A DNA stretch of 64,000 nucleotides from Bacteroides sp. (lineage in GTDB: Bacteria > Bacteroidota > Bacteroidia > Bacteroidales > GCA-2748055). The notes beneath the pieces were generated by a model, which ran no database searches, had not been told where the DNA came from, and worked only from the letters and a program-made list of their open reading frames with translations. A program made the position numbers and the translations under genes. Numbering within the stretch: position 1 is the first letter of the stretch; each line of letters starts with the position of its first letter. Shown here in pieces: positions 1-64,000 of the stretch. The DNA is taken from assembly GCA_011056635.1 (NCBI GenBank), contig DSEO01000152.1:330-64329 (forward strand), read 5' to 3'.

Positions 1-1
1 A

Positions 2-1798
2 ACGGTGAAAAACGATGCGGTGGATCCGAATGAAGATCTCAGCTTCAGCTGGAACACTTTCTGGGATGTCAGCACAGCGCTGACAGAAGAAGGCTGGTCA
101 GCGGAATTCAGGATCCCCTTTTCCAGCCTCCGGTTCCAGTCCCGGGAAGGTAAAACGGTCATGGGCTTATCCATCATGAGATATTGTGCTGCCAAATATG
201 AATGTTCCACATGGCCGGTCAGTTCCCCAGAGTTCCCTGCTCCTTACTGGAAACCTTCACTCTCTGCCCCGGTCGAATTTGAAGGAATCGAACCCAAACG
301 TCCGGTCTATATTGCTCCCTATGTCACCGCCGGGATCGGACAGGAGAGCGAACTCAATGAAGCCGGCAGCGGATACACCCTGCATTCAACTCTGAAATAT
401 GACGCTGGCCTGGATGTGAAATACAGCCTCACTCCCAACCTGACTGCCGATCTGACCATCAACACGGATTTTGCCCAGGTGGAGGCCGATGATCAGAAAA
501 TCAACCTTACCCGGTATTCCCTCTATTTTCCTGAAAAACGGATCTTCTTCCTGGAAAAATCTGACGTATTTGACTTCTCCTTCCTGGGGGGCAACAATCT
601 TTTTTACAGCCGGCGGATCGGCCTATATGAAGGGAACCCGGTCAGGATATACGGCGGAGTAAGAATGACCGGAAGGGTGGGAAAATGGGACATCGGTATG
701 CTGGATATGCAAACGGCCCCCTTCGCGGAAAATCCAAGTGAGAATTTCGGGGTTTTAAGGACCAAGAGAAAAGTCCTCAACGATTATTCTTATGTGGGAG
801 GGATGGTCACCAGCAGGGTGGGAACCAACGGTCACTATAATGCAGCCTATGGCCTTGACGCGCTTTTCAGGGTAACCGGCGACGAATACCTGACCGTGAA
901 ATGGGCCCAGACATATGAAACCGATTCGGCCAACCAGTTCATGGATATGGCTCCTTCACGCTTCCTGATCCAGTGGCAGCGACGCAAAATGAACGGGTTC
1001 GTTTACGATGTTCTGTATACCTGGTCGGGGAAAAGATTTAACCCGGGAGTGGGTTTTGAGGTAAAAGATAATTACCACGGCCCCAGGGTAATTCTCCAGT
1101 ACGGATGGTTGCCTGGAAGTGATAAACTACTGCGCCAGCACAGCATTTCCATCACAGGCTACAACTTCATGAATACACTCACCAACCTGCATGAAACCAC
1201 CGTTGGCATGCTGCAATGGACCTTTGAGGCGAAGAAGGGATATTCCGGGAATATTGCAGTGAACTGGTACCTGGAGAACATCCAGGAAGACCTGACCCTG
1301 GGAAATGACCAGGCAACCGTGCCACCCGGAAGGTATTCCTTCGCCTATCTGAGTGCCAGTTACTATACCGCTTACATGAGAGCTTTATCGGCATACTTCA
1401 CAACCGAAGCAGGCATGTTTTACGACGGACTGAAATTCACACTTGAAGCCAATCCGATGGTAAAAGTAGGTACCGGGTTCGACCTGGGACTTACCTACCG
1501 GATGGACCGTGTTGTGTTTTCATCCAGATCGGTGGATTTCACCAACCACATCGCCGGTTTCAAAGGAGTGATGACCCTGACAACTAAAATGTCACTGTCG
1601 GCATTTGTGCAGTACAATACTGCCATCAGCAAGGTGATCGCCAACATGCGGTTCAGGTATAATCCACGGGAGGGTAATGATTTCTACATCGTGTATGATG
1701 ATATGCAGAATACACTCCTGACCAGGGAATTCCCGGCACTTCCCCATACCCAGGGCAGGACCCTCCTGCTGAAATACACCCATACCTTCAGGTGGTAA
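2..1798 (+). CDS. CBM9-like / DUF5916 domain protein, 5' end cut by window edge
   Basis: The frame is open from the window edge, so the GTG at 5 is probably not the true start. Motifs GWSAEFRIPFSSLRF and NTDFAQVEADDQKINLTRYSLYFPEKRIFFLE resemble the CBM9-like + DUF5916 family common in Bacteroidota. Confidence 0.7.
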   Translation, partial: TVKNDAVDPNEDLSFSWNTFWDVSTALTEEGWSAEFRIPFSSLRFQSREGKTVMGLSIMRYCAAKYECSTWPVSSPEFPAPYWKPSLSAPVEFEGIEPKRPVYIAPYVTAGIGQESELNEAGSGYTLHSTLKYDAGLDVKYSLTPNLTADLTINTDFAQVEADDQKINLTRYSLYFPEKRIFFLEKSDVFDFSFLGGNNLFYSRRIGLYEGNPVRIYGGVRMTGRVGKWDIGMLDMQTAPFAENPSENFGVLRTKRKVLNDYSYVGGMVTSRVGTNGHYNAAYGLDALFRVTGDEYLTVKWAQTYETDSANQFMDMAPSRFLIQWQRRKMNGFVYDVLYTWSGKRFNPGVGFEVKDNYHGPRVILQYGWLPGSDKLLRQHSISITGYNFMNTLTNLHETTVGMLQWTFEAKKGYSGNIAVNWYLENIQEDLTLGNDQATVPPGRYSFAYLSASYYTAYMRALSAYFTTEAGMFYDGLKFTLEANPMVKVGTGFDLGLTYRMDRVVFSSRSVDFTNHIAGFKGVMTLTTKMSLSAFVQYNTAISKVIANMRFRYNPREGNDFYIVYDDMQNTLLTREFPALPHTQGRTLLLKYTHTFRW

Positions 1799-1965
1799 AA
1801 TACAGGGGTGTTCATAAAACAGGCAACCCTTCCGATAAACATGTTAAACTTTTAAGTAAAATTAAAGTCTGATGTGAAAAGAGTTATAGGCTCTCCAATT
1901 GCCATGGAATCACAGTCAGCCGATGTTTATATGCACAGGAAGTTCTTCTGTTAAAACCCGTCAAA

Positions 1966-2406
1966 ATGAGTCGTCGATGCAGTTACAGGATCCTTCCGGA
2001 CTACAACCTGATCGTGAGTCGCTATGAAGGAGAAATTTCGGAAAGTGAAATCATCTCGCTGAAGGAAGCGATCACACGAGATGACAGCTTCAATATCAGA
2101 TATAACACGCTGGATGATTTTTCTGACACGACTTTTCACATGACAGGAGAAAGCAATGTGCTTGTATATAACTGGCTCCGGGATCATTATTCCTGGAGAC
2201 GGAATTCTGCCGTCCTGACCAGCACCCCGGAGCAGGTGGTGAATATCACCCTGTTCACCCATATCCAGAAATACGAGCTTCCCATGAAGATAAAGATCTT
2301 CAGCACCCTGGAAGCTGCCCTACAATGGGTCCGCCTGTCAACCGAAGATATTCCTGCCATCAGGTCGGTGCTCAATGAAATCAAGCGCATGCCAATAGCT
2401 ACCTGA
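1966..2406 (+). CDS. small hypothetical protein, STAS/SpoIIAA-like by eye
   Basis: 146-aa ORF with an ATG start and no competing ORF. The C-terminal IFSTLEAALQWV motif and LDDF core resemble small STAS-like proteins. It looks paralogous to ORF 6322-6693. Confidence 0.5.
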   Translation: MSRRCSYRILPDYNLIVSRYEGEISESEIISLKEAITRDDSFNIRYNTLDDFSDTTFHMTGESNVLVYNWLRDHYSWRRNSAVLTSTPEQVVNITLFTHIQKYELPMKIKIFSTLEAALQWVRLSTEDIPAIRSVLNEIKRMPIAT

Positions 2407-2418
2407 TCGATTTCCCGC

Positions 2419-2787
2419 TTATTCCGATGCGTCCGGCTTTGCCTTTGTTAGTGTCAGGTCAAAGGACTGGCCCATCTGGGTGAAGGTCCCTTCCACGGTA
2501 TGATCCTCCTTCAGTGTCCCCTTGTATACAATGCCCAGATTTGTGACCGTGATCGTTAATTCCCGGTCCTCGAATTCAGTGGAGGTAACCGGGATCCCGA
2601 ATGCCCCCTGGTCGGGACTGTCCATGGTGGATGTATACCCGTCGTCCATGGTGGTGATATGGAAATCCACCCGGAGCTGTCCGCCGGGGATCACCAGGAC
2701 CCCGTTCCAGGTGCCGGTAATGTCCTGACCGGACAGGCAGATACCTGCCAGGAGCAGGATGATTGCGGAAACTGTAATTTTTTTCAT
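2419..2787 (-). CDS. secreted hypothetical protein
   Basis: Signal peptide MKKITVSAIILLLAGICLSGQ. TGTWNGVL beta-rich domain like the N-terminal modules of secreted hydrolases. Confidence 0.6.
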   Translation of the reverse strand: MKKITVSAIILLLAGICLSGQDITGTWNGVLVIPGGQLRVDFHITTMDDGYTSTMDSPDQGAFGIPVTSTEFEDRELTITVTNLGIVYKGTLKEDHTVEGTFTQMGQSFDLTLTKAKPDASE

Positions 2788-2861
2788 GTGAAATCCTTTA
2801 GCGCATCAAAAGTACAGAATAAAAAAAAGGGATTTCGAGTCCGTGATCCGGGCAAAGAAAT

Positions 2862-3878
2862 CTAACCCATGAACTCATTCCCCACCTTGCGGGCCCTTTC
2901 CGGTTTATCCAGGTCGATACCGATGGCGAGACCGATCTCCACCAGCAGGTTCCAGCCGGCACAGAGGAATACATAGGGATTCATTTCTCCTGCTGCGGGT
3001 GTGCGGATGGTGGTGAAAGGTGTATCCCGGTCGGCAATGGCAACCACCTTCAGTCCGACTCCCTTTTCCAGCACCTCCTGGAATTTTTCAATTTCCTCGT
3101 CAATGGGATCCACCACAAACACAATATCATGCTGCTCCATCACCTCTTCAATTCCGTGCACGGCATAGGTTCCTTCCAGAAAATCGGATTTCTTTCGTGT
3201 GATCTCATTGGTCTTCAAGGTCAATTCCTCCGCGACACCGTCATTATACCCGGCAAAATATATGGTGGAGGCCCTGGAAGCAAGGGTTATCACATCCTGA
3301 CTGATGCGCATGGTCAAAGCCTCCTCAATGAAAGCCGGTAATTTTGCAAGGTCACTGGCTTTATCCATTCCCTGCAGGTGCCACAGAATGGATTCGTAAA
3401 AAAGGGTTTGCTCGATCACACTTTTTGTGGCTGCCACCGCCTGTTCCCATCCGCAGTTGAGCACAAACGTCTTGCTGCATTCTTTTTCCAGAATGGTATC
3501 ATTGTTTGCGGTCAGTGCATACCGTTTCTCATTACCTATGGCAGCCAGTTTCTTTGCCAGCAGCACCACTTCCTTGGTCCGCCCGGAATTGGAAGCGCAG
3601 AACACGGCAAATCCGGACAGATCATATTGCGCGGACTGGCGGGACCCGTCCGTGAAAATGCCCAGGTCCATGCCCCGGGTCAGTGCTTTCCGGATGGCAT
3701 TTTTTGCAGGAAAGATCCGGCTGGAACCTTCTCCTGTAAGGAACAGCCTGCCAGCGGATTGTATTTCCTCAGCCACATCTTTGGTCAGGTTGGGATCGAA
3801 TTTCTTCACCACCCCGGGAGTGTCCATCATTTCCTGCACCAGGGCATAATCTGAATACCTGTTATCTTTTAAGTTCAT
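2862..3878 (-). CDS. SIS domain-containing sugar-phosphate isomerase/aminotransferase-like protein
   Basis: SIS signature LFLTGEGSSRIFPAKN with a second SIS-like half. 338 aa, AgaS/GlmS-isomerase-like. Confidence 0.75.
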   Translation of the reverse strand: MNLKDNRYSDYALVQEMMDTPGVVKKFDPNLTKDVAEEIQSAGRLFLTGEGSSRIFPAKNAIRKALTRGMDLGIFTDGSRQSAQYDLSGFAVFCASNSGRTKEVVLLAKKLAAIGNEKRYALTANNDTILEKECSKTFVLNCGWEQAVAATKSVIEQTLFYESILWHLQGMDKASDLAKLPAFIEEALTMRISQDVITLASRASTIYFAGYNDGVAEELTLKTNEITRKKSDFLEGTYAVHGIEEVMEQHDIVFVVDPIDEEIEKFQEVLEKGVGLKVVAIADRDTPFTTIRTPAAGEMNPYVFLCAGWNLLVEIGLAIGIDLDKPERARKVGNEFMG

Positions 3879-3928
3879 AGGATTTTGCTTTTGTCTGATT
3901 GTGATTGAATTTATTGAAAGACGGAATC

Positions 3929-6151
3929 TCAGCCCCGCTTTTTTATTTTTCCGATCATGTTTTTAAATGCGGCTGTCTCCTGCCTTACCTGGATAATAAA
4001 GTTGTTCTCCTCAATGGTCCCGATGGCCGACGTCATTTCATCCATGTTTCTGTAGGTCGCCTGCCGGAATGGATTTTCATAGTCTTTTTTCCGTGTCCGG
4101 TACACCTGGTCACAAATAAATTCCTGAATTTGCACCGCCCTTTCCAGGGCTGACTTCCAGTGTGTTGCTGAAAGGCTCTCTGTCCCGTACAGTTCGCAGA
4201 GGGTTGCATATGCATGTTTTTGCTTATCCAGCGTATACCGGGCCCAGAGTTCATCGTACCTGCCATGTATCTCTTTCCAGGTCTTCAACTTTCCCGTACC
4301 AATATCCGCTCGAAGCAAATCCAAATCCTTTTCCTGCATGATCTGTCCTCCCAGATTTACCCATGCTTTCTGTCTTTCACCGCCCAGCTTTTTACACATG
4401 CTGGAAAAGGTTGCCCTCGGATGGGCATTCATATATTCAAGAAGGTTCTTCATGGCGTAATAGTGCAACATATCGCCATAGGCATGGTATCCCTTGTGTG
4501 GCTTTATTATCAGTGCTTTTCTTTTGGTATTTTCCATTCCTTCACCCAGCACTTCCAGGCCACTGATCACTTCTGAATCGCCAGAGAGCAGCTCCTGTCC
4601 CAGCCTGGCCAGATCATCATCGCTCATGGCTTCGGCCGACTCACCCTTACTCCTCAGGCTGGCCTTGGCCGTCCATATTTCAAGTAACCTGCGCCCGTTG
4701 AATATCTCTTCACCCGTGTCCGGGGCAAATGTATCAAACTCAACGTGCTGCATTTTATTCTCCCGTTTGTCCCGGCTGAGGAATTTCCAGGAATTCCGGA
4801 TCAGCGCATACATATTATACATCCACCAGAACGCGGGCATCACCTCCAGCCGGTACTTCGACACGTTATTATTCAGCAGGGAAAAAGGAAGCTGAATATC
4901 CAGCTCAGCCGGATAATCTCCCTTGGAAAGCAATACGAATGATGCAAATCGGCTCGAATGTTTCAGGCTGGTGCACAATCCCGGCCAGAATCCCCTCCCG
5001 GCCTGAATTTCATTATCATTGGCCCGGCTGTTGTGATTGGAACCAATGGTTGCGCCGGCTGCAATATTGCTCTGTCCCAGCACGACCGAGGCCACCAGGA
5101 ATGAATTATTATGATGTTGCTCATGCGCGGGAAAGATCAGGTTATTCAGTACCTCACAACAGGAGATGGTTGAATTATCGCCCAGGAAAGAGTTGATCAG
5201 CCTGGCGCCGTATTTCAGGTTGGAATGATCGCCCAGGATAAACTTCACAGCCTTGCATCCATAGAAAATATGACAGCCGTAACCAATGATCCCGTTCACC
5301 AGTTCCACTCCTTCACCAATCTGTGTGGGTTCTTTTTCTGAAGATTTGATGGTCAGGTTTTTAATTTTATTGGCTCCCTTGATATAACAGTTCGAACCAA
5401 TTTTCACATCCTTCAGGATCAGGGAATTTTTAATCACACAGTCATTCCCGGTTGTGCCATAGTATCCGCGATGATGATCCATGCTTTCCTGCGTGATCTT
5501 CTTAAGCCTGGCCTGTAAAGGTTTATCATCCACATATTTTGCCCACAGGTAAGCATCGGCGGCAATCATTTCGTCAAAGGGGAGTACCTGGCGGCAGCCT
5601 GTTTCGTTCATCAGGTCCAGCCAGGTGCGGACCTTTTCCGGTTCACCCTCCTTGAGAATGCCATTGCCGAATTTCGCGTGGTCTGTGGTATGCATCTCCT
5701 GGATGTTGAACAGGATACACCGGTCACCAATGATGTAATGGGCCAGGTAATGTACGTTATGAATGGCCACATCATCACCGATATCACAGGAAATGATGAG
5801 GCTGTTGGAAATCCCGCAGGGCATTCGCAGGTCGTGATGCTGAAGGATCACGTTTCTCAGTCTCCCGAGCCTGACAAGCCCGTAAAATCTGGTATTTTTT
5901 ATCAGTCTCGGATTGAATTCATCGGTCACCAGCAGATCATCCCAGTCATCTGCGGTATTATCGTTTTTTACCAGCCTTTCGATTTCATCGGATTGCAGGT
6001 GTCTCCATCCCGATTTGGGAGGTGCGATCTGTTTGTTGCGCTGGAAGTATTCATCCTTACCTTTGGGAAGGTATTCTGCCGGAATAAAATTCCTTCCCAT
6101 ATTCTCTTGGGGTACAATTGTCAATTCATCCATAATTTTGCCCACTTTCAC
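3929..6151 (-). CDS. DUF4954 family protein (left-handed beta-helix / hexapeptide-repeat region)
   Basis: The N-terminal segment LQSDEIERLVKNDNTADDWDDLLVTDEF matches my recollection of DUF4954. Hexapeptide-like runs are present (GSNCYIKGANKIKNLTI, IGYGCHIFYGCKAV, GDNSTISCCEVLNNLIF). The start is GTG at 6151 or ATG at 6133. Confidence 0.7.
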   Translation of the reverse strand: MKVGKIMDELTIVPQENMGRNFIPAEYLPKGKDEYFQRNKQIAPPKSGWRHLQSDEIERLVKNDNTADDWDDLLVTDEFNPRLIKNTRFYGLVRLGRLRNVILQHHDLRMPCGISNSLIISCDIGDDVAIHNVHYLAHYIIGDRCILFNIQEMHTTDHAKFGNGILKEGEPEKVRTWLDLMNETGCRQVLPFDEMIAADAYLWAKYVDDKPLQARLKKITQESMDHHRGYYGTTGNDCVIKNSLILKDVKIGSNCYIKGANKIKNLTIKSSEKEPTQIGEGVELVNGIIGYGCHIFYGCKAVKFILGDHSNLKYGARLINSFLGDNSTISCCEVLNNLIFPAHEQHHNNSFLVASVVLGQSNIAAGATIGSNHNSRANDNEIQAGRGFWPGLCTSLKHSSRFASFVLLSKGDYPAELDIQLPFSLLNNNVSKYRLEVMPAFWWMYNMYALIRNSWKFLSRDKRENKMQHVEFDTFAPDTGEEIFNGRRLLEIWTAKASLRSKGESAEAMSDDDLARLGQELLSGDSEVISGLEVLGEGMENTKRKALIIKPHKGYHAYGDMLHYYAMKNLLEYMNAHPRATFSSMCKKLGGERQKAWVNLGGQIMQEKDLDLLRADIGTGKLKTWKEIHGRYDELWARYTLDKQKHAYATLCELYGTESLSATHWKSALERAVQIQEFICDQVYRTRKKDYENPFRQATYRNMDEMTSAIGTIEENNFIIQVRQETAAFKNMIGKIKKRG

Positions 6152-6291
6152 AAATTAATGAAATAATATTAGCATTCTACGCCATCGGATAAGAGTTTGT
6201 TTCACTGTGCAGACTGCAATATAACGCGGGTGACCCAAATCTCACATCCGGGTGACCTGCTCCAAAATGTCAGAAGTTACATAAATGATTG

Positions 6292-6299
6292 TAATTTTG
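6292..6299 (+). promoter_or_regulatory. Bacteroidota-type -7 promoter box TAATTTTG (TAnnTTTG)
   Basis: Exact TAnnTTTG match 22 nt upstream of the ATG at 6322. Confidence 0.35.
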
Positions 6300-6321
6300 C
6301 CTGTATCAATAAAGCGGAATT

Positions 6322-6693
6322 ATGGCTGTAAAAATAAAAATCATCCGGTCCATCGATTATCTGAGCGTATCGGACAATGATACCGTGGATTTTGAAGAAA
6401 GTATCTCAAACCTGGTTGAACTGGCCAAACCGAATCAGCCTCCGGCGAACTACGACTTGCTTCTTGATTTTCGCAGGACACAATGGATTCTTTCCACGGC
6501 AGAAATATTCCATCTGATACAGGCTATTCTGGAGGACCGGGAAATTTTTGGTGAAAGAATTGCCCTGCTGGTGTTGCCCGGAGTCAATTTCGACAAAGAC
6601 GAATTTTATGAACTCTGCGGGAAAGACCAGAAAAGAAGAATAGGCACTTTTACCAATTATGAAGATGCCGTGCACTGGTTTTATAACGAGTAG
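6322..6693 (+). CDS. small hypothetical protein, STAS-like by eye
   Basis: 123-aa ORF. LLDF core and C-terminal YEDAVHWF motif parallel ORF 1966-2406. Confidence 0.5.
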   Translation: MAVKIKIIRSIDYLSVSDNDTVDFEESISNLVELAKPNQPPANYDLLLDFRRTQWILSTAEIFHLIQAILEDREIFGERIALLVLPGVNFDKDEFYELCGKDQKRRIGTFTNYEDAVHWFYNE

Positions 6694-6750
6694 CACAACA
6701 CATCACCAGGCCTGATCAATCTGTTCAGTGAAACGGGACGCTGCCCCGCT

Positions 6751-7260
6751 CTATATCTTATCATAGATGAGGGTTGCCGATCGTGTCCCCCGCTGGGAGG
6801 ATGAAGTGGACTCGATGGTCAGGACCTTGCCACCTTTATCCAGGGACCAGATCTCCTTTCTGCTCATTGTGAAGGTTTCACCCTGTCGCTGGAATTCTGT
6901 TTCTGTCTCAATGATCAGGGAAGTGTTATCATCCGACCAGGTGGCTCTGTAAGTGGATTTGCCATATTCCTGCTCATCCACATTTTCTTTTCCGTCCAGG
7001 GTGATTGTCTCGCTGGTGGTACGCACCTGACCGTCCCTCCCTGCCCGGGTGCGTTCTATGGTGATGGCTTTCCCGTCCTGTGTGACCGACATTTCTTCTG
7101 CAGCGAAAAACCTGCCTTCGCCCATCGTGCTTTCCGTTTCATTGAATTTCCATTTCCCGGTGAAGTCCGGATTTTTCGCGGCAAGAGAACTGGCGGATAA
7201 TGTCAGGAATGAACAGACCACTCCCAGTGTAAAAAGCTGAAATAAATGTTTTTGTTTCAT
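6751..7260 (-). CDS. secreted hypothetical protein (lipocalin-like beta protein)
   Basis: Signal peptide MKQKHLFQLFTLGVVCSFLTLSASSLAA followed by a TGKWKFNETES beta-rich domain. Confidence 0.6.
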   Translation of the reverse strand: MKQKHLFQLFTLGVVCSFLTLSASSLAAKNPDFTGKWKFNETESTMGEGRFFAAEEMSVTQDGKAITIERTRAGRDGQVRTTSETITLDGKENVDEQEYGKSTYRATWSDDNTSLIIETETEFQRQGETFTMSRKEIWSLDKGGKVLTIESTSSSQRGTRSATLIYDKI

Positions 7261-7458
7261 GGCAGTTTGGTTTTAAGTGTTGACATGGATGTGCATTTTT
7301 GACGATTCTAACAGACAAAGGTTTAATCAAACCCGGATTCCAACAGTTTTTTTGGCGAATCAGGTAAAACAATTGACAGAATGATTTGTAACTTACTTAT
7401 CTTTAAGGTATTCTTATAGTGTAATTGACTGGCTCCAAAAACAACAGCTGTCCTGAAT

Positions 7459-8898
7459 ATGGTCTGCACCTTTAGGTCTCATGTGAGATATTGTCTGGCA
7501 ATCATGGCAATCTGCATTCCTGCATCCGCGCTCTGTCAGGTAATGATTTTTTCATCAGACAGCATGAACCTGGCGGACTGGAATTACAGTCAGCGGAAAA
7601 TCATCCGGGGTCCGGATCCCTGCATCATCGTTGAATCGGGTTATAGGATATTCCTTTCCCGGAATCTGGGCGAGGTGGAAGAAATACTGGCTGGAAGATC
7701 TGCTTCGCTTGCTGTAGATCCACTTTCCCGTGTATATATTGTTTATGAGAACCAGGGTATCCGGATAACTTCTGAAAAAGAACCGGGCATATGGCCTGCC
7801 GGTGGACTGATCTCGGACACCGGGGAATCGGCTTCATACCCGGTAGCGGACTGCGATGGGGCAGGGAATATCCATGTGGTTTACGGGGTTGTGGATACAA
7901 CGGTCCGCGGCGACAGCTATCTTTCAACCCTGAAATATGCACGCCTGAGCCGGGATTCTGTTCTTCATGGATCAGTCATTTACAGAATGGATCCCTGGAT
8001 GCAGCCGGATACACTGGAGCAATACAGTATAGCCACGCATCTGACATACGCTGATGAAGCTGTATTTGTGGCGTATCAGTTATCCAATGATTCAGTGTAC
8101 CTGACATATTCAATTGACAGTGGAGTGAGCTGGCGGGATGCGGTTTCCTTTCCGGGGACCCATCCTTCCCTGACGATCGGACCCGGATACTATCCCCCGG
8201 ACATCATTGAAAGTGAGATATTCCCGGTGGTCCTTTTCATCGATCCGGAAGGCAGCATGGCGAACAGCCTGGCCTATTACTCGGTGGGTCATTTTGACTG
8301 GATGGGGATTCGGACAATTCATCCCGGTCCGGTTGAAAGTGCATGTGCGGATGACCTCATTTCACCTTTTCAGTACAACCTGATCTTCCGGCAAAAGGGA
8401 GTCCTGTATCACGCTTACACCGAATTCTTCGGTAATTGCCAGGTACTGGACACGGTTTCTGACCGGGCGCTGGCATCCTCGATCGCCTATAAACAATTCA
8501 ACCAGGATAAGGTCGATATTGTATGGATTGAAAACAATGGTGGAATCTATGAGCTGTATTACAATTGGTTCAGTAAGATCCCCACGGGCTCCGGGGATAA
8601 ATCCCATGGATCCGCTCTGCTCGAACTGGAATCAAGCCCCAATCCATTCAACAGGAACATCACTTTCAACATCCATGCTCCGGGCTATGAAGCGATGCTT
8701 CTGATTCACATTTATGACCTGTACGGCAGGGAGATCAAGGTCCTTCGGGTAAATGACCATTTCAATCAGTCCGAAATCAGCTGGAACGCAGCCACAGAAG
8801 ATGGAGATCCGTTAAACAGCGGGATCTACATTGCGAGGATCCAACGTGGCGGGCAAGCTGCAATAAGAAAAATTATTCATACGGCAGGGTGGCGATGA
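7459..8898 (+). CDS. T9SS type-A sorting-domain protein with BNR/Asp-box (sialidase-like fold)
   Basis: C-terminal SSPNPFNRNITFNI...IHIYDLYGREIKVL...SGIYIARI is a typical Por/T9SS CTD. Asp-box SIDSGVSW. N-terminal signal peptide. Confidence 0.8.
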   Translation: MVCTFRSHVRYCLAIMAICIPASALCQVMIFSSDSMNLADWNYSQRKIIRGPDPCIIVESGYRIFLSRNLGEVEEILAGRSASLAVDPLSRVYIVYENQGIRITSEKEPGIWPAGGLISDTGESASYPVADCDGAGNIHVVYGVVDTTVRGDSYLSTLKYARLSRDSVLHGSVIYRMDPWMQPDTLEQYSIATHLTYADEAVFVAYQLSNDSVYLTYSIDSGVSWRDAVSFPGTHPSLTIGPGYYPPDIIESEIFPVVLFIDPEGSMANSLAYYSVGHFDWMGIRTIHPGPVESACADDLISPFQYNLIFRQKGVLYHAYTEFFGNCQVLDTVSDRALASSIAYKQFNQDKVDIVWIENNGGIYELYYNWFSKIPTGSGDKSHGSALLELESSPNPFNRNITFNIHAPGYEAMLLIHIYDLYGREIKVLRVNDHFNQSEISWNAATEDGDPLNSGIYIARIQRGGQAAIRKIIHTAGWR

Positions 8899-10240
8899 TA
8901 TCCCTCAGGAAATCATTCAGGCTGAAATTGGCCAGGCTGTATCCCATACGCACAACCACCAGCTTTTTCGACGGGATGATGTAGACCCGCTGTCCCAGGA
9001 AACCATCTGCAAAGTAAACCTCCTCCCGGATATCCTTCAGGATATTGAGCGGATCCGGTTCTTTGAGCCAGAAGGTGGCGGCATAGGTCCCTTCGGAGGC
9101 GGGGGCCGGGGTTTGCATGTACTCCACCCATGCCGGTGAGACCACCGTGTCCCCCTCAAAGACCCCTTTGTTCAGCAGGAGAAGCCCGAACCGGGCCCAG
9201 TCCCTCGTGGTTCCGTAACAGTAGGAAGAAGCCACGAAGAGCCCGCTTGCATCGGTTTCAATCACCGTGTTCAGCATCCCGATCCTGTGCAGCAGCATGG
9301 TGTAGGGGTACCGGAGGTATGTTTCGTCATTTTCCAGCGTCTTGCGGATCATGCTGGAAAGCAGATTGATATCCCCGGACGAATAATTCCAAAACGTACC
9401 AGGGTCATGGGCTGCCTCGCAGTTGACCACAAAAGAAAACATATCACTGCTCCGCATGAGCATCAGTGTGGCTTCCGAAATGGTGAAGTAATTTTCCAGC
9501 CAGTCGAGACCGCTGCTCATGTGAAGGATATGCTCCACGGTAATGTTCTTTCGGACATCGTTCGACCATTCGGGGATCCCGGTGGGTGCCCCCACATCCA
9601 TTTTCCCCTCATCCACCAGGATACCTATAAGTGTCCCGGCAATGCTTTTGGTCATGGACCATCCATGGAATTTGGTATGAAGATCATATCCGTCTTTATA
9701 CTTCTCAGCAATCAGATGGTTGTCGTAGACCACCGCCACCCCCAGGGTTTTTTTCAACGGATCGGTGCCGTCGGGATCAATCGCATTCTGTATGACTGAA
9801 TCGAGTTTCACATAATCCACGCCCTCCGGTTTTTCAGCGGGCAGCATGTCTCCTTTCGGCCAGGGGAGGGTGTCCTGGCTGTAACCAGGATCTGGAATTG
9901 TAAAGGATGCTTCCTTCAGTGCTTCTTCCGGTATATCCAGGACCAGCACCGCTCCCAGTCCCTCCCTGTATACCGCTTTCCGTTTTGCCAGTCCCAGGAC
10001 CCTGGAGGTCACGGTTTTCTCATCGTAATCAATTTTGCACCTTGCGAGGCTGATCGGGAAAAAGGAAAGATCCTCCTCATATACCCTGGCCGGGTCCTTG
10101 TCTGCCAGAAATACACTGGAGCACATTCCCTTTGCCGCATAGGCCGTGATGATGGGTGCGCGTGGCCAGGCATACCAGATCACAAAAAAAACAACAGCCA
10201 GCAGGAGCAGCCATAATAGCCGCTTAACAGATCTTTTCAT
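8873..10240 (-). CDS. serine hydrolase (beta-lactamase/transpeptidase-like family)
   Basis: S-x-x-K motif in HGWSMTKSIAGTLIGIL. N-terminal membrane anchor. 455 aa. Confidence 0.8.
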   Translation of the reverse strand: MKRSVKRLLWLLLLAVVFFVIWYAWPRAPIITAYAAKGMCSSVFLADKDPARVYEEDLSFFPISLARCKIDYDEKTVTSRVLGLAKRKAVYREGLGAVLVLDIPEEALKEASFTIPDPGYSQDTLPWPKGDMLPAEKPEGVDYVKLDSVIQNAIDPDGTDPLKKTLGVAVVYDNHLIAEKYKDGYDLHTKFHGWSMTKSIAGTLIGILVDEGKMDVGAPTGIPEWSNDVRKNITVEHILHMSSGLDWLENYFTISEATLMLMRSSDMFSFVVNCEAAHDPGTFWNYSSGDINLLSSMIRKTLENDETYLRYPYTMLLHRIGMLNTVIETDASGLFVASSYCYGTTRDWARFGLLLLNKGVFEGDTVVSPAWVEYMQTPAPASEGTYAATFWLKEPDPLNILKDIREEVYFADGFLGQRVYIIPSKKLVVVRMGYSLANFSLNDFLRDIIATLPYE

Positions 10241-10252
10241 GCAAAATATTTA

Positions 10253-10804
10253 TTAAAGCGGATTGGCAATCACGGTTGTTCTGATACCCAGATCGATGGT
10301 GATCTCGACACCCTTCTGGGTGCATTCCCCTTCTGCTCTGATCGTAAATTGCTTTTTCCTGTTCACGATAAGTTCTACCTTCTCATAATTATCTGTGCCC
10401 AGTTCCCCCAGTGTAAGCGACGTTCCCTGCACAATGGGCCAGTCCTCCTGAACAGTAAAAGTGGCAGTATCAGCTTCGTCCAGGATTTGGAAAAAAGTGC
10501 CGCTTTTGAATACAACATCATTTTTATTGACGCCTACAACGGTGGCCAGAATCGTATTTACGTTTATTTCTTCGATATTGTCATAATATTCTGCAATATC
10601 TTCATCATCAAGAGGATCAATATCAGTCTCGGAAGTAAATTCATGATATTCCGCAGATTTGAGGGAGGATTCAGGGATCTCGATATCAAGTTCCCCGCTG
10701 AAGGTTGTATCAAAATCCACATCAAAGAGTCCTTTGACCTTTTCACAGGAGGAAACACTGGCAATCAGTGCCAGCACGAATCCAATTTTCATCAGGTTTT
10801 TCAT
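10253..10804 (-). CDS. hypothetical lipoprotein
   Basis: The internal start MKNLMKIGFVLALIASVSSCEK gives a lipobox. The longer ORF to 10876 would overlap the upstream gene. Confidence 0.6.
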   Translation of the reverse strand: MKNLMKIGFVLALIASVSSCEKVKGLFDVDFDTTFSGELDIEIPESSLKSAEYHEFTSETDIDPLDDEDIAEYYDNIEEINVNTILATVVGVNKNDVVFKSGTFFQILDEADTATFTVQEDWPIVQGTSLTLGELGTDNYEKVELIVNRKKQFTIRAEGECTQKGVEITIDLGIRTTVIANPL

Positions 10805-10818
10805 AGGTTTATCGATTG

Positions 10819-12120
10819 TTAGTAATAGTAGCTGAACTTGAGATTGTAAATCCTCCAGAGCGGATCGGGAACACAACTGGTTTCCCCGAAAATCTCCAGG
10901 TACAACATGATCTCCCTGCCGTATATGTTCATATAGGTAGGAGAATCGGAAGGGTACCAGGACACTTCAGCCCTGAAATTGTTGCCATCTCCACCCCAGC
11001 TGATTCCTCCCATATTTTCATGATCGCGGTTTGCGATCCATGCCCGGTGGGATGGCAACTTGCCCACAAGATCACATCCTCCGATCACGAAGGAGTTGAT
11101 ATAGAGCATGGCAGCCTCTGCATCGGCAGGTATGGTAAAAGGCTCCTTCAGTACAAGCTTGTCCCCCCTTTCAAGTACATAAAATCCATCAGAAGTATTC
11201 CCTTTATAATCCCAATCATCGATCTCAGACATATATGAATCCTCGATGATTGTCCTTTTGATCTTGATTCTTGCATCATAGGATTTTTCCGGACCCTGCA
11301 TGAGGAAATCATATGTGATGGAATCGTGCAGAAAAACACTCTCAGAAGCTTCATTCCTGATCAGCAGCGTCCTGTTACCAGACGGCACCTGCGCGATCTC
11401 ATAATAACCCTGCCGATCAGTATATCCTGCCAGCTGGCTATCTGTGTTATCCGGATTCAATAAAACCACCTTCAGCCCTTCGAAGGCCTGTTGATCGATC
11501 GTCTGAATAAAACCGGAGATCCGTCCGGTTCCAACGGGACTGGTCATGGAAACATGAAAAGTGGATTTTGGGTTATCGACGTACACGGTGGACTCAAACC
11601 TGTCGAATCCTTCTTTGGTGGCCACCACCTGTTCGTTCCCCTCCTTCAGGTGCTGGATCAAATAGTAGCCTTTCGCATCGGAAAGGGCAGAAAATTTACC
11701 GATCCGGACCTCCACACCCGGGACCGGGATGGTCGTCCCTGCGAAATAAGTATACCCGGACATGATCAGTCCCTCGCTCACCTGTATGGTCCTGGTCTTG
11801 GTGACCAGTTCTTTTCCATCTGAAACAGTCAGCGTGATGTGCTCATAGCTCAAAGGCTCGGCGAGTGTGCTGAGTTCCCAGCTGGTTGAGAGCTGTGAGG
11901 GTTCAGCAATGATTCCTGCCTCTGATTCCCAGAAGAACTCCAGATGATCCCCGTCTTTGTCCTCCACAATGGCTGAGATTTGTATATCAGACCCCGGGGT
12001 GAAGTTGCCAGGGGGATCCAGAACGACCGACTCAATGACGGGCGGACTGTTCCCCAGCTCGCCGAAACAGGAAACCATTAAAACCAGCAGCACGATCGTT
12101 AGTTGCGAAATCCGTTTCAT
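10819..12120 (-). CDS. carboxypeptidase-regulatory-like domain protein (lipoprotein)
   Basis: Signal/lipobox LLVLMVSCFG. Two CarboxypepD_reg-like segments (VPGVEVRIG...DAKGYYLI and GLKVVLLNPD...TDRQGYYEI). Confidence 0.65.
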   Translation of the reverse strand: MKRISQLTIVLLVLMVSCFGELGNSPPVIESVVLDPPGNFTPGSDIQISAIVEDKDGDHLEFFWESEAGIIAEPSQLSTSWELSTLAEPLSYEHITLTVSDGKELVTKTRTIQVSEGLIMSGYTYFAGTTIPVPGVEVRIGKFSALSDAKGYYLIQHLKEGNEQVVATKEGFDRFESTVYVDNPKSTFHVSMTSPVGTGRISGFIQTIDQQAFEGLKVVLLNPDNTDSQLAGYTDRQGYYEIAQVPSGNRTLLIRNEASESVFLHDSITYDFLMQGPEKSYDARIKIKRTIIEDSYMSEIDDWDYKGNTSDGFYVLERGDKLVLKEPFTIPADAEAAMLYINSFVIGGCDLVGKLPSHRAWIANRDHENMGGISWGGDGNNFRAEVSWYPSDSPTYMNIYGREIMLYLEIFGETSCVPDPLWRIYNLKFSYYY

Positions 12121-12350
12121 CTTCTACCTTTTCCCGTGTGATCACTGAACAGTTTATATAACATACGCAATATACAGGTTTATAAACAATTGAAGCATTA
12201 CCACGCAATGTTTTATAATCTCTTTTTGATGAAAGTCACATTATCCTGATTGAAGCTTGCGCATGTTGCATGCGTTCATTCATCCCTTTCTATTTGAACT
12301 TGACAAATAGTTGGAGTATATTTATCTAATAAAACCCTGATTTAACCCGC

Positions 12351-14720
12351 ATGCCGGGCAGTCCCAACAAACTCATCCGGTTCTTCCGGGAAATCGTCCG
12401 CAGGAAAGTGCTGCATTTCCTGATCGTCTACGTGACAGCCTGTTTTGCCATCATTGAATTCTTTGATATCACATCAGGAAGGTTCACCATCCCGGAAAAA
12501 ACTTTTGACCTTCTCTACATCCTTGCGGCCGCCGGCATACCGGTTGTGATCATCCTTCCCTGGTACATTTACAGGAAACAGAAAGATACCAGTGAGATTG
12601 AACCGGCTCCAGCATTGAAATCCCCTCCGGGGAAAGAAAAGATTCTTCTCCATAATCTCCCGGTACAGCTGACCAGTTTCATTGGCCGGGAACAGGAAAT
12701 GGAGACGATCAGGGAGCTTATCAGTGAACACCGGCTGGTGACTCTTACCGGTGCAGGCGGATGCGGAAAAACACGGCTGGCCTGCGAGGTGGCTGCCCAA
12801 CTGGTTCCTGGTTTTAAAGAGGGTGTCTGGTTTGTTGACCTGGCTCCCATATCGGATGGTAACCTGGTCGGGAAAGAGATTTTGGAGGTACTGGGTATCC
12901 CGGAAGTACCCAATCAGCCAATCATTAAAACCCTGGTGGACCAGATCAGGGATCATCAGATGCTGATCATCCTGGATAACTGTGAACACCTTGTCCGGCC
13001 CAGTGCAGAGACAACCACGAAACTGCTGCAATCCGTTCCGGGACTCAGGATGCTTGTCACAAGCCGCGAGGCTCTGAATAACAAGGGAGAGCATGTATGG
13101 AGGATTCCTTCCCTGACTTTGATTGACCCGGAAAAAGTGGTGGGTGTGGAAAGTGCGAGGGACTCGGAAGCAGTGCTGCTTTTTACAGACCGGGCCCGGA
13201 TGAAAAATCCGAATTTCAAACTTGAGAAAGAAAACGTTACTGACATCGTATCCATCTGCAATAAACTGGATGGCATTCCACTTGCCGTGGAACTTGTGGC
13301 CAGCCGGACCATGCATATGGATCCCGGTATGATCCTGGAAAGGTTTGCTGACCGTTTCGACCGTTTGTCCTCACACGATCCGGAAATCTCAACACGTCAG
13401 AAGACCTTGCAGGCGACCATCGAATGGAGTTACAACCTGCTTTCTGACCATGAAAAAATATTATTTGCCAGGCTGGCTGTTTTTAACGGAGGTTTCGGAC
13501 TGAAAGCAGCCGAAAAAGTCTGCTCCGATGAGCGGCTGCCGGAAGAAACCGTCCTGGATACACTGTCCAGGCTTGTGGACAGGTCACTTGTATTTACTTT
13601 CGAAGCAGCTGATCATTCCATGCGGTACAACATGCTGGAGACGATCCGGCAATTTGCCCTGAATTCCTTACAATCTAACAAGGAGGACGAGCAGACAAGG
13701 AAATCGCATTTGCTATATTTTCTGGGCATCGCAGAAGAAGCATATGATCAACAATTTGATAAGCAACTGATGTGGGCGAAAAAGCTAAATGCGGAACATG
13801 ATAATATCCTGGCTGCCCTGAACTGGGCAGAAATTCACTCACCGGAAAAATTTGTAAAATTATCGGGCACCCTTTACTGGTTCTGGCGGCATAACGCACA
13901 CCTTATTGTGGGAAAGGAATATCTGGAAAAGGCCCGTTCAAAAGGGACCGACGGATCGGAAGATGATGCCCGGGTGGTGCTGGGTCTGGGAATGCTCAAC
14001 TGGGTTTCAGGTAATGGTGCAACGGCCATTAGACTGATGGAAGAAAGTCTGGTTATCTGGCGCAGATTAAATAACCTGAAGGAAGAAGCGGTGGCGCTCA
14101 GTGAAATCAGTGAACCATTGCTACATAGCGGGGATATTAAAACCAGCCTGAAATACAGCGAAAGGGGTCTGGAGATCGCGAGGAAACTTGGAGATCCGGG
14201 CCTGATCAATCACTGCCTGATATACCTGTGTACCATGTTCGTCCATACCAAGCAGTATGAGCAGGGCCAGCCCCTGGTGGAAGAGTTGCTGGATTCTTCA
14301 GAAAAACTGCAGAACTTATATGGAATAGAAAGCGCAATACATTTACTGGGCGATTGTACCCTTGGACTGAACAATTACAGGGAAGCGGAGAAAAGATATG
14401 CACTTGGTATTCAGACGGGATTGAAGTACGGTAATATGATCTATACGGTTTTCGATCTCCAGGGTGTGGCTTTTGCACTTTCCGGCCAGTCAAGATGGGC
14501 AAAATCCATCCGGCTGGATACTGCAGCCCGTGAAAAAATGAAAATGATCGGAATGACAGTGGACGGGATGGTGGGATTCTGGGATGAGTGGATCGCCAGG
14601 TATATCGAAGGGGCCAAAAAGGAGGTGGGTGAGGAACTCACCCGGAAATACCAGGAAGAAGGCATCGCCATGGGATTTGAGAAGGCGGTGGAATACGCAC
14701 TGGATTTTGAGAAGGATTAA
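12351..14720 (+). CDS. membrane-anchored STAND (NB-ARC/COG3903-type) NTPase with C-terminal TPR-like repeats
   Basis: Two N-terminal TM helices. NLPVQLTSFIGREQE, Walker A GAGGCGKT, Walker B LIILDNCEH and a GIPLAVEL (GxPLA) motif. Helical repeat C-terminus. Confidence 0.8.
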   Translation: MPGSPNKLIRFFREIVRRKVLHFLIVYVTACFAIIEFFDITSGRFTIPEKTFDLLYILAAAGIPVVIILPWYIYRKQKDTSEIEPAPALKSPPGKEKILLHNLPVQLTSFIGREQEMETIRELISEHRLVTLTGAGGCGKTRLACEVAAQLVPGFKEGVWFVDLAPISDGNLVGKEILEVLGIPEVPNQPIIKTLVDQIRDHQMLIILDNCEHLVRPSAETTTKLLQSVPGLRMLVTSREALNNKGEHVWRIPSLTLIDPEKVVGVESARDSEAVLLFTDRARMKNPNFKLEKENVTDIVSICNKLDGIPLAVELVASRTMHMDPGMILERFADRFDRLSSHDPEISTRQKTLQATIEWSYNLLSDHEKILFARLAVFNGGFGLKAAEKVCSDERLPEETVLDTLSRLVDRSLVFTFEAADHSMRYNMLETIRQFALNSLQSNKEDEQTRKSHLLYFLGIAEEAYDQQFDKQLMWAKKLNAEHDNILAALNWAEIHSPEKFVKLSGTLYWFWRHNAHLIVGKEYLEKARSKGTDGSEDDARVVLGLGMLNWVSGNGATAIRLMEESLVIWRRLNNLKEEAVALSEISEPLLHSGDIKTSLKYSERGLEIARKLGDPGLINHCLIYLCTMFVHTKQYEQGQPLVEELLDSSEKLQNLYGIESAIHLLGDCTLGLNNYREAEKRYALGIQTGLKYGNMIYTVFDLQGVAFALSGQSRWAKSIRLDTAAREKMKMIGMTVDGMVGFWDEWIARYIEGAKKEVGEELTRKYQEEGIAMGFEKAVEYALDFEKD

Positions 14721-14753
14721 AATTCATCGAAAGTTCAATATGACAATCCTCGC

Positions 14754-16538
14754 ATGATGCCACGTGATCCAAATAAACTGAACCGCATCTGGCAGGAGCT
14801 GAAACGGCGCAACGTGGTAAGGGTCATCACCGTGTATGCCGCGGCGGCGTTCGTGATCCTGGAGCTGGTCTCCATCATCGTGGAGCCTTTGAGGCTTCCC
14901 GAATGGACCCTGCCGCTTATCATCGTCCTGCTGTGTATCGGATTCATCATTGCGGTAATTCTTTCCTGGATCTATGATGTGACCCCCGAAGGCATTGAAA
15001 GGACAGACCAGGTGAAAGAGCCACGGGAGGAAATCCCCGGACAACCATCCCGGCTGGTGGGCTGGAAAATTGCCACTTATTTAAGTCTTCTGGTGATCGC
15101 CGGAATGGTAACTTTTCATCTGATCAGCAGGAGCAAGCAAAATGAATCCAAACTGGAAACATCCATAGCGGTACTTCCCTTCGAAAACTGGAGCAGTGAT
15201 GCAGCATATTTCTACCTGGGGGATGCCATCACGGACGAGATCATCCTCCAGTTATGGCAGGCCAATGTTTTTGATCGCGTGCTCTCCCGGTCGTCCACGA
15301 TGCAGTACAGAGAAAGCAGGACATCCATACCTGCAATCGCCGGGCAGCTGGGCGTGAACTATATCATTGAGGGAAGTATTCAGAGGCAAGCGGATCATGT
15401 CAGCATCCGGGTACAGGTGATCCGGGCCAGAAACGAAGACCACATCTGGGCGCATGAATACAACGGGGAATGGAAAGATATCCACAGCATTCAGGATAAC
15501 ATAGCAAAAGAGATCGCAGAAAAATTGAAGGTGGTCCTGACCCCCGTTCAGCTGGTGCAGATAGAACAAATTCCCACCAGTGATTTCGATGCATATGAAT
15601 ATTATCTTCTGGGAAAATACCTGCGCAGCCAGCGTACGCCGGAATCGCTGCTGAAGGCAAAAGGTCATTTTGAAAAAGCCATTGAAATTGATCCCGGATT
15701 TGCCAGGGCATACACAGAGCTGGCCCGTTGTTACGGGAACCTTGCGTTTTATGGCAGTCTCAGGCCCGGGGAAGCCTATCCTCCGGCTCTGGAACTGGCC
15801 AAAAAGGCGCTGGAAATAGACAGCCTGTTCGGTGAAGCCTATACTGTCATTGCCGTCAATGATCTGTTCTTCAGTTATGATTTCGCTGGTGCAGAAAAAA
15901 ATCTCCAGCGTGCCCTGGAACTGGATCCAAATAATCTTGAGGTCTATAAATCCCTGTCTGAACTATATTTCTTCAGCGGACAATTCAATGAATCTGTGAA
16001 GATGGATCAGCGGGCCCTGATCCTTCACCCGGCATATCCCCTCCAAGATGCCTTGTTCGGAATCCATTTATACTTTGCTCATTATAAGGATTCAGCCATT
16101 TCTGTAATTAAAGAAAAAATTCGGCGCGATACAGGTTGTACAATTTGTCATACCTATTTGGGTGTGATTTACCTGCATGAAGGCGAATATAACAAATCAA
16201 TCACTGAATTTGAAAAAAGCCTTTCAAGTTTCTCCCCTTTTGCATTTACTCAACTGGGACTGGCATACAGTAAATCCGGAAATTTAAATGCAACTCGCAG
16301 CATACTGGATACGCTTGAATCCAGGGCGAAAGACGAATATATTCCTTACAGCATGCGAGGAGCCCTGCTGGCTGAACTGGGCAGGGATCAGGAAGCGCTG
16401 GATTATCTCAGAAGAGGATATGAAGAAAGAGAGGAGTACCTGTTACTCATGTTACACATTGACACCATTTCATACGGTGACCTGAGGGCCGATCCAAGAT
16501 TCATTGAAATCTACAAAAAAGTCTGGTCTGAAGGTTAA
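14754..16538 (+). CDS. membrane-anchored TolB-N-like (COG5616-type) + TPR repeat protein
   Basis: The N-terminal PNKLNRIWQELKRRNVVRV + TM module is homologous to the N-terminus of the upstream gene. SIAVLPFENWS...LGDAITDEII domain. Multiple TPRs. Confidence 0.75.
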   Translation: MMPRDPNKLNRIWQELKRRNVVRVITVYAAAAFVILELVSIIVEPLRLPEWTLPLIIVLLCIGFIIAVILSWIYDVTPEGIERTDQVKEPREEIPGQPSRLVGWKIATYLSLLVIAGMVTFHLISRSKQNESKLETSIAVLPFENWSSDAAYFYLGDAITDEIILQLWQANVFDRVLSRSSTMQYRESRTSIPAIAGQLGVNYIIEGSIQRQADHVSIRVQVIRARNEDHIWAHEYNGEWKDIHSIQDNIAKEIAEKLKVVLTPVQLVQIEQIPTSDFDAYEYYLLGKYLRSQRTPESLLKAKGHFEKAIEIDPGFARAYTELARCYGNLAFYGSLRPGEAYPPALELAKKALEIDSLFGEAYTVIAVNDLFFSYDFAGAEKNLQRALELDPNNLEVYKSLSELYFFSGQFNESVKMDQRALILHPAYPLQDALFGIHLYFAHYKDSAISVIKEKIRRDTGCTICHTYLGVIYLHEGEYNKSITEFEKSLSSFSPFAFTQLGLAYSKSGNLNATRSILDTLESRAKDEYIPYSMRGALLAELGRDQEALDYLRRGYEEREEYLLLMLHIDTISYGDLRADPRFIEIYKKVWSEG

Positions 16539-16544
16539 TAAATA

Positions 16545-19500
16545 TCATTTGCGCCTCCGCAGCTTCCGCACCTGGTTCCAGGTGGTGAACTTGCGAAGCA
16601 GGTCCCAGACCAGGGTGACGTAGAAGATCAGTGTCGAAAACCAGATGATGACCAGGTTAAACCAGAAAGTATCTATGGAAAGGGAGCCCAGTCGTTTGTC
16701 AGGTGCATAGAAATGAGCCCTACCATAATTTGACAGGGGTTCCATATAGATGAGGTCCATTTTACGGTACAGCCGGCTGTTCCATTCAATGATCCCCTCC
16801 ATCTGCCGCTTGTTGGTCAGGATCTCTTCCAGTCTTTCATTGGTATGGCGATCCTTCATCCTGAGGAATGCCTCCTTCCCGCCCCACCGCTGCAGCAGCT
16901 CTTCAGATTTTGCATCTTTGCTCCGGCTGGCCGCGTTCATGGCGGCAACAAAATGTTCCCTGACCACCTCCAGGGAGTCGGTTATGGTCCTGTAGAGATC
17001 GTGATTGAATTGACCGGGGTCAAGCAAAGATGTGTTCCCGAAGGATTCAATGATCCCCAGCTCTCCCAGTTCCTGAAGCTCGTTCCTGATAAGCTCAAGT
17101 TCACCGGCAGACCCCTGCACATCCTTTCCTGCGGTCATTTGATAGTCAATTTCGTTCAGCCTGGTCTGCAGTTCAGGAATGAGGAAATTGCTGTAATATG
17201 CTGCATTGTTTTTACGCTGTTCGATGGGGAATAGCTCCCGGTTGAACCGGTTGTCCTTGAACTGGTGTACTGCCATGGCTTCATAAGCCCACCGGGAGGT
17301 CATTATTTCCCCGATCACCGGTACATAGGACGGATGATGAAAAAGGTTATTCAGCTTATCGAAATTGATCAGTACCCCGCTGAACAGGAGCTGGGGCACT
17401 ACAATAAATGGGATAATGATGTATGTGGTCACTACGGAATCGAGACCGGAGGAGATATTCAAACCGATCATGTTGGCCAGGCAGGAAACAGTAAAGAGCA
17501 TGGCCCAGTGCTGAAACAGCATGCCTTTTATCTCCAGGATGCTATTCCCAACGATCACGAATGAGAAGGCCTGAATGGCCGAGATCAGGAATAGTACCAG
17601 GATTTTGGAATGGAGGTAGCTTATCCTGCTCAGGCGCAGGAACGATTCCCGTTCCAGGATCTTGCGGTCGCGGATGATCTCCTCCGCACTGACCATCAGG
17701 CCCATGAATAGCGATACGATCACGGCCATGAACAGATAAGCCGGAAGGTTCACATTTTCCCTGAGCAGGTAGGAGGCGGAAGTTCCCGTCCCGCTGGAAT
17801 ATTTTGTAAAAAAGCCAATGATCAATGCCAGCAGCGGGGCTTCCAGGAAATTGATCAGCATGTACTGCCGGTTGGCCAGCTTGGAAAGGATGTTCCTGAG
17901 ACTGAAGATCCTGAACTGTTCAAACAAATTCGGGATCTTGAAATCGATGGAAGGAAGCGTAGCATTTACCGGTTTTATCCTGTGTTTCGATTCAATTTTC
18001 TCCCGGTAAATACCGTACCACTCTTCCGGGGCCACTTTCCTTTCCCTGGTAATCCTCCCGAATTCGTCCACTTCTTTGGCCTCCACGATCTTGAGGATCT
18101 CCTCCGGCATCACATTGCCACAGGAAGGGCAGTGTCCCACATCAGCATTCACATAATTGCTGAGTGATTTAAAATAGGTAATGGCATCAATGGGATTTCC
18201 CTTATAGATGACATGCCCCTCCTTGTCCAGGATCAGGAATTTGTCAAAGAGTTTGAATATATCGGAATAGGGCTGGTGTATATTCACGATGACCAGCCGT
18301 CCCTTCAGGGCCTGCTCCTTGAGCAGCAGCATCACTTTTTCCGAACCCATGGAAGAAAGACCGGATGTGGGTTCGTCCACAAACAGGACAGCCGGCTCCC
18401 TGATCAGTTCCAGTGCAATATTCAGCCTTTTCCGCTGCCCGCCGCTGATATACTTCTTCAGTGGATTCCCTACCTTCAGGTACTTGATATCCTCCAGGTC
18501 CAGGTCCGTCAGGATCTGGTTGATCTTTCTCAGTATCTCGGTTTCGGAATAATTACTCAGGCACAGTTTGGCATTCAGGTAAAGATTTCTGAAGACACTC
18601 AGCTCTTCGATCAGCAGGTCATCCTGGGGCACAAAACCGATGATCCCTTCCACCCTGGACTCTTCCTCATATATATCGATCCCATTGATGGTAATGCGGC
18701 CATGCTGGGGCTTCAGCTTGCCGCTGAGCATGTTGAGCAGGGTGGATTTCCCTGCACCACTGCCTCCCATGATCCCGATCAGGTTTCCCGACTCCTTGCT
18801 GAAACTGAACTTTTTGATCCCCTTGTTGCTGTTCTTGAATCTGTATTCGATTTCCTCGGCCACAAAGTAGATCCTGGTGGCTTCTTCCTTATGGTGAAAT
18901 TTCCTCGAAATATCACTGTGGTATACAGGACTGATCCGGGTGCCCGTGATCAGCGAACCCTGGTCCATCAGCTCAATTCGGTCCGGGATGATGGGTTGTC
19001 CGTTCAGGAACAGGTTCATGTTCCCCGTGTAACGAAAGATGAAAGTATCCGTGCTTTCATGATGCAGAATGGTTATCCGGCCCCCCAGCTCATTTTCACG
19101 GATATGCCTGACTCCTTCCAGAAACGGGGTTTCCTGGTTATCAATGATCAGCAGCTTGTCCTTTTCGATCTCCCCACAGGTGTTCAGGACAAATGCCCTG
19201 GTATTGTGATGTTCCGACCTGGAGATGTTCAGTGAATCGGCCACTGTCCTGATAAAGGCCAGTTCCTTGTGGGTCATCACCTCGTCTTCGTTAATGAATT
19301 CGACCAAACGGAGGAAGACAACGAATTTTTCACGTTGAATGAGGCTCCTGTTGATCTCTGCAGTGATTCGCTGAAGTTTGGCGGAATCTGTAAGTGTCTC
19401 TCCGGAATCAACGATACCTCCTCCGAAAAGGTAGGGATGGTGTATCTCCAGGTATTGATCGAAAAGAAGCAGGTACCTGTTGATCAGGTTGGTCTTGAGG

Positions 19501-19616
19501 TGCTGCCGGAGGAAATTTTTGACAATGGACCTCGCTTTGAAGGAGACGCCATCCTCTGATACATTGGCGATGATTGCAAATAATTGCAGCAGGGCGTTAA
19601 GTACAGTTTCCTTCAT
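16545..19616 (-). CDS. ABC transporter ATP-binding protein/permease (ABCG-like half transporter with long N-terminal extension)
   Basis: Walker A GGSGAGKST, signature ISGGQRKRL, Walker B VLFVDEPTSGL. ABC-2-type membrane region. CPSCG zinc-ribbon-like insert. About 270-aa N-terminal extension. Confidence 0.85.
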   Translation of the reverse strand: MKETVLNALLQLFAIIANVSEDGVSFKARSIVKNFLRQHLKTNLINRYLLLFDQYLEIHHPYLFGGGIVDSGETLTDSAKLQRITAEINRSLIQREKFVVFLRLVEFINEDEVMTHKELAFIRTVADSLNISRSEHHNTRAFVLNTCGEIEKDKLLIIDNQETPFLEGVRHIRENELGGRITILHHESTDTFIFRYTGNMNLFLNGQPIIPDRIELMDQGSLITGTRISPVYHSDISRKFHHKEEATRIYFVAEEIEYRFKNSNKGIKKFSFSKESGNLIGIMGGSGAGKSTLLNMLSGKLKPQHGRITINGIDIYEEESRVEGIIGFVPQDDLLIEELSVFRNLYLNAKLCLSNYSETEILRKINQILTDLDLEDIKYLKVGNPLKKYISGGQRKRLNIALELIREPAVLFVDEPTSGLSSMGSEKVMLLLKEQALKGRLVIVNIHQPYSDIFKLFDKFLILDKEGHVIYKGNPIDAITYFKSLSNYVNADVGHCPSCGNVMPEEILKIVEAKEVDEFGRITRERKVAPEEWYGIYREKIESKHRIKPVNATLPSIDFKIPNLFEQFRIFSLRNILSKLANRQYMLINFLEAPLLALIIGFFTKYSSGTGTSASYLLRENVNLPAYLFMAVIVSLFMGLMVSAEEIIRDRKILERESFLRLSRISYLHSKILVLFLISAIQAFSFVIVGNSILEIKGMLFQHWAMLFTVSCLANMIGLNISSGLDSVVTTYIIIPFIVVPQLLFSGVLINFDKLNNLFHHPSYVPVIGEIMTSRWAYEAMAVHQFKDNRFNRELFPIEQRKNNAAYYSNFLIPELQTRLNEIDYQMTAGKDVQGSAGELELIRNELQELGELGIIESFGNTSLLDPGQFNHDLYRTITDSLEVVREHFVAAMNAASRSKDAKSEELLQRWGGKEAFLRMKDRHTNERLEEILTNKRQMEGIIEWNSRLYRKMDLIYMEPLSNYGRAHFYAPDKRLGSLSIDTFWFNLVIIWFSTLIFYVTLVWDLLRKFTTWNQVRKLRRRK

Positions 19617-19692
19617 AAAGAAGCATCCTCCTGTGCTCTATGCATACAACATGCATGAACAGGCAGGATCTCACTCAGGAAGGGAAGTGTTG

Positions 19693-20526
19693 TCAGACGA
19701 TACTGCTGCGCAGGATCTCTATGCTGTCTGCGACCTGTTCCAACTGCTCGGTGGTCATGGATTCACCCACCTCCTCATATATTGCCTGAAGATCATACAA
19801 TCCCTTGATGATGTCCGAGATCTCCTCGCGATCCTTCACCGGTTCAAGCAGGGCTAAAAGTTTGTTCAGTGATGTCTTCTGATTGGCCAGGATCTCAAGA
19901 AAATCTGAATTGTCCCTTGAGGTCTGCGCAATGTTTGCAGTGATGTAAATCCCCTCGATCCAGCTGCCGCTGACCACCAGCCGCGCCAGGATATCCTGCC
20001 TGTTCTGCACCAGGTATTCCCAGGTATCGTAAAAAGAATCGGAGACAATGTATATCAAAGAGTCCCTGTTGTCCAGATTATTTTCAATTCTGTTTACATA
20101 GTTGACATTGAACCTGGTGGAAATTCCCAGCTCATCGATCAGGGTCCTTGTTGCTTCAAGGAACTGCAGGGTTGCCTGCTTCATCATGTATGTGGAGGCA
20201 TAACAAAGATCCGTGCCGTACACCCCCAGATTCAAGGCCTTTTCCTTCTGGGTAATATAATTCCCCGCCTGGTCCGGAACATTGGAAAGGGTCAGTATAT
20301 AAGGAGCCCCGGCTTCCTGGATCAGTTTGGTAATTTCAAAGGAAGTAGGCAGCGGATAGCCTGACAGTTCCTCAATGATCGCTTCTTTCTGAGAGGTATC
20401 CTCTGTAACTTCAGCGGTGCTTTCCTGCTTTTTCTGGGATGTGTTGCACGCCGTTAATACCATAAACAGTCCTGCAATGAAAGCAGACAGGACGCTGAAA
20501 GAAATATTCGGTGATGTTTTTTTCAT
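19693..20526 (-). CDS. hypothetical lipoprotein
   Basis: The ATG at 20526 gives MKKTSPNISFSVLSAFIAGLFMVLTACNTS (lipobox). Helical protein. Confidence 0.6.
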   Translation of the reverse strand: MKKTSPNISFSVLSAFIAGLFMVLTACNTSQKKQESTAEVTEDTSQKEAIIEELSGYPLPTSFEITKLIQEAGAPYILTLSNVPDQAGNYITQKEKALNLGVYGTDLCYASTYMMKQATLQFLEATRTLIDELGISTRFNVNYVNRIENNLDNRDSLIYIVSDSFYDTWEYLVQNRQDILARLVVSGSWIEGIYITANIAQTSRDNSDFLEILANQKTSLNKLLALLEPVKDREEISDIIKGLYDLQAIYEEVGESMTTEQLEQVADSIEILRSSIV

Positions 20527-20563
20527 TTTTCCGGGTTTATGATTTGGTTCATTATCATTGAAT

Positions 20564-20593
20564 GATCGCACAATAAATCAAAGATCGCACAAT
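20564..20593. repeat. direct repeat GATCGCACAAT x2, 19-bp period, in a divergent promoter region
   Basis: Exact 11-mers at 20564-20574 and 20583-20593, between divergent genes 19693-20526(-) and 20757-21581(+). Confidence 0.6.
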
Positions 20594-20756
20594 TTTATGA
20601 AAATCCGGGAATAATTAAAAATTAATATGAAATATCCGACAGGGATGATACAGATCTTTTCGTGAGGCGCTGTGTTAAAATATTTTCCGTTAAAGTCCTT
20701 GACTTTAAACATTTGAAGCACTAACTTGGTTATTTGAACCAATCCATGCATTCCCC

Positions 20757-21581
20757 ATGAAAAAAATCATTCCATTGTTGTTCGTGCTGGCCATTCTTGC
20801 CATGGGATGCCCGCAGCAGGAACCTGAAGTTCAACAGGTGGAAATTGGACTCTACACCCCCTATTGGTTGTTTCCCGATATACTCAGCGGAAAAGTGAAG
20901 ATGGTAGTTGAGAGAAATTACCTGGCCGTTGAGAAGGACGGAGAATATGTGAAGGGTGAACGGTTAACGGTCGCTGCAAGGGATTCGATCAACTGGACCA
21001 ATGACCTCAGTATGACATTCGATGACAACGGCAACCTGCTGCAATGCGACCTGATCGATGAGAACGATGAACTGATCGACCGGACGAAACTTACCCTGAA
21101 GGACGGTCAAATCATCCGGGGAGATTATATCAGGGACGACACCCTTCGCAGTTATATGAAGATGACGTACGATGAGGCCGGTCACCTGACCGGGATTGAC
21201 CAGTTCAGGATGCCCGGGGACACACTGATGCGGAGCACACTTTTTACCTCGGATGAAAACGGGAATTTCCTGGAGTGGCAATTCTTCAACCCGGAAAACG
21301 AACCCACCGGAAAATATATTTTCACGGTGAACCAGGAGGGAAGGAGGACCGGTTACCAGTACTATAACGCAGAAGGTGATATCACGTTTGAACAGGAATT
21401 CACTTACAATGAAAAGGGATGCCTGGAGAAACAGGTGATGAGGTACGGTGAAGGTGAAGAGGATGTCTCTGAATACAGTTATGAATACGATGAAATGGGT
21501 AACTGGGTGAAGGTAACAGGGACCTCGGATCTTCATGGGCCCATCATCACTGAACGTACCATCACTTATTTCGGGGAATAA
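20757..21581 (+). CDS. hypothetical lipoprotein with YD/RHS-like short repeats
   Basis: Lipobox LAILAMGCPQ. Repeated D.NGN / Y.YDE.G motifs. Confidence 0.6.
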   Translation: MKKIIPLLFVLAILAMGCPQQEPEVQQVEIGLYTPYWLFPDILSGKVKMVVERNYLAVEKDGEYVKGERLTVAARDSINWTNDLSMTFDDNGNLLQCDLIDENDELIDRTKLTLKDGQIIRGDYIRDDTLRSYMKMTYDEAGHLTGIDQFRMPGDTLMRSTLFTSDENGNFLEWQFFNPENEPTGKYIFTVNQEGRRTGYQYYNAEGDITFEQEFTYNEKGCLEKQVMRYGEGEEDVSEYSYEYDEMGNWVKVTGTSDLHGPIITERTITYFGE

Positions 21582-21607
21582 AATTTTTTCTGCCGCACAA
21601 GCCCTTC

Positions 21608-21668
21608 AGGTCATCCCCTGAAGGGTAATTCATATATCCAGAAAGATATATGGGATGACCTTTTGTTT
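21608..21668 (+). terminator. candidate intrinsic terminator (composite hairpin + T-run)
   Basis: AGGTCATCC (21608-21616) pairs with GGATGACCT (21653-21661). This encloses the hairpin CATATATC/GATATATG (21631-21652) and is followed by TTTTGTTT. Confidence 0.4.
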
Positions 21669-21712
21669 ATGTTCGGGTGAATTTTTACTTTTATCTCCTC
21701 TAAAAGAATCCC

Positions 21713-22186
21713 ATGAGAAGAAACCATATCATGCTGGCTGTTGCTCTGATCACGCTTTTCAGCTGCATCCGGATTGAGGAAGAGCCGATCCTGACCATCA
21801 ATCCCACTGCGGATATTTCTGCACATATCAAAAACCAGAAAGTCTTCGCCACGGTACAGATCAATGTGAATCCGCAGATCCTCAGCGTGGGTAACGTCCC
21901 GCTCTATTATGAATACGGGGGAGAACTGGCCATATACAATACGGTCACCGGGACCATCATTGATGTGAATGCTTTTACCGGCGGGGGCCTCTCACAGGTC
22001 TATACCGTTTCTGCCGACACCACCTCACATAAACGGTTTGTGGTCATTGCTTCCGGCACCATCAATGCTTATGCCGATATCGGGGATGACGATGATCCGG
22101 CAAACGACAGGCTCCTCACCACCGGTGGTTTTTACAGCGAACAGCAGATCATTCCGGCTGAAATCCTGCCCGGGTTGGATGATTAG
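21713..22186 (+). CDS. hypothetical lipoprotein
   Basis: Lipobox LITLFSCIR. 157 aa with no competing ORF. Confidence 0.55.
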   Translation: MRRNHIMLAVALITLFSCIRIEEEPILTINPTADISAHIKNQKVFATVQINVNPQILSVGNVPLYYEYGGELAIYNTVTGTIIDVNAFTGGGLSQVYTVSADTTSHKRFVVIASGTINAYADIGDDDDPANDRLLTTGGFYSEQQIIPAEILPGLDD

Positions 22187-22216
22187 TCTTCACGCGATGT
22201 TCCCATCTTTAAAAAA

Positions 22217-23191
22217 TTGGTAACTTTCAGGCTGTATACAGGAAATGAATCAATGATGCACAGGGAGTTTTTACTCAGAGGAACGGTAACCGGGTTGGTC
22301 CTGTTTGGCCTGTATACCTTCGCGCTGGCTCAGCAGGTGCCCTCCAAACCGTTGTCAAATCCTGTCTACACCCCCATTGTCCTGAATCCGGCATACGCGG
22401 GAAGCAAAGATTACACACAGTTCAGCCTTACCTCAAAAGTCCTGAAATCACCGGACAGCCAGTTGCTCAATTTTCACAGGCGGCTCACCAAAAAAAATGG
22501 AAGTTTTACACCGTTTGGCCTGGGAGCCTATGCATTCCGGGACCAGCTCGGGGATTCATGGAACGCCGGTCTCGCCGTTGCCGGTACTTACCATATTTCC
22601 CTGGACAGGGCCAACGTACACATCCTTTCTCTGGGTGCCGCTCTGAAAGGGATCATGAACCTCCCCGCAACCGGTACCGAAGCAGGGACGGATTCTTTGA
22701 GCAATCAGCTTAATCCCAATATGGACCTGGGAATTTTTTATTACGGGCCCACCGCGTTCGCGGGAATTTCCACCACTTCGCTGCTCGGCACCTGGATGAA
22801 AGACGGGATTACCGAAAATTCGGAAGCCCATGTACCCCGTGAATATCATTTTTATGGCGGATATAAATTTGTATTAAGCAGGAAAAGCGCCGTGGTACTT
22901 GAACCTTCATTGCTGATTTCACTCAATGATTCGACCCTGTCGCAACCCCACCGGCACCTGGTCCCCTATCTGAAACTATATCTGCAGAATTTCTATATCG
23001 GATCTTACTTTAAGTCTGTGGACCAGGTGGCCCTGTTCTTTCAATACCAGTTCCCGAGATTCTTTGCCGGGGTTTTCCTGGAGTTCCCCAGGGTGGGATT
23101 CCTGAACGATGAGAACATCATTTTTGAGATCTCCCTGGGGGTGAACCTCGGGCAGGATAAACAAACTTTCCTGCAATACAGACACTGGTAA
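22217..23191 (+). CDS. PorP/SprF family type IX secretion system membrane protein
   Basis: LNPAYAGSKDY and MDLGIFYYGPTAFAGIS motifs typical of the PorP/SprF beta-barrel family. The start may be 22253 (MMHREF). Confidence 0.75.
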   Translation: MVTFRLYTGNESMMHREFLLRGTVTGLVLFGLYTFALAQQVPSKPLSNPVYTPIVLNPAYAGSKDYTQFSLTSKVLKSPDSQLLNFHRRLTKKNGSFTPFGLGAYAFRDQLGDSWNAGLAVAGTYHISLDRANVHILSLGAALKGIMNLPATGTEAGTDSLSNQLNPNMDLGIFYYGPTAFAGISTTSLLGTWMKDGITENSEAHVPREYHFYGGYKFVLSRKSAVVLEPSLLISLNDSTLSQPHRHLVPYLKLYLQNFYIGSYFKSVDQVALFFQYQFPRFFAGVFLEFPRVGFLNDENIIFEISLGVNLGQDKQTFLQYRHW

Positions 23192-23202
23192 ATACTGTTC
23201 GT

Positions 23203-24690
23203 ATGACTACTGGTAAATTACATATGCTCCCTGGCTGCATCGCGATGATGCTAGTTTTCATCCTTCCGCCGAAGGCGTACGGAACCATCCTGCAGATTCC
23301 CGATGAGGATCCCATGCAGCTGAAGGGATCACTGAAAAGGGATACCGTTCACCTGACGATCCGTGGTCCTTCGAATGATGTTGCCTTCTACATGAATGGA
23401 CTGGTATTCCTGTCCAATTCCAAATACCACCAGAAAATGATCCCCGACCACATCACATTCGGTCAGGAACAGGCATATTTCGTTCCCCTTGAATTTATTT
23501 CACAGGAGAGCAGCAAACCGCTTTTCGAAAATGATCCCTTCCCCTATCCCCCGGGAGGCATGTCATTCACCAGGGACTACAGCAAAGTCTATTTTACGAA
23601 GCCCATCGAATTATCGGGAAGGAGAACGGTTGAAAAGATCTATGAAATGTCTATTGTTCAGTCCGGCGGATCCGAGCACAAGATCTTGCCCTTCTGTGAC
23701 GACCCATCCCGCTGCATGCATCCCGCCGTCTCCACGGACGGATCGCTGATGGTCTTTGCCTCTGACCGGATGCCTTCAAGCGGAGGACTCGATCTGTTCA
23801 TGAGCGAAAAGTCGGGGAATGGATGGTCAGCCCCCGTCAATCTGGGAAGGACCATCAACACGTCCGGACACGAATGGTACCCCTTCCTGGATCACCACAA
23901 AAATCTTTATTTTTCTTCCACAGGACACATGGGGCTCGGTGGTTATGACATTTATATATGCCCGTTCAACGGTATCGGATGGGGTGAACCCATGAACATG
24001 ACCGAGTTCATTAACAGTGAAAAGGACGAGATTGCATTTTCCATTCATCCCAACAAGCGGATCGCGGTGTATTCCACCTCCTATGGATCTGACCGGTCGC
24101 ATGCACAGGTCTATCTCGTTTCGCTGAAAACGGATGTGATTCCACCGGATCATACAGCGGAAACGTTACAAAATGACCTGGCAACGTTTTTCCTTGAGAT
24201 GGCCGAACCGGGTTATACCGCCACCCAGCCGGCTGTCAGGGAAGAGGTAGCAGATGAACAGCTGGCTGAAAAAACAGAACAGGTTGCAGAGGAAGAGCAG
24301 GTTTCAGAGGAGGCAGTTCCGGTGGAGGAAGTTCCGGTGGAGGAAGAGATCTTGCCGGCGGATGAAACATCCCGGGTGGAAACAGCGGAACCTTTGCAGC
24401 AAAAGGCCGAAGCGGCCGGGACCGAAGCTGACCAGGTGGTTTTTCGCGTGCAGATCCTTTCCAGCATGAAACCCAAAACAAAGTCCGCCGTCACCATTGC
24501 AGGGAAAAAATACGACACATTCGAATACCTTTACAAGGGTGCCTACCGGATCACCGTGGGCGCTTTTTCAGATGTGCAGGATGCACTGGAATTCAGGAAC
24601 ACCTGCAGGAGGGCAGGATACGACCAGGCATTTGTGGCAGCTTTCCGGAATGATGAACGGGAACTGGATCCCTCGGTATTCGACAGATAA
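23203..24690 (+). CDS. PD40 (TolB-like) repeat protein with acidic linker and C-terminal SPOR domain
   Basis: PD40-like repeats (STDGSLMVFASDR...GGLDLF and YFSSTGHMGLGGYDIY). E/V/P-rich linker. C-terminal VVFRVQILSS...YRITVGAFSDVQDALEF is SPOR-like. Confidence 0.75.
   Translation: MTTGKLHMLPGCIAMMLVFILPPKAYGTILQIPDEDPMQLKGSLKRDTVHLTIRGPSNDVAFYMNGLVFLSNSKYHQKMIPDHITFGQEQAYFVPLEFISQESSKPLFENDPFPYPPGGMSFTRDYSKVYFTKPIELSGRRTVEKIYEMSIVQSGGSEHKILPFCDDPSRCMHPAVSTDGSLMVFASDRMPSSGGLDLFMSEKSGNGWSAPVNLGRTINTSGHEWYPFLDHHKNLYFSSTGHMGLGGYDIYICPFNGIGWGEPMNMTEFINSEKDEIAFSIHPNKRIAVYSTSYGSDRSHAQVYLVSLKTDVIPPDHTAETLQNDLATFFLEMAEPGYTATQPAVREEVADEQLAEKTEQVAEEEQVSEEAVPVEEVPVEEEILPADETSRVETAEPLQQKAEAAGTEADQVVFRVQILSSMKPKTKSAVTIAGKKYDTFEYLYKGAYRITVGAFSDVQDALEFRNTCRRAGYDQAFVAAFRNDERELDPSVFDR
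24316..24345. repeat. perfect 15-bp tandem duplication (GTTCCGGTGGAGGAA x2) inside the acidic linker
   Basis: In frame; encodes VPVEE-VPVEE. Confidence 0.8.
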
Positions 24691-25480
24691 TTCCTCTTTA
24701 CCCTTGAAACAGTTAAAAAAGAAGTTTTACTTCAGCGAGCTGAAAAAGCTGCAACTTGAGCTGGTGAAAATGCACGAGTGGGTCAGGGCCAAAGACCTCC
24801 GGGTCGTGGTCATCTTCGAAGGCCGCGATGCTGCGGGGAAGGGCGGGGTCATCAAACGCATCACCCAGCGGCTCAATCCCAGGATATGCAGGGTGGTCGC
24901 CCTGGGCGTGCCCACCGAACGGGAAAAGACACAGTGGTATTTCCAGCGGTATGTGGCCCATCTGCCCGCAGCCGGAGAAATTGTCCTTTTTGACCGCAGC
25001 TGGTATAACCGCGCCGGGGTGGAAAGGGTGATGGGATATTGCACGGATGAGGAATACTGGGATTTCCTGCGCTCCTGTCCGCGTTTCGAGGAATTGCTGA
25101 TCCATTCCGGGATCATACTGATCAAATACTGGTTCTCGGTCAGTGATGAAGAACAGGAAAACCGCTTCAGGGAGCGGATCGAAGATCCCCTTAAAAGATG
25201 GAAGTTCAGTGAAATGGATCTCGGATCAAGAAGCAGCTGGGTGGAATACAGCAGGGCCAAAGATGAAATGTTCTCCTATACCGATACGAAAATTTCCCCC
25301 TGGTATGTGGTCAATGCAGATGATAAGAGGAGGGCCCGGCTTAATTGTATCCATCACCTGTTGTCTTTCATTCCCTATGAAGAGATCAGGCATAAGAAGA
25401 TTGAACTCCCTCCCATCAGCAAGGAAGGGTATATCAGGCCACCCATCACAGAGCAGACTTTCGTGCCCGGGGTATACTGA
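24650..25480 (+). CDS. ppk2: polyphosphate kinase 2 (PPK2)
   Basis: VVIFEGRDAAGKGG P-loop, QWYFQRY and FDRSWYNRAGVERVMG motifs. I place the start at the ATG at 24650 or 24653, overlapping the upstream gene by about 40 nt. Confidence 0.85.
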   Translation: MMNGNWIPRYSTDNSSLPLKQLKKKFYFSELKKLQLELVKMHEWVRAKDLRVVVIFEGRDAAGKGGVIKRITQRLNPRICRVVALGVPTEREKTQWYFQRYVAHLPAAGEIVLFDRSWYNRAGVERVMGYCTDEEYWDFLRSCPRFEELLIHSGIILIKYWFSVSDEEQENRFRERIEDPLKRWKFSEMDLGSRSSWVEYSRAKDEMFSYTDTKISPWYVVNADDKRRARLNCIHHLLSFIPYEEIRHKKIELPPISKEGYIRPPITEQTFVPGVY

Positions 25481-25508
25481 AGGAAACCAAAAACGTTAAG
25501 TAAAAAAA

Positions 25509-26195
25509 ATGAACATGGTACGTATTCATCAGAACTTGAAAAAAAGAACACTTTGTGCGGTCATTGCACTGCCCCTGGCTTTCGTATGCCTGGTTTCCTG
25601 CAAAACAGATAACCGGGTGAACCTGTTCAACGGGGAAGATCTGGATAACTGGACCGTATTCGTGGGTGATGCAGCGGTGGATCCGTCAGAACTCTTTACC
25701 GTTGCAAATGGTGTGATCAGGGTGGCAGGAACGGCCAACGGCTATATCCGCACAAAAGAAAGTTACAGCAATTATGAACTCCACGTGGAGTGGAGATGGA
25801 CCGGGGAGCCGGTGAACAGCGGAGTGCTGCTCCATGTGCAGGATGAGGACATGATCTGGCCCAATTCCATAGAATGCCAGCTCAAACATCAAAATGCCGG
25901 GGATGTGGTCCTGATAGGGGATGGTGCCAGGATCAGCATGGGTGAATCGACCTACAGGGTGGAACCGGAAGAGAACAGGTTTGTTATCATTCCCCGCATG
26001 GAAGAAAGCAGTGAAAATCCAGCCGGTGAATGGAACAGTTATGACATCAGGTCAGTGAACGGAGATCTTGAAGTGAAGGTGAATGGTGTTCTCCAGAACA
26101 GCGGTTCGGGGATGACCCCGGCAGAAGGCAAAATTGCGTTGCAGTCCGAAGGAGCCCCCATGGAGTTCAGGAACATTTACATGATTCCCCTCTAG
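25509..26195 (+). CDS. DUF1080 (3-keto-disaccharide hydrolase-like) domain protein
   Basis: Signal/lipobox LVSCKT, NLFNGEDLDNWTVF and C-terminal IALQSEGAPMEFRNIYMIPL. Confidence 0.75.
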   Translation: MNMVRIHQNLKKRTLCAVIALPLAFVCLVSCKTDNRVNLFNGEDLDNWTVFVGDAAVDPSELFTVANGVIRVAGTANGYIRTKESYSNYELHVEWRWTGEPVNSGVLLHVQDEDMIWPNSIECQLKHQNAGDVVLIGDGARISMGESTYRVEPEENRFVIIPRMEESSENPAGEWNSYDIRSVNGDLEVKVNGVLQNSGSGMTPAEGKIALQSEGAPMEFRNIYMIPL

Positions 26196-26210
26196 AACAT
26201 CCAGGGGATC

Positions 26211-27845
26211 CTACCACAGGGAAAAGGGATTATCCACTGCAATGGGATCCCTGTAGCGCGCTACATTGAAACCCACCTTGAAGGCCAGCCGGGTCATCTT
26301 CAGGAATTTATCATAATCGATCCTTTCCTCGTCGTCGGTAACCTGGTGATAATCCGTATGGGTCCCGGTGGAATAAAAGAGCACCGGGATATCCTTCCTG
26401 GCGAAATTGATATGATCGCTCCGGTAAAAATAGCGTTCGGGATGGTTCCTGTCGTTATATGTATAATTTCCCTGCATACCCATTTCACGCAGCGTTTGTT
26501 CATTGATCTCCATCAGCACACGGCTCTGCAGCGCCCCGATCACCTTGACCGAATCGCCTCCCACGATGGTGAGATCCCTGCCACTTTCCGCATCCTTCCG
26601 GGTCTTTGTCCTTCCCACCATATCCAGGTTGATCACAGCGGCAATATTTTCCGCCGGAACCAGGGGATTTGCCGCAAAGTATTCCGAACCGAACAGGCCG
26701 ATCTCTTCTCCCGAAACCCATAAGAATCCAATACCTCTCGGGGGATGCTTCTTTTCCTTCATGAATGCCTCGGCGATCTCGATCAGGGCAACTGTTCCCG
26801 ATGCATTGTCGTCCGCCCCGTTGAACACAGCCCCCGAGTTGTCGGTCCCCACGTGATCGAAATGCGCCGTGTAAATGACCACCTCGTCTCTGCGTTGCGG
26901 ATCGCTTCCTTCAATCATCCCGAATACATTGGGCACCATCATCTCCCGTTCCCGGGTTCTCATCGCGATCCGGATCTGCTTTCCTTCCAGATGGAAGGAG
27001 CGCGGAGTCATGTTCCGGTCTATTTCCTGCTGAAGCCGGGCCAGATCACGGCCGGTCCCTTCCAGGATCAGATCCGCCAGATTCCTGTGAATCAGTATCA
27101 TTTTCGGCCGGTCCTCCTGTGCCTGCAACCCCGTATCCTCCATTTTCAATCCCCTTGACTTCCCGAGATAATCTGCGATCCGGGGATTGATGTCTTCGAT
27201 GGACCGGATCCCTGATTTCGGATCAAACACCTGCAGCACTGCTTTGGGCTGACGGCTGTACAGGGCCTGCATCTTATACTGGAGGCACTGCATGCTGTTC
27301 CACTTCTCGTTGTCAAACAACGCTTCATCACCAGTCTCATTCATGGGCCCCCGGTTCATGATCAGCACCACTTTGTCGCGGATATCGATCCCTTCAAGAT
27401 CGTTATAACCGTTCTTTTCATCCATGATCCCGTATCCTGCAAAAACAATCTCTCCTTCGATGACCAGGGAATCATGTCCCGCGGAGGGCAGCACAAAGAA
27501 ATGATCCTGGCTGACCACCGGATCCCTTCCCTGTTCCCGGATGGTAACAGCGGACCCGTTCCAGTCGATTTCCCCCTCCAGAATCGAGTAATACTGCAAA
27601 TAATCCCGGTCCCCATCGGCCGGCTGAAGTCCGATCCTGGCAGCCTGAACAGCCAGGTAACGGGCTGCGATATCCAGGCCGGGTTCTCCCGTAGCCCTTC
27701 CCTGCAATTCATCCGAGGCCAGAAATTTCATATGCGTTTCCAGATCCGCCCGTTCAATGGACCTGAGTTCCCGCTTCTGTGCGTGGACCGGTGAAATGAC
27801 AATGAAACAGACAAAACAGGTGATCGCCGGCAGTATTGTTTTCAT
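26211..27845 (-). CDS. M28 family metallopeptidase with PA domain
   Basis: GADDNASGTVALIEIAEAF and SGEEIGLFGS motifs. Signal peptide from MKTILPAIT. Confidence 0.85.
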   Translation of the reverse strand: MKTILPAITCFVCFIVISPVHAQKRELRSIERADLETHMKFLASDELQGRATGEPGLDIAARYLAVQAARIGLQPADGDRDYLQYYSILEGEIDWNGSAVTIREQGRDPVVSQDHFFVLPSAGHDSLVIEGEIVFAGYGIMDEKNGYNDLEGIDIRDKVVLIMNRGPMNETGDEALFDNEKWNSMQCLQYKMQALYSRQPKAVLQVFDPKSGIRSIEDINPRIADYLGKSRGLKMEDTGLQAQEDRPKMILIHRNLADLILEGTGRDLARLQQEIDRNMTPRSFHLEGKQIRIAMRTREREMMVPNVFGMIEGSDPQRRDEVVIYTAHFDHVGTDNSGAVFNGADDNASGTVALIEIAEAFMKEKKHPPRGIGFLWVSGEEIGLFGSEYFAANPLVPAENIAAVINLDMVGRTKTRKDAESGRDLTIVGGDSVKVIGALQSRVLMEINEQTLREMGMQGNYTYNDRNHPERYFYRSDHINFARKDIPVLFYSTGTHTDYHQVTDDEERIDYDKFLKMTRLAFKVGFNVARYRDPIAVDNPFSLW

Positions 27846-27885
27846 GGGTACAAAGTTGAAAATAATTATGGCAGTCAATAAACCC

Positions 27886-30072
27886 TCAAACCTCCAGGTT
27901 TGTCATCTCCGGAGTGGACTCGAATTCATATTCCGGGTAATCATATACAGGAATGCGGTGTTCGGTCTGACCCAGCGAGTATCCATATACACTCAAATAC
28001 TCTTCCCTTTTTTCTCCCAGCTCCTCCAGCTGGTTCAGATATTCATGGATCGATTTGGATTCGATGATGATCATCTTTCCCATCTGCCGGATGATCGGAC
28101 TGTGGACCCTGGTTTCATCATGGTCGAACTCAAGAATCCTCCGGCCATAACGGGTGATGCCGATCACCCTGAAGGTCATACTCTTTCCCACCCCCGGAAG
28201 GTTCAGAACATTCCGGTCCGTTGCCAGAAAAGGGAGATTGGCGCTGTGCCGCAGGGCATCGATGTTTTCCACCATCAGGTTGGCTTCTTCAGGAAAATTC
28301 CGGATGGTGTCATAGTATTTTTCATCGATCTGTCCGATTACCTTTTCTTCAAGCTGTTCCTGTACTACCCTGGCATTGGGTGCAAAGCTGTAATTATTTT
28401 CCATGTATCCCTTGACGGTAAAAGTATAGTACGGCAGCACGCCGATATCATTGAGCACCTTCCTGAGCTTGACAGAATGGCCTCTCCTGGAAGCAGTGGT
28501 GGTGAAGACAAGCTGGTTGGTTACCGTCCAGCCCGCTGCGATCAGTCTCTGGATGGCCGTGGCGGACTCAGGAGTCACTTCCATCGGGGATTCGTAATGG
28601 GTCTGAATCAGGAATTGTTTGATTCCTATTTTCGAGGCCTTCTCTTTGAATTCACTGAGCACCTGGACCAGGCTCAGGGTTACCCGCTGGGGCAGATAAA
28701 CCGGAAGCCGGGTACCGATCCTGATCCGGACGATCTCGGCAAATTTTTCTCCCTCAGGCAGGCTTTCATTCCTCTTTTTCTTTCGCATGGCCATTTCGTA
28801 GATCTCGTCCAGCAGGTGCCGCAGGGACTTGTCCGAGCTCATCAGGCCGTCTCCCCCGGTAATCAGGATGTCCCTCAACTGCGAATCCTCCTCAAAATAG
28901 TCCATCAACCGCCTTAGTTTTTCAGGCCAGGACTCATTGGGAGCAAGTTTTTCCAGGTTGAAATTCAACCGCCCCCCCTGGAAATCATACATGCGCTGAC
29001 AGGATGAACACAGTCCCCCGCAAGCCCTGCCCACGGTATCCGGAATGAGGATGGCCACTTCCGGATACCGGCGGTGGATATTGTGCCCTTCCGGCAGGAT
29101 CCATCCTGCGACATTGGGCTTTCCAGCCTCTACTTTGTCCTCTTTCTCCCAGGCCACAATGTTCCCGAACTCCTCCACCAGCTGCTTGCTGTATACCACG
29201 TAATGGCGGATGGCCAGGTCTGCACCGATTGCAAAATAAGGCACCCGCACATGTAAAAGGGAAAGGTAATAGGGATTCACAAAAAAAGGGATCCCTGCGT
29301 TTTTTGCTTCCTCCAGGATTTTCATCGTATCCGGATCCAGTGAATAGTCCAGCATTTCATTCAGCAGTTCCGGTGTCCTGACGGCAAAACGCAGATGGAA
29401 ATGGTGATCTTCCCACCATCGCTGCACCCTTTCCGTTTTTTCCTCATCAGACAGGTTCGGTTCGAACTGGTATTTCTCACTTTTGATCTCTCCCCTGCCG
29501 ATCCTGTCTATGATAATCCGAATAATACGCATTTTATTTTCTTCCCTGAGCTGTATGATCCGGGGGTCAAGTCCCGATGGGTAGCGTTCCATCCATTCAT
29601 GCACCTGGTCAGCCCCGGGTGCCTCCTGTTTGCTGTCACCCCTGAGCTGCCTGAACAACATGATCATATCCACAAAAAAATCCGGTTTGGCCCCTCCGGT
29701 CCCTTTATTCACTGCCAGCCAGATAAGCCGCAGCGGATTGCTTACCGCAATTTCCCCCCGCAGGTTCAGATCGGGGTATTCAATCCCTGCGTGGTCGATG
29801 TAATCCAGCATCCGTATGATGGCATAATCGCGCCACTCCAGTTTCTCAAACAGTTCTCTTGTGGCATGCCTGGCATGATAGAATTTAAATGCATTCTTCC
29901 GGTCCTTCAGATTTTTTTCTATCCATTCGCGTACACCCACCACCACTTCGGTCTCATTCTTCGAATTTCGCAGGATCTCCTCGAATTCGGGATTTTCAGA
30001 CAGGAGTTGCTTGAGCAGTTTGTGCGATCGAACACTGATGGCAATCCTGTCCAGCTTTTCTATTTCTGTCAT
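27886..30072 (-). CDS. KamA-family radical SAM/PLP aminomutase, long form (728 aa)
   Basis: HRRYPEVAILIPDTVGRACGGLCSSC (CxxxCxxC), ILITGGD, and PGVGK (PLP-lysine position). PYYTFTVK and VLNLPGVGK stand where Lys-type LAM has PYY.YQCD and VDAPGGGGK. Confidence 0.85.
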   Translation of the reverse strand: MTEIEKLDRIAISVRSHKLLKQLLSENPEFEEILRNSKNETEVVVGVREWIEKNLKDRKNAFKFYHARHATRELFEKLEWRDYAIIRMLDYIDHAGIEYPDLNLRGEIAVSNPLRLIWLAVNKGTGGAKPDFFVDMIMLFRQLRGDSKQEAPGADQVHEWMERYPSGLDPRIIQLREENKMRIIRIIIDRIGRGEIKSEKYQFEPNLSDEEKTERVQRWWEDHHFHLRFAVRTPELLNEMLDYSLDPDTMKILEEAKNAGIPFFVNPYYLSLLHVRVPYFAIGADLAIRHYVVYSKQLVEEFGNIVAWEKEDKVEAGKPNVAGWILPEGHNIHRRYPEVAILIPDTVGRACGGLCSSCQRMYDFQGGRLNFNLEKLAPNESWPEKLRRLMDYFEEDSQLRDILITGGDGLMSSDKSLRHLLDEIYEMAMRKKKRNESLPEGEKFAEIVRIRIGTRLPVYLPQRVTLSLVQVLSEFKEKASKIGIKQFLIQTHYESPMEVTPESATAIQRLIAAGWTVTNQLVFTTTASRRGHSVKLRKVLNDIGVLPYYTFTVKGYMENNYSFAPNARVVQEQLEEKVIGQIDEKYYDTIRNFPEEANLMVENIDALRHSANLPFLATDRNVLNLPGVGKSMTFRVIGITRYGRRILEFDHDETRVHSPIIRQMGKMIIIESKSIHEYLNQLEELGEKREEYLSVYGYSLGQTEHRIPVYDYPEYEFESTPEMTNLEV

Positions 30073-30099
30073 GATTTGGAGTTTTGATCATAAGTAAGC

Positions 30100-30107
30100 C
30101 AAAATTA
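30100..30107 (-). promoter_or_regulatory. -7 box TAATTTTG on the minus strand
   Basis: Exact TAnnTTTG match 28 nt upstream of the ATG at 30072. Confidence 0.35.
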
Positions 30108-30136
30108 GCGTAGGAATCAAATCAAATTTTTATCAT

Positions 30137-30144
30137 TATTTTTG
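30137..30144 (+). promoter_or_regulatory. -7 box TATTTTTG
   Basis: Exact TAnnTTTG match 28 nt upstream of the pgi ATG at 30172. Confidence 0.35.
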
Positions 30145-30171
30145 GCAAAACCGTAAAATCCGGTGTGAATC

Positions 30172-31515
30172 ATGCAAAACTCGCCACTTGATCTCTCAAA
30201 AGTATTCAGCTTTATTGCTGAAAAGGAAATCCTGCAACTGGAAAATGAAACTTTGAAAGCCCAGCGGACGATGTATGAAGGAACCGGTGCAGGTAACAAT
30301 TTCCTGGGTTGGATCCGGCTCCCCTCCCGGATCAGTGAACAGCATCTCACTGATATTGAAGAAGCTGTATCACAACTGAAAAAGAACTCCGAATTCATGG
30401 TGCTGATCGGAATCGGAGGCTCCTACCTGGGAGCGCGGGCCGTTTACGAGGCTCTCACCCATACATTCGGATCTCCGGCAACCCAGGCGGATCTGCCCCG
30501 CATGATCTTTGCGGGCCATCACATCAGCGAGGACTACACCTACGAACTGTGCGAGATCCTGGACCACCACAGTTACTCCATTGTGTCCATTTCCAAGTCA
30601 GGGACCACCACCGAACCGGCCATTGCTTTCAGGATCCTCAAAGAACACCTGGAAAAGAAAGTGGGAAAGCAGGAGGCCGGAGAAAGGATCGTGGTCGTCA
30701 CCGATGCAAACCGGGGAGCACTCAGGCAGCTGGCCGATGAAAAAGGTTATAAAAGTTTTATCATACCTGATAATGTGGGGGGGCGCTTTTCGGTACTGAC
30801 CCCGGTGGGACTCGTTCCTCTGGCTGCATGCGGGATCGATATCCGTCAACTGGTGGCCGGCAGCAGGGAAATGGAACAGATGTGCGATCCTTCGGTTCCA
30901 TTCGATCAAAACCCTGCCGCGCTTTATGCCGCCTCCAGGAATGCGCTCTACAGATCGGGGAAAAAGATTGAGATCCTGGTCAACTACAATCCCAAACTCC
31001 ATTACTTTTCCGAATGGTGGAAACAGCTTTTCGGAGAAAGTGAAGGCAAACAGGGGAAGGGTATCTACCCGGCTTCGGTGGACAACTCCACAGACCTTCA
31101 CTCCCTTGGCCAGTATATCCAGGAAGGGGAACGGATCCTGTTTGAAACAGTGATCAGCGTGGAAGAAACCACCCACCGGATGACTATCCCGGAGGAACCG
31201 GCCAACCTGGATGAGATCAATTTCATGGCCCACAAAAGAATTGATCACATAAACAAGATGGCGGAACTGGGTACGGCTATGGCCCATGTGGACGGAGGGG
31301 TTCCCAACATCAGGATATCGCTTCCCGCGCTGAATGCATTTTCCCTGGGACGCCTGCTTTATTTTTTCGAAAATGCCTGCGGGATAAGTGGTTACATGAT
31401 GGGGATCAATCCTTTCAATCAGCCGGGTGTGGAAGCATACAAAAGAAACATGTTTGCATTGCTGGAGAAGCCGGGATTCGAAGAGGAAGCGAGGCAAATC
31501 AGATCCAGGATGTAA
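30172..31515 (+). CDS. pgi: glucose-6-phosphate isomerase
   Basis: IGIGGSYLGARAV and SKSGTTTEP motifs. 447-aa short-type PGI. Confidence 0.9.
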   Translation: MQNSPLDLSKVFSFIAEKEILQLENETLKAQRTMYEGTGAGNNFLGWIRLPSRISEQHLTDIEEAVSQLKKNSEFMVLIGIGGSYLGARAVYEALTHTFGSPATQADLPRMIFAGHHISEDYTYELCEILDHHSYSIVSISKSGTTTEPAIAFRILKEHLEKKVGKQEAGERIVVVTDANRGALRQLADEKGYKSFIIPDNVGGRFSVLTPVGLVPLAACGIDIRQLVAGSREMEQMCDPSVPFDQNPAALYAASRNALYRSGKKIEILVNYNPKLHYFSEWWKQLFGESEGKQGKGIYPASVDNSTDLHSLGQYIQEGERILFETVISVEETTHRMTIPEEPANLDEINFMAHKRIDHINKMAELGTAMAHVDGGVPNIRISLPALNAFSLGRLLYFFENACGISGYMMGINPFNQPGVEAYKRNMFALLEKPGFEEEARQIRSRM

Positions 31516-31567
31516 ACAATAATCCTCTGCGGCTGTTTTAGCATGATACCATTGCTTCTTTTGCTGC

Positions 31568-32518
31568 ATGAAAGCTCTTTTCCCTGGCATCCAACCAACC
31601 GTCAAAGGAATCAGTCTTGCGTTTCTGGCCACACTCGGAATGGCCAATGTATTTGTTTTTTCAAAGGCAGCCCTGCTGGAAGTGAATTATTTCCAGTTCC
31701 AGTTTTACTGGTTTGGGTTTGCCCTCCTGTGGATCCTCCCCTTTCTGATCACCACGGGGATGATCCGGAAAATACCCAAACTGAGCCGGGGCTCCAACAT
31801 CGTCCTTGTTTTCATCGGATTACTGGAACTGGCTGCGGCCACCCTTCTTTTCCTGGCCATCCATCTGGCGGAGAATCCGACGGTTATCTCCTTTCTCTGG
31901 AACCTCACTCCCATCTTTGTGACCATTTTGGGCATCCGTTTCCTGGGAGAACGTTTTAACCTGGTGGAAGCCATCGGGATCATCCTCACCATTGCAGGAG
32001 TCATTCTGATCACCTACACCAAAGACACAACCCTGAAGGAATTCTTCGGAAAAGGGACCGGTTGGATACTGGTTTCATCCGTCTTCGGTTCCATCAGTAT
32101 CGTGACGGCCAAAAGCAGGATCAGGGACATTCATCCCGGGATCCTCACCCTGAACAGGGTTGTCTTTCTTTTTACTTTCGCCCTCGCCCTGATGATCATC
32201 AGATCGGAGAGTTTTGTCATTCCCGGAAGAGCTGCAATCAATATGGCTGTAGGCTCCCTGCTGGGTCCATTTCTGACAGGACTGGCACAGTATTCAGCAC
32301 TGCAGTACATTGAAGCTTCCAGGACCATGATCATCCAGTCTACCAGAAGTTTGTTCGTGCTTGTGGGATCCATGATCTATCTTTCCATCCTGCCGGATAT
32401 GCTGCAGCTTGTCGGGGGACTCATCACCATCCTTGGTGTGGTCATCATGACATGGGGGAAGATGCGCTTTGCCAGAAACCGGACCGCACCCGATTCAGAT
32501 GCGGTCATCACTGCCTAA
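31568..32518 (+). CDS. DMT (EamA-like) family transporter
   Basis: About ten hydrophobic helices in two EamA-like halves. 316 aa. Confidence 0.75.
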   Translation: MKALFPGIQPTVKGISLAFLATLGMANVFVFSKAALLEVNYFQFQFYWFGFALLWILPFLITTGMIRKIPKLSRGSNIVLVFIGLLELAAATLLFLAIHLAENPTVISFLWNLTPIFVTILGIRFLGERFNLVEAIGIILTIAGVILITYTKDTTLKEFFGKGTGWILVSSVFGSISIVTAKSRIRDIHPGILTLNRVVFLFTFALALMIIRSESFVIPGRAAINMAVGSLLGPFLTGLAQYSALQYIEASRTMIIQSTRSLFVLVGSMIYLSILPDMLQLVGGLITILGVVIMTWGKMRFARNRTAPDSDAVITA

Positions 32519-32571
32519 GCTGGCGCGAAGCAGCAGGTTCAGCAGCGATACCGTATACTGCGGAAGGCACA
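32496..32571. repeat. 76-bp direct repeat, copy 1 (includes the last 23 nt of the DMT CDS with its stop codon)
   Basis: Matches 32683-32758 at 75 of 76 positions. Confidence 0.9.
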
Positions 32572-32682
32572 ACCGCCATGGTTCGGCAGCCGGCGGCATC
32601 TCCAACCGCTGCTGAAATTCTTTTCTGCGAAAATCATTTAGGCAGCTTACCGGAGATACCGCCCGGGAACAATACCCTGACG

Positions 32683-32758
32683 CAGATGCGGTCATCACTG
32701 CCTAAGCTGGTGCGAAGCAGCAGGTTCAGCAGCGATACCGTATACTGCGGAAGGCACA
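32683..32758. repeat. 76-bp direct repeat, copy 2 (intergenic)
   Basis: Matches 32496-32571 at 75 of 76 positions. Offset is 187 bp. Confidence 0.9.
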
Positions 32759-32862
32759 GCGGCGGTCAGGGTTCCGGCAGAAAAAAAGGCCATCCTAGTG
32801 AGACAGCCTGTATCCATCGGAACTACCTTTGCGTACCGGATGCTTTTCGACGTAAGCTGCAA

Positions 32863-33291
32863 TTAAGCGATGTCGATCTGCTTCGAAGCCTTCTGAACCA
32901 CTTCCTTTCTCTTGGGAAGCTGTATGCTCAGGATCCCGGACTCATGGGAGGCCTTGATATTGTCCTGGTCAATGGTGTCGGGAAGCTGGAAACTCCGCTT
33001 AAAGGAGTTGTAGCTGAATTCTCTGCGCATAAACCGGCGGTTTTTGTCCTCTTTTTCATGCCTCTGCTCGGAAGAGATGGTCAGCACATCATCCTCCAGG
33101 TCAATGTTAATGTCCTTTTTGGATAATCCCGGTACGGCCACATCGATCCTGAATTCTTTCTCGTCTTCCATGATGTTTACGGCAGGACAGCTTGCACTCT
33201 GCCTTCCAAGATTGAAGCTGCTGAAGAAACCGTCGTTGAAAATGTCATCCCAGGTACTGGGAACACTCTCCCTGTTCATTCTTGCTAACAT
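32863..33291 (-). CDS. Hsp20/alpha-crystallin family small heat-shock protein
   Basis: FRIDVAVPGLSKKDINIDLEDDVLTISSE alpha-crystallin core. A perfect AGGAGG lies 8 nt upstream of the ATG (33300-33305). Confidence 0.9.
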   Translation of the reverse strand: MLARMNRESVPSTWDDIFNDGFFSSFNLGRQSASCPAVNIMEDEKEFRIDVAVPGLSKKDINIDLEDDVLTISSEQRHEKEDKNRRFMRREFSYNSFKRSFQLPDTIDQDNIKASHESGILSIQLPKRKEVVQKASKQIDIA

Positions 33292-33456
33292 TTTATGATC
33301 CTCCTATTATTTTGGTTCGACAAATTATGTGATCTGTCCTTACTGTGTCAAAGCACATGCCACCGGATTTTCCATGTCATTGTGGCATTACGGGAGGATT
33401 ATTTCCTGTCAATGTGTCGTACGGTGATTCATAAGAATGATGGAGAAAGAGGATCA

Positions 33457-34629
33457 TTATTCTTCCCCTTCCCCATTCCGGAGAGTATCGATTTCTTTGA
33501 TCAGCTTCGCTTCCCTTGCCGCATATTCTGTCACCTCTTTTTCCAGCTGTTGCAGCCTCTTCCTGAAAACCTTTTCCTGAGAAGCAAATTTTTCTGCCTG
33601 CATGTTTGTCTGCTCAAAGAGCTTTTTCATCTGCTGACCGGCTTTCACCCTGGCCAGGGAGGTGGCCAGGTCATCCCCCAGTCGGCGGATGAATTCGATC
33701 TGGTATGCAGGTATTTCACCCAGGGAAGCCAGTTCGATGACACCCATCACCCGGTTATCCAGCAACAATGGAACCAGCAAAACAGACGTGGGGGCTTCCT
33801 CACCCAAACCGGAACGGATCCTGATGTACCCGGGCGGAAGGTCTGTGATATAAATGGGCTCCTTCTCAAGTGCAACCCTTCCCACCAGGCCTTCTCCAAG
33901 CTCAAAGGAGCGCCGGATATTTTTCTCCCTGTCAAATGCATAACTTCCTGTCATTTCCAGGACCGGTTCTCCTTCACCCTCCAGTTCAGTGGCGATGAAC
34001 AGGGCTCCCACATCTGCCTCGGTGTACTCCACCAGTTCTTTCACCAGGATTCTGGAGAGGTCTTCCAGATCGTCCTCGGCTTCCCTGAACAGGGTGCTGA
34101 ACCTGGCAAGTCCCTGGGCCGACCATGTCCGGTGCTCCTCTTCCCTGCTTCTTACACGGGATTCTTCCAGGGTTCCCATCAGGCTTCGTTTCAGTGACCG
34201 CATGGATTCTCCGAGCGCATCCTCGGAATCCGTTTTCTCTAATTCCGCAGTAAAATCGCCCGACGCCAGAGACTTTGCAAATGAGGTGATTTCCCGCATT
34301 CGACGGATGTGAGTTTCCAGGTTCTTTTCCAGATCACCGGTTTCTCCTTTGGGATCACCGGTCTCTCCCCTGGAACCATTATCTTGAATCCGGGGAATGG
34401 ATCCCCTGGCCAGCTGCGCTGAGAGATTTCCGGTCCTCCTGAAAGGCTGACTGATCCAACGGTTATGCAAAGCTGCCAGGATCAGGGTTGCAAGCATTCC
34501 TCCGGCAGAAAGCCAGATAGCCGGGGAATGACCCTTTTCCAGTTCAGCGAGGAAGATTAACAGAAAGAATATGGCAATGACCAGATAGGGCAGGATGATC
34601 CTGAATGTGAAGGGAAGCCTTAACTTCAT
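33457..34629 (-). CDS. membrane-anchored GAF domain protein with HAMP-like linker and C-terminal coiled coil
   Basis: GAF core GLVGRVALEKEPIYITD...VLLVPLLLDNRVMGVIELAS. Two N-terminal TM helices. ATG at 34629 is preferred over the TTG at 34668. Confidence 0.75.
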   Translation of the reverse strand: MKLRLPFTFRIILPYLVIAIFFLLIFLAELEKGHSPAIWLSAGGMLATLILAALHNRWISQPFRRTGNLSAQLARGSIPRIQDNGSRGETGDPKGETGDLEKNLETHIRRMREITSFAKSLASGDFTAELEKTDSEDALGESMRSLKRSLMGTLEESRVRSREEEHRTWSAQGLARFSTLFREAEDDLEDLSRILVKELVEYTEADVGALFIATELEGEGEPVLEMTGSYAFDREKNIRRSFELGEGLVGRVALEKEPIYITDLPPGYIRIRSGLGEEAPTSVLLVPLLLDNRVMGVIELASLGEIPAYQIEFIRRLGDDLATSLARVKAGQQMKKLFEQTNMQAEKFASQEKVFRKRLQQLEKEVTEYAAREAKLIKEIDTLRNGEGEE

Positions 34630-34664
34630 CGGGATAGGTTTGATGCTTAAAGTTACAAAAATGA

Positions 34665-35840
34665 TCAAATGACTGAGCTCACAGCATCCGATAACCTGCT
34701 GATTCCTTCCACAAGGATGCTTTTCGGTGTGGCAATGTTCATCCGCTGGTGGCTGGATCCTCCGGGACCGAACATGGGACCATCATTCAGACCCAGTCTG
34801 GCTTTTTCGATCACAAATTTTCTCAGCGCTTTGTCGTCAAGTCCCAGGAATGACATATCGAGCCATACCAGATAGGTTGCTTCCAGGGGTGAAATGTTGA
34901 TCTGCGGCAGGGCGGTTTTGCAATGATCACACAATGTACGGTAATTATGTTCCAGGTACCGGATCAACTGGTCAAGCCATTCGTCACCGTGGGAATATGC
35001 AGCCTCCATGGCCACCATTCCGAAGATGTTCCCCCCGCCCACATGGATCGCATCCAGGATCCTGTCGTAATCCTTTTTCAGTTTCTCGTTGGGTATGATC
35101 ACCAGTGAGGTGTACAGGCCCGCCAGGTTGAAGGTTTTGCTGGGTGCCACGCAGGTGATGGTCATGTCCGCAACCTCTTTACCCAATGATGCAAGCGGGA
35201 TGTGTTTGTACCCGGGAAGTACGAGATCCGAATGAATCTCATCACTGATCACCAGGACCCGGTACCGGATGCACAGTTCAGCCAGCCGCTCCAGTTCATG
35301 CTTCCGCCAAACCCGTCCCACCGGATTGTGGGGGTGACACAGGAGATACAACTTCACCCCTTTCCTGAACTGTGCCTCCAATTGATCAAAATCGATCTCA
35401 TAGATCCCTTCATGCTCCACCAGCTGATTATACAGGAGTGTTCTCCGATGATTCGTTACTGCACTGAAAAACGGGAAATATACCGGGGGCTGCACCACGA
35501 CCCTGTCGCCCGGTTCCGTGAATGCCATCACGCACATGTTCAAAGCCGGGACTACGCCCGGGCTGAAATTGATCATCCCGGGTTTCACATCCCAGCCATG
35601 CCTGCGTTTGATCCATTCGGCCACCACCCGGTAAAATCTTTTTGGCCGATAGGTGTAACCGTAAACAGGATGTGCCGCCCGCCGGAGGATCGCTTCATTG
35701 ACGAAAGGAGGAACCTCGAAATCCATATCCGCCACCCACAGAGGAAGGAGATCATCACTGCCAAAGACTGGACGCAGCAGATCATATTTCACACTGTCGG
35801 TCCCCCTCCTGTCTATCAACCGGTCAAAGTCATATTTCAT
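34665..35840 (-). CDS. MalY/PatB-type PLP-dependent C-S lyase (cystathionine beta-lyase-like aminotransferase class I/II)
   Basis: N-terminus MKYDFDRLIDRRGTDSVKYD is typical of the PatB/MalY family. SKTFNLAG carries the PLP lysine. Confidence 0.85.
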   Translation of the reverse strand: MKYDFDRLIDRRGTDSVKYDLLRPVFGSDDLLPLWVADMDFEVPPFVNEAILRRAAHPVYGYTYRPKRFYRVVAEWIKRRHGWDVKPGMINFSPGVVPALNMCVMAFTEPGDRVVVQPPVYFPFFSAVTNHRRTLLYNQLVEHEGIYEIDFDQLEAQFRKGVKLYLLCHPHNPVGRVWRKHELERLAELCIRYRVLVISDEIHSDLVLPGYKHIPLASLGKEVADMTITCVAPSKTFNLAGLYTSLVIIPNEKLKKDYDRILDAIHVGGGNIFGMVAMEAAYSHGDEWLDQLIRYLEHNYRTLCDHCKTALPQINISPLEATYLVWLDMSFLGLDDKALRKFVIEKARLGLNDGPMFGPGGSSHQRMNIATPKSILVEGISRLSDAVSSVI

Positions 35841-35855
35841 CGCGGGTAATTTATT

Positions 35856-36332
35856 TTAATCGGAATAGAATGCCGCCAAGCCGGGATAATGCATTTCGGT
35901 TCTGGCCTTTTCGGAAGAAAGCAGGAAATATTCAACCACTCCCTCCGAACACGCACGGCCCCCTCCGTCAAACAAGTGCACTTCAATCGTGGCGATGTTC
36001 CGCACATTTCTGACAACTTTCGCACGAAGGGTGATCGCTCCTGCCGAGAGCCGGACAGGTTTTCTGTACCGGGTATTCAGCCGTAAGGTGACTCCTGCGG
36101 TTTGCAGCTTCACAAAAACCACCCAGCTTGCTATCTCATCCATCATGGTGGCCTGGATGCCTCCGTGAAGAATGTCAACGAATCCCTGAAAATGTGCATC
36201 CGGCTGCCAGGTGGAAATGATCTCTTCCCCCGATTCCCTGAATTCCATCCTCAATCCGGCGGGATTATGGGGACTGCAGCCAAAGCAGCAGTATCCGGGG
36301 AGATCGGCATACGGGTTTTTCAATTTTTCCAT
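35856..36332 (-). CDS. PaaI-family hotdog-fold thioesterase
   Basis: CFGCSPHNPAGLRMEF and ILHGGIQATMMDE motifs. Confidence 0.75.
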   Translation of the reverse strand: MEKLKNPYADLPGYCCFGCSPHNPAGLRMEFRESGEEIISTWQPDAHFQGFVDILHGGIQATMMDEIASWVVFVKLQTAGVTLRLNTRYRKPVRLSAGAITLRAKVVRNVRNIATIEVHLFDGGGRACSEGVVEYFLLSSEKARTEMHYPGLAAFYSD

Positions 36333-36415
36333 CGCAGATATGATTATAACCCATCAAAAATACCCAAATCCTGTTAACTTTAATGCCCGAACTGTAAACA
36401 CCGAATCCCTGGCCC

Positions 36416-37192
36416 ATGGTACGTCCCAAAAAACATCTCGGTCAGCATTTTCTTACCGATGGTTCCATCGCCAGGAGGATCGTCGATGCCCTGCAGTTTT
36501 CAGAAGGGGATACCGTGCTGGAGATCGGGGCGGGGACGGGCATACTCACCGGTTTATTGCTGCAGCAGGACATCCGGTTGTTCACCGTGGAAATTGACCG
36601 TGAATCGGTGGCTCACCTGTTGAAAAAATGGCCTGCTCTCAGCGAGATGCTCATTGAGGATGACTTTCTGAAAATGGACCTGGACAGGATGATCCGGGAA
36701 CCATACCATGTGATCGGGAATTTCCCTTACAATATTTCCAGCCAGATCTTTTTCCGGATCCTGGACCAGAGAATGCGCATTTCATCCGTGGTCTGCACGA
36801 TTCAGAAGGAGGTGGCGGACAGAATTACATCCCCTCCGGGGTCCAGGCAGTACGGGATTCTCAGTGTCCTCCTGAGGGCATATTTTGATACCGAATACCT
36901 TTTTACTGTAAAACCCGGTTCTTTTTTCCCTCCTCCCCAGGTGACCTCAGGAGTGATCCGGCTTGTCAGGAACGGATTCGAAAAACTTCCCTGCAACGAA
37001 AAGCTTTTTTTCAGGGTTGTCAAAACCACTTTCAACCAGCGCAGGAAAATGCTCAGGAACTCTTTAAAATCAATTTTACTAAATTTGGACGGCAATTGGG
37101 AACTCCTGACCAAACGACCTGAGGAACTGGATATTCCGGAGTTCATTGAGTTAACCAGATGGGTGGAGACCCAGCTTGCGGCAAACAGGTAG
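36416..37192 (+). CDS. rsmA: 16S rRNA (adenine1518/1519-N6)-dimethyltransferase
   Basis: PKKHLGQHFL and VLEIGAGTG SAM motifs, plus NFPYNISS. Confidence 0.9.
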   Translation: MVRPKKHLGQHFLTDGSIARRIVDALQFSEGDTVLEIGAGTGILTGLLLQQDIRLFTVEIDRESVAHLLKKWPALSEMLIEDDFLKMDLDRMIREPYHVIGNFPYNISSQIFFRILDQRMRISSVVCTIQKEVADRITSPPGSRQYGILSVLLRAYFDTEYLFTVKPGSFFPPPQVTSGVIRLVRNGFEKLPCNEKLFFRVVKTTFNQRRKMLRNSLKSILLNLDGNWELLTKRPEELDIPEFIELTRWVETQLAANR

Positions 37193-37213
37193 TACCCCTT
37201 AAACAACACCGAC

Positions 37214-38575
37214 ATGAATACTGAACTGACCCGGGAATATGTAAACGAACTCAGAGCCATCATTGATCAGCGGAACGACCATGCCGCCCTTGAAATGCTC
37301 GGGGACATGCATCCGGCTGACATTGCAGAGGTGTATGGAAATCTTTCCATCGATGAAGCAAAATATCTCTACCTGCTGCTCGATCCGGAAAAAGCTTCTG
37401 ACGTTCTGGTGGAACTGGAGGAGGATGACAGGGAAAAGTTCCTCGAAGTACTTCCCCCGGATGTGATCGCCACACAGTTCATCCACCACATGGATTCCGA
37501 CGATGCGGCGGATGTGATCGGGGACCTGACCGAGGAGAAGAAGCAGGAAGTGCTCCTGCATATTGATGATGTGGAACAGGCGGGGGACATCGTCGACCTG
37601 TTGAGCTACGACGAGGATACTGCGGGGGGCCTCATGGCCAAGGAGTTGATCCGTGTGAACGTGAACTGGGGAGTGGCCACCTGCATCAGGGAAATACGCA
37701 AACAGGCAAAAGACGTGGATGAGGTTTACTTCATTTACGTAGTCAACGATGAGAATGTGCTGCTGGGGATCCTCTCCCTGAAATCCCTTCTTCTGGCCAG
37801 TGCCTCCACCAAGGTCAGGGAACTCTATGAGCCGGAGGTCCGGTCGGTCCGAACCGATACTCCCTCGGAGGAAGTGGCACAGATCATGGAAAAATACGAC
37901 CTGGTCGTGCTGCCGGTGACCGATTCCATCGGGAGACTCATGGGACGGATCACCATCGACGATGTGGTGGATGTGATCAGGGATGAGGCTGAGAGGGATT
38001 ACCAGTTGGCTTCCGGTATCACCGCGGATGTGGAAACCACAGACTCAGCCGCCAGGCTCTCCAGGGCCCGGCTTCCCTGGCTGATCATCGGGCTGCTCGG
38101 AGGCATCGTGGTTGCTGCTGTGATCGGGCGTTTTGAAGAGGACATACAGATCAATCCCGAGATGGCTTTTTTCATCCCCCTGATCGCTGCCATGGCAGGG
38201 AATGTGGGTATCCAGTCCTCCGCCATCATCGTGCAGGGCATCGCCAGCAACAGCCTGGGACTGGAAAGCACCTTCCGCAAACTGGTCAAGGAATTCATGG
38301 TTGCGCTGCTGAACGGCCTGATCCTTTCCGGACTCCTTTTCCTTTATAATTTCTTCTTCAGTGACAGCCTGGCGCTCACACTTACTGTGAGTGCCTCCCT
38401 TTTCGTGGTCATTGTGTTTGCGGCCCTTTTCGGCACCCTGATCCCCCTGGCCCTGTACAGAATGAAGTTTGACCCTGCACTGGCCACTGGTCCGTTCATC
38501 ACCACCATGAATGATATCATGGGGCTGTTCATTTATTTCCTGATGGGAAGACTCCTCTATGCGGTATTTATCTGA
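37214..38575 (+). CDS. mgtE: magnesium transporter MgtE
   Basis: MgtE N-domain, CBS pair and TM region with AGNVGIQSSAIIVQG. Confidence 0.9.
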   Translation: MNTELTREYVNELRAIIDQRNDHAALEMLGDMHPADIAEVYGNLSIDEAKYLYLLLDPEKASDVLVELEEDDREKFLEVLPPDVIATQFIHHMDSDDAADVIGDLTEEKKQEVLLHIDDVEQAGDIVDLLSYDEDTAGGLMAKELIRVNVNWGVATCIREIRKQAKDVDEVYFIYVVNDENVLLGILSLKSLLLASASTKVRELYEPEVRSVRTDTPSEEVAQIMEKYDLVVLPVTDSIGRLMGRITIDDVVDVIRDEAERDYQLASGITADVETTDSAARLSRARLPWLIIGLLGGIVVAAVIGRFEEDIQINPEMAFFIPLIAAMAGNVGIQSSAIIVQGIASNSLGLESTFRKLVKEFMVALLNGLILSGLLFLYNFFFSDSLALTLTVSASLFVVIVFAALFGTLIPLALYRMKFDPALATGPFITTMNDIMGLFIYFLMGRLLYAVFI

Positions 38576-38584
38576 CCATAACGG

Positions 38585-39841
38585 TCAGAAGGTGGTGTTG
38601 ATGGCCACCACCGGGTCCATTCTTGCCCCCTGCCACGCAGGGAATATCCCGCTTACCAGACCGATCAGGCTCGAGATGCCGATCCCCACCAGGATATTAT
38701 TCAGCGTCAGGTAGATGGAAAAATCACTGGAATAATTGATGGCCAGTGCCCCCAGAAAAACGATGAATAGGCCGATGATCCCGCCGGCCAGGGAAAGCAT
38801 GATTGATTCGAACAAGAACTGCAGCAGAATGAAGTATTTTTTGGCTCCCAGAGCCTTTTGGATCCCGATCTGATGGGTCCGTTCTTTTACGGAAACAAAC
38901 ATGATGTTGGCAATCCCGAATCCGCCCACGATGATTGAAAAGATCCCGATAAAGAATCCTGCGATCTTAAGCACCGCAAACAGCTGGTCCAGCTGGTTGT
39001 TGATAATGGACGTCTGGTTCAGCGCAAAATTGTTCTCTTCCATAGGTCCCAATCTCCTGTAAGAACGCATGAGTTGTTTCAGTTCGAAACCGAGTTCATC
39101 CACACTCACGTTGGGCCTGGCCTTGACCCATATCTGGGGGGAGGACATATCGCTGCGGATATCCACAAATCCCTTGAAAAAATCCAGGGGAAGGAGCGCC
39201 AGGTCATCCAGGATCAACCCCTCGAACATTCCGGATCCTTCTTTTTCAACCACCCCGATCACCACCACCTTCCTGCCGAAGACATTGATATATTTCCCAA
39301 TGGGATCCACTCCCCGGAAAAGTTCGCTGGCGATATCATGACCGATCACCGCCACATTTCTTCCTGCATTGGCCTCCAGCGGTGAAAAATACCTGCCACG
39401 CTCAAGTTCAAAGGACCTGATTTCCTGGAATCCATGCGAAACCCCCACAATGCCAGCACCTTCCACGTTGCTGTTCCCGTACTCGATCATCTTCTGCACA
39501 GCCGCCAAAAAACATACATTTTCCGCCAGCCGGCTCTTTTGTCTGAGGAACTCATATTCGTCCAGCGTGGGCAATGGTCTGTTCATGTACTTCCACCAGG
39601 CATATTCCTGCCCTTCTTCCGGTGCCCACGGCCATTTTTCCACATAGATGATATCACTTCCCAGGCTGCTCACACTCTCACGGATATTCGCCTCGAGGGA
39701 ATCCACGATCGTAAAGACAGAAATGATGGCAAATATACCGATGGTGATCCCCAGCAGCGACAGCATGGCCCTTAAACGGTTCACGTTGACAGCCTGAAGG
39801 GCTATCTTCAAGCTTTCCCAGACCTGCCTGATTACTTTCAT
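38585..39841 (-). CDS. ABC transporter permease (FtsX/MacB-like)
   Basis: N-terminus NRLRAMLSLLGITIGIFAII. C-terminal FtsX motif ERTHQIGIQKALGA. ATG at 39841. Confidence 0.85.
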   Translation of the reverse strand: MKVIRQVWESLKIALQAVNVNRLRAMLSLLGITIGIFAIISVFTIVDSLEANIRESVSSLGSDIIYVEKWPWAPEEGQEYAWWKYMNRPLPTLDEYEFLRQKSRLAENVCFLAAVQKMIEYGNSNVEGAGIVGVSHGFQEIRSFELERGRYFSPLEANAGRNVAVIGHDIASELFRGVDPIGKYINVFGRKVVVIGVVEKEGSGMFEGLILDDLALLPLDFFKGFVDIRSDMSSPQIWVKARPNVSVDELGFELKQLMRSYRRLGPMEENNFALNQTSIINNQLDQLFAVLKIAGFFIGIFSIIVGGFGIANIMFVSVKERTHQIGIQKALGAKKYFILLQFLFESIMLSLAGGIIGLFIVFLGALAINYSSDFSIYLTLNNILVGIGISSLIGLVSGIFPAWQGARMDPVVAINTTF

Positions 39842-39884
39842 CAATAAATTATTGGATTTCCTCTTCTTTATGTCAGCGGAAACT

Positions 39885-39903
39885 CTTTCTTTTGCAAAGA
39901 AAG
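39885..39903. promoter_or_regulatory. inverted repeat CTTTCTTT-tgc-AAAGAAAG upstream of purH
   Basis: Perfect 8-bp arms with a 3-nt spacer, 34 nt upstream of the purH ATG in a divergent intergenic region. Confidence 0.3.
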
Positions 39904-39936
39904 TAAAGTTACGCAAGATTTTATAAAGAAATCCCG

Positions 39937-41460
39937 ATGGCCCTTCAGAAAAAAATATCCAGTGCACTCATTTCTGTATATTCCAAAGAAGGCCTGGACA
40001 AAATCGCAAGTCAGCTGCAAGCACTGGAAATAACCATCTATTCTACAGGAGGTACGCGCGATTTCATTGCACAACTCGGTATTCCGGTGGAACCGGTGGA
40101 AGGGCTCACCTCCTATCCTTCCATTCTGGGTGGCAGGGTAAAAACATTGCATCCCAAAGTTTTCGGAGGGATCCTCGCCCGCCGGGAAATAAGCGGAGAC
40201 CTGGAACAGCTGGAAAAATACCAGATCCCCGGTATCGACCTGGTCATCGTGGACCTGTATCCCTTTGAGGAGACGGTCCGTTCCGGCGCCGACGAGCAGG
40301 CGGTCATTGAAAAGATCGATATCGGGGGGATCGCCCTCATCCGGGCGGCAGCCAAGAATTTCAGGGATGTGCTTGTTGTGTCCTCCCGGGATCAGTACCC
40401 TGCATTGCTTGATATGCTTGATTCCGGGAAGGGGGAAACTTCTGTGGAGACAAGGAGGAAATTTGCCACGGAAGCATTCAATATGACCTCCCATTATGAT
40501 ACGGAAATTTTCAGGTACTTTGACGCAGGTGCGGATACAGCATTGAAAATCAGCGAGCACAATGTCAGGGAATTGAGATACGGGGAGAATCCGCATCAGA
40601 AAGGGCTCTATTTCGGGAACCTGGATGAACTGATGGAGCAGCTGCAGGGAAAGGAGATCTCTTACAATAATCTCCTGGACATAGATGCCGCGGTGGGACT
40701 CATCTCCGAATTTGATGAGACCACATTTGCCATTCTGAAACACAACAACGCTTGCGGAATAGCCTCCCGTGACAACCTGGTAAACGCCTGGACAGCCGCC
40801 CTGGCAGGAGACCCCGTATCCGCCTTCGGGGGAGTTCTGATCACCAACCGTCCCATTGACCGGATATGTGCGGAAGAAATGAACAAGATCTTTTTCGAGG
40901 TGGTCATTGCCCCGGATTACGAGGATGAAGCCCTGGAGATCCTGAAACAGAAGAAGAACAGGATCATTCTCCGGCATCATGACGCAGGGTTGTCCGAAAA
41001 GACCATCCGCACGGTCCTCAACGGGTTTGTGCTCCAGGAACGGGACCGTGCCTCCGAAACAAAAACGGATATGAAACTGGTGACCACACAGGGGGTCAGT
41101 GACCGGCAGCTGGAAGATCTGGTCTTTGCCAATAAGATCGTCAAGCATACCAAATCAAATGCCATCGTGCTTGTGAAAGACAGACAATTGCTCGCATCCG
41201 GGACGGGGCAAACCTCCCGTGTGGATGCACTGAAACAGAGCATCGATAAAGCATTGCATTTTAAGTTCGACCTGAGGGAGGCTGTCATGGCATCGGATGC
41301 GTTTTTCCCGTTTTCTGACAGTGTCGAGCTGGCAGGAAATGCAGGGATCACCGCGGTTGTCCAGCCGGGTGGTTCGATAAGAGACCAGGACTCTATCGAT
41401 TACTGTAATGCACACGGAATGGCCATGGTATTTACCGGGATCAGGCATTTTAAACATTAA
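39937..41460 (+). CDS. purH: bifunctional AICAR formyltransferase / IMP cyclohydrolase
   Basis: N-terminus ALISVYSKEGL...STGGT, GRVKTLHPK, and C-terminus VVQPGGSIRD. 507 aa. Confidence 0.95.
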   Translation: MALQKKISSALISVYSKEGLDKIASQLQALEITIYSTGGTRDFIAQLGIPVEPVEGLTSYPSILGGRVKTLHPKVFGGILARREISGDLEQLEKYQIPGIDLVIVDLYPFEETVRSGADEQAVIEKIDIGGIALIRAAAKNFRDVLVVSSRDQYPALLDMLDSGKGETSVETRRKFATEAFNMTSHYDTEIFRYFDAGADTALKISEHNVRELRYGENPHQKGLYFGNLDELMEQLQGKEISYNNLLDIDAAVGLISEFDETTFAILKHNNACGIASRDNLVNAWTAALAGDPVSAFGGVLITNRPIDRICAEEMNKIFFEVVIAPDYEDEALEILKQKKNRIILRHHDAGLSEKTIRTVLNGFVLQERDRASETKTDMKLVTTQGVSDRQLEDLVFANKIVKHTKSNAIVLVKDRQLLASGTGQTSRVDALKQSIDKALHFKFDLREAVMASDAFFPFSDSVELAGNAGITAVVQPGGSIRDQDSIDYCNAHGMAMVFTGIRHFKH

Positions 41461-41486
41461 TAAGCTAACGAAACAGAAAAAAGGAA

Positions 41487-42506
41487 ATGGGATTGTTTTC
41501 ATTCCAGCAGGAACTGGCCATCGATCTGGGCACTGCAAATACCATCATCATCCACAATGACAAAGTGGTGGTGAATGAACCTTCCATCGTTGCCATCGAC
41601 CAGCAGACGGGCAAAATGATCGCCATCGGTGAAAAGGCCAGGCAAATGCATGGAAAAACCCATGAAAACATAAAAACCATCAGGCCTTTGCGTGACGGGG
41701 TGATTGCTGACTTTCAGGCTGCTGAAATGATGATCCGGGGAATGATCAAGATGATCAATACAAAACGAAGGCTTTTCAATCCATCCCTCAAAATGGTGGT
41801 CTGCATACCGTCGGGAAGTACGGAGGTGGAGCGCAGGGCGGTACGCGATTCTTCCGAACATGCGGGAGGAAGGGATGTGTATATGATCTTTGAACCCATG
41901 GCCGCGGCCATCGGGATCGGCCTCGATGTGGAAGGCCCCGAAGGATGCATGGTGGTGGATATCGGGGGCGGGACTACAGAGATAGCGGTGATTGCCCTGG
42001 GTGGCATTGTTTGCCTGCAGTCGATAAGAATTGCCGGTGATGGGTTCACGAATGATATTCAGACCTACATGCGCCACCAGCACAACATCAAGATCGGAGA
42101 ACGTACGGCTGAGGAGATCAAGATCCGTGTGGGATCGGCACTTCCGGAGCTGGATGATCCGCCGCAGGACTTTTTTGTCCGCGGTCCGAATCTGATGACC
42201 GCGATGCCCATCGAGATCCCCATTTCCTACCAGGAGATCGGACACTGTCTCGACAAATCCCTTTCGAAAATTGAAACCGCCATATTATCAGTACTGGAAC
42301 AGACCCCGCCTGAGCTGTATGCCGACATTGTATCCAAAGGGATCTACCTGGCAGGCGGAGGAGCACTGTTGAGGGGACTGGACAAGAGGCTTGCGGATAA
42401 GATCTCTCTTCCCTTTCACATTGCGGAGGATCCGTTGCAGGCAGTGGCCAGAGGAACAGGCATAGCCCTGAGGAATGTGGACAAGTTTCCGTTCCTGATG
42501 CGGTAA
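41487..42506 (+). CDS. mreB: rod shape-determining protein MreB
   Basis: LAIDLGTANT, DIGGGTTE and GIYLAGGGALLRGLD motifs. Confidence 0.95.
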   Translation: MGLFSFQQELAIDLGTANTIIIHNDKVVVNEPSIVAIDQQTGKMIAIGEKARQMHGKTHENIKTIRPLRDGVIADFQAAEMMIRGMIKMINTKRRLFNPSLKMVVCIPSGSTEVERRAVRDSSEHAGGRDVYMIFEPMAAAIGIGLDVEGPEGCMVVDIGGGTTEIAVIALGGIVCLQSIRIAGDGFTNDIQTYMRHQHNIKIGERTAEEIKIRVGSALPELDDPPQDFFVRGPNLMTAMPIEIPISYQEIGHCLDKSLSKIETAILSVLEQTPPELYADIVSKGIYLAGGGALLRGLDKRLADKISLPFHIAEDPLQAVARGTGIALRNVDKFPFLMR

Positions 42507-42526
42507 GCCGGCGCATCCGTCAGATT

Positions 42527-43348
42527 ATGAGAACACTGCTCAGGTTCATTCAGAAGTATTTCAACCTGCTGTTGTTTCTGATCCTTGAAGCAATTGCCAT
42601 CTTTCTGATTGTCAGAGGGAGTTATTACCAGCAATCCAGGTTCGTTCAGATGAACCGCCAGATCACGGGATTTATCTATGACCGGGTGGACGGGACCAGG
42701 GAATACCTGTCGCTGAAAAAGGTGAACCGGCAGCTGGCCCTGGAAAATATGCAGCTGAGGAACAGGGTGGAACAGTTATCCGGGAGTCTGGATACTGCCC
42801 GGGTGCTCCGTGTTCACAAGGAACCATACTGGTATTATTACGTACCTGCGAAGATCGTTCATAACAGTGTATATAAGCAATATAACTACATCACCATCGA
42901 TAAGGGAAAAAAGGACGGAGTTTTCAGGGATATGGGGGTCATCTCCGACCAGGGCCTGGTGGGCATCGTACTGGAATCATCCGGCAATTTTTCCACGGTG
43001 ATCCCTGTCATCAACAGGGATTTCAGGTTGAGCGTAAAGATCAAATCCAATAATTACGCCGGGATTCTATTCTGGGAAGGGGATTCACCGCTTTACGCGG
43101 GGCTTTCCGAAATTCCTTTCCATGTGGAGCTGACCGTGGGCGACACCATTGTGACCAGCGGGTATTCCGCAATTTTTCCCGATGGTATCGAAGTGGGTCA
43201 GATCGCTTCCTTTTCCCTTGAAAGCGGAAATTTCTATGACATCCGGGTGAAACTGTTCACCGAGTATCAAAGCCTGTTCCATATCAATGTCATCCGGAAT
43301 TACAGACAGGATGAGCAGATCAACCTGGAACAGAATGCAAGAAGATAA
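42527..43348 (+). CDS. mreC: rod shape-determining protein MreC
   Basis: Position after mreB, N-terminal TM plus coiled coil (LALENMQLRNRVEQL), and GLVGIV motif. Confidence 0.85.
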   Translation: MRTLLRFIQKYFNLLLFLILEAIAIFLIVRGSYYQQSRFVQMNRQITGFIYDRVDGTREYLSLKKVNRQLALENMQLRNRVEQLSGSLDTARVLRVHKEPYWYYYVPAKIVHNSVYKQYNYITIDKGKKDGVFRDMGVISDQGLVGIVLESSGNFSTVIPVINRDFRLSVKIKSNNYAGILFWEGDSPLYAGLSEIPFHVELTVGDTIVTSGYSAIFPDGIEVGQIASFSLESGNFYDIRVKLFTEYQSLFHINVIRNYRQDEQINLEQNARR

Positions 43349-43851
43349 TGCGCATGCTGACCAGAAATATAATCCGATTCATCGTGGTGGTGCTGGTGCA
43401 GGTGCTGGTACTGGACAACATCATGCTCCACGGTTACCTGGTCCCCTATTTTTATCTGCTGTTCCTCCTCCTGATGCCTTTTGAGACGCCCCGGTGGATC
43501 CAATTGCTTGCAGGCTTTCTGCTGGGATTGTCAGTGGATCTCTTCGAAAATACCCCGGGCATGCATACAGCCGCCACTGTTCTGGTGGCATACCTGCGTC
43601 CCTACCTGCTCAATCTGCTTGCTCCGCGCGACGGATACGAACCCGAAACCTATCCCCGGATCCACTATTACGGATTTTCCTGGTTCCTGAAATATACCCT
43701 GGCCCTGGTGGTGATCCATCATTTTGCACTCTTTTACCTGGAGGTTTTCCAGCTAAGGGATTTTTTCAGTACCTTGCTGCGGGTTTTTCTGAGTTCAATC
43801 CTATCCACAGCAACCATAGTGCTGAGTCAGTTTTTTGTATTCAGGGAATAA
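43348..43851 (+). CDS. mreD: rod shape-determining protein MreD
   Basis: Small polytopic membrane protein. TAATG overlap with mreC. Position in the operon. Confidence 0.8.
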   Translation: MRMLTRNIIRFIVVVLVQVLVLDNIMLHGYLVPYFYLLFLLLMPFETPRWIQLLAGFLLGLSVDLFENTPGMHTAATVLVAYLRPYLLNLLAPRDGYEPETYPRIHYYGFSWFLKYTLALVVIHHFALFYLEVFQLRDFFSTLLRVFLSSILSTATIVLSQFFVFRE

Positions 43852-45669
43852 ATGAATCCTTACAGGGACAGAAGATATGTGTTTGGTGTTGCGATTATTC
43901 TTGTGGGGCTGGTGTTTATCGGACGTCTTTTCCAGATCCAGATCCTGGATAAATCCTACGCGCAGTATGCCCTGAGCAATGCCCAGAGTGTGTCGGTGAT
44001 CTATCCGGCCAGGGGGTTGATATTCGACAGGACCGGCGAAATCATGGTTTATAACCAGGCAGCCTACGATGTGATGGTGGTCCCCCTCCTGCTCGAGCCA
44101 TTCGACACCACGGAACTGTGTCGCATACTCAGCATTTCCCGGCAAAGTGTGATTGAAAAACTACGGTCGGCCAGATCCTATTCCTACCGGGTGCCTTCAA
44201 TTTTCATGAAACAGCTTGACTATGAGCATGCATCGCTCCTGCAGGAGAAGCTGTATCAATACCCGGGATTTTATGTGCAGACCCGGACACTCAGAAAATA
44301 TACACGTCCCATTGCCCCGCATGCACTGGGATATGTGGGAGAAGTCGATCAACAGGTGCTGGATAATGATCCCTATTACCAGCTGGGGGATTATATCGGT
44401 GTGTCCGGTATTGAAAAAGCATACGAAAACTATCTGCGGGGCCGGAAAGGGAAAGAAGTTTTTCTGAAGGATGTTCATAACCAGACCATAGAATCCTACC
44501 AGGAAGGGCGGTATGATGTACCGGTCGAAGTGGGAAAGAATCTCACCATCACCCTGGATTCGGATCTCCAGGAGTACGGTGAAGAACTCATGAAGCCTTA
44601 CGTGGGAAGCATCGTAGCCCTGGAGCCAGCCACCGGGGAAGTGCTGGCCCTGGTGAGCGCACCTTCATATCCTCCTGACCTGCTGGTGGGAAGAAACCTG
44701 AGCAGGCGGTTCGGGGAGCTTGTCGCAGATACGCTGAAACCTTTGTTTAACAGGGCTTTGATGGCGCAGTATCCTCCCGGATCCACGTTCAAGACCCTCA
44801 TGGCATTGATCGGACTCCAGGAACAGGTGATTTCTGTCTCCACATCGTTCCACTGCTACTATGGCTTTTACGCGGGAGGCATCCACACCGCCTGTCACCT
44901 GCACGATTCACCGCTTAATCTCATCGAAGCGGTCCAGAATTCCTGTAATACCTATTTCATCAATGTACTGAAACACATTCTGCAGGATGCAAAGTACGAA
45001 AACCCCGCTGCTGCATATGATAACTGGCGCAGGCACCTGCTGTCCTTTGGTTTTACCCGTCCGCTGGGGATCGAGCTGACCAATGAACTGAAAGGGAACA
45101 TACCCGGAAGCGATTATTTCAACAACCTATACGGCACCGGTCGCTGGAATTATCTGACCATACGGTCCCTTGCCATCGGCCAGGGGGAACTGCTCATCAC
45201 CCCGGTACAGATGGCCAATCTGGCTGCCACCATTGCCAACCGGGGTTATTATATCAAACCGCACCTGGTCAAAAAGATCGAAGGGGTGGATCTGATTGAT
45301 CCTGAATATACCGAACGGCATTACACGACCATCGATTCGGTCAATTACCTTCCCGTTGTGGACGGAATGGACCTGGTGGTCAACGGCGGAAAAGGTTCCA
45401 CCGCCAGAAATGCGAAGGTACCCGGTATCGTTGTATGCGGGAAAACAGGAACCGCTGAGAATCCCCATGGCAATGACCATTCCATTTTCATCGCCTTCGC
45501 CCCCAAGGAAGATCCGAAGATTGCCATTGCGGTGTACGTTGAAAACCAGGGCTTCGGTGCCACATATGCCGCACCCATCGCCAGCCTGATGATTGAGAAA
45601 TACCTGACCGGTGAGGTGAAACGCACCTGGTACGAACAGTGGGTGATGCAAAAAATAACATCGGAATAA
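43852..45669 (+). CDS. mrdA: penicillin-binding protein 2 (elongasome transpeptidase)
   Basis: SxxK in YPPGSTFKT, SCN motif, KTGTAE motif. Confidence 0.9.
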   Translation: MNPYRDRRYVFGVAIILVGLVFIGRLFQIQILDKSYAQYALSNAQSVSVIYPARGLIFDRTGEIMVYNQAAYDVMVVPLLLEPFDTTELCRILSISRQSVIEKLRSARSYSYRVPSIFMKQLDYEHASLLQEKLYQYPGFYVQTRTLRKYTRPIAPHALGYVGEVDQQVLDNDPYYQLGDYIGVSGIEKAYENYLRGRKGKEVFLKDVHNQTIESYQEGRYDVPVEVGKNLTITLDSDLQEYGEELMKPYVGSIVALEPATGEVLALVSAPSYPPDLLVGRNLSRRFGELVADTLKPLFNRALMAQYPPGSTFKTLMALIGLQEQVISVSTSFHCYYGFYAGGIHTACHLHDSPLNLIEAVQNSCNTYFINVLKHILQDAKYENPAAAYDNWRRHLLSFGFTRPLGIELTNELKGNIPGSDYFNNLYGTGRWNYLTIRSLAIGQGELLITPVQMANLAATIANRGYYIKPHLVKKIEGVDLIDPEYTERHYTTIDSVNYLPVVDGMDLVVNGGKGSTARNAKVPGIVVCGKTGTAENPHGNDHSIFIAFAPKEDPKIAIAVYVENQGFGATYAAPIASLMIEKYLTGEVKRTWYEQWVMQKITSE

Positions 45670-47099
45670 TGATGGTGCAGCGATACAATACGGCAGCGAA
45701 TATCGACTGGATCTCCATCATCCTCTGTCTTGTCATCATTGGATTTGGATGGATGAATATTTATTCCGCCAACATTTTGGAGGATGGTGCCGGAAGCTTT
45801 GATATGTCCCAGCGATACGGCAAACAGCTCATCTGGATCGGTGCCTCACTGATACTGGCCGTACTGGTATTCATCCTGGATGCGAAGTTTTATATTTATT
45901 TTGCCTATGTACTCTATGGCATCATCATTCTGGTATTAATCGGGGTTTTGCTGTTCGGGAGAGAAATAAACGGTGCAAAAAGCTGGTTTGTGATCGGCGG
46001 CTTCCAGATCCAGCCCTCGGAATTCGCCAAACCCTTTACCGCACTCGCGCTGGCCGGTTTAATGACTTCACATAACTTCAGCCTGAAAAAGTTCACCGGT
46101 CTGTTGCAGACCGGTTTGATCATCCTGCTCCCCGCTGTCCTGATCCTGCTTCAACCAGACCTGGGATCCACCGTGGTATATTTTTCCTTCATCTTTGTCC
46201 TGTTCAGGGAAGGATTCTCCGCCAACATGATGATCATGCTTGCAGGACTCATTCTGCTCTTCTTCGCAACACTCATGATCCAGCAACCGCTGATACTGCT
46301 GATCATTACCGGAGTCAGCCTGCTGGCGTACCTGGGGACAGCCAGGTCCCTGAAAAAAACTGTGATCCTGGCTGTGACCGCCGGGGCGCTCTTCGGCATC
46401 CTGTACGCGGTCAATAAATATCTTCTCGATGCAAGGTTTTCGCTTTTCATGACAGGACTTGCCACAGTTGTCCCGATCGGACTGCTCCTGACCGTGATCG
46501 TTATACGCAGCAGGGAAATCCGCTACCTGAAGATTCTGGCCGGTATGTGTATCGCCATCCTGTTCGTGGTTTCGGTGGACTATGGCATGCACCGTATCCT
46601 GAAGCCCCACCAGCAGCAGCGAATCTATGTAACACTGGGACTGGAAGATGATCCGCAGGGTGTAGGATACAATGTGAACCAGTCGAAAATCGCCATCGGA
46701 TCGGGTGGTTTTACCGGGAAAGGATATCTGAACGGGACACAGACCAAACTGCATTTCGTTCCGGAACAAAGCACCGATTTTATTTTTTGTACCGTGGGTG
46801 AGGAATGGGGCTTCCTGGGGACAACCTTCGTGATCCTGCTCTATGTGGGTCTCCTGCTGAGAATGATTGTACTGGCGGAGCGACAGCGGACCACCTTCAG
46901 CAGGATTTTCGGTTATGGTTTCATTGCCGTCCTGTTCACGCATTTTTTGATCAATATCGGGATGACCATCGGTTTGCTGCCTGTCATCGGGATCCCCCTT
47001 CCGTTTTTCAGTTACGGGGGTTCGTCCCTCTGGGCCTTTACCATATTCCTGTGCATATTCCTCAGGCTCGATGCAAACCGCCTGGAGTTGCTCAGGTAA
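45669..47099 (+). CDS. rodA: rod shape-determining protein RodA (SEDS glycosyltransferase)
   Basis: IQPSEFAK, EQSTDFIF and GIPLPFFSYGGSS motifs. TAATG overlap with mrdA. Confidence 0.9.
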   Translation: MMVQRYNTAANIDWISIILCLVIIGFGWMNIYSANILEDGAGSFDMSQRYGKQLIWIGASLILAVLVFILDAKFYIYFAYVLYGIIILVLIGVLLFGREINGAKSWFVIGGFQIQPSEFAKPFTALALAGLMTSHNFSLKKFTGLLQTGLIILLPAVLILLQPDLGSTVVYFSFIFVLFREGFSANMMIMLAGLILLFFATLMIQQPLILLIITGVSLLAYLGTARSLKKTVILAVTAGALFGILYAVNKYLLDARFSLFMTGLATVVPIGLLLTVIVIRSREIRYLKILAGMCIAILFVVSVDYGMHRILKPHQQQRIYVTLGLEDDPQGVGYNVNQSKIAIGSGGFTGKGYLNGTQTKLHFVPEQSTDFIFCTVGEEWGFLGTTFVILLYVGLLLRMIVLAERQRTTFSRIFGYGFIAVLFTHFLINIGMTIGLLPVIGIPLPFFSYGGSSLWAFTIFLCIFLRLDANRLELLR

Positions 47100-47153
47100 T
47101 CCCTACATGTTCTGCGACAACGACTTTCCCTTTTAATCCTCCCCTATTTTTCG

Positions 47154-47161
47154 TATTTTTG
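47154..47161 (+). promoter_or_regulatory. -7 box TATTTTTG
   Basis: Exact TAnnTTTG match 50 nt upstream of the ATG at 47211. Confidence 0.3.
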
Positions 47162-47210
47162 CATTCCGTTGTCTGAAACAGGCATTGGTCAGAAACAGGA
47201 GGGAACCATT

Positions 47211-48560
47211 ATGCAATACAAAGCATTTACAAGAAATAATTTTGACAGGATCCGTGCATTCGGCAGACTGAGCCAGGATCAGGTCCGGGCCATCAGGGTC
47301 GTTTCCGAGGTACTGCCGTTCAAAACCAATAATTATGTTGTCAATGAACTGATCGACTGGGATCATTACGAGGATGATCCCATGTTCATCCTCAACTTTC
47401 CCCAGAAAGATATGCTGGAGGCAGATCAGTTCAACAGGATCGCAGAGATGATCGGGAATCATGCGGACAGGTCAGAGCTCGCCCGGTATGTGAACGAGAT
47501 CAGGATCTCGCTCAATCCGCATCCCGCCGGCCAGCTGGAACATAACGTACCCACGCTGAAAGGAGAAAAACTCACCGGGATCCAGCACAAATACCGTGAA
47601 ACAATGCTGTTTTTTCCCTCGCAGGGTCAGACCTGTCACGCTTACTGTACATTCTGTTTCAGGTGGCCGCAGTTCACAGGGATGAGCGAACTGAAGTTTG
47701 CCATGAAACAGGCCAACCTGCTCGTGGATTATCTGCGGGTCAACCCGGCCATCACGGATATACTGCTGACCGGTGGAGATCCCATGGTGATGCGGGCCTC
47801 CGTTCTTGAAAAATACATCGATACCATTCTCGGTGCCGGGATCCCTCATCTGAAGACCATCCGCATCGGTACGAAATCACTGGCATTCTGGCCCTACCGT
47901 TTTCTAACGGACAACGACAGTGAAGACGTCCTCAGGGTGTTCCGGAAGATCACGGACCGGGGCATCAACCTGGCGATCATGGCCCATTTCAGTCACCAGC
48001 GTGAATTATCCACCGGTGCCGTGCAGGAGGCGGTGAAAAAGATCAGGAGCACCGGTGCCCAGATCCGTACACAGTCACCCGTCCTTCGCCATATCAATGA
48101 CGATCCCGATGTGTGGGCCACCATGTGGCGTAAGCAGGTGGATATGGGAATGATCCCGTACTATATGTTTGTGGCCAGGGATACCGGGGCACAATCCTAT
48201 TTTGGCGTAAACCTCCCGGAGGCGCACCGGATATTCACCGAAGCCTACAGGCGGGTGAGCGGTGTGTGCCGCACGGTGAGAGGTCCCAGCATGTCCACTG
48301 GACCGGGCAAGATCAGGATCGAAGGAATTGCTGAAATCCGGGGCGAAAAGGTATTTGTAATGAATTTTATCCAGGGCAGAAATCCGGAGTGGGTCGGGAT
48401 ACCATTTTTTGCCGCTTACAATCCTGACGCACAGTGGCTCGACGATCTGGTTCCGGCCTTCGGAGAATCGGAGTTCTTCTATGAGCAGGAGTACAATAAG
48501 CTGATAGAAGAAGACAAATCAGAAACGGAAAACCGGAGAAAAAGCGTGGCCCATTTTTAG
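47211..48560 (+). CDS. KamA-family radical SAM/PLP aminomutase-like protein (divergent subfamily)
   Basis: HKYRETMLFFPSQGQTCHAYCTFC (CxxxCxxC), ILLTGGDP, PYYMFVARD and STGPGK. The ATG at 47211 is preceded by AGGAGG. The track start at 47169 is a TTG. Confidence 0.8.
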   Translation: MQYKAFTRNNFDRIRAFGRLSQDQVRAIRVVSEVLPFKTNNYVVNELIDWDHYEDDPMFILNFPQKDMLEADQFNRIAEMIGNHADRSELARYVNEIRISLNPHPAGQLEHNVPTLKGEKLTGIQHKYRETMLFFPSQGQTCHAYCTFCFRWPQFTGMSELKFAMKQANLLVDYLRVNPAITDILLTGGDPMVMRASVLEKYIDTILGAGIPHLKTIRIGTKSLAFWPYRFLTDNDSEDVLRVFRKITDRGINLAIMAHFSHQRELSTGAVQEAVKKIRSTGAQIRTQSPVLRHINDDPDVWATMWRKQVDMGMIPYYMFVARDTGAQSYFGVNLPEAHRIFTEAYRRVSGVCRTVRGPSMSTGPGKIRIEGIAEIRGEKVFVMNFIQGRNPEWVGIPFFAAYNPDAQWLDDLVPAFGESEFFYEQEYNKLIEEDKSETENRRKSVAHF

Positions 48561-49171
48561 TCAGGCATCTCCGTTTTTTGCGAGGAGATATCGATCTGGT
48601 ACTTCTCTTCAAGGAACTGTATGATCAGCGGAAAAAACTCCAGGAAATCTTCCCTGAAGCTGGTGTACCTGTCACTTAAAACCTCCACCGCATAAGATGC
48701 ATGATCGGGCAGTGAGGTGTTATCCGCCATGCGTGACAGTACGAGCTCAATTCCTTCGACGGTCTGGTAGGCAAGCATCCAGTTATTTTCCAGGAATGTG
48801 GGAAACCACATTTTTATTGCAGAAGGCAAGATTTTATAATTCCTTTTGAGCAGGTCATAGGTCCTGTTGACAAATTCATTCAGCGGCAGGACTGAGAAAC
48901 GATCCCAGAGGGAGGCAAGAAAATGGTCATAGAATATATCGATGATGATCCCGGCATATTTGTGGTATTTTCCGGCAATCCGCTGTTTACTTCTCCTTGT
49001 GATAATGTGGGTGTCTGTAAATGAGTCAATATCCCTGTGGAGCAGGATCCCTTTCTTGATCAATTCGGGAAACTGCCTGTAATCTTTTCCCTTTACATAA
49101 TCGCCCATGAAATTTCCCACAATGATCTCCTCATTGTTACCGGACAGATAAGTATGCGCAAGAAAGTTCAC
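48557..49171 (-). CDS. acpH: acyl carrier protein phosphodiesterase
   Basis: The N-terminus MNFLAHTYLSG...GNFMGDYVKG matches the AcpH family N-terminus. GTG start. Confidence 0.8.
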   Translation of the reverse strand: MNFLAHTYLSGNNEEIIVGNFMGDYVKGKDYRQFPELIKKGILLHRDIDSFTDTHIITRRSKQRIAGKYHKYAGIIIDIFYDHFLASLWDRFSVLPLNEFVNRTYDLLKRNYKILPSAIKMWFPTFLENNWMLAYQTVEGIELVLSRMADNTSLPDHASYAVEVLSDRYTSFREDFLEFFPLIIQFLEEKYQIDISSQKTEMPD

Positions 49172-49393
49172 CGACGATATTTTTGGAATTTCGATAAAAA
49201 TATTCGAAAATTCTTTTTGTTTATATTACGTTATTTCAGGCAAAGATGTTATATCCCAGACTTTTATTTAACACATTTTTGTTGAATCCCCTTCAAGTAT
49301 TTCCATAATTTTCTGATTTACAATTTATTAATTATTAATCTGAATACAAAGCTATTATACAGCATATTCGGTATGCCCTTTCACTTAAAGCTC

Positions 49394-49401
49394 TAAATTT
49401 G
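49394..49401 (+). promoter_or_regulatory. -7 box TAAATTTG
   Basis: Exact TAnnTTTG match 28 nt upstream of the ATG at 49430, in a 258-bp AT-rich intergenic region. Confidence 0.35.
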
Positions 49402-49429
49402 ACCATCGCGAACCAGTTAACCCAACTAT

Positions 49430-50770
49430 ATGAAAAGAAAGAATATCATCATTATCGGAGCAGCAGGCAGGGATTTCCACAATTTCAACACTTTTTTCAG
49501 GGACGTGGAAGCGTACGATGTAGTTGCCTTTACAGCAGCGCAAATCCCTGATATCGAAGGAAGAAAATACCCGGCAGAACTGGCGGGTAAATTGTATCCG
49601 GAAGGGATCCCCATTTACGGTGAGGAGGAGCTGCCCGAACTGATCCGCAAACTGGATGTGAAGACCTGTGTATTCTCCTACAGCGACCTTCCTTACCAGA
49701 AAGTGATGAATATCAGTGCAGTGGTAAATGCCGCTGGGGCCAACTTCGCATTGCTTGGTACCAAAGACACCATGATCAAGAGTTCAAAGCCGGTTGTTGC
49801 CGTTTGCGCAGTCAGGACAGGCTGCGGGAAAAGCCAGACTTCCAGGAGGGTGATCGAACATCTCATGGAACGGGGATTGAAAGTTGTGGCCGTCAGGCAT
49901 CCCATGCCCTACGGAGACCTTGTAGCACAAAAAGTTCAGCGGTATGCCGTCATCGAGGACCTGAAAAAACACAAATGCACCATTGAAGAGATGGAGGAGT
50001 ATGAACCCCATGTGGTGCGTGGCAATGTGATCTATGCAGGCGTGGATTATGAAGCCATCATCCGTGCCGCGGAAAATGATCCTGACGGCTGTGACGTGGT
50101 GGTATGGGACGGCGGGAACAATGATTTTTCCTTCTACGTGCCTGACCTGACCATCGGGGTTACCGATCCCCACAGGGCGGGACATGAACTCAGTTATTAT
50201 CCCGGTGAGGTGGTGCTGAGAACCGCGGATATCGTGGTAATCAATAAAATTGACACGGCTTCGCCTGAAGGTGTCCAGACCGTTCGTGAAAGCATTGAAA
50301 AAGTGAATCCCGGTGCCGCGGTGATCGATGGCGCATCGCCCATCAGGGTGGACCATCCCGAAATGATCAAAGGGAAAAGGGTGCTGGTGGTCGAAGACGG
50401 ACCGACCCTTACCCACGGGGAAATGAAGATCGGTGCCGGGGTGGTGGCTGCCCGTAAATACGGGGCTGCTGAACTGGTGGATCCGAGGCCATTTACCGTG
50501 GGACGTCTGACCGAGACCTTCAAAATATACCCTGAGATCGGTACCCTGCTGCCCGCCATGGGTTACGGGGAGCAGCAGCTGAAGGACCTGGAAGCCACCA
50601 TCAACAGTACAGACTGCGATACGGTGGTGATCGGCACCCCCATTGACCTGAGCCGGATCATCCACATCCGGAAGCCTGTCACCAGGGTTTACTATGACCT
50701 CCAGGAGATCGGGGAACCAACCCTGGCCACGCTGCTTGATGAATTCATTGAGAAACACGGCCTGGCCTGA
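49430..50770 (+). CDS. cyclic 2,3-diphosphoglycerate synthase homolog (P-loop protein)
   Basis: N-terminus KNIIIIGAAGRDFHNFNTFFRD and P-loop AVRTGCGKSQTS resemble the family annotated as cDPG synthetase. About 446 aa. Confidence 0.6.
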   Translation: MKRKNIIIIGAAGRDFHNFNTFFRDVEAYDVVAFTAAQIPDIEGRKYPAELAGKLYPEGIPIYGEEELPELIRKLDVKTCVFSYSDLPYQKVMNISAVVNAAGANFALLGTKDTMIKSSKPVVAVCAVRTGCGKSQTSRRVIEHLMERGLKVVAVRHPMPYGDLVAQKVQRYAVIEDLKKHKCTIEEMEEYEPHVVRGNVIYAGVDYEAIIRAAENDPDGCDVVVWDGGNNDFSFYVPDLTIGVTDPHRAGHELSYYPGEVVLRTADIVVINKIDTASPEGVQTVRESIEKVNPGAAVIDGASPIRVDHPEMIKGKRVLVVEDGPTLTHGEMKIGAGVVAARKYGAAELVDPRPFTVGRLTETFKIYPEIGTLLPAMGYGEQQLKDLEATINSTDCDTVVIGTPIDLSRIIHIRKPVTRVYYDLQEIGEPTLATLLDEFIEKHGLA

Positions 50771-50837
50771 TCCCCGGATCCGGGTTCAGGAACCCGGACT
50801 TCTCGGACTGCAGTCACTGGTTCCTGCCGCAGGACGG

Positions 50838-51428
50838 ATGCGATTCCGTCCCCTCTTCGCGGGAATGTGCTTTCTTGTCCTTTGCTGTTGCCTTTCCTGC
50901 AGTTACCCGGACCCTCCCATGGTGGTCATCCGGACGGAAATGGGTGACATTACCGTGGAGATATATACCCGGGAGGCACCCGTCACAGGATCCAATTTCC
51001 TGTCACTCGCAGAAAAGGGGGTATACGCGGGTGCCCTTTTCTACCGGGTGGTCCGGACCGGCAATCAGCCAGGGAACCCTGTCAAAATCCAGGTGGTCCA
51101 GGGTGGGTTATACCATGATTCCCTGGTGGCGGCCTTTCCTCCCATTGGCCATGAGACCACTGAGATAACCGGGATCATGCACACCGACGGGGTGATTTCC
51201 ATGGCCCGGAATGAGCCCGGGACCGCCTCCACAGAATTTTTCATCTGCATCGGTGACCAGCCGGAGCTTGATTTCGGGGGTGCTCGCAATCCCGACGGCC
51301 AGGGATTTGCTGCATTCGGAAAGGTGGTTTCGGGAATGGCTGTGGTCAGGGCCATCCAGGCATTGCCCGACAGCGGCCAGATGCTGATCCGGCCGGTCAG
51401 GATCCATCAAATCAGCAGGATCCGCTGA
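50838..51428 (+). CDS. cyclophilin-type peptidyl-prolyl cis-trans isomerase (lipoprotein)
   Basis: Lipobox LCCCLSCSY. GDITVEIY...APVTGSNF, FYRVV, ISMAR and TEFFIC cyclophilin motifs. Confidence 0.85.
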   Translation: MRFRPLFAGMCFLVLCCCLSCSYPDPPMVVIRTEMGDITVEIYTREAPVTGSNFLSLAEKGVYAGALFYRVVRTGNQPGNPVKIQVVQGGLYHDSLVAAFPPIGHETTEITGIMHTDGVISMARNEPGTASTEFFICIGDQPELDFGGARNPDGQGFAAFGKVVSGMAVVRAIQALPDSGQMLIRPVRIHQISRIR

Positions 51429-51491
51429 CCCGCCGGCCAAACCCTGTATGGCTGCTCACCATTGCCCCCAGCAGGCAATAAAAACAGGTTC

Positions 51492-52313
51492 CTATTCACA
51501 TACCCTGTCCACAAATCCGGCACCTGCCGAATCCCAGCAATGCCACTCGGAATCCCCGAATCTCACGGAATCCATCACCCTTCCTTCCACAGTTTCCGTA
51601 TTCCATTCGATCAGAACCAGACGTTCTGCAAGCGAAATGGTGTATGCAGCATCATACAACGCATCGGGAATATATTCCAGCATGATATAGCTGCCCTGCT
51701 GCTCGTGTCCTACTTCCGCATAGGTGTAGGTCAGATCCGCAGCTTCGGATACAAAGTCCTTGTTCCATTCCGCCTGTATGATCTTCACGGTTCCTTCCTT
51801 ATAAAGGTTCCAGGTGGCATGCGTGTGGTCATAACGCACCACCCCGTCGAACCATTTGACTCCTTCTGCCGGAGCGGTGACCGGTGCAATGACCATTTCC
51901 ATGGAAAACTCCTCGTTGTTTAATCTGATCCCGGTCAGCGTTGCGGTGTATTGCTGGTTTCCCCAGGGGAAGTCGAAAGACCACTCCCAGGTATGGTCAC
52001 CCAGGTAAACCGCATCCTGCTGATGGGCATAACCGTAAGCGGCGACTGGCAATGCGAAGGTGACCGTGGTGGCTGCATTCCAGAAGAGTACCGAAAAGTA
52101 AGCATGCAGGAAATTCTCGTAGGTGGCTGCTGTGCTTTTCTGGCCGCCCGGTTGCTGACTGAATTCTGAAAAATCCATGACCAGACTCTCCACAGGAGGC
52201 AGCTCGGGACGGTCCTCCACAGGTTCCCGGTCACATGACGTCCCTGCGAAAAGTAAGGACAGAAAAATGAAACTCGCAGCGACTGATCGGTAATTGATAT
52301 GCTTCTCCATCAT
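51492..52313 (-). CDS. hypothetical lipoprotein
   Basis: Lipobox LLFAGTSCDR. 273 aa. Confidence 0.6.
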   Translation of the reverse strand: MMEKHINYRSVAASFIFLSLLFAGTSCDREPVEDRPELPPVESLVMDFSEFSQQPGGQKSTAATYENFLHAYFSVLFWNAATTVTFALPVAAYGYAHQQDAVYLGDHTWEWSFDFPWGNQQYTATLTGIRLNNEEFSMEMVIAPVTAPAEGVKWFDGVVRYDHTHATWNLYKEGTVKIIQAEWNKDFVSEAADLTYTYAEVGHEQQGSYIMLEYIPDALYDAAYTISLAERLVLIEWNTETVEGRVMDSVRFGDSEWHCWDSAGAGFVDRVCE

Positions 52314-52373
52314 TCCGTACGTATTTTAGGTTTCACATACGGACCAGTATACGCTTATCTCCCCTGAATTGTT

Positions 52374-53045
52374 TCAGGATGATTCCTGCATATGCTCTTC
52401 TGCGGTGACCACCTGGTAGGATTTATCCACGATCAGGTCGGCTTTGGGCTTGAGCGAGGTAACCGCCTGGTGCTCTTTTTCCAGGATGGTCAGCCTGAAA
52501 TCACTCATGGCTTCTTTCAGCCTGATGATCTGGTTGATCTTTGTTTCGTGGTAGGTGAGGTCAATGAACACGCGGAGGTCCAGATCGGGGGCATTGATGG
52601 CATACAACCCGTCAATGATCAGCAGGTCGATCTTGCTGAAATCGGTAAGCAGCTTATCCACCTGCTCGGGGATCAGGTCGATGCACGGGATCATGCATTC
52701 CTGTTCCTCCTTGAAATCCCGGATGGTTTTCCGGATCTTGATCCAGTCATACTCTTCGATGCCGATCTTGTCAAATCCTTTGTTCCTCCTCCATTCCTCC
52801 CTTAGCAGGGGTTGTATCTTATAATAATTATCCGTATGGATAACCTTCACCCGAATATGCTGATCCTTCAAAAGTTTCCCCAGGGCATGTGCCAGTTCGG
52901 ATTTCCCTGAACCCGATTCCCCCGATATCCCCACAATATAACGGTACCGTTCTTCCTTGGTTTTGAGATCCTTTTCGAGATAGGAGTAAATGGTCTGGGC
53001 CGCCTCCTTGTGCATATCATTGATCAGGAGAATATCACCGAGCAT
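52374..53045 (-). CDS. uridine kinase / phosphoribulokinase-family P-loop kinase
   Basis: VGISGESGSGKSELA P-loop, IHTDNYYK and LIIDGLYA. The start overlaps the upstream GH65 gene by 11 nt. Confidence 0.65.
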   Translation of the reverse strand: MLGDILLINDMHKEAAQTIYSYLEKDLKTKEERYRYIVGISGESGSGKSELAHALGKLLKDQHIRVKVIHTDNYYKIQPLLREEWRRNKGFDKIGIEEYDWIKIRKTIRDFKEEQECMIPCIDLIPEQVDKLLTDFSKIDLLIIDGLYAINAPDLDLRVFIDLTYHETKINQIIRLKEAMSDFRLTILEKEHQAVTSLKPKADLIVDKSYQVVTAEEHMQESS

Positions 53046-56000
53046 GGAACATGTTTTTTACGTTTAACATATGTGAAACAGGTTCATCCTGTGTCACTTC
53101 GAAATCAGTTCCGCAAAGATGTACTTTTATTTTTTCCTTTCCTGAGCTTTTGACGGAAATTTTTATCTCCCTTTGGGATATCCGGACATGATAACCGACC
53201 CCTTTGAATAAAAAATTGAATTTCAGACTCTTCCAGTGACCGGGAAGGGACGGCACCAGGGCTGGTTTGTCTCCCCGCAGGTCCATTCCCCCGAAAACAG
53301 CCATCACATCATATACCGTGCCTGCCATAACACCGCAGTGGATCCCTTCCCCCGTCGTACCCCCCTGGATATCCACCAGGTCGCTTCTCAATGCATCCAT
53401 AAACAGTCCCCAGCCGGTTTCCCGCAGACCCATTTCATTGGCGAGCCTGGCATGCACCAGCCTGCTGAGGGTGGAGCCGTGTGAGGTGCGCCGGATGTAA
53501 TAATCATAATTGATCCTGGCGTAATTCTCCGGCAGTGAATATCCCATTTCCCGGATGATCCTCGTTAACTCAGCCTCGCCAAGGTTGTAAAAACACATCA
53601 GGAAATCTGCCTGTTTGGACAGCTTGTAATCATCCGGTGATTTTCCTTCTGCCTTGAGGATGCGGTCCAGCCTGTGAATATCCCCGTAGGCTTGCCTGTA
53701 ATGATCCCAGTCCAGTTCCTCCAGGTCAAAATATCCCCTGAATTGTTCCACCACCCCTTCATCCGAAATGTGCAATGCCAGGTTGTGACGGATCCTGTTC
53801 CACCGGTCCAGGTCCGCTTCTTTCAGTGAAAGGCGGTCAAGGATGGGATCAGACTTACCCGGGGTCAACTCCTCCAGGAGTGCAATTGCCCGGTCCAGGA
53901 TCCAGCTCACCATGATGTTGGTGTAGGCATTGTCCGTCAGGCCTCCCTCTGAAGAATCCGGCAGCTTTTCATGGAACTCATCCGGTCCCATTACTTTATG
54001 AATGTGATACTTCCCGTCAGTTTCATCCGGGACGGACTTGCTCGCCCAGAATTTGCATATATCCAGAAGGAGCTCGGCCCCGAAGGCTTCCATGAACTCC
54101 AGATCGTCCGTGGCTTGATAATATTTGCACAGGTTAAAGGCAATGGCCAGGGAAATGTGGCGCTGAAGAGAGCTGTAATCGTCTCCCCACTCGCCCGACA
54201 GGGGGTTCAGGTGGATCACCTGGGTCTCCTCCCGTCCGTCGCTCCCGCTCTGCCACGGGAACATGGCCCCCTCGTACCCGTGCTCCTTTGCGTAGGCCCT
54301 TGCTGCATCCAGTCTGCGGTAACGGTACATCAGCACCGACCGGGTGACCTCCGGGAAATGAATGTTATAGAGCGGCAACATGTAAAGCTCATCCCAGAAA
54401 ATATGTCCGCGGTATGCCTCCCCGTGCAATCCCCTGGGCGGTATCCCGGAATCCAGTCCCGCATGGTGGGGCGAAGCGGTAACCATCATGTGGAATAGAT
54501 GTAACCGCACCAGACGCTGTGCCTCCCGGTCGCCTCCGATCTCCACATCGATCCTGTCCCAGATCTCCCTCCAGCTCCGTTCAGAACTTTTCATTTCACC
54601 GTCATAGTCCGTCATGCTTTCCACGGTAGCCGAGGCTCGTGCCAGGGGATCTTCCACGCCCGGATCCCTGGAGGTGTAAATGGAGATCAGCTTTTCAAGC
54701 ACGATCCCGCAGTTTTTGCTTCCCTGCAATTCAAAGATGTGTCCGACAAGGCCCCTTCCTGTATGCCCGGTCTGTTTGACGAGGTGATGTTCGTTGTGGA
54801 ATATCCGGTTCCTCGCACACGTGGCGATCATGATATTTGACCGGGTTGTCTTCACAAGCAGTTTCACTCGGTCCTCCGACACTTCCTCCGAAACCGGAGC
54901 GAGGTGTTCCTGGTTGAGATCGTCATAACGTTCCACACCTGCATTCCGGTGATCTCCCCTTATCTCTGACCTGATCTCGATCTTTCCCTCATAATTACAC
55001 GGTGTGACGGTATAACGGATGGCCGCTTTGTGCGGGTCTGACATGCTGGCAAACCGTGAAGAGCTGATCTTTGTTATCCTGCCCCTGTTATCTTCAACCA
55101 CCATCTCCCTGGCCAGCACCCCCTGATGGAAGTGCAGGGTCCGCGTGATGCTTTTGATTCTGAAGGGCGATGCTGCGTCTGTGTCCAACCAGGGGCCGTC
55201 CTCCACCCGGAAGGTGACCGGCAGCCAGTTGGTTGCGTTCACAAAATCCTCATTCTCGATGTCCCTGTCCGCCACCCTGGAAACCAGCCTGTTATAAAGG
55301 CCTGTAATGTACGTGCCCGGGTAATTGACCTTCCCGGCCCGGCTTTCCTCCGGAGCCCCCCTCGTGCCGAAATAACCGTTCCCCACCGCGAGCAATGCTT
55401 CCCTGGACCGTTCCCCGGCAGGCTGGTAATCGTAATACCGGAGCCGCCACCCATCTTCATGAATTCCCTTTTCAAACCAGTTGTTGATCTCTTCCAGGCT
55501 GATCTCTCCCAGGTCTTCCACCACGATATCACCCCCGCCAACCAGTAACTCCCTGATATTATCTTCCCTGGCCACGCCCAGTACCAGTCCGAAATTTCCC
55601 TTCTTCCCGGCCTGTACACCGGAGACTGCATCCTCCACCACAACCGACCGGTGGTATTCCACACCAAGCCTGTCACAGGCGGTGGTGAAGATATCGGGTT
55701 CAGGTTTCCCCTTCAGACCGATCTCTGCAGATACGACGCCGTCCACACGGGTCTCGAACAGATATTCAAGCCCTGCCTTTTCCAGAACCGGCCTGCAATT
55801 CATGCTGGAAGAAGCCACACCGATCCGGACGCCTGCTGCTTTCAAAGCGCGGATCAGGGATACGGAGGTCTCGTATACCTCCACCCCACTTTCCTCCAGC
55901 ACCTGGTTGAACATCATGTTTTTCCTGTTCCCCAGCCCGCATATGGTTTCCTCTGCGGGATCATCTTCCGGTGCTCCCTCCGGGATCTCAATTCCCCTTG

Positions 56001-56226
56001 ATTCCAGGAAAGAGGCAACTCCTTTGTACCTGGGTTTCCCATCCACATAGGGAAGGTAATCACCCGAATGGGTGAATTCCCGAAATGGCTCCGCAAACCT
56101 TTCCTCCCTTGATTTCAGATAGTCATCAAACATCTTTTTCCATGCGGCGGCATGGACCAGGGCAGTCCTGGTAATCACTCCGTCCAGGTCAAAAATAACC
56201 GCATCGAATTTGGGTTGAAAAGCCAT
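53035..56226 (-). CDS. beta-phosphoglucomutase (HAD) :: glycoside hydrolase family 65 phosphorylase fusion
   Basis: N-terminal AVIFDLDGVITRT with VVEDAVSGVQAG (beta-PGM/HAD). The C-terminal ~800 aa carry GH65-like motifs (GHIFWDELYMLP, MFPWQSGSDGREETQ, VMGPDEFHE). Confidence 0.85.
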   Translation of the reverse strand: MAFQPKFDAVIFDLDGVITRTALVHAAAWKKMFDDYLKSREERFAEPFREFTHSGDYLPYVDGKPRYKGVASFLESRGIEIPEGAPEDDPAEETICGLGNRKNMMFNQVLEESGVEVYETSVSLIRALKAAGVRIGVASSSMNCRPVLEKAGLEYLFETRVDGVVSAEIGLKGKPEPDIFTTACDRLGVEYHRSVVVEDAVSGVQAGKKGNFGLVLGVAREDNIRELLVGGGDIVVEDLGEISLEEINNWFEKGIHEDGWRLRYYDYQPAGERSREALLAVGNGYFGTRGAPEESRAGKVNYPGTYITGLYNRLVSRVADRDIENEDFVNATNWLPVTFRVEDGPWLDTDAASPFRIKSITRTLHFHQGVLAREMVVEDNRGRITKISSSRFASMSDPHKAAIRYTVTPCNYEGKIEIRSEIRGDHRNAGVERYDDLNQEHLAPVSEEVSEDRVKLLVKTTRSNIMIATCARNRIFHNEHHLVKQTGHTGRGLVGHIFELQGSKNCGIVLEKLISIYTSRDPGVEDPLARASATVESMTDYDGEMKSSERSWREIWDRIDVEIGGDREAQRLVRLHLFHMMVTASPHHAGLDSGIPPRGLHGEAYRGHIFWDELYMLPLYNIHFPEVTRSVLMYRYRRLDAARAYAKEHGYEGAMFPWQSGSDGREETQVIHLNPLSGEWGDDYSSLQRHISLAIAFNLCKYYQATDDLEFMEAFGAELLLDICKFWASKSVPDETDGKYHIHKVMGPDEFHEKLPDSSEGGLTDNAYTNIMVSWILDRAIALLEELTPGKSDPILDRLSLKEADLDRWNRIRHNLALHISDEGVVEQFRGYFDLEELDWDHYRQAYGDIHRLDRILKAEGKSPDDYKLSKQADFLMCFYNLGEAELTRIIREMGYSLPENYARINYDYYIRRTSHGSTLSRLVHARLANEMGLRETGWGLFMDALRSDLVDIQGGTTGEGIHCGVMAGTVYDVMAVFGGMDLRGDKPALVPSLPGHWKSLKFNFLFKGVGYHVRISQREIKISVKSSGKEKIKVHLCGTDFEVTQDEPVSHMLNVKNMFHAR

Positions 56227-56311
56227 TTTGCGTACATTAAGAGTTTAATCGTTTTCAAGGTAATTAATTATCCAAAAGCTTTCAAATTATCGGAGAGAAA
56301 AGATCAAACCC

Positions 56312-58528
56312 ATGAAAAGGCTCATTTTAGCGTCCAATCTGCTTCCGGTACATATCACTCCGCGGGATGGAGAATATGTTATTGAAAAATCAGACGAACA
56401 GACCATTTCGGGTTTGCAAAATTTCTATGAAACTAACTTTCCGAGGTGGGTGGGAATGACAGGGCTGGAAAACCATGAATTCACCCCCGGGGAAATCGAA
56501 CTGCTGGAGAGCAAACTGGACCGGTTCAACTGTGTGCCGCTTTTCCCTGCGGTCCGTGACCATAACCTGTACCTGCATGGATTCGCCCGGAACACCCTGT
56601 GGCCCCTGTTTCATTACTTTACGGAAAATGTGGTGTACAACGAGGATTCCTGGAAAGCCTATGTGAAAATCAACAGGCTCTTTGCGGAAAAGATCCTTCA
56701 GCTGGTTAATGACGGTGATATCCTGTGGATCCATGACTATCACCTGATGCTTGTGCCGCAGATGATCAGGGAGCAGAAACCGGGTATATCCATCGGACTG
56801 TTCATTCATGTGCCCTTTCCTTCCTTCGAATTGTTCAGGCTGCTTCCCTGGTGCCAGGAAGTCATCGAGGGAATGCTCGGAGCCGATCTGATCGGTTTTC
56901 AGACCTATGACCATGTCAGGCATTTTATGAGTTCGGTGAGGCGGCTGACCGGGGTCGATTCCATTTTCAACCGGATCACCATGGGGGAAAGGACCATGAA
57001 GGTGGATGTTTTCCCCAAGGGGATCAATTACGAACGTTTCAGGAAAAAGACCCTCATGCTTCACAGTGACGAAGCCTCTCCTTCCCGGATCAAGGAAGAA
57101 ATGGAAATATTCAAAAGATCCGGAAACCTGGAAAAGCTGATCCTTTCCATCGACAAGCTGGACTATACAAAGGGCATCCCTCAAAGGCTCAGGGCATTTG
57201 AAAGGTTCCTGCAAACCAATCCCGATTACCTGGGAAAAGTGAGCATGATCGTACAGGCCATCCCCTCGGGAGAAACCAGTGAATCCTTCTTCAACCTGAA
57301 GAGCAAGGTGGATGAACTGGTGGGAAGGATCAACGGGAATTACGGGACCATCAACTGGACCCCGGTCAGGTACCTGAACCAGGTATTCACCATGGATGAG
57401 CGCATTGATCTCTATTCCCTGTCGGACATCGCCCTGATCCTGCCACTGCGCGACGGGATGAACCTGGTTGCCAAAGAGTTTGTTGCTTCCCGGCACGATG
57501 GCAGGGGAGTGCTTATTCTGAGCGAACTGGCCGGAGCTTCCAAGGAACTGCATGAAGCCATCCTGGTCAATCCCAACAACCTGGATGCCATAGCGGAGGC
57601 CATTAAGACAGCTATCGAGATGCCAGGGGAAGAGCAGGTACGCCGGAACCGGGTGATGATGCAGCGGCTGGAGCGCTATACGGTGGAACGGTGGGCCCAC
57701 GAATTCGTAAACAGCCTGGAAGGCGTCAAGGAATTGCAGGAGGTTTCACTTACCAGGAAGATCAACATCACACACATGCGGCAGATTGTTGGCGCATACA
57801 TGGAAGCAACAAAACGCATCCTCTTTTTGGATTATGACGGAACCCTCTCCTGGTTTGTCAAGAATCCCGAAGATGCTAAACCGGATAAAGCGCTTTATGC
57901 GATCCTCGAAGATCTGACCCGGGATGAGAAAAATACGGTGGTGATCATCAGCGGAAGGGATAAGGAGACCCTGGGAAGGTGGTTTGATAACGGCTGGAAT
58001 ATTCATTTTATCGCGGAGCACGGAGTCTGGTTGCGTGAACCGGGAGGTGAGTGGCACATGATGGAGCAGATCGATAACGCATGGAAGGAGTCGGTTCAGC
58101 CCCTGCTGGAATATTATGTGGATCAAACACCCAGGAGTTTTATAGAGCATAAGAACTTCTCCCTGGTCTGGCATTACAGAGATGCAGACCCGGACCTGGG
58201 GATGCAAAGGGCCTGGGAACTGAAGGATGAACTCCGGACACTCACCTCCAACCTGCACCTGGAGGTGATGGATGGAGATAAAGTACTGGAGATCAAATAC
58301 GCGGGGATCAACAAGGGAAGGGCAGCGCTGCAGAAGATGGGCACAAACACCTATGATTTCATCTTTGCGGTGGGAGATGACTGGACCGATGAATATACCT
58401 TCGATGCCATGCCGGAGAATGCCTATACCATCAAAGTAGGCGCCAGGACCACGAAAGCATCCTATTATATTGAAAGCGTGGACATGGTCAGGGACCTGCT
58501 GTCGCGCTTTAAGTCCGGACAGGATTGA
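56312..58528 (+). CDS. otsA: bifunctional trehalose-6-phosphate synthase (GT20) / trehalose-6-phosphate phosphatase
   Basis: GT20 motifs (LWIHDYHLML, LILPLRDGMNLVAKEF) followed by HAD motif ILFLDYDGTL and a GDDWTDE phosphatase domain. Confidence 0.9.
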   Translation: MKRLILASNLLPVHITPRDGEYVIEKSDEQTISGLQNFYETNFPRWVGMTGLENHEFTPGEIELLESKLDRFNCVPLFPAVRDHNLYLHGFARNTLWPLFHYFTENVVYNEDSWKAYVKINRLFAEKILQLVNDGDILWIHDYHLMLVPQMIREQKPGISIGLFIHVPFPSFELFRLLPWCQEVIEGMLGADLIGFQTYDHVRHFMSSVRRLTGVDSIFNRITMGERTMKVDVFPKGINYERFRKKTLMLHSDEASPSRIKEEMEIFKRSGNLEKLILSIDKLDYTKGIPQRLRAFERFLQTNPDYLGKVSMIVQAIPSGETSESFFNLKSKVDELVGRINGNYGTINWTPVRYLNQVFTMDERIDLYSLSDIALILPLRDGMNLVAKEFVASRHDGRGVLILSELAGASKELHEAILVNPNNLDAIAEAIKTAIEMPGEEQVRRNRVMMQRLERYTVERWAHEFVNSLEGVKELQEVSLTRKINITHMRQIVGAYMEATKRILFLDYDGTLSWFVKNPEDAKPDKALYAILEDLTRDEKNTVVIISGRDKETLGRWFDNGWNIHFIAEHGVWLREPGGEWHMMEQIDNAWKESVQPLLEYYVDQTPRSFIEHKNFSLVWHYRDADPDLGMQRAWELKDELRTLTSNLHLEVMDGDKVLEIKYAGINKGRAALQKMGTNTYDFIFAVGDDWTDEYTFDAMPENAYTIKVGARTTKASYYIESVDMVRDLLSRFKSGQD

Positions 58529-58739
58529 TCCCAGGATCCTGTAAATCAACGTGATATTTCATTGTTCAATGCATGTTCAGAAAAAAAATGTGACTTTTCA
58601 ATTTTTTTTCGTCAAAGTGAATAAATAAAGTATGCATCAGTGATTATCATATTAAAAAATAGCATAGCATTGCATCATTCTTTGAACCAATTTTTATATA
58701 AAAAGCGAATCACTTTAAATACCGCAGTTTCATAGAGAA

Positions 58740-60005
58740 ATGAAATCGCCTCGGTCGTTGTCATTGACCTCGTCGGTGTACGAGGAAAATGAGACAGAGC
58801 CCCCGGACCTTCTTCCCTCCGGAGCCATTCCCCAGCACAATCACAGAAAAAACGGAGATGTCCTTACTCCTCCCCACAGCGAGAGATCATCGCGGTTCAG
58901 GGAGCAGTATTATCCGGATATTCCCGTGAGTAAATGGAACAGCTGGCAATGGCAGTTAACAAACAGCATCACAACCTGGGAACAGCTGGGAAGATTTTTC
59001 AGCCTGTCCGGCCAGGAGATTCAGGCGGCGCTTATGAAGCACCGCCTGCCCCTGCGGATCACTCCCTATTATGCGAGCCTGATTGATCCTGAAAACCCGT
59101 TGCAGCCCATACGGCGGACCATGATCCCCGTGGTACAGGAATTGCTTATCACCCCAGAAGAACAGGCCGACCCCCTGGGCGAGGAAAATCAGAGTCCGGT
59201 TCCCCAGCTGGTTCACAGGTATCCTGACCGGGTCCTGTTTCTGACAACCGGTGTATGTGCGGCTTATTGCAGGTACTGCACCCGTTCACATATGGTATCA
59301 AAAAAGGACAAGGTCCACACCAGCCTGAGTGTTTGGGACGCAGCGCTGCATTATATCCGGAGTCACCCGGGGATCCGTGATGTACTCTTATCCGGCGGGG
59401 ATCCGCTGACCATGTCCGACAGCAGGCTGGAATACCTGCTTTCCAGGCTGAGGCTCATCCCCCACGTTGAGATCATCCGGATCGGCACCAAGGTTCCCGT
59501 GGTCCTCCCCCAGCGAATTACTCCCGGACTGACAAAAATGCTCAGAAATTACCATCCGCTGCTGATGAGCATTCATTTCACCCATCCCGATGAGATCACT
59601 CCCGAAGCATCCTTTGCCTGCAACCGGCTGGCCGATGCGGGAATCCCGCTTGGCAGCCAGACTGTGCTGCTGAAAGGGATCAATGATACAGTGGAAACCT
59701 ACAAGAACCTGGCCCAGAAGCTGCTGAAGATCAGGGTAAAACCCTATTACCTCTACCAGTGTGACCCCATTCCGGGGTCCTCCCATTTCAGGACACCGGT
59801 ATCCAGGGGTCTGGATATCATCAGGGGGCTTCGCGGATTCACCTCGGGGTATGCCATCCCCCATTTCGTGATCGATGCCCCGGGAGGAGGAGGAAAGATC
59901 CCGCTGCTGCCCGATTACGTGGCGGAAAGAAATGAAGAGGGTTACCTGCTCACGAACTATGAGGGGAAACAATACCTGTACAAAGAACCCCTGGACCTGT
60001 TCTAA
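58740..60005 (+). CDS. kamA: lysine 2,3-aminomutase (KamA/AblA type)
   Basis: Near-collinear with clostridial LAM as I remember it: ITPYYASLID, HRYPDRVLFLTTGVCAAYCRYC, VLLSGGDP, PYYLYQCD and FVIDAPGGGGK. Both lysine-binding Asp positions and the PLP lysine are present. Confidence 0.9.
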   Translation: MKSPRSLSLTSSVYEENETEPPDLLPSGAIPQHNHRKNGDVLTPPHSERSSRFREQYYPDIPVSKWNSWQWQLTNSITTWEQLGRFFSLSGQEIQAALMKHRLPLRITPYYASLIDPENPLQPIRRTMIPVVQELLITPEEQADPLGEENQSPVPQLVHRYPDRVLFLTTGVCAAYCRYCTRSHMVSKKDKVHTSLSVWDAALHYIRSHPGIRDVLLSGGDPLTMSDSRLEYLLSRLRLIPHVEIIRIGTKVPVVLPQRITPGLTKMLRNYHPLLMSIHFTHPDEITPEASFACNRLADAGIPLGSQTVLLKGINDTVETYKNLAQKLLKIRVKPYYLYQCDPIPGSSHFRTPVSRGLDIIRGLRGFTSGYAIPHFVIDAPGGGGKIPLLPDYVAERNEEGYLLTNYEGKQYLYKEPLDLF

Positions 60006-60017
60006 CAGATAGGAAGG

Positions 60018-61763
60018 ATGATCATCATCAGGCGCATCCAGGATGCCACGCTACCCTCTGACAGGAGTGCCATCGAGCAGGTCCAGGAGATCCTCAGGAG
60101 CCGGTTCCCCGATGTGAGGGAAAAATACATCGAAAACATACCCGAACAGCTTACTGATCCCCTCAAATACAGGTTTCGCACCTCCCTGCTGGTTTCCGAA
60201 AACAGGAACGGCACCGTCCGGGGTTTCTCCCTGATGTACCACGCGCCTGACCTACACTTCAGTTACCTCGATTTCATCGCCACCCGGAAGGAGGTAAAAT
60301 CGGGGGGGATCGGAAGCTCGCTGTATGAGAGCGCCAGGGAAGAGGCCCTGAAGCTCAAATCGGTCGGCCTCTTTTTTGAATGTCTGTCCGATGACCCATC
60401 CGTCTGTCGCAATGCAGCGCTGATCGAGGAAAACAAAGCCAGACTGAAGTTCTATGAGCGCTTCGGTGCATTCCCGCTGATCAATACCAGGTATGAGACT
60501 CCTGTGAATCCTGACAAAGATGCGTGTCCGCCATACCTCGTGTGTGATTTCCTGGGACAGCCGCCTGTGGGTAAAAAGACCGCCAGGAAGATCGTGAGGG
60601 CGATCCTGCAGCGGAAATATGAGGACATTGTGACGGCGGATTATATGGATGATGTGGTCCGGTCCATCCAGGATGACCCTGTGAAACTCAGGGAACCCAG
60701 GTATACAAAACCGAGGAAATCACCCGGAACCGGGGCAGCCGCTCAACCCGGCCCGGACCTGATCCGTCTGACCATCAACGACCGCCATTCCATCCACCAT
60801 GTCCGCGACAGGGGTTATGTGGAATCCCCGGTCAGGATTTCCACCATCGCAGCAGAACTGAATGCCTCCGGCCTCTTCAGGGAATTGTCCGTCCGAACAT
60901 TTTCGGAAAAACATATCCAGGCGGTACATGACGCGAAATACATCCAGTATTTCAAGAGGGTGTGCGCTGACTTGCCAGCCGGAAAATCCATCTACCCCTA
61001 TGTGTTCCCCGTCAGAAACAGCGACAGGGCCCCGTCGGACGATTCTGTGCTGGCCGGTTATTACTGCATCGATACCTTCACCCCGCTGAACAGCAATGCA
61101 TACCTGGCTGCCAGAAGAGCTGTGGATTGTGCAATGACCGGCGCCGAATATCTCCTGGGAGGGGGCCGTGCGGTATATGCCCTGGTCCGCCCCCCCGGTC
61201 ACCATGCCGAAAGGAAAGTCTTCGGAGGATTCTGCTACTTCAACTCGGCAGCCATTGCCGCTCATTACCTGTCCCATTACGGAAGGGTTGCCATGCTGGA
61301 CGTGGATTACCACCACGGCAACGGCCAGCAGGATATATTTTACCATCGAAAGGATGTGCTGACCATATCCATTCACGGGCATCCCTCCTTTGCCTATCCC
61401 TATTTCAGCGGTTACTCCGAAGAAAAAGGAGAGGGTGAAGGCCTGGGGTTCAATGTGAACTATCCCATGAAGGAACAGCTTACCGGTGAACTTTACAGGA
61501 CGGTACTTGGCCGGGCCATGGAGCGGATCCGAAGGTTCAAACCGGATTTCCTGGTGGTGCCCCTGGGTCTGGATACATCCAGGGGAGATCCAACGGGCAC
61601 CTGGAGCCTGACCGCGTCGGATTTCAGCCTGAATGGACAGATCATCGGGAAATACAGGTTCCCGACACTGTTTGTACAGGAAGGCGGTTATAAGAACAGG
61701 GTGCTGGGCGTGAATGCCAGGAAATTTTTCCAGGGCTTTCACACGGTATTTTTCAATCAATAA
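60018..61763 (+). CDS. GNAT-like acyltransferase :: histone-deacetylase/acetylpolyamine-amidohydrolase-family fusion
   Basis: Residues ~1-230 have GNAT-like features (KSGGIGSSLYE, ARLKFYERFGA). Residues ~250-575 carry the HDAC-family motifs RPPGHHA, LDVDYHHGNG, GLDTSRGDP and QEGGY. Confidence 0.85.
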   Translation: MIIIRRIQDATLPSDRSAIEQVQEILRSRFPDVREKYIENIPEQLTDPLKYRFRTSLLVSENRNGTVRGFSLMYHAPDLHFSYLDFIATRKEVKSGGIGSSLYESAREEALKLKSVGLFFECLSDDPSVCRNAALIEENKARLKFYERFGAFPLINTRYETPVNPDKDACPPYLVCDFLGQPPVGKKTARKIVRAILQRKYEDIVTADYMDDVVRSIQDDPVKLREPRYTKPRKSPGTGAAAQPGPDLIRLTINDRHSIHHVRDRGYVESPVRISTIAAELNASGLFRELSVRTFSEKHIQAVHDAKYIQYFKRVCADLPAGKSIYPYVFPVRNSDRAPSDDSVLAGYYCIDTFTPLNSNAYLAARRAVDCAMTGAEYLLGGGRAVYALVRPPGHHAERKVFGGFCYFNSAAIAAHYLSHYGRVAMLDVDYHHGNGQQDIFYHRKDVLTISIHGHPSFAYPYFSGYSEEKGEGEGLGFNVNYPMKEQLTGELYRTVLGRAMERIRRFKPDFLVVPLGLDTSRGDPTGTWSLTASDFSLNGQIIGKYRFPTLFVQEGGYKNRVLGVNARKFFQGFHTVFFNQ

Positions 61764-61783
61764 AGCAAAAAAGAACAGCGGGA

Positions 61784-62830
61784 ATGAAACAGCGGAGAAA
61801 TAAACAGTCGACTACCATCGGGCTCACCTATGACCTGAGGGACGAGTACCTGGCCATGGGCTTTACGGAAGAGGAGACGGCCGAATTTGACCGGGAAGGG
61901 ACCATCGTGGCCATTGAAACCACCCTGGAGAGCCTGGGTTACCGGACCGACCGGATCGGTCACATCTGGAACCTGGTGCGCCGCCTGGAGCGGGGCGACC
62001 GCTGGGATATGGTATTCAATATTGCAGAGGGACTCTACGGTGCGGGAAGGGAAGCCCAGGTGCCCGCACTGCTGGACGCCTACCGGATCCCCTATGTGTT
62101 TTCCGGTCCCCTGATCCTGGCGCTTACCCTGGACAAGGCGATGACCAAGGTGATCGTGAAAGATGCCGGGATCGCCACCCCGGAGCACCGGGTGGTGTAC
62201 CATCCCCGGGACATTGCGAAAATCGATCTCCCCTGCCCGCTCTTTGTAAAACCACTGGCCGAGGGAACCGGCAAGGGGATCGATCCCCGGTCGGTCATCC
62301 GTGACCAGGAACAGTTATATGAAGTTTGCAGGCTTCTTCTTTCCAGATACAACCAGCCCGTGCTGGTGGAGACCTACCTGGGCGGAAGGGAGTTCACCGC
62401 GGGGATCGTGGGGACAGGCGACCGGGCCAGGTGCGTGGGGGTGATCGAGATCATCCTGAAGGACAATGCGGAAGAGGGAGTATATTCCTATGTGAACAAG
62501 GAGGAGTGTGAGGAGCGGATCATCTACAGCCTGACGGATCCGGCGGCAGTTGAAGTGTGTGCGGATATGGCCCTGAAAGTCTGGAAGACCCTGCGGTGTG
62601 AGGATGCCGGAAGGGTGGATATCCGCTTTGACGAAGACGGAAAGGCATATTTCCTGGAAGTCAATCCCCTGGCGGGACTGCACCCCGAGCACTCGGACCT
62701 TCCCATTCTGGCCAAACTTCACGGTACCGGCTACAGGGAGCTGATGAAAATGATCATGGATTCGGCAGTCCTGAAACTCAAACAAACCGTGCATGAAACA
62801 GGTACTCCTGTTGATCAATACGCTCACTGA
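61784..62830 (+). CDS. D-alanine--D-alanine ligase-family ATP-grasp protein
   Basis: ATP-grasp layout: LDKAMTKVIVKDAGIATP, LFVKPLAEGTGKGI, VLVETYLGGREF, GRVDIRFDEDGKAYFLEVNPLAGL. Confidence 0.85.
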   Translation: MKQRRNKQSTTIGLTYDLRDEYLAMGFTEEETAEFDREGTIVAIETTLESLGYRTDRIGHIWNLVRRLERGDRWDMVFNIAEGLYGAGREAQVPALLDAYRIPYVFSGPLILALTLDKAMTKVIVKDAGIATPEHRVVYHPRDIAKIDLPCPLFVKPLAEGTGKGIDPRSVIRDQEQLYEVCRLLLSRYNQPVLVETYLGGREFTAGIVGTGDRARCVGVIEIILKDNAEEGVYSYVNKEECEERIIYSLTDPAAVEVCADMALKVWKTLRCEDAGRVDIRFDEDGKAYFLEVNPLAGLHPEHSDLPILAKLHGTGYRELMKMIMDSAVLKLKQTVHETGTPVDQYAH

Positions 62831-63770
62831 CAAGCCTTCCGGGGACGAACTGGATGTACTTGTCCAGGCCGAAGCGGTTGAAAAGGCGCTTGAAAATCTA
62901 GGACACAGCCATTCCAGGGCTTACTGCGGACTGAACCTGGAATACATCCGGGTCCTCCTGGAAACCAGGTCCCCCGACCTGGTCTTCAACCTGGTGGAGA
63001 GCATGGCAGGCAAGGGCTCCCTGATCCATCTGCCCGCCTGGCTGCTGGAAACCTGCGGAATCCCGTTCACCGGCTCACCCGCCTATGCCCTGATGATCAC
63101 AACAGACAAAGTGCGCACCAAATCCATCCTCCGGCAACAGGGGATCCCCACGCCGGACTGGATCCTGCCCGGGAATTGGGATAAGCGGCCCGAAACCGGA
63201 ATAAAATATATCCTGAAACCCATCTGGGAAGACGGTTCCGCCGGGATCACCGATGCATCGGTGGTGGAGGGCGGGACATTCGATTTTGAAGGATTTTCGG
63301 GGGACCATAAGTTCAGGGATTATTTCCTGGAGGAATACATTGACGGCAGGGAATTCAATATCACGCTGCTGGCGGGGCGCGGCGGACCGGAAGTGATGCC
63401 GGTGGCAGAGATGCGGTATGTGGATTATCCGGAGGACAAGCCCCGGATCCTCAATTTCGCCTCCAAATGGGACGAAGGCTCTTTTGAATATGCAAAGACC
63501 ATCCGGAGCTTTGATCTGCCGGAAAAGGACAGTGAACTTTTGTCCCGTTTGAAGGAGATCAGTCTGGAGTGCTGGGGGGTGTTTGAAATGAAGGGTTACG
63601 CCAGGGTGGATTTCCGGGTGGACAGGAATCAGAATCCCTTCGTGCTGGAGGTGAACGCCAATCCGTGTATCTCGCCGGATGCGGGATTTGTGGCCGCGTG
63701 TGCGCATGGAGGAGTGGACTACGATTCCATGATCGGGCGGATCATTACGGATACAATGCTACAAGCATGA
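62793..63770 (+). CDS. second Ddl-like ATP-grasp protein
   Basis: TDKVRTKSILRQQGIPTP, ILKPIWEDGSAGI, LEEYIDGREF and ARVDFRVDRNQNPFVLEVNANPC. The ATG start overlaps the upstream gene by 38 nt. Confidence 0.8.
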   Translation: MKQVLLLINTLTDKPSGDELDVLVQAEAVEKALENLGHSHSRAYCGLNLEYIRVLLETRSPDLVFNLVESMAGKGSLIHLPAWLLETCGIPFTGSPAYALMITTDKVRTKSILRQQGIPTPDWILPGNWDKRPETGIKYILKPIWEDGSAGITDASVVEGGTFDFEGFSGDHKFRDYFLEEYIDGREFNITLLAGRGGPEVMPVAEMRYVDYPEDKPRILNFASKWDEGSFEYAKTIRSFDLPEKDSELLSRLKEISLECWGVFEMKGYARVDFRVDRNQNPFVLEVNANPCISPDAGFVAACAHGGVDYDSMIGRIITDTMLQA

Positions 63771-64000
63771 ATACGGAAAAACACGGGAAGCAGGCAGGCG
63801 TCATCGGGCTCAGGAGTGAGGTACGGACAGGCGACCCGGCCATTGTGGAAGAGATTGTCCGCTCCACCGGTTTCTTCCGGGAAGACGAGGTGACAGTTGC
63901 CGTGGAACTGGTCCGGGAACGCCTGGATAAAGGAGCCGAAAGCGGGTATGAGTTTATCTTCGCCCAGGCAGGCAGCCAAACCGTGGGATACAGCTGCTTC
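63767..64000 (+). CDS. GNAT-family N-acetyltransferase, 3' end cut by window
   Basis: My own translation: MNTEKHGKQAGVIGLRSEVRTGDPAIVEEIVRSTGFFREDEVTVAVELVRERLDKGAESGYEFIFAQAGSQTVGYSCF. ATGA overlap with the upstream stop. The frame is open to the window end. It looks like a GNAT N-terminal half. Confidence 0.6.
   Translation, partial: MNTEKHGKQAGVIGLRSEVRTGDPAIVEEIVRSTGFFREDEVTVAVELVRERLDKGAESGYEFIFAQAGSQTVGYSCF

Follow-up and report, generated by a model that had tools for sequence, protein, structure and literature searches.

Organisation of the operon

The window, a stretch of 64,000 nucleotides from a Bacteroides sp. contig, contains an operon of five co-oriented genes that starts at position 58740 and runs beyond the window end (Table 1). 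Domain calls uphold the original gene identities, with Radical_SAM and LAM_C in KamA, a weak GNAT and Hist_deacetyl in the fusion, Dala_Dala_lig_C in both AG1 and AG2, and GNAT in GNAT2. The open reading frames lie exactly where they had been predicted, with kamA and the fusion separated by a 12-nt spacer, TAAcagataggaaggATG, the fusion and AG1 by 20 nt, AG1 and AG2 overlapping by 38 nt, and AG2 and GNAT2 by 4 nt (ATGA). The 38-nt overlap follows from the AG2 start ATG at 62793, which is backed by an N-terminal alignment of orthologs; gene callers place this start 18 nt downstream.

Table 1. Coordinates of the operon, its domains and its upstream region in the window.
Feature	Position	Strand	Size and description
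AT-rich intergenic region 5' of operon	58529..58739	.	211 bp, presumed promoter region
kamA	58740..60005	+	421 aa, KamA-family radical-SAM lysine 2,3-aminomutase
GNAT::deacetylase fusion	60018..61763	+	581 aa
Fusion N-terminal GNAT domain	60018..60716	+	aa 1-233
Fusion C-terminal Zn-dependent deacetylase domain	60804..61763	+	aa 263-581, acetylpolyamine-amidohydrolase type
AG1, divergent Ddl-like ATP-grasp ligase	61784..62830	+	348 aa
AG2, second divergent Ddl-like ATP-grasp ligase	62793..63770	+	325 aa
GNAT2, small GNAT acetyltransferase	63767..64000	+	78 codons in window; window end cuts gene

As had been proposed, the operon continues past the window: the complete GNAT2, taken from the public record of this contig (L001 13750-14280), has 176 aa and extends to the window equivalent of 64297, 297 nt past the window end. 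A terminator-like hairpin lies 3 nt past its stop, followed by a 90-nt gap and unrelated genes, and the operon therefore consists of exactly five genes. The AT-rich gap described upstream was also confirmed, having a GC content of ~0.35 as opposed to ~0.55 in the genes and flanks. This region gave no Rfam match at E<=1, and it holds no credible precursor peptide, since its open reading frames are AT-driven and only 20-31 aa long. The sigma-54 -24/-12 motif is absent from it, in contrast to the Desulfovibrio loci.

The lysine 2,3-aminomutase

KamA scores 353 bits with the KamA family model TIGR00238 (cut-off 199) and 436 bits with the Clostridium subterminale LAM structure 2A5H, while the Glu- and Arg-aminomutase models score it lower and the EpmB model leaves it below the model cut-off. 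With the AblA model TIGR03820 it reaches 456 bits, under the cut-off of 525, because the C-terminal Zn-binding part is missing; the protein has neither the Zn-site residue C268 nor a Cys tail at its C-terminus. The protein belongs to a short-C-terminus clade and has an N-terminal extension of ~53 aa. CxxxCxxC, R134, D293, D330 and K337 are kept in 45/45 module KamA orthologs, and by this active-site signature KamA is assigned to the lysine type, all lysine-binding residues being present, in agreement with the lysine specificity first claimed for it.

The ATP-grasp ligases

AG1 and AG2, which share 25-29% identity, match PF07478 at 88.7 and 55 bits, their top NCBIfam Ddl models at 150 and 109 bits (cut-off 243 in both cases) and their top Ddl structures in the PDB at 87 and 61 bits, respectively. 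The ATP/Mg residues K97, K144, K215, R255, D257, E270 and N272 of AG1 are invariant in 50/50 orthologs (E180 in 49/50), and the catalytic residues of AG2 are invariant or almost so among 51 orthologs. The substrate positions differ from those of Ddl, with H63->E, Y216->E/R/W and L282->D in AG1, where the alignment near Ddl Glu15 is ambiguous, and H63->E, S150->A/G, Y216->W (51/51) and L282->G in AG2. The acidic pocket replacements (H63->E, shared by the two ligases, and L282->D of AG1) would suit basic substrates. Assignment of either protein as a true Ddl was rejected, as the Ddl cut-offs are failed and the substrate residues S150/Y216 are missing, which bears out the expectation that these are not ordinary cell-wall enzymes. 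AG2 lies directly 3' of AG1 in 47/47 full genome loci, and the pair is never split. Both are found in Dehalococcoidales, whose cultured members are known to have no peptidoglycan.

The acetyltransferases and the deacetylase

GNAT2 matches Acetyltransf_7 and Acetyltransf_1 in Pfam, and its top NCBIfam model is RimI at 34 bits, under the model cut-off. Its match to PDB 2R7H (132 bits) is to Dde_3044 of Desulfovibrio G20, a solved structure of the G20 GNAT2 ortholog that carries no assigned function. AblB was rejected as an identity for either GNAT, TIGR03827 giving no match even at E<=1.

The N-terminal domain of the fusion matches Acetyltransf_1 weakly (21.7 bits), and its AlphaFold2 model has a GNAT fold (pLDDT 86, pTM 0.81), with GCN5/PCAF, AAC(6')-Ii and PaiA as top Foldseek matches in the PDB (probability 1.0). 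Across 12 homologs drawn from various phyla, neither the acetyl-CoA loop G97-x-G99 nor F145-Y146-E147 varies, and residues 234-260 are modelled as a low-confidence linker. The deacetylase domain matches PF00850 (Hist_deacetyl) at 248 bits, and its best PDB matches are the acetylpolyamine amidohydrolases 9gkz, 6phr, 3men and 3q9b (207-238 bits); the 238 bits with polyamine deacetylases are about double the ~120 bits with protein deacetylases. N-epsilon-acetyl-beta-lysine equals N-acetylputrescine in its four-carbon diamine spacing. The catalytic residues H395-H396, D428, D430, H432, D519 and Y558 are invariant. Of the motifs RPPGHH, EGGY and PIS that mark cluster 4 polyamine deacetylases (PMC11532494), the domain, which bears acetyl-specific motifs of these enzymes, has the first two and reads PTG in place of PIS.

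Distribution and conserved core

The operon is real and is conserved over many phyla of anaerobic bacteria. The gene set is co-conserved in Bacteroidota, Desulfobacterota, Chloroflexota, KSB1, Calditrichota and other groups, where it shows no fewer than six gene orders, and the association is far beyond chance because the genes are co-linear at 47 independent genome loci in six arrangements, as the proposal of co-conservation had required. All five genes are present in 28/40 evaluable fusion-seeded genome loci, in six gene orders, and in another 8/40 the fusion occurs by itself, so it may also serve some general function apart from beta-lysine.

The view of all five genes as the conserved unit has to be given up. 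When metagenome loci were seeded with AG2, KamA-AG1-AG2 was found in 15/17 evaluable loci (12 of those 15 also with GNAT2), the fusion was found in only 4, and KamA-AG1-AG2(-GNAT2) occurred without it in 11/17. The core without the fusion likewise occurs in a contig that shares 99% identity with Desulfovibrio alaskensis G20. D. alaskensis G20, D. mangrovi and Desulfocurvibacter africanus are carriers that have been cultured. The core is thus KamA-AG1-AG2, usually with GNAT2, the trio being constant in both searches, and AG1 and AG2 are the tightest-linked partners of KamA, tighter than either GNAT. The fusion is a frequent, dispensable add-on, and its deacetylase is accessory because the fusion is missing in those 11/17 loci and in the G20-type locus. 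Deacetylation had been envisaged as a maturation or turnover step; turnover or remodelling fits better than obligatory maturation.

Identity to the window proteins stays at 47-60% for KamA and the fusion in either module type but falls to ~35% for AG1, AG2 and GNAT2 in type II modules. This points to a division of labour in which KamA and the fusion deal with a constant beta-lysine part of the product and the others with a variable part.

Genomic neighbourhood and regulation

Modules in Desulfobacterota carry TGGCAT-N5-TTGCT (sigma-54) promoters, CGGAAC-N5-GTTCCG palindromes and an adjacent gene for an enhancer-binding protein. To judge from these elements, synthesis of the product is regulated, in Desulfobacterota by sigma-54 with an activator devoted to it. 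In 6 loci the module encloses a gene for a MarC-family membrane protein, and genes of the MFS or MscS type turn up next to it now and then. The neighbour survey of the loci found that no gene, for a transporter or anything else, accompanies the module throughout. Lysine-fermentation genes were not found alongside the gene set.

The suggested osmolyte link is weak, because trehalose synthesis genes adjoin the operon in the window and elsewhere only in close relatives, a search of 14 upstream regions gave neither a Na+ nor a c-di-AMP riboswitch, and the N-epsilon-acetyl-beta-lysine that Bacillus subtilis yodP-kamA can make has no part in osmoprotection (PMC9049628).

A proposed beta-lysine pathway

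With moderate confidence, and from sequence and gene context, the operon is read as a self-contained, previously undescribed pathway to an N-acetylated small amide built on beta-lysine. Its novelty had been suspected; no characterised cluster matching the gene set was found in Pfam, NCBIfam, PADLOC or the literature, and no description of it was found in the literature. In the first and well supported step, KamA would convert free L-lysine to beta-lysine. AG1 and AG2 would then form one amide bond each via an acyl-phosphate, so that two more units, which may be other amino acids or additional beta-lysine, become attached to the amino groups or the carboxylate of beta-lysine, to give a di- or tri-peptide-like compound, a free amino group of which GNAT2 may cap with acetyl-CoA. 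As an accessory activity that would not be obligatory for biosynthesis, the fusion may work on the beta-lysine moiety at its epsilon-amino arm, which resembles putrescine; there one domain would add an acetyl group and the other remove it, setting or recycling the acetylation state. Most probably the product is a soluble metabolite of the cytoplasm, which could serve as a compatible or stress solute, as a polyamine-like cation, or as a peptide for redox or buffering purposes.

It is unlikely that the ligases instead attach beta-lysine, or a short peptide that includes it, to a macromolecule (a protein, lipid head group or envelope polymer), with the GNATs and the deacetylase tuning the attached charge. 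ATP-grasp enzymes such as RimK do modify proteins, but AG1 and AG2 fall outside the RimK branch, in that of Ddl, whose members link free amino acids. The protein lysine acetyltransferases GCN5 and PCAF among the top fold matches of the fusion N-terminal domain, the weak best curated match of GNAT2 to the protein N-terminal acetyltransferase RimI, and the action of PsApaH-type deacetylases on some peptides (PMC11532494) would agree with such a target, but no acceptor gene, small open reading frame or membrane-anchoring enzyme is conserved beside the module. EF-P is an improbable acceptor, as EpmA was not found alongside the gene set, KamA is below the EpmB cut-off, and Bacteroidota EF-P is reported to be functional unmodified (PMC12856214).

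Less probable still is that the fusion is a writer/eraser that leaves the metabolite untouched and switches the pathway enzymes by reversible lysine acetylation, in the way of AcuA/AcuC, which likewise pairs a GNAT with a classical deacetylase (PMC11532494, PMC13121692). The very strong conservation of the fusion, its occurrence away from the module and the ability of the core to do without it would suit this role, but its deacetylase is nearer the small-molecule than the protein deacetylases by score, and the fusion, where present, sits inside the operon and not next to a target gene.

A similarly low probability attaches to a bioactive secondary metabolite, for example a short peptide antibiotic that carries beta-lysine as the streptothricin side chain does, held inactive by N-acetylation and activated by the deacetylase. 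Several antibiotics contain beta-lysine, self-protection by acetylation and later deacetylation is known, and the operon does pair acetyltransferases with a deacetylase; however, the deacetylase is often missing, and the operon has no conserved exporter, resistance gene or NRPS alongside it. Its presence in ~590 genome stretches from >10 phyla at 50-60% identity (in a one-genome-per-species collection) makes it look like core physiology, as opposed to a sporadic natural-product cluster.

An ordinary abl-type N-epsilon-acetyl-beta-lysine osmolyte locus, in which KamA and one GNAT make the known solute, the deacetylase recycles it and AG1 and AG2 are chance cell-wall Ddl paralogs, is the least probable reading, since the lysine-type KamA, the GNATs, a deacetylase type suited to an N-acetyl diamine and the trehalose genes in the window are outweighed by the tight ligase linkage, the failed Ddl assignment, the ligases of Dehalococcoidales and the lack of an AblB match.

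Comparison with known systems

The AblA/AblB systems of methanogens and green sulfur bacteria, and yodP-kamA of Bacillus, likewise start from a lysine 2,3-aminomutase and use acetyl-CoA GNAT chemistry on beta-lysine. Of the abl logic originally proposed, the lysine-type KamA and the GNATs stand, but KamA falls short of AblA and neither GNAT is of the AblB family; here KamA is linked most tightly to two ATP-grasp ligases and a deacetylase is often added. The N-acetylglutaminylglutamine amide (NAGGN) osmolyte pathway (Ngg/AsnO) resembles the proposed beta-lysine pathway in combining a GNAT with ATP-grasp ligation to give an N-acetylated peptide-like solute, but Ngg is a single GNAT::ATP-grasp fusion from another ATP-grasp branch, the AsnO amidotransferase is absent here, and the building block here would be beta-lysine made in situ.

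AG1 and AG2 share with the Ddl/Van family the fold, the ATP/Mg/acyl-phosphate residues and their best PDB and NCBIfam matches, and differ in their identity (25-29%), scores well below the family cut-offs, replaced S150 and Y216, pairing, operon linkage to KamA and presence in Dehalococcoidales. The fusion deacetylase domain is ~45% identical to the cluster 4 acetylpolyamine amidohydrolases (M. ramosa ApaH, PsApaH, PA1409) and has their Zn site, catalytic His-His/Tyr, RPPGHH and EGGY; besides PTG for PIS, it has a linker and a whole GNAT domain replacing the N-terminal L1 lid region, and its context is beta-lysine, not polyamine catabolism.

Mycothiol, bacillithiol and glutathione biosynthesis also builds a small cytoplasmic amide by ATP-dependent ligations, and the mycothiol route also involves a deacetylase and ends with acetylation by a GNAT, but here there is no glycosyltransferase or sign of cysteine, and the enzymes are non-homologous beyond the general ATP-grasp and GNAT folds. 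Microviridin-type RiPP clusters equal it in their tally of enzyme types, with a pair of ATP-grasp ligases plus an N-acetyltransferase (GNAT), whereas the present operon has no precursor peptide open reading frame, includes a free-lysine aminomutase, and encodes ligases that are Ddl-like as opposed to MdnB/MdnC-like.

Operon structure and extent

The operon comprises genes for a KamA-type aminomutase (KamA), a GNAT::deacetylase fusion (the fusion), two Ddl-like ATP-grasp ligases (AG1 and AG2) and a small second GNAT (GNAT2), all in the same direction, of which the first three are separated by spacers of 12 and 20 nt and the last three overlap by 38 nt and by ATGA, just as the original prediction had read them. 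The 211-nt gap on its 5' side has a GC content of ~35%, compared with ~55% in the rest of the region. The fusion protein is 100% identical to the public protein P0001, and the same fusion with the same flanking genes is present on three public contigs (L001-L003), of which one, L001, encodes proteins 100% identical to all five of the window. On L001, which extends past position 64000 where the earlier reading had to stop, GNAT2 is complete at 176 aa, and a hairpin with a T-rich tail lies 3 nt past its stop codon, and beyond it, after 90 nt, come genes for an AAA ATPase and glycoside hydrolases; the operon therefore consists of exactly five genes and ends at window-equivalent position 64297. 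For AG2, an exact-sequence look-up gave no match because gene callers pick a different start from that of the window ORF. The ATPase beyond the terminator has weak matches (E 8e-6) to PDC-S01, a PADLOC candidate system, and is probably unrelated to the operon.

Coordinates of the operon, its surroundings and features of related loci (window positions unless a locus is named)
Feature	Coordinates	Strand	Remarks
HAD/beta-phosphoglucomutase-like domain fused to GH65 phosphorylase, 1063 aa	53035-56226	-	divergent from OtsA::OtsB
OtsA::OtsB (synthase/phosphatase) fusion, 738 aa	56312-58528	+	gene callers' later start gives 690 aa
ORF 1, KamA	58740-60005		same direction as other four
ORF 2, GNAT::deacetylase fusion	60018-61763		co-oriented
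ORF 3, AG1	61784-62830		co-oriented
ORF 4, AG2	62793-63770		co-oriented
ORF 5, GNAT2	63767 to window end		co-oriented; end at window-equivalent 64297
ATPase_2/AAA_14 protein, 368 aa	L001 14370-15476 (window-equivalent ~64387-65493)		directly past operon terminator
Sigma-54 promoter and palindromes 5' of kamA	L169 6310-6510; L171 6290-6480		Desulfovibrio
SiaC / DUF6272 / SpoIIE phosphatase / GGDEF cluster	L169 10684-14179		opposite strand to module
Variant locus	L051 1348-7089		Halobacteriovorax MAG
Stand-alone HDAC-family deacetylase, 377 aa	L004 16102-17235		Desulfuromonas sp. AOP6
Group II intron, 5' part	L164 11596-11686		RF02001, 65 bits

Conservation and core of the module

When the fusion N-domain was used as the seed of a pattern search in a collection with one genome per species, at least 600 stretches were returned and at least 592 were confirmed. 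Represented among the 80 best matches are Bacteroidota, several Desulfobacterota orders, KSB1, Calditrichaceae, Dehalococcoidales, Nitrospiraceae, Planctomycetota, Omnitrophota, Woeseiaceae, Bacillota and others. Of these 80 loci, 40 had flanks of 5 kb or more on each side and could be evaluated; all five genes were found in 28 of the 40, some of them in 4, and the fusion alone in 8. Six gene orders occur, in which AG2 always follows AG1 directly and the position of the fusion varies. In the type I module (Bacteroidota, most Desulfobacterota, KSB1 and Woeseiaceae) AG1 is 51-86% identical to that of the window; in type II (Dehalococcoidales, Desulfuromonadales and Calditrichaceae) AG1, AG2 and GNAT2 have ~35% identity to their window counterparts, KamA 47-54% and the fusion 54-60%.

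A reverse scan of metagenome contigs with AG2 as the seed, in which at least 590 stretches were confirmed, gave KamA-AG1-AG2 in 15 of the 17 loci with enough flank. GNAT2 was present in 12 of these 15, a profile search finding none in the other three, and the fusion in only 4. These counts indicate that the invariant core is the aminomutase with its two ligases, that GNAT2 is a usual member and that the fusion is a frequent accessory. The five-gene set originally proposed is real and its genes were correctly identified; as the conserved unit, however, it gives way to a core of three or four genes with an accessory fusion. Since the fusion is often missing, the idea that its acetylation and deacetylation are obligatory protecting-group steps is weakened, and a role in remodelling or turnover is favoured.

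Some loci depart from this pattern. In the Halobacteriovorax locus (L051) a 567-aa protein with a Gln_deamidase_2 domain comes first, then just one ATP-grasp ligase, GNAT2 and lastly the fusion, with no KamA in the 5 kb available upstream, and another (L069) has the fusion and GNAT2 only; neither variant gave a clear lead to the chemistry. One module-bearing metagenome contig (L164) ends in part of a group II intron.

Predicted activities of the module enzymes

KamA scores 353 bits against the KamA-family model and 436 bits against the Clostridium subterminale lysine 2,3-aminomutase (PDB 2A5H). The window protein shares with all 45 module orthologs the CxxxCxxC motif, Arg134, Asp293, Asp330 and the PLP-binding Lys337; of these, Asp293 and Asp330 hold the epsilon-ammonium group of lysine. 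This conservation of the lysine-binding residues throughout the orthologs points to free lysine as the substrate, and on sequence grounds KamA is firmly predicted to be lysine-specific.

The only detectable relatives of AG1 and AG2 are D-Ala-D-Ala ligases, at 25-29% identity, and both proteins fall well below the NF002378 Ddl cut-off of 243 bits (150.5 and 109.4 bits, respectively), with all other Ddl/Van models scoring lower. In E. coli DdlB numbering, K97, K144, E180, K215, R255, D257, E270 and N272 show little or no variation in 50 AG1 and 51 AG2 orthologs. Other positions are replaced: H63 by E in both ligases, Y216 by E, R or W in AG1 and by W in AG2, S150 by A or G in AG2, and L282 by D in AG1 and by G in AG2. 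The position of Ddl Glu15 is ambiguous in the AG1 alignment, where an invariant AE[FWY]D motif that follows an insertion probably corresponds to it. With the residues for ATP, Mg and the acyl-phosphate kept and those for the Ddl substrate replaced, both ligases can be confidently predicted to be catalytically competent enzymes with new specificities rather than ordinary Ddl, as had been anticipated, and the acidic replacements suggest basic substrates.

AlphaFold2 models the first 260 residues of the fusion (pLDDT 86) as a GNAT fold that runs into a disordered linker; GCN5/PCAF, AAC(6')-Ii and PaiA are the closest solved folds, and the acetyl-CoA loop and an FYE motif are invariant across phyla. 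For GNAT2 the top curated match is RimI, under its cut-off, and a solved homolog exists in PDB 2R7H (Dde_3044 of Desulfovibrio G20), a structural-genomics entry whose name rests on genomic context alone. Judged from their sequences, both acetyltransferase domains are clearly expected to be intact.

The fusion C-domain is a classical Zn deacetylase whose top PDB relatives are acetylpolyamine amidohydrolases (APAHs; 207-238 bits), with scores about twice those of protein deacetylases, HDAC6 entries excepted. Twelve fusion homologs all share the Zn ligands, the catalytic His pair, the Tyr and the motifs RPPGHH and EGGY; these two motifs, given for cluster 4 deacylases, have been tied to acetyl-specific polyamine deacetylases (Graf et al.; PMC11532494). 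Unlike the stand-alone cluster 4 APAHs, which have an N-terminal L1 lid loop and a PIS motif, the fusion has PTG in place of PIS, and APAH alignments begin only at residues 269-273, with the linker and GNAT domain upstream. The deacetylase domain is thereby well predicted to be intact and of the polyamine type.

Two further observations concern such deacetylases. In Desulfuromonas sp. AOP6 (L004) a second, stand-alone HDAC-family deacetylase, ~35% identical to the fusion deacetylase domain, lies just 3' of the module. In four Bacteroidota/Rikenellaceae loci with a lone fusion (L034, L054, L076 and L080), a ~790-aa conserved gene and a 182-aa membrane protein are found downstream in all four, and three of them, as well as L060, have a periplasmic-looking protein of ~515 aa upstream; this neighbourhood hints at a second context of the fusion, independent of the module.

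Comparison with known systems

The AblA/AblB route and yodP-kamA of Bacillus have the first step in common with the operon. The operon differs from AblA/AblB in that KamA is below the AblA equivalog cut-off (TIGR03820; 456.2 against 525.4 bits, over profile positions 4-361 of 417 only) and is without the C-terminal segment that includes the Zn-site cysteines, for which reason its assignment as AblA was rejected, and in that neither GNAT is AblB: the fusion N-domain and GNAT2 have no match to TIGR03827 in NCBIfam even at E<=1. Of the abl logic ascribed to the locus, then, the lysine-type first step stands and the equivalence to AblA and AblB does not. As the Bacillus case cautions, osmoprotection does not necessarily follow from the presence of KamA and a GNAT (PMC9049628). 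The NAGGN and mycothiol/glutathione pathways resemble the operon in logic only.

Other candidates were rejected. For EF-P beta-lysylation (EpmA/EpmB/EpmC), there is no tRNA-synthetase-like gene (EpmA) within 10 kb and KamA is below the EpmB cut-off (TIGR03821; 256.6 against 369.3 bits), and EF-P of Bacteroidota has been reported to be unmodified. For lysine fermentation (kamA-kamDE-kdd-kce-kal), a Pfam search of the 21.7-kb locus gave no beta-lysine 5,6-aminomutase, dehydrogenase or cleavage enzymes, and no partner gene of that pathway recurs in 80 related loci. A microviridin-type RiPP would need a precursor gene, and none was found: the junctions are of 12 nt, 20 nt or overlapping, and the only ORFs in the 211-bp leader are AT-rich and of 20-31 aa. 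A defence system was rejected too, none of the five proteins having a PADLOC match at E<=0.001. No paper describing the gene set was found in the literature searched, in which the papers on the P. carbinolicus genome and on the Na+ riboswitch treat only ablA/ablB, and the view that this is not a characterised pathway is upheld.

Genomic surroundings

Directly 5' of the operon, the window encodes a fused trehalose-6-phosphate synthase/phosphatase, an adjacency seen only on the window contig and in one close relative; MscS channels are near the module in 3 loci only. The reading of the region as an osmolyte island was rejected on these two counts, and the proposed osmolyte link is retained as one of several possibilities. 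MFS transporters are near the module in 6 loci. A MarR-type regulator is found upstream in 14 loci, nearly all from Dehalococcoidales or related Chloroflexota. In L023, L029, L030, L058, L064 and L065 (five Dehalococcoidia/Dehalococcoidales and one labelled Deltaproteobacteria) the module also contains, between GNAT2 and the fusion, the gene for a MarC-family integral membrane protein of 200 aa that might export the module product. As nothing else is generally linked, the module looks self-contained.

Proposed product and alternatives

In the pathway we propose, the two ligases would build two amide bonds onto a beta-lysine scaffold, an amine of the product would be capped by GNAT2 and the fusion may work on the epsilon-amino arm; in N-epsilon-acetyl-beta-lysine this arm has the four-carbon diamine spacing of N-acetylputrescine. 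The product is read most economically as a soluble cytoplasmic compound, an interpretation we somewhat favour, since the module has no conserved partner that could act as acceptor, anchor or exporter. With rather less confidence, we tentatively suggest that the module makes a new N-acetylated beta-lysine di- or tri-peptide-like molecule, common in strict anaerobes of more than 10 phyla, which might represent a new class of stress solute, polyamine surrogate or redox/buffer peptide, and whose charge the bifunctional acetyltransferase/deacetylase would set on demand.

Attachment to a macromolecule is unlikely. A prodrug-type antibiotic is rated lower still, and similarly doubtful is a purely regulatory fusion, a proposal that concerns the fusion alone and is compatible with any other reading. 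Least probable of these is an ordinary abl locus beside which Ddl paralogs lie that have nothing to do with it.

Should the beta-lysine peptide reading hold, anaerobes that dominate in the environment, such as sediment Desulfobacterota, Dehalococcoidales, Bacteroidales, KSB1 and Calditrichota, would possess an entire class of metabolites that has gone unnoticed. An answer would give a function to the structural-genomics orphan 2R7H, extend the Ddl branch of the ATP-grasp ligases by two new substrate specificities, and explain a very strongly conserved GNAT::HDAC fusion.

Cultured carriers and regulation

The module is widely distributed, functionally uncharacterised and accessible in cultured model organisms, which makes the question directly testable. 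Tractable carriers are D. alaskensis G20, for which a transposon library and the crystal structure of one module enzyme (2R7H) exist, D. mangrovi, Desulfocurvibacter africanus, Desulfomicrobium escambiense, D. ferrophilus and Geoalkalibacter halelectricus. On contigs whose GNAT2 protein is 99% identical to that of G20, the gene for a sigma-54 activator precedes KamA, AG1, AG2 and GNAT2, and no fusion lies near the module. D. mangrovi, whose genome is complete, is arranged alike and has the fusion as well. When the fusion protein of D. mangrovi served as the query, orthologs of 64-100% identity were found in five named Desulfovibrionales (D. mangrovi, Pseudodesulfovibrio pelocollis, D. ferrophilus, Desulfomicrobium escambiense and Desulfocurvibacter africanus) and in Geoalkalibacter halelectricus, and none of them was from D. 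alaskensis, which suggests, and does not prove, that G20 is without the fusion.

Both Desulfovibrio loci (L169, of the G20 type, and L171) have a perfect -24/-12 element, TGGCAT-N5-TTGCT, 5' of kamA, adjoined by the gene for the activator, an enhancer-binding protein of 478 aa whose N-terminus is receiver-like. CGGAAC-N5-GTTCCG palindromes also lie 5' of kamA (two copies in the G20-type locus, one or more in D. mangrovi), and the same palindrome is found there in two more Desulfobacterota loci; activator orthologs are near the module in four further Desulfobacterota loci. The D. vulgaris sigma-54 regulome paper leaves the module unmentioned. The window has no sigma-54 promoter of this kind and no Rfam element; riboswitch control was rejected, as the 5' gap had no Rfam match at E<=1 and 13 related loci had no riboswitch at gathering score. 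After the module on the G20-type contig, the opposite strand carries a SiaC / DUF6272 / SpoIIE phosphatase / GGDEF cluster that is like a SiaABCD c-di-GMP switch.

Follow-up and report, generated by a model that had tools for sequence, protein, structure and literature searches.

The open reading frame at positions 60018..61763 (+) of the 64,000-nucleotide stretch of DNA analysed here (the window) raises the question of why an acetyltransferase-like and a deacetylase domain, formally opposing activities, should occur in a single polypeptide, and on what they might act. The reading frame is uninterrupted, begins with ATG and encodes 581 amino acids (ORF listing of the window). It can be divided into an N-terminal GNAT domain (residues 1–231; 60018..60710, +; AF2 model, Foldseek, PF00583, hhalign), a Pro/Gly/Ala-rich linker (residues 232–247; 60711..60758, +; low pLDDT, variable in orthologues), and an ApaH-type Zn deacetylase of the classical HDAC family (residues 248–581 plus the stop codon; 60759..61763, +; PF00850, PDB, Foldseek). 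The linker proposed in the initial annotation coincides with residues 232–244 of the AlphaFold model, the sole long inter-domain stretch of low confidence (pLDDT <50), and both its sequence and its length differ between orthologues.

The GNAT-deacetylase fusion is genuine and widespread. It is encoded in no fewer than 569 species-representative genomes spread over more than 10 phyla, and the same protein, 100% identical, turns up on ENA and JGI contigs that were assembled independently. Among the matches listed, more than 120 full-length relatives of ~580 residues share 57–100% identity with the query, and the orthologues span 97–100% of its length. GC3 is alike in the GNAT and deacetylase halves of the reading frame. 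These observations rule out misassembly or a frameshift, raised at the outset as a possible origin, and we put the chance that two separate genes were joined artefactually at practically nil. The carriers include small-genome Dehalococcoidales, Desulfobacterota, Bacteroidales, KSB1, Calditrichota, Acidobacteriota and Planctomycetota, and the cultured carriers found are Ancylomarina sp. and Desulfuromonas sp. AOP6, both of which we take to be marine. Identity between phyla is 55–60%, which implies an important function under strong constraint. The catalytic and motif residues of both domains are invariant in 78 orthologues, with the exception of D85 (77 of 78; see below). NCBIfam naming gave no informative match for the fusion, for its N-terminal domain, or for the small GNAT (sGNAT) encoded downstream.

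In the AF2 model of the N-terminal domain alone (pLDDT 84.5, pTM 0.83), the first 231 residues are a GNAT fold, with the topology β1-α1-α2-β2-β3-β4-α3-β5-α4-β6-β7 in the exact canonical order. Foldseek comparison with the PDB gave 278 matches at E ≤ 0.001; the best 50 of the 278 are GNAT-fold acetyltransferases, the closest being GCN5/PCAF (E = 2.5e-8, TM 0.76). The Pfam match to PF00583 is marginal (21.7 bits against a cut-off of 20.7), and relatives of the fusion reach 26–34 bits. The domain also aligns with the family of the operon's sGNAT (hhalign, 95% probability, E = 2.4e-8), and this homology suggests related acceptors. A motif script placed the KSGGIGSSLYE segment of the initial annotation at residues 94–104 and ARLKFYERFGAFP at residues 141–153. 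The former contains the predicted CoA-pyrophosphate loop between β4 and α3 (consensus Q/R-x-x-G-x-G/A; here K94-S-G-G97-I-G99, the first position being variable). G97, G99, E121 and Y146 are invariant in 78 of 78 orthologues, and D85 is retained in 77, with E in the remaining one. D85 (β4), E121 (β5) and Y146 (α4) are candidate catalytic residues. The suspicion of a GNAT-like N-terminus thus held, both in the predicted fold and in the retained G-x-G of the CoA-pyrophosphate loop across the 78 orthologues.

The C-terminal domain is predicted to be a catalytically competent ApaH-type zinc deacetylase. Residues 268–571 match Hist_deacetyl (PF00850) at E = 1.2e-73 (Pfam), PDB entries 9gkz, 6phr, 3men and 3q9b match the domain at E = 1e-60 to 1e-69, and the modelled domain matches 6phr and 3q9b at E ~1e-24 with a TM of 0.81–0.88 on the target (Foldseek). 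In the PDB search the deacetylase half was nearest to ApaH, not to AcuC. RPPGHHA (residues 391–397, with H395/H396), LDVDYHHGNG (427–436, with D430 and H432), GLDTSRGDP (517–525, with D519) and QEGGY (554–558, with Y558) were located by the motif script exactly where they had been described. H395/H396, D430/H432/D519 and Y558 align with H158/H159, D195/H197/D284 and Y323 of Mycoplana ramosa ApaH, the Asp-His-Asp set being the Zn ligands of the family. The numbering of H158/H159 and Y323 is that of PMC11532494. The aligned residues of the fusion, together with RPPGHH (391–396) and EGGY (555–558), are invariant in the 78 orthologues, and the RPPGHH and xGGY/EGGY motifs have been tied to acetyl-specific ApaH enzymes of cluster 4 that act on small cationic amines (PMC11532494). 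The PF00850 match and the alignment to solved ApaH structures bear out the earlier description of a complete HDAC/ApaH domain with its catalytic residues intact.

The fusion shares its C-terminal fold with the cluster-4 ApaH enzymes of M. ramosa (3Q9B), Marinobacter (6PHR) and Pseudomonas (9GKZ) at 34–38% identity. Common to them are the RPPGHH and EGGY motifs, the catalytic Tyr, the His-His dyad and the Zn site of Asp, His and Asp (PMC11532494). A highly conserved segment of the fusion (residues ~323–356), modelled at pLDDT <50, aligns with a gap of at most one residue to L2, the polyamine-specificity loop that mediates the head-to-head dimer of ApaH, and may be its counterpart. The fusion differs from ApaH in that the GNAT domain sits just upstream of the segment that aligns with the ApaH N-terminal (L1) part, in that an invariant PTG (525–527) replaces the PIS motif, and in the residues that contact polyamine: E106, E117 and Y168 of M. 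ramosa ApaH (MrApaH) are replaced by S343, F354 (invariant) and F, respectively. PsApaH likewise lacks E106 and E117, so these residues are not universal in ApaH. The genomic setting differs as well, the fusion lying among β-lysine and ATP-grasp genes and not among genes of polyamine catabolism.

In the window the gene order is KamA, fusion, AG1, AG2, sGNAT. The KamA-family radical-SAM lysine 2,3-aminomutase (58740..60005, +; 421 residues; TIGR00238, PDB 2A5H) scores 353 bits against TIGR00238 (cut-off 199), 456 bits against the AblA model TIGR03820, short of its cut-off of 525, and E = 2e-129 against 2A5H. It carries the CxxxCxxC motif at residues 173–180. Its D342 and D379, present in 67 of 69 module KamAs, correspond to D293 and D330 of LAM, and K386 corresponds to the LAM PLP lysine; D342, D379 and K386 are kept in 67–69 of the 69. 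In the Clostridium LAM, D293 and D330 bind the lysine ε-ammonium group. The window's KamA is predicted from these residues to be lysine-type and the source of β-lysine.

AG1 (61784..62830, +) is a distant ATP-grasp ligase of the D-Ala-D-Ala-ligase (Ddl) family (PF07478, E = 5e-25), falling under every NCBIfam Ddl cut-off and matching its best PDB Ddl at E = 9e-24. AG2 (62793..63770, +; start placed at 62811 by public gene calls) is a second ATP-grasp ligase (PF07478, E = 8e-15; best PDB Ddl match, E = 1e-15). Alignments of AG1 and AG2 with Ddl were uninformative about ligase substrates, the identity being too low. The sGNAT is represented by its 5' part (63767..64000, +; sequence reading), the gene being cut at the window end, and its ATG overlaps the AG2 stop codon (ATGA). 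The complete protein has 176 residues and is encoded on an identical contig (L004, 13750–14280). Its best NCBIfam match is RimI-like (34.5 bits, under the cut-off), 120 relatives are named in their sources only 'GNAT family' or 'RimI-like', and across all NCBIfam (E ≤ 1) neither the sGNAT nor the fusion N-terminal domain matched a β-lysine acetyltransferase family. Promoter and terminator scans of 56–64 kb of the window gave counts no higher than in shuffled sequence. The operon is preceded by an OtsA/OtsB trehalose gene, and a GH65+HAD gene is also adjacent. A functional tie to these trehalose genes was rejected; the arrangement is confined to one lineage (L004–L006 and L087) and occurs at no other locus, and it hints at osmoadaptation weakly at best.

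Proximity to KamA and/or ATP-grasp genes, which the initial annotation had suggested checking, proved real at 47 of 59 assessable fusion loci (80%) and not universal: 12 of the 59 are solitary, with no KamA or ligase gene within 5–8 kb. In one Bacteroidota clade (L021, L066, L067, L084) the fusion is solitary throughout. The amine on which the enzyme acts may thus be one that is generally available. Only the two ATP-grasps, KamA and sGNAT recur as neighbours of the fusion, and the ligases are its most conserved partners. AG1 co-occurs with KamA, and AG2 is conserved after AG1. All-against-all clustering of flanking ORFs of at least 70–80 residues revealed no further conserved partner, be it a transporter, carrier protein, peptidase or precursor. 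Around 17 fusion loci without nearby KamA or ligase genes, the neighbours belong to 109 Pfam families that share no theme, MscS leading with 3 of 66 neighbours. The KamA/ligase core occurs without the fusion at 24 of 36 ligase-seeded loci, where no HDAC-domain match to the fusion C-terminal domain was present in flanks of up to 8 kb, which indicates that the fusion is accessory to the core and not an obligatory step. In those genomes the fusion could sit elsewhere.

Natural fusions join the same genes to one another. KamA is fused to AG1 (L111, 6678–9038), AG2 is fused to sGNAT (L137, 9048–10616), an ATP-grasp is fused to the N-terminal GNAT, and in further cases the GNAT-HDAC protein carries sGNAT at its C-terminus (P0128, P0150, L102). 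Such fusions of KamA with ligase, of ligase with GNAT, and of GNAT-HDAC with GNAT place all five genes in one pathway.

We consider the chances even that the fusion is an accessory, bifunctional acetyl-editing enzyme of a β-lysine pathway, with both of its domains predicted to be competent. KamA would convert L-lysine to β-lysine, the two Ddl-like ATP-grasp ligases would make amide bonds involving β-lysine, and sGNAT, the homologue of the fusion N-terminal domain, would N-acetylate the pathway product. The deacetylase half of the fusion would take an acetyl group off an aminoalkyl (ε-amine-like) position of this β-lysine-derived small molecule, and the GNAT half would use acetyl-CoA to acetylate the same or a second amine, with the outcome that the charge, pool size or turnover of the compound is controlled. 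The edited metabolite would probably resemble a compatible solute or a polyamine. That the fusion usually adjoins genes for β-lysine synthesis and amide linkage suggests an acetylated metabolite of β-lysine that has yet to be described; what we infer in this explanation are the substrates, the direction in which flux runs physiologically, and the kind of compound finally made. Against acetyl editing count the 12 of 59 loci lacking KamA or ligase genes nearby, the fact that the N-terminal domain has protein-lysine acetyltransferases as its structural neighbours, and the altered polyamine-contact residues of the ApaH-type domain. Opposing activities on one substrate would also produce a futile cycle unless regulated, and no regulatory element for the two activities was identified. 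A bolder form of the proposal, which we advance only tentatively, is that the core makes an undescribed β-lysine-containing oligoamide, a compatible solute or polyamine surrogate widespread among anaerobes of more than 10 phyla, and that the fusion is a small-molecule writer-eraser reversibly toggling its acetylation and thereby its net charge. If true, this would be a single-polypeptide acetylation switch on a metabolite, not on a protein.

None of the three functions suggested in the initial annotation is singled out by these results, which speak neither for nor against a GNAT fold used for non-acetyl chemistry. The simple version of its switch between synthesis and degradation of N-acetyl-β-lysine leaves the two ATP-grasp ligases unexplained. 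As an osmolyte switch, the GNAT half or sGNAT would acetylate β-lysine to Nε-acetyl-β-lysine and the ApaH half would hydrolyse the product for its removal. The KamA is lysine-type, and in AblA/AblB of methanogens and YodP-KamA of Bacillus, the systems for Nε-acetyl-β-lysine synthesis, a lysine 2,3-aminomutase likewise adjoins a GNAT (PMC9049628); in the module, too, β-lysine is predicted to be made and N-acetylated. An adjacent KamA/GNAT pair has been named ablA/ablB in a Desulfuromonadales genome paper (PMC3543383). The preceding trehalose gene in the window, the three MscS channels among the 66 neighbours of solitary copies, and the marine habitat of the cultured carriers fit osmoadaptation too. 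We nevertheless hold the osmolyte switch to be unlikely: it gives no account of the ligases, which no other partner exceeds in conservation and which some genomes have fused to KamA or to GNATs, neither GNAT bears an NCBIfam β-lysine acetyltransferase name (E ≤ 1), the KamA falls short of the AblA equivalog cut-off, the trehalose linkage is limited to the window's lineage, and AblA/AblB has no counterpart to the two core ATP-grasp ligases or to an HDAC-family deacetylase covalently joined to one GNAT. The protecting-group suggestion, in which a transient acetyl on one amine of β-lysine would permit regiospecific ligation before obligatory removal by the ApaH half, would make sense of a pair of ligases for a diamino acid being surrounded by two acetyltransferases and a single deacetylase, in tightly linked genes whose reading frames overlap. 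It has precedents: arginine biosynthesis proceeds through N-acetyl-protected intermediates, and in the kamA operon of B. subtilis an acetyltransferase gene (for yodP-kamA, see PMC9049628) is accompanied by one for a putative deacetylase. An obligatory deacetylase should accompany the core, and its absence from flanks of up to 8 kb at 24 of 36 ligase-seeded loci weakens this version, making it quite unlikely in our view.

Writer and eraser might instead share a protein substrate, as with AcuA/AcuC acting on acetyl-CoA synthetase, and so switch pathway enzymes or other proteins. AcuA/AcuC of B. subtilis and GCN5/HDAC pairs resemble the fusion in combining a GNAT with a classical HDAC-family enzyme of opposite activity, the GCN5/PCAF histone acetyltransferases are the best Foldseek matches of the N-terminal domain, solitary copies of the fusion occur, and PsApaH of cluster 4 deacetylates peptides in which Lys or Arg precedes the acetylated residue as well as acetylated AcsA (PMC11532494). 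Foldseek rank among GNATs at ~15% identity is a weak guide to acceptor type, however, and ApaH-type enzymes form dimers in which steric restriction of the sites suits them to small amines (PMC11532494). The fusion is moreover a single polypeptide with an ApaH-type, not an AcuC/class I, deacetylase; no gene for an acyl-CoA synthetase of the AMP-forming type, or for any other recurrent protein target, lies nearby; the context is small-molecule biosynthesis; and a metabolic enzyme is the better match for 55–60% identity across phyla and for covalent fusion with enzymes of biosynthesis. Protein acetylation is decidedly unlikely as the main role. General polyamine homeostasis, with SpeG-like acetylation of putrescine, cadaverine or spermidine paired with deacetylation by the ApaH half and no more than a loose tie of the gene to the β-lysine genes, draws on the acetylpolyamine amidohydrolases as nearest solved structures, on the twelve solitary loci, and on the many acidic residues among the invariant positions of both domains. 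It is very improbable, as the 80% linkage and the Rosetta-stone fusions bind the gene to the β-lysine module, the polyamine-contact residues are not kept, and polyamine biosynthesis or transport genes are not recurrent nearby.

The module also resembles another kind of system. N-acetylglutaminylglutamine amide (Ngg) and N-acetylaspartylglutamate (NAT8L/RIMKLA) are N-acetylated dipeptides made by a GNAT and an ATP-grasp enzyme. The module similarly combines an acetyltransferase with an ATP-grasp amide ligase, and ATP-grasp+GNAT fusions are seen in it. It differs in that its ligases are Ddl-like and not RimK-like, its β-lysine would come from a radical-SAM mutase, and it has a dedicated deacetylase.

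The GNAT and ApaH domains of the fusion both come from well-studied families. The literature searched, which did not extend to Iyer et al. 2009 (Mol Biosyst; PMC3268129), reportedly a catalogue of ATP-grasp/GNAT neighbourhoods, yielded no paper on a characterised GNAT-HDAC/ApaH fusion enzyme or on the five-gene β-lysine/ATP-grasp module, and a GNAT fusion goes unmentioned in the main text of a bacterial deacylase survey (PMC11532494). Solving the fusion would probably bring to light a new metabolite derived from β-lysine in anaerobic bacteria of sediments and digesters, and would show how an enzyme with opposing activities escapes a futile cycle. With Ancylomarina sp. and Desulfuromonas sp. 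AOP6 in culture, the question is open to direct testing.

The fusion gene at 60018–61763 (+) is a single unbroken ORF with an ATG start encoding 581 aa (ORF listing of the window). A script check on its translation reproduced exactly every motif and residue number of the initial annotation: KSGGIGSSLYE (residues 94–104) and ARLKFYERFGAFP (residues 141–153) in the N-terminal half, followed by RPPGHHA (391–397; H395/H396), LDVDYHHGNG (427–436; D430, H432), GLDTSRGDP (517–525; D519) and QEGGY (554–558; Y558). In the AlphaFold model (mean pLDDT 81.6), the sole long low-confidence stretch between the domains comprises residues 232–247 and matches the proposed linker. Both domains belong to known superfamilies, and public names for the protein are only 'histone deacetylase family protein' or 'AcuC-like/GNAT'.

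The C-terminal domain is a full-length Hist_deacetyl domain (residues 268–571; Pfam E 1.2e-73). The closest solved structures are acetylpolyamine amidohydrolases (ApaH; 9gkz, 6phr, 3men and 3q9b, E 1e-60 to 1e-69), with 34–38% identity to the bacterial ApaH structures, and the same structures are the top Foldseek matches of the AlphaFold model (E about 1e-24). H395/H396, D430/H432/D519 and Y558 align with H158/H159, D195/H197/D284 and Y323 of Mycoplana ramosa ApaH (MrApaH, 3q9b), bearing out the claim of a complete deacetylase domain with its His pair, Asp-His-Asp set and Tyr. The domain also has the RPPGHH and EGGY motifs, tied to acetyl-specific 'cluster 4' polyamine deacetylases in a 2024 survey of bacterial classical deacylases, whose main text does not mention a GNAT fusion (PMC11532494). 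The PIS motif of ApaH is replaced by an invariant PTG in the fusion, and MrApaH E106, E117 and Y168 by S, F and F. Since some substrate-contact positions are changed, the domain is ApaH-like but may act on something other than a classical polyamine.

The Pfam GNAT match of the N-terminal domain is marginal (PF00583, 21.7 bits versus a cut-off of 20.7); relatives exceed the threshold. Residues 1–232, modelled alone with 18 orthologues as input, gave a pLDDT of 84.5, a pTM of 0.83 and the canonical GNAT order of secondary structure. Foldseek returned 278 PDB matches to this model at E ≤ 0.001, the best 50 of which are GNAT-fold acetyltransferases, headed by GCN5/PCAF acetyltransferase domains (E 2.5e-8, TM 0.76 on target). 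By profile-profile comparison (hhalign), the domain is homologous to the small GNAT of the operon (sGNAT; 95% probability, E 2.4e-8), with the G-x-G loop, the β5 acidic residue and the FYE helix all aligned; relative to sGNAT, a conserved stretch, LPDDPxLC..., is inserted between β5 and α4 of the fusion domain (60018–60710). The proposed GNAT identity is thus upheld by the model, the structural matches and this homology. The domain family is small: of 1.84 billion protein clusters, only 448 representatives match at E ≤ 0.001. Among the best 150 of these, the long proteins (~530–600 aa) have the length of the fusion, and most others are short.

How widespread the fusion is had been raised in the initial annotation: when species were each represented by one genome, at least 569 genomes encoded it, with carriers in Bacteroidota, Desulfobacterota, Dehalococcoidales, KSB1, Calditrichota, Acidobacteriota, Planctomycetota, Nitrospirota, Spirochaetota and Gammaproteobacteria. 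Among the matches listed, more than 120 are full-length relatives of ~580 aa (57–100% identity). This distribution, and the presence of the identical protein in ENA and JGI contigs assembled independently, make an artefact joining two genes extremely improbable. G97, G99, E121, Y146, H395, H396, D430, H432, D519 and Y558 are invariant in 78/78 aligned orthologues and D85 is kept in 77, which argues that both predicted activities are retained. Cultured carriers (Ancylomarina sp. and Desulfuromonas sp. AOP6) make the fusion amenable to testing.

The fusion gene is the second of a tightly packed operon: a lysine 2,3-aminomutase family gene (KamA, 58740–60005), the fusion, two ATP-grasp ligases (AG1, 61784–62830; AG2, 62793–63770) and sGNAT, all (+). 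The sGNAT gene starts at 63767, its ATG overlapping the preceding stop codon, and is cut at the window end; the full gene lies at 13750–14280 of the identical contig L004. AG1 and AG2 belong, as distant relatives, to the D-Ala-D-Ala ligase family and score under every curated Ddl cut-off. KamA matches Clostridium lysine 2,3-aminomutase (2A5H) with an E of 2e-129 and scores below the AblA equivalog cut-off. It retains the CxxxCxxC cluster motif, the PLP lysine, D342 and D379, key residues conserved in 67–69 of 69 aligned module KamAs. The two aspartates correspond to those binding the lysine ε-ammonium in the Clostridium enzyme. Because these lysine-type residues are kept, β-lysine is the predicted product. 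Each aspartate position is occupied by Asp in 67/69 KamA-like sequences from the loci; the two exceptions at the first position are Lys and His, and those at the second are Asn and a gap. Lys/Asn is the reported substitution pattern of glutamate 2,3-aminomutase. Weak KamA matches (30–33% identity) occur in loci L041 and L048. The KamA ORF begins ~50 residues upstream of the Clostridium alignment (58740–58900; query residue 54 corresponds to chain residue 5); the extra N-terminal residues may be genuine, or translation may initiate further downstream.

The initial annotation also asked whether KamA or ATP-grasp genes always neighbour the fusion. One or both kinds are present in 47 of 80 genome loci seeded on it, but 12 loci, each flanked by 5 kb or more on either side, hold a solitary fusion; the others were too short for judgement or unscored. 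Solitary copies occur in one Bacteroidota clade and otherwise scattered, with no common theme among their neighbours. Clustering of all flanking ORFs in the fusion-seeded loci gave the two ligases, KamA and sGNAT as the sole recurrent neighbours, and no recurrent transporter, carrier or peptidase. In the reverse direction, 36 AG1-seeded metagenome loci of at least 9 kb (from L087–L166) were counted. The fusion is present in 11; another 24 hold KamA-AG1-AG2 (18 also hold sGNAT), and their available flank, up to 8 kb, contains neither the fusion nor an HDAC-domain match. Hence the core is self-contained and the fusion is accessory to it rather than obligatory; the core itself has the look of a separate and widespread operon. 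Our literature search found no paper describing this core as an operon, nor, in full text outside the ATP-grasp/GNAT neighbourhood catalogue of Iyer et al., 2009, one describing the GNAT-HDAC architecture and five-gene module. Desulfuromonas sp. AOP6 has, besides the fusion, a stand-alone HDAC-family gene (L001 14102–15235, 377 aa) ~430 bases downstream of KamA.

All module components are linked by naturally occurring gene fusions: KamA+AG1 (L111 6678–9038, 786 aa), AG2+sGNAT (L137 9048–10616, 522 aa), ATP-grasp+N-GNAT (P0157, 540 aa) and, in three independent occurrences, GNAT-HDAC-sGNAT (P0128, P0150 and L102 10218–12470; 738–762 aa), all single ORFs or protein predictions from metagenomic data, of which individual ones could be sequencing errors.

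The analysis shows domain identity, intact sites, linkage and these Rosetta-stone fusions. In the best-supported reading, which stands about an even chance of being right, the fusion edits the acetylation state of amines on a β-lysine-derived small molecule. KamA would supply β-lysine, AG1 and AG2 would form one or two amide bonds involving it, and sGNAT would acetylate the ligase product; the ApaH half of the fusion would remove acetyl from an aminoalkyl amide and the GNAT half, as an sGNAT homologue, would add it. We infer the substrates, product and physiological direction of this pathway. Widespread and strongly conserved, the fusion probably marks an undescribed β-lysine metabolite.

A simple switch between N-acetyl-β-lysine synthesis and degradation would fit the AblA/AblB precedent (PMC9049628) and an annotation in a Pelobacter genome (PMC3543383), but is unlikely: it leaves the ATP-grasp ligases without explanation, and neither GNAT of the operon matches a β-lysine acetyltransferase family in NCBIfam. 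The many cores with no fusion nearby weaken an obligatory protect-and-deprotect step, which we consider less likely again. Lower still we place a protein-lysine writer/eraser like AcuA/AcuC; the GCN5-like fold of the N-terminal domain and the dual activity of PsApaH favour it, whereas covalent fusions to biosynthetic enzymes speak against it. General homeostasis of polyamine acetylation is the least probable of these accounts.

Directly upstream of the operon lies an OtsA/OtsB trehalose-6-phosphate synthase/phosphatase fusion (56312–58528, +), preceded by a 1063-aa fusion of a HAD (β-phosphoglucomutase-like) domain and a GH65 phosphorylase (53035–56226, –) and an overlapping PRK/uridine-kinase-like gene (52374–53045, –). 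Among the loci compared, trehalose genes adjoin the operon only in this lineage (L004–L006, L087).
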